A stretch of 26,345 nucleotides of DNA from assembly GCA_963968755.1 (NCBI GenBank), contig CAXAIH010000001.1, positions 1 to 26,345 on the forward strand, given 5' to 3'. The position numbers and the translations under genes are program-made. This DNA comes from an uncultured Flavobacteriales bacterium. GTDB taxonomy: Bacteria > Bacteroidota > Bacteroidia > Flavobacteriales_G > Salibacteraceae. The first letter of the stretch is position 1. Every line of letters starts with the position of its first letter. Below the pieces are notes generated by a model. The model did not search any database and had not been told where the DNA came from. It was given only the letters and a program-made list of their open reading frames with translations. Shown here one piece after another: positions 1 to 26,345 of this stretch.

Positions 1-484
1 CCGGTGCACTAAGCACGATTCGTTCGTCCTTCTTGCAGCTCTTTACATATTCAACTATTTCTTTCAATCCTTCGGACCGGATCTCTTTATTGCTGATGGG
101 AGAGTATGTGATGCCAACACGCGCAAAGAGAAGTTTCAGGTAATCGTAAATCTCGGTGCTTGTACCAATTGTTGACCGAGAAGACCGGCTGCTTACCTTT
201 TGCTCAATCGCAATGGCTGGTGCAATACCTTCTATGTTATCTACGCTGGGCTTATCGATTTTTCCAAGAAACTGCCGAGCGTATGAGGATAGACTTTCTA
301 CATATCTCCTTTGACCTTCGGCGTACAAAGTATCGAAAGCTAGAGAGGACTTTCCGGAGCCAGAAAGACCAGTTACCACCACAAATTGGTTCCGTGGAAT
401 GGCAACATCCACGTTTTTCAAGTTGTGCATTCGAGCACCTCGAATAAAAATTGAATCAGTTTGAGTGTCTACAGGATTTGCCAT
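1..484 (-). CDS. uvrA: Excinuclease ABC subunit A, 5' part (runs off the left edge)
   Basis: Manual translation from ATG at 484: [74 protein letters not shown], the classic UvrA N-terminus with Walker A. Not in the ORF track. Confidence 0.97.
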
Positions 485-516
485 TCAATCGTTAAGCCTT
501 GTTAATCGTGAATTTG

Positions 517-524
517 CAAAAGTA
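517..524 (-). promoter_or_regulatory. Bacteroidota -7 promoter box for uvrA
   Basis: TACTTTTG on the minus strand matches TAnnTTTG, 32 nt upstream of the uvrA ATG. No clear -33 box. Confidence 0.6.
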
Positions 525-531
525 CTTTTCC

Positions 532-564
532 TATCTTTGATCACAGTCGAAGGGAGTAATTTTG
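532..564 (+). promoter_or_regulatory. Candidate -7 promoter boxes for the ECF sigma gene
   Basis: TATCTTTG (532-539) and TAATTTTG (557-564) both match TAnnTTTG. The TTTG of the first could act as the upstream box of the second (17 nt spacer). Confidence 0.45.
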
Positions 565-696
565 TTCCAGATATAGCAAATGACACTTTTCAACGCTGAA
601 TTAAGAAGAATACAAACGAACACATCTCGCCTATAGCATAAATTCTACGTTTTAGGAATACACAACTACCCATTAATCAACCTAAAACTGAGTGTT

Positions 697-1284
697 ATGC
701 ACAGCTCGTTCATTTCTGATCAACGTCTTGTACGTCGTTATTTAGACGGTCACGAAGCTTCTTTAGAAGTTCTCATCACCCGGAACAAAGACCGGATATT
801 TGGTTACATCATGAATCTTACCCACGATTCCGCACTTTCGGAAGACGTGTTCCAGGATACCTTCATTAAGGTGATTCGGACATTAAAGTCTAGACGCTAC
901 AATGAGGAAGGGAAATTCATTCCTTGGGTTCTGAGAATAGCCCACAACCTCGTTATTGACCATTTCCGTAAAGGCAAGAGAATGCCTATGTCACGCGGAG
1001 GCGATAATTACGATGTATTCGATACCATCGTTTTTGACGAACCAAGCGTTGAGGATAGTCTCTTTGATCGTCAGGTACAAGCAGATGTAAAGAATCTGAT
1101 TGAATTCCTACCTGAGGAGCAGAAGGAAGTACTTAAAATGCGTCACTACTCGAAGATGAGTTTCAAAGACATCGCTGAAGAGACAAACGTGAGTATTAAC
1201 ACTGCCTTGGGAAGAATGCGCTATGCGCTCATCAACCTTCGAAAACTCATTGAGAAGAACAACCTACAGCTTTTAAAGCAATAA
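697..1284 (+). CDS. RNA polymerase ECF-type sigma-70 factor
   Basis: 195 aa. Region 2 (DVFQDTFIKVI...KFIPWVLRIAHNLVIDHFRK) and region 4 HTH (LPEEQKEVLKMR...SFKDIAEETNVSINTALGRMRYA). Confidence 0.93.
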   Translation: MHSSFISDQRLVRRYLDGHEASLEVLITRNKDRIFGYIMNLTHDSALSEDVFQDTFIKVIRTLKSRRYNEEGKFIPWVLRIAHNLVIDHFRKGKRMPMSRGGDNYDVFDTIVFDEPSVEDSLFDRQVQADVKNLIEFLPEEQKEVLKMRHYSKMSFKDIAEETNVSINTALGRMRYALINLRKLIEKNNLQLLKQ

Positions 1285-1356
1285 TTTTTAAGGCTTCATA
1301 CTATCTGAGAGTTAGCTGCGTTCCTAGTGCATGTTTCACTCAAAAATCATGTACAT

Positions 1357-1551
1357 ATGGATCTACACTCAACCTTGGATGAATTGTCTCGCTTTGCTCG
1401 AGAAGAAAAAAAACTCATTAAAGAGTCTGGCCTAAAGGAAACATCATTTAGGCCGAAACAAACTACGATTGAGAATATTTTGAAGTTCTCAAAAGCCTAT
1501 TCAAACAGACCTTCGAAATATGTGGGTCGATTCGAATTTGTAATCAACTGA
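1357..1551 (+). CDS. Small hypothetical protein (about 64 aa) downstream of the ECF sigma gene
   Basis: ATG at 1357 is in frame with the track ORF (GTG 1327). It fills the gap between sigma and nth. The C-terminus PKQTTIENILKFSKAY...FEFVIN resembles small proteins I recall at this locus in Bacteroidota (not verified). Confidence 0.6.
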   Translation: MDLHSTLDELSRFAREEKKLIKESGLKETSFRPKQTTIENILKFSKAYSNRPSKYVGRFEFVIN

Positions 1552-1559
1552 GCTTAGGT

Positions 1560-2189
1560 TTATTGGTCCCTCGCACCAATGACCTTTTCAATGACGCTGT
1601 TATCAATGCGAAAACCTCTGGCCGGGCTATACTCCCTGCCATAGAAGATGATTTGTAGATGGAGCTTATTCCATAGTTCCTTAGGAAAAAGACGCTTAGC
1701 GTCTTTTTCTGTTTGCACCACATTCTTTCCACTGCTTAATCCCCAACGGTACATCAAGCGATGAATGTGTGTATCAACTGGAAACGCAGGAACTCCGCAG
1801 GCTTGACTCATAACAACCGAGGCTGTTTTATGGCCCACTGCTGGAAGTGCCTCAAGGTCTGAGAAATTATTTGGAACTTGCCCATTGTGTTGTTCAACAA
1901 TCATTTGGCTTGACACCCAAATTCCTTTAGCTTTTGATTTCGACAAACCACAAGGGCGTATGATTTCCTGAATTTCCGCTTCTGAAAGCTTGAGCATATC
2001 GTGTGGATTATCTGCTCGTTTAAAAAGTATTGGAGTGATTTGATTCACCCTAACGTCCGTGCACTGCGCAGAGAGAATCACTGCTATGAGCAAGGTATAG
2101 GCATCTGAATGATAGAGTGGAATTGGAGTCTCTGGATAGAGATCTTCCAATGTATCTATGACGAATTGAACTTTTTCTGCTTTCTTCAT
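1560..2189 (-). CDS. nth: Endonuclease III (HhH-GPD DNA glycosylase/lyase)
   Basis: Start MKKAEKV at 2189. LLIAVILSAQCTDVRVN, HhH LPAVGHKTASVV with catalytic Lys, and VDTHIHR with catalytic Asp. The C-terminal 4Fe-4S cysteines are absent. Confidence 0.93.
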   Translation of the reverse strand: MKKAEKVQFVIDTLEDLYPETPIPLYHSDAYTLLIAVILSAQCTDVRVNQITPILFKRADNPHDMLKLSEAEIQEIIRPCGLSKSKAKGIWVSSQMIVEQHNGQVPNNFSDLEALPAVGHKTASVVMSQACGVPAFPVDTHIHRLMYRWGLSSGKNVVQTEKDAKRLFPKELWNKLHLQIIFYGREYSPARGFRIDNSVIEKVIGARDQ

Positions 2190-2238
2190 GTGAACTTCGA
2201 ACAACTTAGGTTGTTTTGTGCTAACAAGTATAATAAAG

Positions 2239-2703
2239 ATGGAAACACTCACAGAAGGCCAAAAGGCACCTGAAATCACTGGAATAGACCAATTTGGAAA
2301 GAACGTATCTCTTTCGGATTTCTCAGGAAAAAAACTGATACTCTATTTCTACCCAAAGGACAATACTCCAGGATGCACAGCGGAAGCGTGTAATCTTAGA
2401 GACAATTATCAATTGCTTTTTGACCAGGGCTTCGCCATACTTGGTGTAAGCGCAGATGATGAAAAGAAGCACTTAAAATTTGCCGATAAATACGAATTGC
2501 CCTTTCAGCTCTTAGCGGATACTGAGAGAACGGTAATTGAGGCATATAAAGTTTGGGGACCTAAGAAGTTCATGGGAAAAGAATACGACGGAATTCACAG
2601 AAAAACATTTGTCATCGACGCAAATGGTATCATCCAAAAGATCTTTGGTAAGGTGAAAACCAAAGCGCATGCAGAGCAGATTCTTGAAGCTTTAGACAAC
2701 TAA
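2239..2703 (+). CDS. bcp: Thioredoxin-dependent thiol peroxidase (BCP/PrxQ)
   Basis: LYFYPKDNTPGCTAEAC motif (PxxxTxxC...C). Start METLTEG at 2239. Confidence 0.93.
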   Translation: METLTEGQKAPEITGIDQFGKNVSLSDFSGKKLILYFYPKDNTPGCTAEACNLRDNYQLLFDQGFAILGVSADDEKKHLKFADKYELPFQLLADTERTVIEAYKVWGPKKFMGKEYDGIHRKTFVIDANGIIQKIFGKVKTKAHAEQILEALDN

Positions 2704-2754
2704 AGTTATTCCTTAAAAATGATTTTCCCAAGACGTAAATAGGTTACATTCTCA

Positions 2755-2762
2755 TACATTTG
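2755..2762 (+). promoter_or_regulatory. -7 promoter box for recA
   Basis: TACATTTG, 27 nt upstream of the ATG at 2790. Confidence 0.6.
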
Positions 2763-2789
2763 ATTTGTACCAAATTCAAACAATACACT

Positions 2790-3791
2790 ATGGCTAAAGA
2801 TGTAGCACAAGAAAAACTAAAAGCTTTGAAACTCACGATGGATAAGCTCGAAAAGAATTTTGGTAGAGGCGCCGTAATGAAAATGGGAGACGAAGCCGTT
2901 GAGGATGTTGAAGCCATCCCTTCAGGCTCACTGACATTAGACCTCGCGCTAGGAATAGGCGGTTATCCTCGCGGCAGAGTCGTAGAGATTTACGGTCCTG
3001 AATCGTCTGGAAAAACGACCCTAGCCATTCACGCTATTGCCGAAGTTCAAAAATCTGGAGGCATCGCTGCGATCATAGATGCAGAGCATGCATTTGACCG
3101 ATTTTATGCTGAAAATTTAGGGGTTGATACGGAGAATTTGTTGATCTCACAACCTGACAATGGTGAGCAAGCACTCGAGATTACTGAGAATCTCATACGC
3201 TCGGGAGCAATTGACCTAATTGTTATTGACTCTGTTGCGGCGCTCACCCCAAGAGCGGAAATTGAAGGAGAAATGGGCGATATGGTTGTTGGCCTTCAAG
3301 CCAGACTGATGAGTCAGGCCCTACGAAAGCTTACCGGAACCATTCACAAAACAGGATGTTGCTGCATATTCATCAATCAACTTCGAGAAAAAATTGGTGT
3401 GATGTTCGGTAACCCTGAAACAACTACAGGTGGAAACGCTCTTAAGTTCTACTCTTCAGTACGCATTGACATTCGGCGTTCAAGCCAAATCAAAAATGGC
3501 GACGCTGTGATGGGGAACAGAACGAAAGTGAAAGTGGTGAAAAACAAAATTGCGCCACCATTTAGACGTGCCGAATTTGACATCATGTATGGCAAGGGCA
3601 TCAGCAAATCAGGAGAAATCATTGATTTAGCGGTCGAGCAAGAAATCGTAAAAAAGAGTGGTTCTTGGTTCAGTTACGGTGAAACAAAACTCGGGCAAGG
3701 TCGCGATGCGGTTAAAGAACTGCTAGAGGATAACCCAGAATTGGCAGAAGAAATCGAGAATAAGATCAAGGCAGATTCCGCCTCTAACTAA
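2790..3791 (+). CDS. recA: Recombinase RecA
   Basis: GPESSGKTT Walker [40 protein letters not shown]. Start MAKDVAQ at 2790. Confidence 0.99.
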
Positions 3792-3811
3792 ATTATTGTT
3801 CAGGAAAGTTC

Positions 3812-3837
3812 AGCCTCAGTTTCTGAGGCTTTTCTTT
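3812..3837 (+). terminator. Intrinsic terminator after recA
   Basis: AGCCTCAG-TTT-CTGAGGCT perfect 8-bp stem followed by TTTCTTT. Confidence 0.75.
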
Positions 3838-3842
3838 GCGAT

Positions 3843-4853
3843 ATGTTGAAACGAAGCCTTTTTCTGCTTTTCATTTCCCTTTTGACTTTCTCCTGTGTTG
3901 AAAATTCACGCGACGGGAAGGACCCAAAAGAACCCATCGGGTCTGGGCAGACGTATATTGATTCCTTGAATCAGGCCATTATTCAAGACCCTTCTAAGGC
4001 TGCACTTTTCGTTGTGCGTGCGAAATACTATGAAGGTCAGAACGATTTAGTTCGAGCAGCCGAGGAATTGGATAGAGCAAAGGTTATTGAACCTTCAAAT
4101 TGCGCTCATTACTCCTACAAAGCCGAACTTCTTATGGCATTGAATAATTACCAAGGTGCCCTTGGTGAACTTCAAAAATGCCTCTCTCAAAATCAGGAAG
4201 ATGCAGATGCTAATTTGGTTATGGCCAAACTTCTGCTCAGAACTGAAGCATACGACGAGGCCGTTTCTTATGCGGATCAAGTTTTAAAATTAGATGTGTT
4301 TAATGACGAGGCGTATTTTCTTAAAGGCATGATCTTTAAAGTTGCAGGCGATACTTCTCGAGCCATCAGCTCATTCTTAACTGCAACTGAACAGAACAAC
4401 CAACATTATGAAGCCTACTTGCAGCTCGGCTTGTTATACGCTTATGCAGGAAATGAATTGGCTGTTGACTTTTACAACAATGCCCTTCGAATAGACTCGA
4501 GCTCAATTGAAGTCCTATACAATAGAGGTTTGTTCGAACAAAACAACGAGCAACCAAGAACTTCCCTAAAGACCTACAAGGAAATCTTAGAGCTTGAACC
4601 TACTGACGCAAAGGCTCATTACAACACTGGTTTTATCTACCTCACTCAACTTGAGGAATTCGACTCTGCCGCTGTTTCATTCAAAGCGACTATTCAATCA
4701 ATACCTAATTGGACAGATGCCGTCTACAACTTGGGGCTTGTATACGAACTAAAAGGAGAGAGGGATGAAGCACTGCAGTATTACAAGAACGCTCTTGCAT
4801 TAGACCCAACGCACACTTTATCTGCCAAAGGACTCAGCAGAATAGGGATATAA
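3843..4853 (+). CDS. TPR-repeat lipoprotein
   Basis: Signal peptide MLKRSLFLLFISLLTFS-C (lipobox Cys18) and multiple TPR-like repeats (AYFLKGMIF, AHYNTGFIY, AVYNLGLVYE...ALALDP). Confidence 0.85.
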   Translation: MLKRSLFLLFISLLTFSCVENSRDGKDPKEPIGSGQTYIDSLNQAIIQDPSKAALFVVRAKYYEGQNDLVRAAEELDRAKVIEPSNCAHYSYKAELLMALNNYQGALGELQKCLSQNQEDADANLVMAKLLLRTEAYDEAVSYADQVLKLDVFNDEAYFLKGMIFKVAGDTSRAISSFLTATEQNNQHYEAYLQLGLLYAYAGNELAVDFYNNALRIDSSSIEVLYNRGLFEQNNEQPRTSLKTYKEILELEPTDAKAHYNTGFIYLTQLEEFDSAAVSFKATIQSIPNWTDAVYNLGLVYELKGERDEALQYYKNALALDPTHTLSAKGLSRIGI

Positions 4854-4883
4854 AAAAAGCCGCTCAAAAAATGAACGGCTTTT
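4852..4883. terminator. Bidirectional intrinsic terminator between the convergent TPR gene and rplT
   Basis: AAAAAAAGCCG-CTCAAAAAATGAA-CGGCTTTT: stem with an A-tract before it and a T-tract after it. Confidence 0.75.
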
Positions 4884-4905
4884 CCAAATGTTGTGTTTTT
4901 AAAGC

Positions 4906-5253
4906 TTATTTTTTAGCCGCTTCAACAACAGCCTTAAAGCTTTCAGGATGGTTCATCGCCAAGTCGGCAAGTACCTTTCTGTTCAATTCGATGTTTTTGC
5001 TAGAAAGCAATCCCATCAATTGAGAGTAGGATATCCCATTCTCACGGGCTCCAGCATTGATACGCTGAATCCATAGTGATCTGAAGTTTCTTTTCTTGGT
5101 CTTACGGTCGCGATACGCGTATGAAAGTCCACGTTCAACAGCGTTCTTCGCTACTGTAAAAACATTTTTTCTTCTTCCCCAGTAGCCTCTGGCCTGCTTG
5201 AGAATCTTCTTGCGTCTGGTTCGCGACGCTACTGCATTTACTGATCTAGGCAT
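4906..5253 (-). CDS. rplT: 50S ribosomal protein L20
   Basis: [30 protein letters not shown]...[13 protein letters not shown]...[10 protein letters not shown]. Confidence 0.99.
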
Positions 5254-5333
5254 TCTATTGTTTTTTGGACCAAAGCGCCGTCCTAGACGATCTTAAAGCT
5301 CAAATCCGGGTCTAACATTAACCGAAGTGATTC

Positions 5334-5531
5334 TCACTTCATATTCAACATCAACTTCACATTGGAAGTATCGGCATCAGATACCAAAGTGGCTTTAGTA
5401 AGATTACGCTTCTGCTTCGTTTCCTTCTTCGTCAAGATGTGACTTTTGAAGGCGTGCTTACGCTTAATCTTACCGCTGCCGGTCAGCTTAAATCGCTTTT
5501 TGGCACTAGATACGGTTTTCATTTTAGGCAT
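5334..5531 (-). CDS. rpmI: 50S ribosomal protein L35
   Basis: [36 protein letters not shown], between infC and rplT. Confidence 0.99.
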
Positions 5532-5555
5532 GTCTCAAACTTTTGTTTGTCCTGT

Positions 5556-6107
5556 TTACTTCTTCTTTTTCGGCGCAATGAACATGATCATACGCTTCCC
5601 TTCTAATTTCGGCATGCTCTCTACAACACCAACGTCTTCGAGTGCCTGCGCAAGTTTTAGAAGCAGAATTTCCCCTTGCTCCTTATAAACTATCGTTCGA
5701 CCTCTGAAAAAGACATAAGCCTTAAGCTTTGATCCTTCTTCCAAAAACTTCCGAGCATGCTTCAATTTGAAATTGAAATCATGATCTTCCGTATGAGGTC
5801 CGTAGCGGATTTCCTTAATGACCACTTTCGAGGCCTTGGACTTCAGCTCCTTTTGTTTCTTTTTCTGTTCGTAAAGGAATTTCTTGTAATCAATTACCTT
5901 ACAAACCGGTGGCTTTGCCTTTGGTGAAATCTCTACCAAATCCAAACCCTTCCCGCGAGCAATCACAAGTGCTTCCGCTGTCGTGCAAATCTGCTGACCC
6001 TCACCATCATCATGAACCAAGCGCACTTCTGGTGCGATGATTTTTTCATTAATCCTGTGTGGATCCTCAACTCGGCGTCTTACTGGACGTCTTCTTCTTA
6101 TTGCGAT
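5556..6107 (-). CDS. infC: Translation initiation factor IF-3, non-canonical ATC start
   Basis: The frame extends 27 codons upstream of the track start: (ATC)AIRRRRPVRRRVEDPHRINEKIIAPEVRLV. Also LDLVEISPKAKPPVCKVIDY and KEIRYGP. No ATG in that extension, and an in-frame stop lies at 6123-6125. Confidence 0.93.
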   Translation of the reverse strand: MAIRRRRPVRRRVEDPHRINEKIIAPEVRLVHDDGEGQQICTTAEALVIARGKGLDLVEISPKAKPPVCKVIDYKKFLYEQKKKQKELKSKASKVVIKEIRYGPHTEDHDFNFKLKHARKFLEEGSKLKAYVFFRGRTIVYKEQGEILLLKLAQALEDVGVVESMPKLEGKRMIMFIAPKKKK

Positions 6108-6118
6108 ATTGCTCGACT

Positions 6119-8071
6119 TTAGTTAAACTCTTGAAGCTTCGCTTCTATTTCTTCGTTGACTAGCTTGGCGAAGGCTTCGATCTTCATGGAACCGAGGTCA
6201 CCTTCTCCTTGACGACGAACGGAAACCGTTCCATCATTCATCTCTTTCTCCCCTACAATTAACATGTATGGAATTTTCTGCACTTCCGCATCCCTGATCT
6301 TTCGACCAATTTTTTCGGCGCGCTCGTCAACGAGGGCGCGAATATCGTAATTATTTAGGACATGAGCCACATTCTGCACGGCCTCATTGTACTTCTCAGA
6401 AATGCTCAAAATCGTTACCTGCTCTGGGGTTAACCACAATGGAAACTTCCCTTCACAATGTTCAATCAGCAAAGCAACAAAACGTTCCAAGGATCCAAAT
6501 GGAGCTCTATGGATCATAACAGGGCGATGTTTCTTGTCGTCGCTTCCGGTATATTCCAATTCAAAACGCTCTGGAAGATTGTAATCAACTTGAATTGTTC
6601 CTAGCTGCCACTCTCGACCTAGAGCGTCCTCAACCATGAAGTCGAGCTTCGGCCCGTAGAAAGCAGCCTCACCATAAACTGTCACCGTGTTAAGCTCCTT
6701 CTCCTCGGTGGCTTCAACTATGTCACGTTCTGCCCTTTCCCAATTTTCCACTTCGCCAATGTACTTCCCCGGGTCATCTGGGTCTCTGAGAGAAATTTGA
6801 GCTGTGTAATTCTTGTAATCTAAGGCCCGCAAAACATATAATACAAGGTCAATGACTTTCTTGAACTCTTCTTTCACCTGATCTACGCGACAGAAGATGT
6901 GAGCATCATCCTGAGTAAAACCACGCACGCGTGTTAGGCCATGTAACTCGCCGCTTTGTTCGTAACGATAGACAGTTCCAAACTCCGCAAAGCGAACAGG
7001 TAAATCGCGGTAAGACTTAGGGCTGGCTTTATAAATCTCACAATGATGCGGGCAGTTCATCGGCTTTAAATAGAACTCCTCACCCTCATGCGGCGTTTCA
7101 ATTGGCTTGAAAGAATCTTCGCCATACTTATCGTAATGACCCGAGGTGACATATAGATTTTTGTGGCCAATATGAGGTGTAACTACGGGTACATATCCCG
7201 CCTTTTGTTGAGCAGAACGCATAAACCTTTCAAGGCGTTCGCGCAATGCAGCACCCTTAGGTAACCAAAGCGGAAGTCCTTGACCAACTTTATCTGAGAA
7301 AGTGAAAAGCTCTAACTCTTTTCCAAGTTTTCTATGATCTCGCTTCTTGGCTTCTTCCAACATTTGGAGATACTCCTTCAGCATCGATTGCTTCGGAAAG
7401 CTAATTCCGTATACTCTGGTAAGTTGAGGGTTCTTTTCATTTCCTCTCCAATAAGCACCGGCGACACTCATTATTTTGATGGCTTTGATCAAACCGGTAT
7501 TTGGAAGGTGGCCTCCTCTGCAGAGATCGGTAAAGTTTGAATGATCACAGAAGGTGATATCTCCATCTTCTAGATTACTGATCAACTCAAGTTTGAATTC
7601 GTTGTGCTCCTTTTCGTAAAAAGCAAGTGCATCGGCCTTGGATACTTCGCGCATTTGAAATTCAAACTTCTCGCGAGCAAACTCCAAGAACTTCTGCTCA
7701 AGTTTCGGAAAGTCTTTTTCAGACAAGACTTCATCGCCCAAATCCACGTCATAGTAAAAACCCTGATCAATGGCTGGGCCGATGGTAAGCTTAACCTTAG
7801 GATAGAAAAACTCTAAGGTCTGAGCCAAAACGTGCGCCGAAGAGTGCCAGAAGGTCTTTTTCCCTTCTTTGTCATCCCAGGTGAGAAGCTGCACTTCTGC
7901 ATCTTCTAGAATTGGAGTCGCTATTTCGCGAATACGTCCATTAACTTTCGTGGATACCACTTTTCGGGCAAGCCCTTCACTAATGCTTCGCGCAATTTCG
8001 AATGAACTGATCCCTGCTTCATACTGACGAACTGAGCCGTCAGGAAGTGTTATGTTGATTTGTGTGCTCAA
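6119..8071 (-). CDS. thrS: Threonine--tRNA ligase
   Basis: TGS domain (INITLPDGS), [71 protein letters not shown] start. Confidence 0.99.
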
Positions 8072-8079
8072 GAGGGTGG

Positions 8080-8087
8080 CAAATATA
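8080..8087 (-). promoter_or_regulatory. -7 promoter box for thrS
   Basis: TATATTTG, only 8 nt upstream of the TTG start. Confidence 0.55.
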
Positions 8088-8132
8088 CTGATGTGTTTCG
8101 GGAAAGCGGAAATTTGGAACTTTGGAAAATCA

Positions 8133-9077
8133 TTGAAAAGTCAAATCAGTAAAATAAACATCCTTCCTGCTGGATTTCAAATTGAACATCCATCAAATAT
8201 TCTCACCCTAGGGTCATGTTTCAGTGATTCCATTGGAAGTCTTTTTGAAAGATTCAAATTCAACACAAGTACCAACCCTTTTGGCACGCTGGTTAACCCA
8301 ATTTCCACTGCACGACTAGTAAGTGACGCGCTAAGCAAATCGATCAATGAAGAGCATCTGATTCAACATGATGGTCTATGGAAATCTCTCGATTATCACA
8401 GTCAATTATGCAACCCTTCCAAAGTTGAACTTCTCTCTCAAATCCAAATTCTCCAAGAAGGACTAAACAAGCAAATCAAATCCTACGAAGTTGTTTTCAT
8501 TTCGCTTGGGTCAGCAGTAGTTTACCGCTACTTAAAAACGAATGAAATCATTTCGAACAACCAAAGGTTAGCTACAAGTCATTTTGAACAGGAACTGTTG
8601 AAAATTGAAAATATTCGGACCTCGCTTGACCTGCTCATTAAAACCTTGAAGGAGGCCAACCCGAGAGTTCAAATTGTATTAACACTAAGCCCTGTTCGAC
8701 ACCTTAAAAAAGGGGCTGTCCTAAATCAGAGAAGCAAGGCTCGACTTCTTGAAGGCATCCATCAAGTTATAGCAGATGGTGTTCACTATTTTCCAGCATA
8801 TGAATTGATGCTTGATGAACTCCGAGATTATCGGTATTACCATGAGGACCTTGTTCATCCCAGCAATCAAGCCGTCGATCATATTTGGGATGCTCTTTCC
8901 GATTACTGCTTCAGTGAAAACACCAAAATCTTACTCCCTGAAATCGAAGATGTATTGAAAATGCTCGGGCATCGCCCACAACATCCGGAGGCTCATTCTA
9001 GCTTAGAATTTCAGAAGAAATGTCGTGACAAAATTTACTCCCTCATGCGTAGGTACCCGCATTTGAATTTCAAGTAA
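8133..9077 (+). CDS. GSCFA-domain protein (SGNH-like, function unknown)
   Basis: [54 protein letters not shown]. Start uncertain (TTG 8133 or ATG 8091). Confidence 0.85.
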
Positions 9078-9155
9078 GGCCAAGGTTCTCATAAACTGGC
9101 TCAATTCAATACCTGTGGTGTGATTTTTGCTATTGTTGCAGCCCCTAACGGCCAC

Positions 9156-11552
9156 ATGAGACGCATCCTATATTTTCTGCTTTTCCTTTTTTGCCAAGAG
9201 CTTCAGGCTCAAAAGGCTCAAGTGTTTAACATCATAACCCTGCGTGCGATCGACGAGGTGTTCATCATCAACCTAAGCAATTCTGCTTCGGTCATTTCGG
9301 ACGCAGAGGGGCGCTTTAGTTTATCCAGTTTTGAACTAAGCGACACACTTATCATTCAGCATCCTTCATTTCAAACGAAGTTCATGCCTGTAACATCGGT
9401 TCTCAGCCAGAATGGAACTGTTTACCTGAGCGAAAAAGCCATTGACTTGGGGGTTTTTGTGGTCACCGCGAACAAAAGGGCTCTCAAACGAGAAGACGTT
9501 CCCAATAAAGTTAAAGTGGTTAGTCGTAAGGAAATTGACTTTCAAAACCCACAAACCAGCGCCGACTTGCTGAGCCAATCTGGGGAAGTTTTCGTCCAAA
9601 AAAGTCAACTAGGTGGCGGTTCCCCAATGATACGAGGTTTTGCCGCCAACAAAGTGCTCATCGTGGTTGACGGAGTACGAATGAACAATGCCATTTTTCG
9701 CGGAGGAAACTTGCAGAATGTGTTAAACATTGACCCTTTTCTCATCGATAAAACTGAGGTCATCTTCGGTCCTGGCTCAGTGATTTATGGAAGTGATGCG
9801 CTCGGGGGTGTGATGAATTTTAAAACGAGAAAGCCAAGCAATTTCCAAGATAGCTCTGGGGTTAACTTAGGCTTTGCTCTGCGTTATTCTTCTGCCAACA
9901 ACGAAAAAAGCATTAAAGCCTTTCTGGATATGGGAAAAGGCAAATGGAGCTCCTTTACATCATTTTCAGCCAGTTCTTTCGATGATCTCCGCTCAGGACG
10001 TACCTATAAAGCTTCTGATGGAGATTTCGGAAAACGCCTTTGGTATGTTGAACGAATCAAAAATAAGGACAAAATCGTTGAAAACGACAATTCGCATGTA
10101 CAAAGGAGTTCCGGTTACGACCAGTTTAATTTAAGTCAGAAAATCAGTTTCAGGCCCTCCGATTCTCTTGCTGTTCACTACAGTCTCATTTATTCTTCAA
10201 CATCCGATATTCCTAGATACGATCGCCTTGTTGATGAAAGAAATGGGCAACCGATCAATGCTGAATGGTACTACGGGCCTCAAACTTGGATCATGAATCT
10301 GATAAATGTTGAGGTAACTCAAAAGCGAAGGCTTTTCGACCGTCTTAATATCAGCGCGGCCCACCAATTTTTTGAAGAATCAAGGAATGACAGAAAGTTC
10401 CAATCCTCGATACTTAGAACCAGAACTGAGCAAGTTGGTTTGATCACCCTCAACGCCGATTTAGATAAGCAAATCAACGAAAAGAACACCCTCTTCTACG
10501 GCTTTGAATTCAATCGGAATAATGTTTCATCAGAAGCTGTTCAATCAAACATCATTTCTAGATTGAGCAGCCCTGTGGCCTCTCGCTATCCTGAAGCAGG
10601 AAGCACCACCCAACAGTTATCCGCTTATTTCTCACATCAACTTAAGTTCAATAAGAAATCCACCTTCCTTTGGGGAGTCCGATATACTAGAAACCTTCTT
10701 AATTCGGATTTTAGTGAGAGCTCATTTTATAATTTCCCTTTCAGTGAGGTGAATCTCTCTAGTGATGCATTTACTTCCAGTTTAGGCTATACCTATAGAC
10801 CCTGGACTGAATGGCAGTTTAACTTGAGCATCTCCTCTGGCTTCAGAAGTCCGAATGTAGATGATGTAGCGAAGGTTTTTGATTCAGAGCCTGGCCGGGT
10901 AGTAGTTCCAAACAACAATATCCTTCCTGAATATGCCTACAACGGGGAGCTTGGAATTCTCAGAAAACTAGGAGACAAAGGACAGATTCAGGTCAACTTT
11001 TTCTACACCTTTTTGCAAAACACCATCGCCAGAAGTCCAAGCCAAATCAATGGTGAAGATTCTATATTTTACGACGGAGTATTAAGTCAAGTGCTCTCAG
11101 AACAGAACATTGAGCAGGCCTGTGTAGCTGGCGCCTCTTACAGTCTTAAATTTAACCTGAACAAACATTTTGGATTCAGGTCGACGCTAACTTATATGAA
11201 TGGGGCAGATCTAGACACAAAAGAAAGCTTACGTCACGTAAGTCCATTGTTTGGCAATACTGCATTCGCCTTTGTTTCTGAAAAAATTCGTTCAGAGATA
11301 TACCTCAATTACAATGGAGGAATAACCTTCACTGAACTCGCTCCTTCGGAACAGAATAAACCACACATTTATGGGCCGGATGGGTCATCCTCATGGTATA
11401 CGGTCAATTGGAAGTTTAGCATCCGACCAAGCGCAACGACTAATTTGAGTGCTGGAATCGAGAATATTCTTGATCTACACTATCGCCCTTACTCAAGTGG
11501 CATTAGTGCAGCCGGTAGAAATTTCTTTATTTCCTTTCGAGCCGACATTTAG
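9156..11552 (+). CDS. TonB-dependent outer-membrane receptor
   Basis: Signal peptide MRRILYFLLFLFCQELQA-Q, plug motifs (SPMIRGF, VLIVVDGVRMNN, GSVIYGSDALGGVMNF) and C-terminal ENILDLHY...GRNFFISFRADI. Substrate unknown. Confidence 0.92.
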   Translation: MRRILYFLLFLFCQELQAQKAQVFNIITLRAIDEVFIINLSNSASVISDAEGRFSLSSFELSDTLIIQHPSFQTKFMPVTSVLSQNGTVYLSEKAIDLGVFVVTANKRALKREDVPNKVKVVSRKEIDFQNPQTSADLLSQSGEVFVQKSQLGGGSPMIRGFAANKVLIVVDGVRMNNAIFRGGNLQNVLNIDPFLIDKTEVIFGPGSVIYGSDALGGVMNFKTRKPSNFQDSSGVNLGFALRYSSANNEKSIKAFLDMGKGKWSSFTSFSASSFDDLRSGRTYKASDGDFGKRLWYVERIKNKDKIVENDNSHVQRSSGYDQFNLSQKISFRPSDSLAVHYSLIYSSTSDIPRYDRLVDERNGQPINAEWYYGPQTWIMNLINVEVTQKRRLFDRLNISAAHQFFEESRNDRKFQSSILRTRTEQVGLITLNADLDKQINEKNTLFYGFEFNRNNVSSEAVQSNIISRLSSPVASRYPEAGSTTQQLSAYFSHQLKFNKKSTFLWGVRYTRNLLNSDFSESSFYNFPFSEVNLSSDAFTSSLGYTYRPWTEWQFNLSISSGFRSPNVDDVAKVFDSEPGRVVVPNNNILPEYAYNGELGILRKLGDKGQIQVNFFYTFLQNTIARSPSQINGEDSIFYDGVLSQVLSEQNIEQACVAGASYSLKFNLNKHFGFRSTLTYMNGADLDTKESLRHVSPLFGNTAFAFVSEKIRSEIYLNYNGGITFTELAPSEQNKPHIYGPDGSSSWYTVNWKFSIRPSATTNLSAGIENILDLHYRPYSSGISAAGRNFFISFRADI

Positions 11553-12253
11553 TGCCTGTTGACAAAGCAAAGGCTGTCATTCACCTCACTTGACCAATTC
11601 AAGACTAGGCCCTCGGCAATTTCTTGTGCAATCGTCTCCCCATATAGAATGTGGGTCAAATGCAATGCCGCCTCAAAGGACTTCGCTCCTCCTGCGGAAG
11701 TAATGTACTTTCCGTCCTCTACAATCACCTTATCATCCACAACTTTTACTCTCGGAAAGCGCGCTTCAAATTCTTGCAAATCTGATGGAAAGGTGGTAGT
11801 GTACCTTTCATCAAGTAGGCCCGCCGCGGCCAGAACGGAGGAGCCATCGCAGTGCGAAGTAACCCAAGTGGCGGTGGAGTCAATGGACCGAACAAAATTT
11901 AGAAGTACTCCATTTTCCAAAGCACTACTATGATGGCTTTCAGCGCTGGGAATCACAAGAATGTCTATTGGTGGAAAATCATCGTTAAAGCCATAGTCTG
12001 CCCTAATACTTAGACCTTCAAAACTCCGAATCATCTTACGATGTTCCGCGATGGTAAACACCTCCATCTTCTTTATTCCCTTTCGAAATGCAGTATGCTG
12101 AAAAACATCATAAGGGGCTGTCAACTCAGTATTGTAGACTCCATCCATGATGAGAAATGCAACCTGATAAGAGTCGGAATCGTACTTCAATTTCTCGGCT
12201 TTTGGCGGTGATCAAGCCACTAATATCAGCAAGAAGATGGGGTAGATACGCAT
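11549..12253 (-). pseudogene. DJ-1/PfpI-family lipoprotein with an in-frame TGA at codon 14 (nonsense change, sequencing error or recoding)
   Basis: ATG 12253: MRIYPIFLLILVA*(TGA 12214-12212)SPPKAEKLKYD...VAFLIMDGVYNTELTAPYDVF...ILVIPSA...TSHCDG (nucleophilic Cys). The catalytic domain is intact downstream of TTG 12190. Confidence 0.75.
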
Positions 12254-12323
12254 TGAATAAAACTGCACAAAAAACCCAAGCTGCAGAAACAACCTGGGTC
12301 AGGTAAGATTTAAAATCTGTTGA

Positions 12324-14426
12324 CTAGTAGAACAAGTAGCGCTGGTCTACTACGTTCACTGCAGATTGCAAGGCAGTAAAGGCCTCAAAGTTTACTCGAT
12401 CAGCAAGGGTTCTACTCATTTGATCTTTCGAGCTTACATAATCAGGCTCTTGCACTGGATTCGTGTACTCCATTACTTCCGCAACGATTACACCTCTTTC
12501 ACCAGCTACAGGCTTGGAGACCTGACCTGGCGCCAATGAAAACATACGGCCAAACAACTCATTCTCTTGGCCAAGTCCCGGAATAGAAAACTCTGAAAAA
12601 CTTAGTGCCTCAATAATCTCGACATTGCCATTCAGTTTTTTCACGGCTTCCTCAAATGATCCGTAAGAACCCAATTCAGCTAAAATCATTTCTGATTTTT
12701 TCTCTGCAATAACCTTTTGCTCAATTGCCTCTTTTACGTTTTCAAAATCAAGTGCTCCTTCTTCTTTTACTGAAGTTACTGCCATAATTACAAAACGAGA
12801 TGCTTCTGTATATACTTCTGAAACAGCCCCTAATTCACTGTCGTAGATCCATCGAATTTTAGTTCGTGGAGACTCAAAACTTCCCAAGGTTCGATCTTCT
12901 TCCTTGATGAAATCCAACTCTTCCAACTTCAAGCTTTCATCCGCTTCTACTTTAGCCTTATAGGTCTCAAGTGTATTGTTCGTGATGGAAAACTCCGATG
13001 CGCGATTGAAAATATCTTCGAATGTTGCTTCTGAAGGAAGTACATTACGGCTCACTTCACCTAAAACAACTTTTTCGACATCGGCACTTCGATCTGTGAT
13101 ATTTATAATGTGAACCCCATATTGGCTTTCAACCACAACAAATTCTCCCTTTCCAGTTTGGAAGGCGGCAGTCTCAAATGGTGGGACCATTCTGCCTCTA
13201 CCAAACCAGCCAAGTTCACCACCCTTGTTGCTAGAACCGAAATCTTCGGAAAAGTTCTCTGCCAACTTAGCAAAATCTCGCCCTTTTTTTGCCTCAGCAA
13301 ATAAACTGTCCGCTCTTTCACGAACCACTGCTGAATCTTTCTCTGCCCAAGTAAAAAGGATGTGCCGTGCTTCAACTGAGTCTGCGGTCGTAACTCGGTT
13401 GGTCACTTTGGAGATGTGCAGTTGATTTCGCCATTCGTAAGGCCCAAATACGGCTCCTATCTCAGCGCCAAAAATTAAGGAATCAACTCCTTCTGGAAGA
13501 TCATCTTCCCCGTACATATTGAAATTAAAGGCCACATCACTGAATTCATTTAAGAACCCAGTATCGTCTTCTGCCTCAAAGTATGCAGTTGTTAAGGACG
13601 CAAGTTCATCTTTAACGACATTGTAGTCATCTTGTGTTGGAGTTACAGGGAAACTGACAAAAGAGATAGCACGAGTAGTTACGTCTTGCTTATACTCCGC
13701 CTCATTTTTGTGCGCATTGTAATATGCTTTCAAATCAGCATCGCTGTAAGAAACTTCTTCATTAGGAATCGAGGCAAAATCTCTGATCGCGTATTTAAAA
13801 CGCACGGACCTGTTCTCATCCAAATGATTGATCTCTACCTCTTTGTTGGTGACGTTCAATCCATATTTAATGAGGTTGTTGTACTTATTCGCTTTACGGT
13901 TTGAGATCAAGGCCTCCTCCAAAGGGTCCCAATTCTCATCTTGGCCACTGTTGATAAGCTGTTGCATGTAGGTTAATACAGCATTACTGCTTAGACCACC
14001 AGTTGCCGGATCTACAAACTGCTCAAATATGTTCCCCGTTTGAGGGTTGCTAAAGTACTGAGTTAGTACCTCATTTCTTGGATTATTCTTAATCTCAAAA
14101 AGGATTTCTTCAGCACTTGCATTGATTCCTAAGCGAGCGTATTCCTTGTGTAGGATACGCTCCTGAAGCAATGAATTCCAAACTTGGTCACGAATGCTTT
14201 CACGTTGCTGTTCGTTGACAGTGTTTCCAGCCACACGCTGTTGAACTAGGGCATCGAACTCAGCGTAGCTGATATCTTCACCCCAAATCTCTCCGACGTT
14301 GTTTTGGTTCTGGAGAAAGCCTCCGCCTGAATTGAGTAGATCGCCAAGTATGAACAGCACCATGGCTGCACCTATTACTCCGAAGAGAAGACCTGACTTA
14401 TTTCTGATTTTGCCGATGACAGCCAT
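12324..14426 (-). CDS. PpiD/SurA-like periplasmic peptidyl-prolyl isomerase chaperone
   Basis: N-terminal membrane anchor MAVIGKIRNKSGLLFGVIGAAMVLFILGDL and rotamase domain DSVEARHILF...FAKLAENFSED...GGELGWFGRGRMVPPFETAAF. Confidence 0.9.
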   Translation of the reverse strand: MAVIGKIRNKSGLLFGVIGAAMVLFILGDLLNSGGGFLQNQNNVGEIWGEDISYAEFDALVQQRVAGNTVNEQQRESIRDQVWNSLLQERILHKEYARLGINASAEEILFEIKNNPRNEVLTQYFSNPQTGNIFEQFVDPATGGLSSNAVLTYMQQLINSGQDENWDPLEEALISNRKANKYNNLIKYGLNVTNKEVEINHLDENRSVRFKYAIRDFASIPNEEVSYSDADLKAYYNAHKNEAEYKQDVTTRAISFVSFPVTPTQDDYNVVKDELASLTTAYFEAEDDTGFLNEFSDVAFNFNMYGEDDLPEGVDSLIFGAEIGAVFGPYEWRNQLHISKVTNRVTTADSVEARHILFTWAEKDSAVVRERADSLFAEAKKGRDFAKLAENFSEDFGSSNKGGELGWFGRGRMVPPFETAAFQTGKGEFVVVESQYGVHIINITDRSADVEKVVLGEVSRNVLPSEATFEDIFNRASEFSITNNTLETYKAKVEADESLKLEELDFIKEEDRTLGSFESPRTKIRWIYDSELGAVSEVYTEASRFVIMAVTSVKEEGALDFENVKEAIEQKVIAEKKSEMILAELGSYGSFEEAVKKLNGNVEIIEALSFSEFSIPGLGQENELFGRMFSLAPGQVSKPVAGERGVIVAEVMEYTNPVQEPDYVSSKDQMSRTLADRVNFEAFTALQSAVNVVDQRYLFY

Positions 14427-14454
14427 CTGCGATTTGGTTTTTGAAATTGGCTTG

Positions 14455-14462
14455 CGAATTTA
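14455..14462 (-). promoter_or_regulatory. -7 box variant (TAAATTCG) for the PPIase gene
   Basis: The same TAAATTCG octamer precedes tadA and aspS. Here it is 28 nt upstream of the ATG. Confidence 0.45.
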
Positions 14463-14527
14463 GTGTAAAAATGCAGACGGCTGCTGCACCTTAAGTGAAT
14501 GACTAGAGGGCCTCTGGAAAGGCCTAT

Positions 14528-15793
14528 TTATTCACTTCGCTGAAGTAGTCTAACTGAGACAATTTTTTGCTCCTCTGCATCGATGATTTCGAAGCGCAGA
14601 CCGGATATTTCTATAATTTCTCCGGCCTCAGGAATATTTTGCTCGTGGTGATAAATCATTCCCGCAATCGTGCTATAATCCTCAAAATCAGGTAGATTCA
14701 AATCATACTCCTCATTTAAGAAATCGATTTCAAGACGTGCTGATAACAAAATTGAGCCATCTGATTCTTCCCGCACGATGTGCTCTTCCTTGTCATGTTC
14801 ATCCTCTATCTCACCCACAATTTCTTCAAGAATATCCTCTACTGTAATAATTCCAGAGGTGCCTCCATATTCGTCAAGAACGAGAGCGATGCTCTTCTGC
14901 TGTTTGTTCAAAAGGGTCAGAACGTCTTTTGCCATCATAGATTCGGGAACCAATGGCACAGGAATAAGTATGTTCTTAATTCTCTTCGGTTTCTTCAAAA
15001 GCTCATTAGAATGCACATATCCGATGATAGTATCCATGTCTTCTCGGTAGACTAAAATCTTCGATAAGCCTGTTTCTACGAAAAATTCGATGAGCGTTTC
15101 AACTGATTCCTGCTCTTCAATGGCCACGACATCTGTCCTAGGCACCATGCATTCTCTCGCCTTCGTTTTTCCAAAATCGAGTGCATTGTGAAAGATCTGA
15201 ACTTCATTCTCCAACTCCTCCATTCGCTCCACACTCTCTGCACCTCGCTTTACGTAATCGTCTAAATCAATCCGGCCAAATGACAATATAGAGGGCTTGA
15301 GCTCAATGCGAAATACCGACTTCAAAAGTCCTTTCGCGAGCATGTTCACCAGAAATACGATTGGGTAGAAAAGAAAATAGAGTACTAAGGTTGGTACGGC
15401 GAAGAAGGTCAGAATTCCGTTCGGATTCAGCCGAAAAAGAGTCTTTGGCAAAAACTCAGCCGTCAAGAGAATGACTGCAGTTGAGAGTATTGTTTGGGCA
15501 AGCAGCAACAGAATTTCGTTCTGTCCGATGAATTGGATTAATATAGGTTCAAATAAAAATGCGAACGAGATTCCGTAAATCACCAATGCGGCATTGTTAC
15601 CGATCAACATGGCGGTGATGAACATCGAAGGGTTTTCGTTGAACCTAGAAATGATTCGGGCCGAGATTAAGCCGGCCTTTTTATCCAGCTCAATTTTCAA
15701 CTTGTTTGCTGAGACGAAGGCAATTTCCATCCCAGAAAAAAACGCAGAAAAAATGAGTGAAAAGAGAATAAATAGAACCGGGTGCGCTTCCAT
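14528..15793 (-). CDS. HlyC/CorC (CNNM + 2 CBS + CorC) family membrane protein
   Basis: [60 protein letters not shown]. Confidence 0.93.
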
Positions 15794-15836
15794 AGAGTGG
15801 CCAACCTAGTAAATGTAGGTAAAAGAAATCTGTGAC

Positions 15837-16049
15837 TTATTCTTCTGGTTTCGATTGATTCGCTTCTTGCTTCCTTCGAACAAATCTGCGCATTGCCCAG
15901 AGTCCTGCTGCAACAAATGGCATTACAAACAAAAAGCTGTTCTCACTCAAAACCGCAGGATCTTGAGACCATTTATAGCCAGCAAATGCTGCGGTTGCAA
16001 CGGCCACGAACAACCAAAAAATCTCCATGAACTTATTGTACTTGCTCAT
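15837..16049 (-). CDS. Small two-TM membrane protein
   Basis: 70 aa with two hydrophobic helices and a basic C-tail. The ATG overlaps the end of lptC, so it lies within the operon. Confidence 0.7.
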   Translation of the reverse strand: MSKYNKFMEIFWLFVAVATAAFAGYKWSQDPAVLSENSFLFVMPFVAAGLWAMRRFVRRKQEANQSKPEE

Positions 16050-16599
16050 CCTTTTCTTCCTTTAATTCAATAGTACCTTTAATCTTCTTAATGCGATAAC
16101 TGGAAAAATCCTCCTTCGCTTCCAAACCCTCTCCGTAGATTATCTCTTCTCCCGTGAGGATCTTAACATATTCATCGGATTCAATGGTGTGGTTAACCTC
16201 ATTCCAAATAAGGTGCTCGGTGTACAAGGTATCCCCTTCTCCGTTTACTACAATCACATTGTTCTTGACGTCCAATTTTTTCTGCGTTTCGTAATGCTCT
16301 CCATATTCCGCAGTTAAGGTGGTTACGATTTTCTCCTCCTTGTCGTACACCCTTAATTCAATCCCCCTTGGAAAAAGACTTTTGATTTCTTCGCCCTGAT
16401 ATCTATTTAACTCAGGCGCAATAATTCGAATTTGAACTTGCGCTGAATCACTGTACATCAAGTCAGCTTCAAAGGTTGTTTCATCCGGGAACTCTTCGCC
16501 AGAGGTTACTTGCTCTATGCTTTGTTTATCATTCTGGCAAGAAAAAAGCATCACCGATAGTACGATGATGCTTGTTGATATGACGATGAGTTGTTTCAA
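16033..16599 (-). CDS. lptC: LPS export ABC transporter periplasmic protein LptC
   Basis: MLFS-C lipobox, YSDSAQV, FPRGI, LYTEHLIWNE, IIYGEGLEAKEDFSSYRI, typical of Bacteroidota LptC. Confidence 0.85.
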   Translation of the reverse strand: MKQLIVISTSIIVLSVMLFSCQNDKQSIEQVTSGEEFPDETTFEADLMYSDSAQVQIRIIAPELNRYQGEEIKSLFPRGIELRVYDKEEKIVTTLTAEYGEHYETQKKLDVKNNVIVVNGEGDTLYTEHLIWNEVNHTIESDEYVKILTGEEIIYGEGLEAKEDFSSYRIKKIKGTIELKEEKDEQVQ

Positions 16600-16605
16600 T
16601 GAGGA

Positions 16606-17943
16606 CTATTCATTAACGCGGACGGTGGCAGTTTCACCAATCCAGCAACCTATTTGATAACTCGCTCCATCCTGAATTCCATAGAAAAAGCAATCGGCCT
16701 TCTTAGGAAATTGAGTCTTGGCAGTCGCTAGCTTCTTGCCAACCTTTTCAGATAAAGAAGGGTCTACCGACTTTGCTTTTAAATACTGATCGTATGCAGC
16801 CCAGTAGCCCGCGCGTTTCTCACAATCATTTTCTCCACAAGTTTTAGAACTTCCAGAATAGGCATCTCCAATCAATATGTATGCTTCACCATTGTTTGGG
16901 TTCACTTGCAAAAGCTTGCGGCTTAACTCACGAACCTTCGGGTAATTTCTTGCGCCTAAGGCAGAGGCAGCAGCCCGGTAGTATGCGTCTTCCTTAAGTT
17001 TCGCGTCCTCGCCACCTAATTCTGCAGCTTGAACAAAATAACTCATTGCCTTCGTGTACTCCGCTTTCTTCAAGTACCACTTTCCTACGCTAAAGGCAGA
17101 GCCCGCTGTAGGCTGTTGGTCATTTAGCTTTACGGCTACTTTGATATATAGGTCAGAATCCTCACAATTCTTAGCATCCATCAATTTAAGGATGTTCCTG
17201 TTTTGTTTGATGTTTTCCGGATCCTCAGTGAATTTAGGTTCAAAAAGTTGAATTAAATCTGGGCAGTCTGCAACGGGTGCAAACATTTTAGCCAGATTCT
17301 CCTCAGCATTCAGATATATCTCAACCGTTTTGGGCTTTTTTGCTGTTCGATTTGCATCCACAACGTCCATCAACCTCGGGTAAAGTTCAAGCAACTCCTC
17401 CTTTTTAACCTTGTCGGCTTTGTACATTTTGTATTGGGCCTTATAAAGGGTCACCAAAACTCCAGGTTCTGTTTTATTACCTTGAAGTTCGAAAGACTTC
17501 ATAAGTGTTTCGTAGGCTTCCTCCAATGACTTAGAGCCACCAATGTTTAACATGTCTGTCCCTTTTCTTCCAAGAACATAACCTTCTTGGCCGAAATTCT
17601 CGATGCGCTGATCATAAATCCACATCAAGGTATCTAGAAGCTGCTCAACACGTTCTGGATTCGCCTTGTTTTCGCGAATAAAGGTTTTGTACATACCTGT
17701 ACCTCTCAGGTAAAGATTCTTACTAGACTTTGGGCAAATAGCACATGCGGCTTTCCAAGATGGAAGCGCATCCTTGTAGGATTTGTGCTTATAAAAACCA
17801 GAATATACGGAGAGGTTTTTAATGCATTCTAAGCTATCTTCTGGATTCGCTCCATACTTTTGAGCGTTGGCAGATCCAAAAAAGAAAAGTCCCATACCAA
17901 GACTTAAGGCGGCTGTTAGAGTTCTTTTCATTAGATTTTTCAT
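16606..17943 (-). CDS. Secreted TPR-repeat protein
   Basis: Start MKNLMKR at 17943 overlaps the upstream stop (ATGA). Signal peptide ending ANA-Q, helical repeats, C-terminal GCWIGET motif. Confidence 0.8.
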   Translation of the reverse strand: MKNLMKRTLTAALSLGMGLFFFGSANAQKYGANPEDSLECIKNLSVYSGFYKHKSYKDALPSWKAACAICPKSSKNLYLRGTGMYKTFIRENKANPERVEQLLDTLMWIYDQRIENFGQEGYVLGRKGTDMLNIGGSKSLEEAYETLMKSFELQGNKTEPGVLVTLYKAQYKMYKADKVKKEELLELYPRLMDVVDANRTAKKPKTVEIYLNAEENLAKMFAPVADCPDLIQLFEPKFTEDPENIKQNRNILKLMDAKNCEDSDLYIKVAVKLNDQQPTAGSAFSVGKWYLKKAEYTKAMSYFVQAAELGGEDAKLKEDAYYRAAASALGARNYPKVRELSRKLLQVNPNNGEAYILIGDAYSGSSKTCGENDCEKRAGYWAAYDQYLKAKSVDPSLSEKVGKKLATAKTQFPKKADCFFYGIQDGASYQIGCWIGETATVRVNE

Positions 17944-19241
17944 TCTATTTTTCTTTTGTAAAACCATCTATCAAATTGATTAGGCATCAAAGTAACCCCA
18001 ATGTTTATCCCTGTAAAAGACTCACTAAAAGTGTTTTTGTTCTCCGAACCCCTTTGCCCATATTCAAACGCAACATTTAAAGAAGAGAAGGAGCGTGACT
18101 TTAACAGTGGTAAGGCAAAACCAAAACTTATGCCAAATTCATTCAAATTCAAACCATCTAAAATAACCCGTGATTGACCATAACGAAAACCTGCTCGATA
18201 TCGCCCTGATTTAAAGATGTTGGTTGTAGCTCTGTAATCCGGCCAAAATTCTATTCCTGCACCTATAGAAAATGAATTTGCCAAAGCCGGATTGTTGCCT
18301 AAGATTTTTAGTTTGCTCCATTCCCAAAAGTCGTACTCTAAACCTAAGGTCCACTTCCGATTAATGTTGAGGCTCGCCCCAATGCTATAGTGCATAGGCT
18401 GAAGCACTTCACCCGTATCTGGAGTAGCCACGAGGGTGTCAAAAACCTCTGAAGGATTTCCAGTAAATTCGGGTGCTACAAAAATATAGGTTGCAGAAAC
18501 TTTCTGAGAAGCCAATTTTCGCTGAGGCTCAAAACTCGCACCTAGGGAAAAATAGGTCTGTGATTTTATTCGTCTCCGGTAGGCCAAGCCATACTCCCCA
18601 TTCATCCCTCTAGTAGTAATATCATCACCTGTTATCGAATTGAGAAAACTTGGTTGATCGACAAATCGCATTTCAGTTGTTCGATCAAAAAATCCGAAAT
18701 AGTAGGTAAAGTTTGCACCCAGACTTAATTGATTTAGCGTGTCTCGAATTATTTGGGCAGAGAATCCTCCCGAGGCTTTGTTCAGGCCTCCGAATCCTTC
18801 ATAAATAGTCTCAACAGTACCTGCATTGGATAACTCCTGATTTTCTTGAAGCTCGTATCCAAGAGTTGTATGAGGTGTTAAGATCGCCGTTGCAGCAAAA
18901 CGCTTCGCAAAAGGAAAGGCAAGTGCAAAATGATTTACGTTGTTGTAAGCGCTAGACCCACTTCCAGAAGGGCCGTCGAGACGAACATTTTGAGCACGAA
19001 TTCCAAGGTCGAACAAAGGCTTTGTCAAGAAGGCGTTTCCTGCAGGATTCTTTGGGTTGAAGTAATCGAATTGAAACAAAGCAGTTTGCACACCACCCAT
19101 TCCTCGGGCAGCAATTAAGCCTCTGGAATTCACATCACCAATACCGTAAGTAGAGTAGGGCGAAACATTCAAAACTTGCGCACCCGCAAGGCTTGAAACT
19201 GTCAGAAAAAAGAAGAAAGATACCGAGCGCTTAAAGCTCAT
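17940..19241 (-). CDS. Outer-membrane beta-barrel protein (FadL-like Bacteroidota family)
   Basis: Signal peptide ending AGA-Q, SPYSTYGIGD...MGG...NPKNPA, alternating beta-strand pattern, C-terminal WFYKRKIE. Confidence 0.75.
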   Translation of the reverse strand: MSFKRSVSFFFFLTVSSLAGAQVLNVSPYSTYGIGDVNSRGLIAARGMGGVQTALFQFDYFNPKNPAGNAFLTKPLFDLGIRAQNVRLDGPSGSGSSAYNNVNHFALAFPFAKRFAATAILTPHTTLGYELQENQELSNAGTVETIYEGFGGLNKASGGFSAQIIRDTLNQLSLGANFTYYFGFFDRTTEMRFVDQPSFLNSITGDDITTRGMNGEYGLAYRRRIKSQTYFSLGASFEPQRKLASQKVSATYIFVAPEFTGNPSEVFDTLVATPDTGEVLQPMHYSIGASLNINRKWTLGLEYDFWEWSKLKILGNNPALANSFSIGAGIEFWPDYRATTNIFKSGRYRAGFRYGQSRVILDGLNLNEFGISFGFALPLLKSRSFSSLNVAFEYGQRGSENKNTFSESFTGINIGVTLMPNQFDRWFYKRKIE

Positions 19242-19944
19242 TGTGAATCAGGATGTTGTGCATTCCTCGTAGCACTAAATTTGGGTCTGCAAAAATGGGA
19301 TTTTTAAGGTCTCCTGCAAATTTCATTGCATCGCCTCCAGTGATCGCTGCGTGAAGATTTTCATGAGCACCTCCGTAACGACTAATCGTTTCATTTAGTT
19401 CATGCAGAATCCCATAAAATGCTCCACTTCTCATTGAATCTTTTGTATCCCTCCCTACTTCAGGCGAAGATTGCCAATCGATTTGCGGAAGGCGCTCTGT
19501 AAAGGCGTGCATAGCTGCCAGGCGCATTTGTAATCCAGGAGAGATTTTTCCTCCGATAAACTTTTGATCCACCACTAAATCGAAGGTTATGCAACTGCCT
19601 AAATCGATGGAGAGCGTGTTTTGACCTTTAAAATATTCCCATGCGCCAAGAGCGCCACAAAAACGATCGTGACCCAAGGTAGGTGCTTTATATGCATTTT
19701 CTATGGGAAGTTTGAGGTCAAACGAGAACGGTATCAAGCTGGAGTCATTTCCTTCTACCAAGGTGTGCGACACATCAGAAGAAACGGAGGCAATGATTGC
19801 GGAATTAAAGGGTTTTAAATCGATTTCCTTCTTAATCACTTTCGGATCTATCGAATCTATCGCATAGGAATCGGAAATTTCGCCATCCAAAAAGGATGCA
19901 AACTTGGTCCGGCTATTACCCACATCGATGCAAAGTCTTTTCAC
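19231..19944 (-). CDS. coaX: Type III pantothenate kinase
   Basis: IDVGNSRTK, LGHDR, IDLGSCITFD, ISPG, ITGGDA. GTG start at 19944. Confidence 0.93.
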   Translation of the reverse strand: MKRLCIDVGNSRTKFASFLDGEISDSYAIDSIDPKVIKKEIDLKPFNSAIIASVSSDVSHTLVEGNDSSLIPFSFDLKLPIENAYKAPTLGHDRFCGALGAWEYFKGQNTLSIDLGSCITFDLVVDQKFIGGKISPGLQMRLAAMHAFTERLPQIDWQSSPEVGRDTKDSMRSGAFYGILHELNETISRYGGAHENLHAAITGGDAMKFAGDLKNPIFADPNLVLRGMHNILIHNEL

Positions 19945-19949
19945 AGCTG

Positions 19950-19957
19950 CAAAAGTA
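19950..19957 (-). promoter_or_regulatory. -7 promoter box for the coaX operon
   Basis: TACTTTTG, 5 nt upstream of the GTG. Confidence 0.6.
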
Positions 19958-20017
19958 GAGATTCCAAGGGGCATTGAATCAGTTGTGACCTACTAGATTC
20001 TGCTATCATAAAATTTT

Positions 20018-20025
20018 TAGATTTG
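20018..20025 (+). promoter_or_regulatory. -7 promoter box for tRNA-Phe
   Basis: TAGATTTG, 41 nt upstream of the tRNA. Confidence 0.6.
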
Positions 20026-20066
20026 CCGACCGATTTCAGGAAGGTTCGCCCGAATGATTACAAGGA

Positions 20067-20214
<148 letters not shown>

Positions 20215-20423
20215 TATGGACGGCTTTATAAAGGTATGACTGAATATATAGCCGCCAGGCTCAGACAGCACAACGCAGGAAAAGTGAAATCAGCCAAGGC
20301 CTTTGCACCGTGGGAGGTAGTTCATACTGAGTCGTACTCATCTACTGAGCGAGCCAGAACGCGGGAGAAATATTTCAAATCTGCTGCTGGTCGACGTTGG
20401 ATTAAAAAGCACCTAGCACTACA

Positions 20424-20557
20424 GCTGGTTCCCCGCCCGTGCCGAACTGTACGTTCGGGCGGGAAATCCAGCTGGCACCACTTCAAAGCCCTAATCACAA
20501 ACTGGACGAAGCTTTTTTTTAGTAACGTATACTGTCTACATATTACAAAGTGAAAGT
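20424..20557 (+). repeat. Direct repeat copy 2 (pseudo-tRNA 3' fragment, decayed terminator, truncated GIY-YIG start)
   Basis: Offset 309 nt before and 341 nt after a 32-nt insertion. Encodes TYTVYILQSES with no ATG. Confidence 0.93.
20432..20463. mobile_element. 32-nt GC-rich palindromic insertion in the T-loop of repeat copy 2
   Basis: CCCGCCCGTGCCGAACTGTACGTTCGGGCGGG with perfect 8-bp terminal inverted repeats. Absent from copy 1. Mobility is inferred. Confidence 0.7.
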
Positions 20558-20567
20558 CGTACGTGCT

Positions 20568-20677
20568 GCTAGCGCGAATCTCCTGATTCGTGCGGGTTTC
20601 ATATTCCACTAAAGAGGTAATCTGTGCAACAGATCGTATCCTTTTGACACTGACCCGAATAGGATATCCGCGCCAGC
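20568..20677. repeat. REP-doublet (REPIN)/MITE-like element
   Basis: GCTAGCGCGAATCTCC (20568-83) versus the reverse complement of 20662-77, GCTGGCGCGGATATCC, match at 13/16. The left unit is itself a hairpin, GCGCGAATC-TCCT-GATTCGTGC. Confidence 0.55.
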
Positions 20678-20685
20678 GAGGGGGA

Positions 20686-21168
20686 TCAGTTCTGTTCTTT
20701 CAGGTCAGATAAGATTTTGGAACCGGCTGGACAGATTAATGAGTTTACCAGCGCTATATCTAGAACATCTATCATGTTCTTTCGGTTGGTGTGAGGGTAA
20801 TCTCGACAGGCTTCAGGTCGCACCTCATACACCTCACATTTATTGTCCTTGCCTAAAAATGGGCAAGGTGTCCGGTTGAAAACGAAATCTCCGTCCTCGT
20901 CCATCTCAACATACTTCTGAATGAACGCTCCTGTGCTCAAGGCTATATGACCCGCAATGCGGTCCATGTCATTTTGATATAAAATAGGAGAGGTTGTTTT
21001 GCAACAATTGGCACATTGAAGGCAATCAATCTTTTCAAATGCCTTCTCATGTGCAGCTTGGAAAGCTTTATCGAGCGACGGCCCGTTCTCTAGGCGCTTC
21101 AAAAGCGCTTCATTCTCTTCTTTGTTATCTGCAGCTTTTTCAAGAAGGGCTTTATAGACAGGATTCAA
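20686..21168 (-). CDS. YkgJ/UPF0153 family cysteine-cluster (putative Fe-S/Zn) protein
   Basis: CLQCANCC, CPFL...CEVYEVRPEACRDYP. A -7 box TACTTTTG lies at 21206-21213. Confidence 0.88.
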   Translation of the reverse strand: MNPVYKALLEKAADNKEENEALLKRLENGPSLDKAFQAAHEKAFEKIDCLQCANCCKTTSPILYQNDMDRIAGHIALSTGAFIQKYVEMDEDGDFVFNRTPCPFLGKDNKCEVYEVRPEACRDYPHTNRKNMIDVLDIALVNSLICPAGSKILSDLKEQN

Positions 21169-21232
21169 GGCTTACAGATTTTGAAGAAGCTAAGGCGCTT
21201 CGCTTCAAAAGTAAGAGAGAATCCTCCTCCAA

Positions 21233-21640
21233 TTATGCAAGTAGCATGCTCAAGGAATAATAAAATGGAATGCCGAGCATGACGTTGATAGGGAATGTTA
21301 TTTCTAAAGCCATGGGCAAGTATAAACTTGGATTGGCTTGAGGAACTGCTTGCTTCATCAGAGCCGGAACGGCAATGTAGGATGCACTTGCCCCTAGAAT
21401 AGCGAAAATCAATTGGTTCCCAATATGATCTGTGATCTGAGTACTGATCAACAAGGCGAGTGCGCCATTCACGAAAGGCATAAAAATCGGGAACAGAAAG
21501 GGGTAGAGTCCATTCTTGAACATAGATTTCAAATGCTTCCCGCTACTTATTCCCATATCTAGGAGAAAGACGAGCAAGAACCCCTTGAAGAGGTCGTGGG
21601 TAAAGGGCCTTAAACTCTCAGCTTGCACCTTTCCGGTTTC
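21233..21640 (-). pseudogene. 3' fragment of a sodium-dependent bicarbonate transporter family permease (SbtA/DUF897-like)
   Basis: FKGFLLVFLLDMG, LGASASYIAVPA..KQAVPQANPSLYLPMAL.ITFP.NV.LGIP.Y are C-terminal SbtA-family motifs. Only about 135 codons remain, and an in-frame TAG lies at 21665-21667. Confidence 0.8.
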
Positions 21641-21714
21641 ACAACAATGGTTTGAGCGCTGAGTCTAGAACATGCTAGGCACATGATGAAGATTCCAAGA
21701 ACAAGATTTTTCAT
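21610..21714 (-). pseudogene. Signal-peptide stub of a truncated secreted protein
   Basis: MKNLVLGIFIMCLACSRLSA-QTIVVKP then a stop at 34 aa. TATCTTCG -7-like box 4 nt upstream. Confidence 0.45.
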
Positions 21715-21809
21715 GTATCGAAGATACGGGTCAAAAGCTTGTTGACTTTGCCAAATTCCTGACAAGCTTAGGCCGATAAAAATCCTAATATCGCATTTCA
21801 CTCATTTCA

Positions 21810-22802
21810 ATGGAAGGCTCAGCCCAGATAGCCATACTAGATAAACACGCTCAGGAAACCTTCGAGCAAAAAATTAACGACTTCGGTTTTGAGGGACTTG
21901 TTGCGCAGCGTGCAACTTGTCTTCAGGTCAATTTGGGCTATATGTGTAATCAGACATGCAATCATTGCCATGTTGATGCAGGCCCAAATCGCACCGAAAA
22001 GATGTCTAAAGCGCATCTAGAGAAATGCCTCGAAATACTTGAGGCGCACGGGTTTTCAACCCTCGACGTAACAGGTGGCGCTCCTGAAATGCATCCACAC
22101 TTTCGTTGGTTTACAAAGCGCGCTGCGGAAATCTGCGATGAAGTCATTGTTCGATCGAACCTGACATTCCTTGTCCAGAACAAAACGACGCGCAGCCTGG
22201 TCCCTTTTTTTCGTGAAAACAAACTTCGCATCGTTTCATCATTGCCCTGCTACACCAAAGAAAATGTTGACGGACAGAGGGGCGCTGGTGTGTTCGAGCG
22301 ATCGATTGAAGCACTTCAACTTTTAAATGAAGCTGGTTATGGTCGAAGCCCTGAGCTCATTCTCGATCTAGTCTATAACCCAACGGGTGCGAGCCTTCCT
22401 GGAGTCCAAGCCGCCCTTGAAGCTGATTATAAGCGCAACTTAAAATCGGACTTCGGTTTGTCCTTCAATAAGCTTTTCACCATCACCAATATGCCCATCA
22501 GTCGCTTCCTTGACTTTCTCCTTGCGAGCGATCGTTTAGAAGAGTACATGGGTAAACTCATAGAGTCCTTTAATCCATCTACGCTAAGCGGGTTAATGTG
22601 TCAAGAAACCATTTCCGTTGATTGGGAAGGGAACTTGTACGATTGCGACTTTAATCAGATGTTGGAAATACCTATCCAAAACGGAGGCACCTTGGATCAA
22701 TTTGATTCACACGCACTTGAGAACCGGCTCATTCGAACTGAGGCCCATTGTTTTGGATGCACTGCAGGCGCAGGCTCTTCTTGTCAAGGCAGTTTAGACT
22801 AG
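21810..22802 (+). CDS. arsS: Radical SAM/Cys-rich protein, ArsS (arsenosugar biosynthesis)-like
   Basis: LQVNLGYMCNQTCNHCHVDAGP (CxxxCxxC), DVTGGAPE, SLPCY, LMC...SVDWEGNLYDCDFNQML, HCFGCTAGAGSSCQG. Family is confident; function is not. Confidence 0.85.
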   Translation: MEGSAQIAILDKHAQETFEQKINDFGFEGLVAQRATCLQVNLGYMCNQTCNHCHVDAGPNRTEKMSKAHLEKCLEILEAHGFSTLDVTGGAPEMHPHFRWFTKRAAEICDEVIVRSNLTFLVQNKTTRSLVPFFRENKLRIVSSLPCYTKENVDGQRGAGVFERSIEALQLLNEAGYGRSPELILDLVYNPTGASLPGVQAALEADYKRNLKSDFGLSFNKLFTITNMPISRFLDFLLASDRLEEYMGKLIESFNPSTLSGLMCQETISVDWEGNLYDCDFNQMLEIPIQNGGTLDQFDSHALENRLIRTEAHCFGCTAGAGSSCQGSLD

Positions 22803-24088
22803 AATTTCTCTAGGAATCTCTCAGGCTTTATTAAGGTGTACTTCTGCCAAAGAGGATGATCGGGCTCATGTTTCAGTTGTCGTTTAAAGGCAGGCTTAAT
22901 CGTAACCAAGTCTTCAGCTTTAAACCGTTCTGCTTTCTCAAAATCATGCTCTAAGACGGAAAAAAATATCTCAGCTTCAAACTTCGAGCGTTCATTTTCA
23001 GAGAAAAGATGGCGCTTCTCCAATTTTGCACTAGCGCTAACAAGCACGTCGCTCAGCACCCATCGGTCGCCTTGTTTCTTGGAGCGAATGGTAACATCCA
23101 GGTATGGACCTTCCACCTTAATACCCATTACCCACATCGCTGCCTCGGCAGTTGTTGGAATCAAATACTTTTTTCCCCTTTCACTGTAGGAATACTCAAC
23201 AGAGACCACCGCCAAACTCTTCTCCTCCAAATACATTTTACCTTTGAAGAGGGCATCTTTCACATTTGCTCTCTGATCGAACGAAATAACTAGTAGCTTA
23301 TCGTCACCAGAATTAATGACTCCGTCGATTTTAAACTCATACTTTTTGATTTTTTCCGGATCGAAAAAGGAACCTCTAATACGCAGCATATTGTAATTGA
23401 AAAGGAATATTGGGTTCCCCAAATTGATGGAGAAGCCTTCTTTGTCCTCATCGAATTCTTCGCCTTTCTTCTTCGCCTTCTTCCGTGCCTTCAGCTCTCT
23501 CTTGTCAATTTGCTTGCGCATGAATTGAATGTCAGCGATGTCTTCAAAAACCTTAGAGGTAAAAATACTCAACTGATTCGAATCTATAGTGTCTCCATAG
23601 CCCTTATTGTAAGCACCAAGTATCGCTTCGATGAAATGACTGAACTCACCATTCTCTTTTAGAAGTTCTCGGTAATATACCTGACTGTTGAAGGCTGAGT
23701 TGCCATAATTCTTTGGAATGTTCTCCGCCACTTTCATAACGTAATACTCTGCAGGCTTAGGCAGAATCACAACCTCTCCAAGCTCGTAGGACTTAGATCT
23801 CATCTTGAAACGAGCGGGAGATTGAATGTCAGAAATAGGAACCTTGAGGGCTTCGTAACCAATCAGACTAAGCACCAATGTGTCGTTGCTATAAACTGAA
23901 TCAGAGCTGACTTCAAAATCCCCTTCCAGGTTGCTCAAACTTCCCTGAAAACTCTTTTGGAAATACACACTAGCGTAGGCCAAGGGCTCCTTAGTTTCAG
24001 AATCTTGCAGGTTTCCCTTCACCGTCAATTGGCTGAAAAGACACTGACTGATCAGAAAAAACACAACGGCTAGGCTACCTTTGAGCAT
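22799..24088 (-). CDS. Secreted protein with N-terminal carboxypeptidase-like regulatory domain
   Basis: Signal peptide MLKGSLAVVFFLISQCLFS-Q, KGNLQDSETKEPLAYASVYF...SNLEGDFEV...LSLIGYE...LGEVVI, then YYRE...FIEA. Confidence 0.8.
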   Translation of the reverse strand: MLKGSLAVVFFLISQCLFSQLTVKGNLQDSETKEPLAYASVYFQKSFQGSLSNLEGDFEVSSDSVYSNDTLVLSLIGYEALKVPISDIQSPARFKMRSKSYELGEVVILPKPAEYYVMKVAENIPKNYGNSAFNSQVYYRELLKENGEFSHFIEAILGAYNKGYGDTIDSNQLSIFTSKVFEDIADIQFMRKQIDKRELKARKKAKKKGEEFDEDKEGFSINLGNPIFLFNYNMLRIRGSFFDPEKIKKYEFKIDGVINSGDDKLLVISFDQRANVKDALFKGKMYLEEKSLAVVSVEYSYSERGKKYLIPTTAEAAMWVMGIKVEGPYLDVTIRSKKQGDRWVLSDVLVSASAKLEKRHLFSENERSKFEAEIFFSVLEHDFEKAERFKAEDLVTIKPAFKRQLKHEPDHPLWQKYTLIKPERFLEKF

Positions 24089-24107
24089 AGCACAAATATG
24101 CACAATC

Positions 24108-24443
24108 GTGAATCTCCAAATCAAGGCACTGTCAGAACTTAAACTGACCGAAAAAGAGCTTGTTGAACAAGTATGCCTTCAATTGGAAAAAGACCTTCGT
24201 CTTTCGCATTCTCTCCATCGGCCGAAGGCATGCATGCTACTCTATGAGGAGCTCGTTCGTCCTATCCAAATGGAACTCTTGAAGTTGAGCCGAAATCAAC
24301 TCATGCACATCTGCTATCAGATTGACTTAAAGGAATCAGAAAGCCAGCCTGCCTTGATGGATAGCAAGCTTGAACAACTGACAGATTTAGCCCTAAACAG
24401 ATGCTTTCAGAAGGTTTATTTGAGAAATCTACTGAAAGACTAA
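24108..24443 (+). CDS. Hypothetical helical protein
   Basis: QLEKDL...HICYQIDLKE...RCFQKVYLR resembles a conserved Bacteroidota hypothetical found next to tadA (recalled, unverified). The GTG start at 24108 is inferred. Confidence 0.65.
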   Translation: MNLQIKALSELKLTEKELVEQVCLQLEKDLRLSHSLHRPKACMLLYEELVRPIQMELLKLSRNQLMHICYQIDLKESESQPALMDSKLEQLTDLALNRCFQKVYLRNLLKD

Positions 24444-24886
24444 GAGCGCTTCTTTGAGAAAAATTCCTTTAAGATGGAAGAGCATTCTTCCTCCATTACT
24501 CCGCGTAGCACTTTTGTTTTGGGATGAAACACATTCTTTTCAAGTAATGTGAATCCCTTTTTAGGATCTGAAGCTCCAAAAATAACTTCCGAGAAGCGCG
24601 CCCAATGAATGGCTCCCGCGCACATAACGCAAGGCTCGAGCGTGACATACAAACGGCAGTTATCGAGAAACTTCCCTCCCATAAAATCTGCGGCCGAGGT
24701 AATCGCCTGCATTTCAGCATGAGCAGTTACATCATTCAGTCGCTCGGTTAGGTTATGAGCCCGTGCTATGATTCTATTGTTCGCCACTACAACTGCACCA
24801 ACAGGAACCTCATCTTCTGCAAAAGCCGCCTTGGCCTCCATTAAGGCTTGTTTCATGAAGTGTTCGTGAGAATAGGGCTCAATCAT
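24440..24886 (-). CDS. tadA: tRNA adenosine deaminase / nucleoside deaminase
   Basis: GEVPVGA-like DEVPVGAVVV, TAHAEMQA, LEPCVMCAGA zinc motifs. Confidence 0.9.
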   Translation of the reverse strand: MIEPYSHEHFMKQALMEAKAAFAEDEVPVGAVVVANNRIIARAHNLTERLNDVTAHAEMQAITSAADFMGGKFLDNCRLYVTLEPCVMCAGAIHWARFSEVIFGASDPKKGFTLLEKNVFHPKTKVLRGVMEEECSSILKEFFSKKRS

Positions 24887-24890
24887 GATG

Positions 24891-24953
24891 CGAATTTAGA
24901 CATTGATATCTATGATGATACGCGTTAAAGGCTCGTCATTCTTACTAAATTCG
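24891..24953. promoter_or_regulatory. Divergent -7 boxes for tadA (24891-24898, minus) and aspS (24946-24953, plus)
   Basis: Both read TAAATTCG followed by C, at 4 nt and 17 nt from their start codons. Confidence 0.55.
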
Positions 24954-24970
24954 CGACTCAATTATACAGC

Positions 24971-26345
24971 ATGTTTCGAACACACAATTGCGGTGAACTT
25001 CGGTCAGAAAATATTGGTGAACAAGTTCAATTAAGCGGCTGGCTTCAGCGGTCAAGAGATCTTGGTGGAATGACCTTCGTCGATTTACGAGATCGCTACG
25101 GAATCACTCAACTTGCCTTTAATATGGAATCCAATCCTGCACTTTGTGAAGAAGCGCGCAAATTGGGAAGAGAGTTTGTCCTTCAAGTGGAAGGAAAGGT
25201 AATTGGGCGCAGCAACAAGAATGATCAAATGTCGACCGGAGACATTGAAATTGAGGTTTCATCCCTTCAGGTATTGAATCCTTCTGAACTTCCTCCTTTT
25301 ACTATAGAAACAGATTCTGACGGTGGAGAGGAACTTCGAATGCAGTACCGCTTTTTAGACCTTCGAAGAGCACCACTTCAAGAAAATATTGCATTACGAC
25401 ATCGACTCGCATTAGCTGTAAGAACCTATTTGAGTTCAACGGACTTTTTAGAAATTGAAACTCCCTACCTCATTAAATCGACACCTGAAGGTGCACGTGA
25501 TTTTGTGGTTCCTTCAAGAATGAATGAAGGGCAATACTATGCGCTTCCTCAATCTCCGCAAACCTTCAAGCAGTTGCTGATGATCAGTGGATACGATCGG
25601 TACTTCCAGATTGTAAGATGCTTCAGGGATGAAGATTTGCGTGCAGACCGCCAACCCGAGTTTACACAGATCGATTGTGAAATGGCTTTCGTGGAACGTG
25701 ATGACGTACTCGCCTTATTTGAAAGCCTCATGAAACACCTCTTCAGCGAGCTCAAAGGAATTAAGCTTCCATATTTCCCGCGTATGAATTACGCTGAAGC
25801 TATGGAGAGATACGGAAACGACAAGCCAGATCTTCGCTTTGGAATGGAGATTCAGAACTTGAACGCGAACACCCAAGGCAAAGGGTTTAAAGTTTTTGAT
25901 GATGCCGAATCTGTTCTGGGCATATGCGCTCAAGGACAAGCGGAATACAGCAGGAAACAACTCGATGCTTTAACTGAATGGGTTAAACGACCTCAAATCG
26001 GCATGCGCGGGATGGTCTATGTGAAGTGTAATCCTGACGGAAATTTTAAATCGTCTGTGGACAAGTTTTACAGCCAAGAACAGCTGGCTGAAATTGCTGA
26101 AAATTGCGCTGCAACTGCTGGTGATTTGATCCTCATACTTTCCGGAGATGACCGTTTGACGCGAAAAGCCATGAGTGAGCTCCGCCTTGAAATGGGCGAA
26201 AGAATGGGATTACGCGATCCAAAAGTATATGTACCTCTATGGGTGGTAGACTTTCCCCTTCTGGAAAAAGATGAAGACTCAGGAGCTGTTCATGCAATGC
26301 ATCACCCTTTTACTTCACCAAAACCTGAGGATATTGCAAAACTAG
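24971..26345 (+). CDS. aspS: Aspartate--tRNA ligase, 5' part (runs off the right edge)
   Basis: [11 protein letters not shown]...[70 protein letters not shown] rather than RDHGG suggests the discriminating type. Confidence 0.98.

Follow-up and report, generated by a model that had tools for sequence, protein, structure and literature searches.

A 32-nt GC-rich palindrome, here termed PAL-A, interrupts the T-loop of a dead tRNA-Phe copy next to a small GIY-YIG nuclease gene in an uncultured Flavobacteriales bacterium. With a probability of roughly 55%, we take PAL-A to be the hairpin cognate to an Ssn-like nuclease cassette embedded in tRNA genes, and the locus to be a decayed array of two such units. 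The comparison with Ssn was drawn because the best-studied proteins of the same single-domain build are the Ssn nucleases. The stretch of DNA analysed (26,345 nt; hereafter the window) belongs to an assembly of 2.28 Mb in 412 contigs, which is 91% complete and has a G+C content of 44%.

The intact tRNA-Phe(GAA) is the sole tRNA gene in the window and the sole tRNA-Phe found in the assembly (Table 1). In the GIY-YIG gene beyond its terminator, the ATG lies at 20179 and the conserved domain comprises residues 1-82 (20179-20424), while the open frame ends only at a TGA (20551-20553), after crossing the dead tRNA piece, PAL-A, and the decayed terminator. Part of the locus is duplicated: 20115-20122 (GCTGGTTC) and 20123-20214, the latter running from the tRNA-Phe 3' end across the terminator into the GIY-YIG gene (first 36 nt), appear again as 20424-20431 and 20464-20557. 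The repeat finder gave identities of 91% over 56 nt and 86% over 43 nt. The repeat starts at the first T-stem base, and the dead tRNA-Phe copy spans tRNA positions 49-73 only. Within the tRNA part, the two copies differ in length solely by the 32-nt block at 20432-20463, which lies between GGTTC and AAATCC at T-loop position 56/57. The same site is uninterrupted (GGTTC^AAATCC, at 20122/20123) in the intact tRNA-Phe, 341 nt upstream of the insert. The initial annotation had proposed that the window holds both an empty and a filled site, and this was confirmed.

Table 1. Features of the tRNA-Phe/GIY-YIG locus in the window
Feature	Position	Strand	Evidence
tRNA-Phe(GAA), intact	20067..20140	+	ARAGORN; Rfam tRNA 78.2 bits; genome tRNA census
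tRNA intrinsic terminator: 13-pair stem, then T-run	20144..20178	+	terminator scan
Small single-domain GIY-YIG nuclease gene	20179..20553	+	translation; Pfam PF01541, 46.3 bits, residues 3-71
Duplicate of T-stem 5' strand and first T-loop bases (GCTGGTTC); start of dead tRNA-Phe piece	20424..20431	+	sequence; repeat finder
PAL-A, 32-nt GC-rich palindrome	20432..20463	.	sequence, repeat finder, pattern search, family alignment, fold
Duplicate of remaining T-loop, T-stem 3' strand, and acceptor 3' strand of tRNA-Phe (dead)	20464..20480	+	repeat D1; spanning match to tRNA position 56 of 74
Decayed copy of trailer and terminator	20481..20521	+	repeat D1, 91%; missed by terminator scan
Remnant of first 12 codons of a second GIY-YIG gene	20522..20557	+	repeat D2, 86%; sequence

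The best reading of this arrangement is a decayed two-unit array, running from tRNA-Phe, its terminator, and the GIY-YIG gene to a T-arm piece with PAL-A, a decayed terminator, and a GIY-YIG stub, which has lost its start codon and breaks off at 20557. For the window alone, the practical consequence is dead DNA at 20424-20557, through which the long open frame encodes no genuine protein tail. A relative of the same genus (G001) carries an orthologous tRNA-Phe and GIY-YIG gene (68% protein identity), and the cassette is therefore old in the window's lineage. The GIY-YIG gene of that relative is truncated at its 3' end and leads directly into the next gene; its locus has neither a dead tRNA copy nor a palindrome, and hence offers no empty site for comparison.

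Direct reading and the repeat finder agreed in placing the 32-nt palindrome precisely in the T-loop of the partial tRNA copy, as the initial annotation had described. Its other structural claims likewise agreed with the sequence: the insert has 8-bp perfect terminal inverted repeats, an inner CCGAAC/GTTCGG pair, a G+C content of 24/32 (75%, against 44% for the genome), and no target-site duplication. As single-stranded DNA, the insert has a predicted fold of -10.4 kcal/mol (z = -2.9 against shuffles), in which the hairpin would stack on the retained T-stem. An independent contig from a public marine metagenome run (X1; low-depth Logan contigs) spans the insert, and because the same 32-mer was also found in 126 other contexts, chance and assembly artefact are excluded as its origin. 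Neither a joint nor an empty allele was seen in these low-depth contigs, in which their absence carries no weight. The window's copy departs from the family consensus at two positions, 10 and 17. No second copy was found within 8 mismatches across the 2.28 Mb, and a generic CCCGCC...GGCGGG pattern search of the same genome returned the window copy only, so a multi-copy state in this genome was rejected. Uniqueness, which the initial annotation had named as a point against a mobile element, holds for the window's genome but not for relatives and other phyla, which contain many copies.

To delimit the family, one genome per prokaryotic species was scanned with a PAL-A pattern. At least 120 genomic stretches matched, and requiring the left arm left 126 distinct contexts among the matches listed. 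Across these 126 listed contexts the 32-mer hardly varies, and positions 3, 14, 17, and 19 are the only ones at which more than 5% of copies differ. The hosts belong to at least four phyla (Bacteroidota, Patescibacteria, Bdellovibrionales, and Scalindua). Those in Bacteroidota are numerous and include the cultured isolates Zeaxanthinibacter enoshimensis DSM 18435, Cecembia lonarensis LW9, a Niabella, and Thermobacterium salinum, while those in Patescibacteria represent at least nine lineages. Copy number ranged from 20 (Z. enoshimensis) to 51 across five genomes checked, and a reversed control pattern gave no match. In Z. enoshimensis DSM 18435, a homologue of the window's GIY-YIG gene adjoins PAL-A. 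In a DNA search of 40 relatives, three further genomes of the class yielded the palindrome, with 84-92% identity across ~40 nt. A wider family of palindromes with CCYGCCYG...CRGGCRGG ends includes PAL-A as its most widespread subfamily. The core of the 32-mer, on either strand, was not found in a full-text search of 8.4 million papers, and word searches of the literature returned no description of tRNA-embedded GIY-YIG cassettes or of the PAL-A palindrome.

Target duplication was absent in 85 of 124 listed contexts, and the remaining ones showed only chance identities of 1-3 nt. The initial annotation had envisaged an ultra-small non-coding repeat that inserts precisely and without target duplication, a description that the 126 listed contexts support. 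A MITE was rejected on the same point, as PAL-A has inverted ends (8 bp) but no target duplication, and a CRISPR repeat was rejected because copies are solitary or have common flanks. Two Zeaxanthinibacter genomes with common flanking genes yielded no clean 32-nt presence/absence pair; their spacers differ by hundreds of bases derived from several repeat families. PAL-A was absent from 2.9 million viral contigs, where two pattern matches were chance hits lacking the left arm.

We then examined where PAL-A inserts. When the flanks were joined and matched to tRNA, 28 of the 126 listed contexts spanned tRNA sequence, 21 in the D-arm and seven in the T-arm. D-arm inserts have their mode at 21/22 (GGTTA^GAGC), and T-arm inserts lie at positions 55-57 (GGTTC^GA), with one at 61. 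The other 78% of listed copies lie outside recognisable tRNA sequence. Tabulation of 75 independent non-tRNA sites revealed T at -2 in 41 (p = 2e-6), G at -1 in 41, and A at +2 in 42 (p = 1e-7). PAL-A thus has a two-fold symmetric site preference, roughly T-G^N-A, which fits both GGTTA^GA in the D-loop and GGTTC^RA in the T-loop. A site preference among other copies had been anticipated by the initial annotation, but the target named there, GGTTC^RAATCC T-loops, was too narrow, given that D-arm inserts are three times commoner than T-arm inserts and most copies lie outside tRNA. Both orientations of the slightly asymmetric PAL-A core were found at one D-loop site.

Among the listed copies, 29 lie within 600 nt of an intact tRNA gene, compared with an expectation of about 2%, a rough estimate based on about 45 tRNA genes per 3-Mb genome. 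Twelve of these have a GIY-YIG gene alongside. The other 17 resemble mini-units composed of a 5' tRNA piece, PAL-A, a 40-70-nt spacer, and an intact tRNA. Neither an intact tRNA nor a GIY-YIG gene lies within 600 nt of 94 of the 126 listed copies. An intact partner tRNA adjoins the inspected tRNA-linked copies, with one exception (L025), a full-length tRNA-Val(GAC) with PAL-A in its D-loop. In this genome, which is 98% complete, no second Val(GAC) gene was found, and a Val(TAC) gene is present.

The tRNA-Val(GAC) case bears on whether the hairpin acts as RNA, for example as a stem-loop stabilising the end of the nuclease mRNA, as part of a structured tRNA-like RNA, or as an intron-like insert that is removed. 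The predicted stacking of the hairpin on the T-stem and its position on the gene side away from the intact tRNA in both cassette orientations would also suit such a role. However, in-silico excision of PAL-A restored a complete tRNA in only one of the 126 listed contexts, on which ground a tRNA intron, or a functional tRNA carrying the insert, was rejected. In addition, one tRNA site can carry the palindrome in either orientation, such genes are remote from most copies, the hairpin matched no Rfam family (search of 19900-20800, E up to 1), and no RNA run containing the window stretch was found. To our knowledge, bacteria have no enzyme for removing such inserts from tRNA. We therefore regard an RNA role as highly improbable.

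All GIY-YIG-linked PAL-A copies share one architecture, in which an intact tRNA is followed or preceded by a small GIY-YIG gene and a dead copy of the same tRNA, bearing the palindrome, lies on the far side of the gene. The dead copy is whole or partial, and the palindrome occupies its D-, anticodon-, or T-loop. Where the gene is upstream of the intact tRNA, the dead copy is a 5' piece with a D-loop insert (for example, L106, L132, L141, and L093); where the gene is downstream, it is a 3' piece or nearly whole, with inserts in the D-loop, the T-loop, or both (the window, L024, L043, L051, and L091). The same layout with the same 32-mer was observed in Bacteroidota, Saccharibacteria, Peribacteria, Paceibacterota, and Bdellovibrionales. 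Units are commonly repeated in tandem, the final member always being one clean tRNA (L051, L159, and L150); one genome has 11 copies of the GIY-YIG gene at 457-nt spacing.

As a safeguard against circularity, we also sampled loci through the protein alone. The GIY-YIG gene was detected in 154 of 401 genomes of the class at E 1e-8 or better, and the best 29 loci found in this way were inspected. Twenty-four of these 29 adjoin a tRNA gene, mostly Arg but also Ser, Phe, Ala, Met, Asn, and Asp, and 25 have a palindrome with CCYGCCYG...CRGGCRGG ends. At these protein-found loci the dead tRNA copy is split exactly at 17/18, 21/22, or 55-57 by palindromes of 16-50 nt belonging to several subfamilies. 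Dead copies end at varying positions (23 to 57), and the gene therefore does not have one fixed insertion site.

An alternative raised by the initial annotation is that the insert protects the duplicated site: the palindrome would be kept because it breaks that site, destroying the nuclease target in the dead copy; in other variants, it would interrupt a direct repeat that could otherwise delete the nuclease gene, or stop a faulty tRNA being made from the dead copy. Consistent with this, intact partner tRNAs never carry an insert whereas dead copies nearly always do, the inserts fall in loops that define tRNA shape, and arrays always finish in one clean tRNA. However, purifying selection on the working tRNA accounts for this asymmetry without a protective role. 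The window insert lies beside uninterrupted repeats of 56 and 43 nt, so recombination is not blocked, and the locus is not rendered immune, given that its intact tRNA still has the same site in its loop. Scattered non-tRNA copies, moreover, have nothing to protect. A site-breaking role is compatible with the cognate-hairpin reading but not needed by it, and we consider it quite improbable.

The initial annotation had suggested that the palindrome is linked to the GIY-YIG gene, and this association was evident at the level of the locus, the neighbourhood, and the genome. The surroundings of the listed PAL-A copies (771 kb) contain 17 GIY-YIG ORFs, and for 15 of them the nearest copy is no more than 600 nt away (p about 3e-9). 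GIY-YIG was the only ORF family recurring within 1.2 kb of the 126 listed copies (14 loci); the next families, each at no more than four loci, were housekeeping genes or spurious frames, and no RAYT-like or other transposase ORF recurred near these copies. In the window's genome, the sole PAL-A lies 7 nt past the conserved domain of the sole small GIY-YIG gene, and the chance that a random site falls so near a GIY-YIG domain is about 4e-4. At least ten superfamily palindromes were found in 18 of 80 genomes with the gene versus none of 80 without it (p = 1.3e-6), and at least five in 29 of 80 versus three of 80 (p = 1e-7), p-values that overstate the significance, as the genomes compared are kin rather than independent. 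These results establish that the link between PAL-A and the small single-domain GIY-YIG gene is real.

Palindrome subfamilies also cluster on the nuclease tree, with 18 changes compared with a shuffled mean of 23.2, a value as low as this being reached in one of 200 shuffles. One well-supported cross-phylum clade of nucleases, comprising Bdellovibrionales and Paceibacterota, is associated entirely with PAL-A. The pattern is suggestive of co-evolution between palindrome and nuclease, as judged from a poorly resolved tree of ~80-aa proteins.

A link of this kind might also arise if PAL-A were an independent selfish palindrome, moved by some other function of the host or of another element, with the GIY-YIG cassettes merely supplying dead tRNA copies as preferred T-G^N-A loop sites where insertion is harmless. 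The 94 listed copies remote from both tRNA and GIY-YIG genes, the 17 of 29 tRNA-adjacent copies without a nuclease gene, and the extension of the site preference beyond tRNAs would all fit an independent palindrome. So would one metagenome-assembled genome with 51 PAL-A copies and no intact small GIY-YIG gene in its contigs, in which the GIY-YIG content consists of UvrC and a 30-residue fragment of the small GIY-YIG protein. Repeats like PAL-A assemble badly. The remote copies, the tRNA-adjacent copies lacking the gene, and the 51-copy genome also count against a tie between hairpin and nuclease. Against independence, no other gene family is recurrent near the listed copies, the window genome's single copy sits improbably close to its single gene, and high copy numbers were confined to genomes with the gene in the comparison of 80 with 80. 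Furthermore, a palindrome at 25 of 29 protein-found cassettes is too regular for opportunistic landing. An independent palindrome is accordingly rather unlikely.

The nuclease itself falls within the GIY-YIG superfamily and has a Pfam PF01541 score above the cut-off (46.3 versus 22.6 bits). It retains all family-invariant residues (Y6, Y17, G19, R27, H31, N32, E63, and K67), the catalytic ones (two Tyr, Arg, and Glu) included; 39 relatives show little or no variation at Y6, Y17-x-G19, R27, H31, N32, and E63. The protein has a conserved part of 82 aa and no other Pfam domain, which corresponds to the single-domain build of the Ssn family, and the open frames of relatives are 77-150 aa. The window's genome has one gene of this small family, its other PF01541 matches being UvrC-size proteins and one divergent ORF. 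NCBIfam gave no match, and matches in the PDB were weak (UPF0213 proteins at E = 0.0075 and Slx1 at E = 0.1). No homologue of the window nuclease (P0001) was found among plasmid proteins or in 50,697 phage records at E 1e-3. Together with the absence of PAL-A from viral contigs, this led us to reject a phage or plasmid vector.

Ssn nucleases, exemplified by SsnA of Neisseria meningitidis, are 94-aa single-domain GIY-YIG enzymes (Chenal et al. 2025; PMC11893778). Their binding to a hairpin repeat is confined to single-stranded DNA, and they cleave a few bases to the side of the repeat. The repeat flanks the Ssn genes and is dispersed in many copies through the host genomes, and the authors liken this layout of gene and repeats to an insertion sequence and to RAYT/REP (PMC11893778). 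Like Ssn, the PAL-A pair combines a ~90-aa single-domain GIY-YIG protein with a 20-50-nt hairpin repeat at the gene and further copies dispersed elsewhere, repeat copy number tracks the presence of the gene, and many protein/hairpin pairs exist, each with its own sequence. Unlike the Ssn repeats (NTS/SRM), PAL-A is unrelated in sequence and falls outside the published SRM motif (PMC11893778). That motif has three matches in the whole of the window's genome and none at or near 20400-20500, where PAL-A occupies its place. NTS is directional, unlike PAL-A, which has near two-fold symmetry and is found inserted either way round. The embedding of gene and hairpin in tRNA genes with a dead tRNA duplicate is a further difference from Ssn, and the text of PMC11893778 mentions neither 'tRNA' nor 'Bacteroid'.

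The initial annotation had likened the palindrome to REPs mobilised by RAYT, and the analogy is apt. Both REP/REPIN-RAYT and PAL-A involve a short extragenic palindrome in tens of copies without target duplication, and one associated, often single-copy enzyme gene flanked by the palindrome. However, the partner of PAL-A is a GIY-YIG hydrolase rather than an HUH/Y1 transposase (IS200/IS605-like), PAL-A has no guide tetranucleotide of the GTAG type, and its tRNA-loop preference is new. The Ssn nucleases and their hairpin repeats are a closer precedent than RAYT/REP. Relative to both kinds of enzyme-plus-hairpin pair, the new features are insertion in tRNA loops, duplication of the tRNA, and identity of the palindrome across phyla.

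Other known systems resemble parts of this picture. Homing endonucleases of the GIY-YIG superfamily bear a separate DNA-binding domain; the window protein, in contrast, has no second domain, although its tRNA-side layout and tandem arrays resemble those of SegB. SegB is a GIY-YIG enzyme of phage T6 that adjoins tRNA genes and drives tandem amplification (PMC13096335). As in the tRNA-embedded cassettes, SegB and other free-standing phage GIY-YIG genes lie among tRNA genes, form tandem gene-plus-tRNA units, and are spread across host phyla, but SegB is larger and phage-borne, and no hairpin partner has been described for it. Rickettsia palindromic elements (100-150 bp) are, like PAL-A, tiny GC-rich palindromes that spread in an AT-richer genome and can land inside structural RNA genes, and the same applies to yeast mitochondrial GC clusters (PMC4478555). 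Both are unrelated to PAL-A in sequence and host, and no GIY-YIG cassette or tRNA duplication is known for either.

By analogy with Ssn and NTS, a cassette of this kind might spread as follows. The nuclease would bind the folded hairpin in single-stranded DNA and nick beside it or at similar loop sites, and the break would be repaired by copying from a palindrome-bearing relative, spreading the hairpin together with the gene among tRNA-like sequences. The tRNA sequence flanking the cassette on both sides would provide homology in any genome with that tRNA. Repeated cutting of the restored clean tRNA could then build tandem arrays, as SegB does in phage T6. Insertions in a working tRNA would be removed by selection and copies would survive only where harmless, and for this reason the working tRNA would always be clean and the dead copy would carry the insert. 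The window hairpin may be a relic with no role for the cell, its sole consequence being that the dead T-arm forms no tRNA and has no intact loop site.

The initial annotation had proposed that the nuclease mobilises the palindrome. From the analogy with Ssn we likewise infer mobilisation of PAL-A by the nuclease. DNA joining lies beyond a GIY-YIG hydrolase acting alone, and its chemistry would not account for insertion at sites that lack homology (78% of listed copies).

A broader proposal, to which we would give somewhat less than even odds, is that PAL-A and its tiny GIY-YIG nuclease constitute a new class of selfish element parasitising tRNA genes across bacterial phyla. Nicks by the nuclease, in hairpin DNA or in loop DNA, would fall at T-G^N-A sites within the D- and T-loop regions of tRNA genes, and repair would copy in the hairpin and gene while rebuilding a working tRNA. 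The 32-nt hairpin alone could multiply to tens of copies and would then be the smallest known non-autonomous mobile element. With near-identical sequences in all bacteria, tRNA genes would offer a landing pad everywhere, and the sameness of the 32-mer between phyla would thereby be explained.

Provided that the nuclease acts on the hairpin, a gene of about 250 nt and a 32-nt site would form a minimal mobile system. Such a system would have its home in the most conserved genes of biology and hence could cross phylum borders. It would also explain how Ssn-type hairpin repeats multiply, a question left by the Ssn paper (PMC11893778), and would enrich the Ssn-type single-strand nucleases under development as tools with many natural enzyme/site pairs. 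In Bacteroidota and CPR genomes, it would likewise account for partial duplicates of tRNAs, pseudo-tRNAs split by hairpins, and tandem arrays of tRNA and nuclease. Such clutter at tRNA loci confuses both annotation and assembly.

By translation, the nuclease frame of the window has no stop codon where the conserved GIY-YIG domain ends. It continues across the palindrome-split remnant of the tRNA and a decayed terminator, reaching 124 codons versus about 80-100 in relatives. A spurious 40-residue tail would be expected on any protein annotated over this frame. Another hairpin repeat, with the core GCTAGCGCGAATCTCC-GATTCGTGCGGGT and unrelated to PAL-A (the 32-nt palindrome), starts 8 nt past what is left of the second nuclease gene. 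The same-genus genome G001 has the repeat in several places, one of which is a tandem array. A GIY-YIG gene at another PAL-A locus, L025, is truncated by an end related to it (TGTTGCTAGCGCGG). This repeat may be another small mobile element that truncates GIY-YIG genes.

Positions of the features described in this part
Feature	Position	Strand	Score
Nuclease frame	window 20179-20553		
Hairpin repeat unrelated to PAL-A	window 20565-20613		
Full-length tRNA-Val(GAC), PAL-A in D-loop	L025:1603-1689 (G008:C110)		
5S-rRNA-like sequence	L121:160-320		
Tandem array of small GIY-YIG genes	G222:C9:906043-910392		
Divergent small GIY-YIG-like ORF, second in genome	G000:C193:76-291	minus	22.6 bits to PF01541

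The source genome, G000, contains a second GIY-YIG-like ORF, located at a contig end with neither a tRNA nor a palindrome adjoining. Near-identical small GIY-YIG genes were observed in tandem arrays in G222 and on contigs C23 and C34 of G324, with up to 11 genes per array, spaced about 457 nt apart, in one Bacteroidia genome.

PAL-A also occurred in units that had no nuclease gene. In L031, L046, L052, L072, L112, L119 and L131, only a 40-70-nt spacer separates a 5' tRNA piece with PAL-A from the intact tRNA that comes after it, and the nuclease gene is missing. Such mini-units either arose by deletion or represent non-autonomous forms of the cassette. The genome of L030 (G041) carried 51 PAL-A copies, and the only GIY-YIG matches on its contigs were UvrC and a 30-residue fragment. 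It is possible that the hairpin spread there without a resident nuclease, or that this simply reflects an assembly gap.

PAL-A also lay within sequences resembling structural RNA genes. The tRNA-Val(GAC) of L025 has the truncated nuclease gene on its 3' side, and a search of that genome detected no further Val(GAC) gene. Either the gene is dead, its role being covered by Val(TAC), or the insert is tolerated in this tRNA. The 5S-rRNA-like sequence of L121, which scored below the Rfam gathering threshold, holds PAL-A twice, together with another palindrome of 16 nt (CCCGATAGCTATCGGG) that occurs in L066, L069 and L070 as well. This points to a dead 5S copy riddled with palindromes, or to tolerated inserts.

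When the flanks were inspected, many solitary PAL-A copies were found within runs of imperfect 7-8-nt tandem repeats (L047, L042, L050, L066, L090, L117, L122, L138 and others), with units such as CAGTCCA/CAGTCGG or GGTGATAC. In these runs, the insertion point coincided with a unit boundary.
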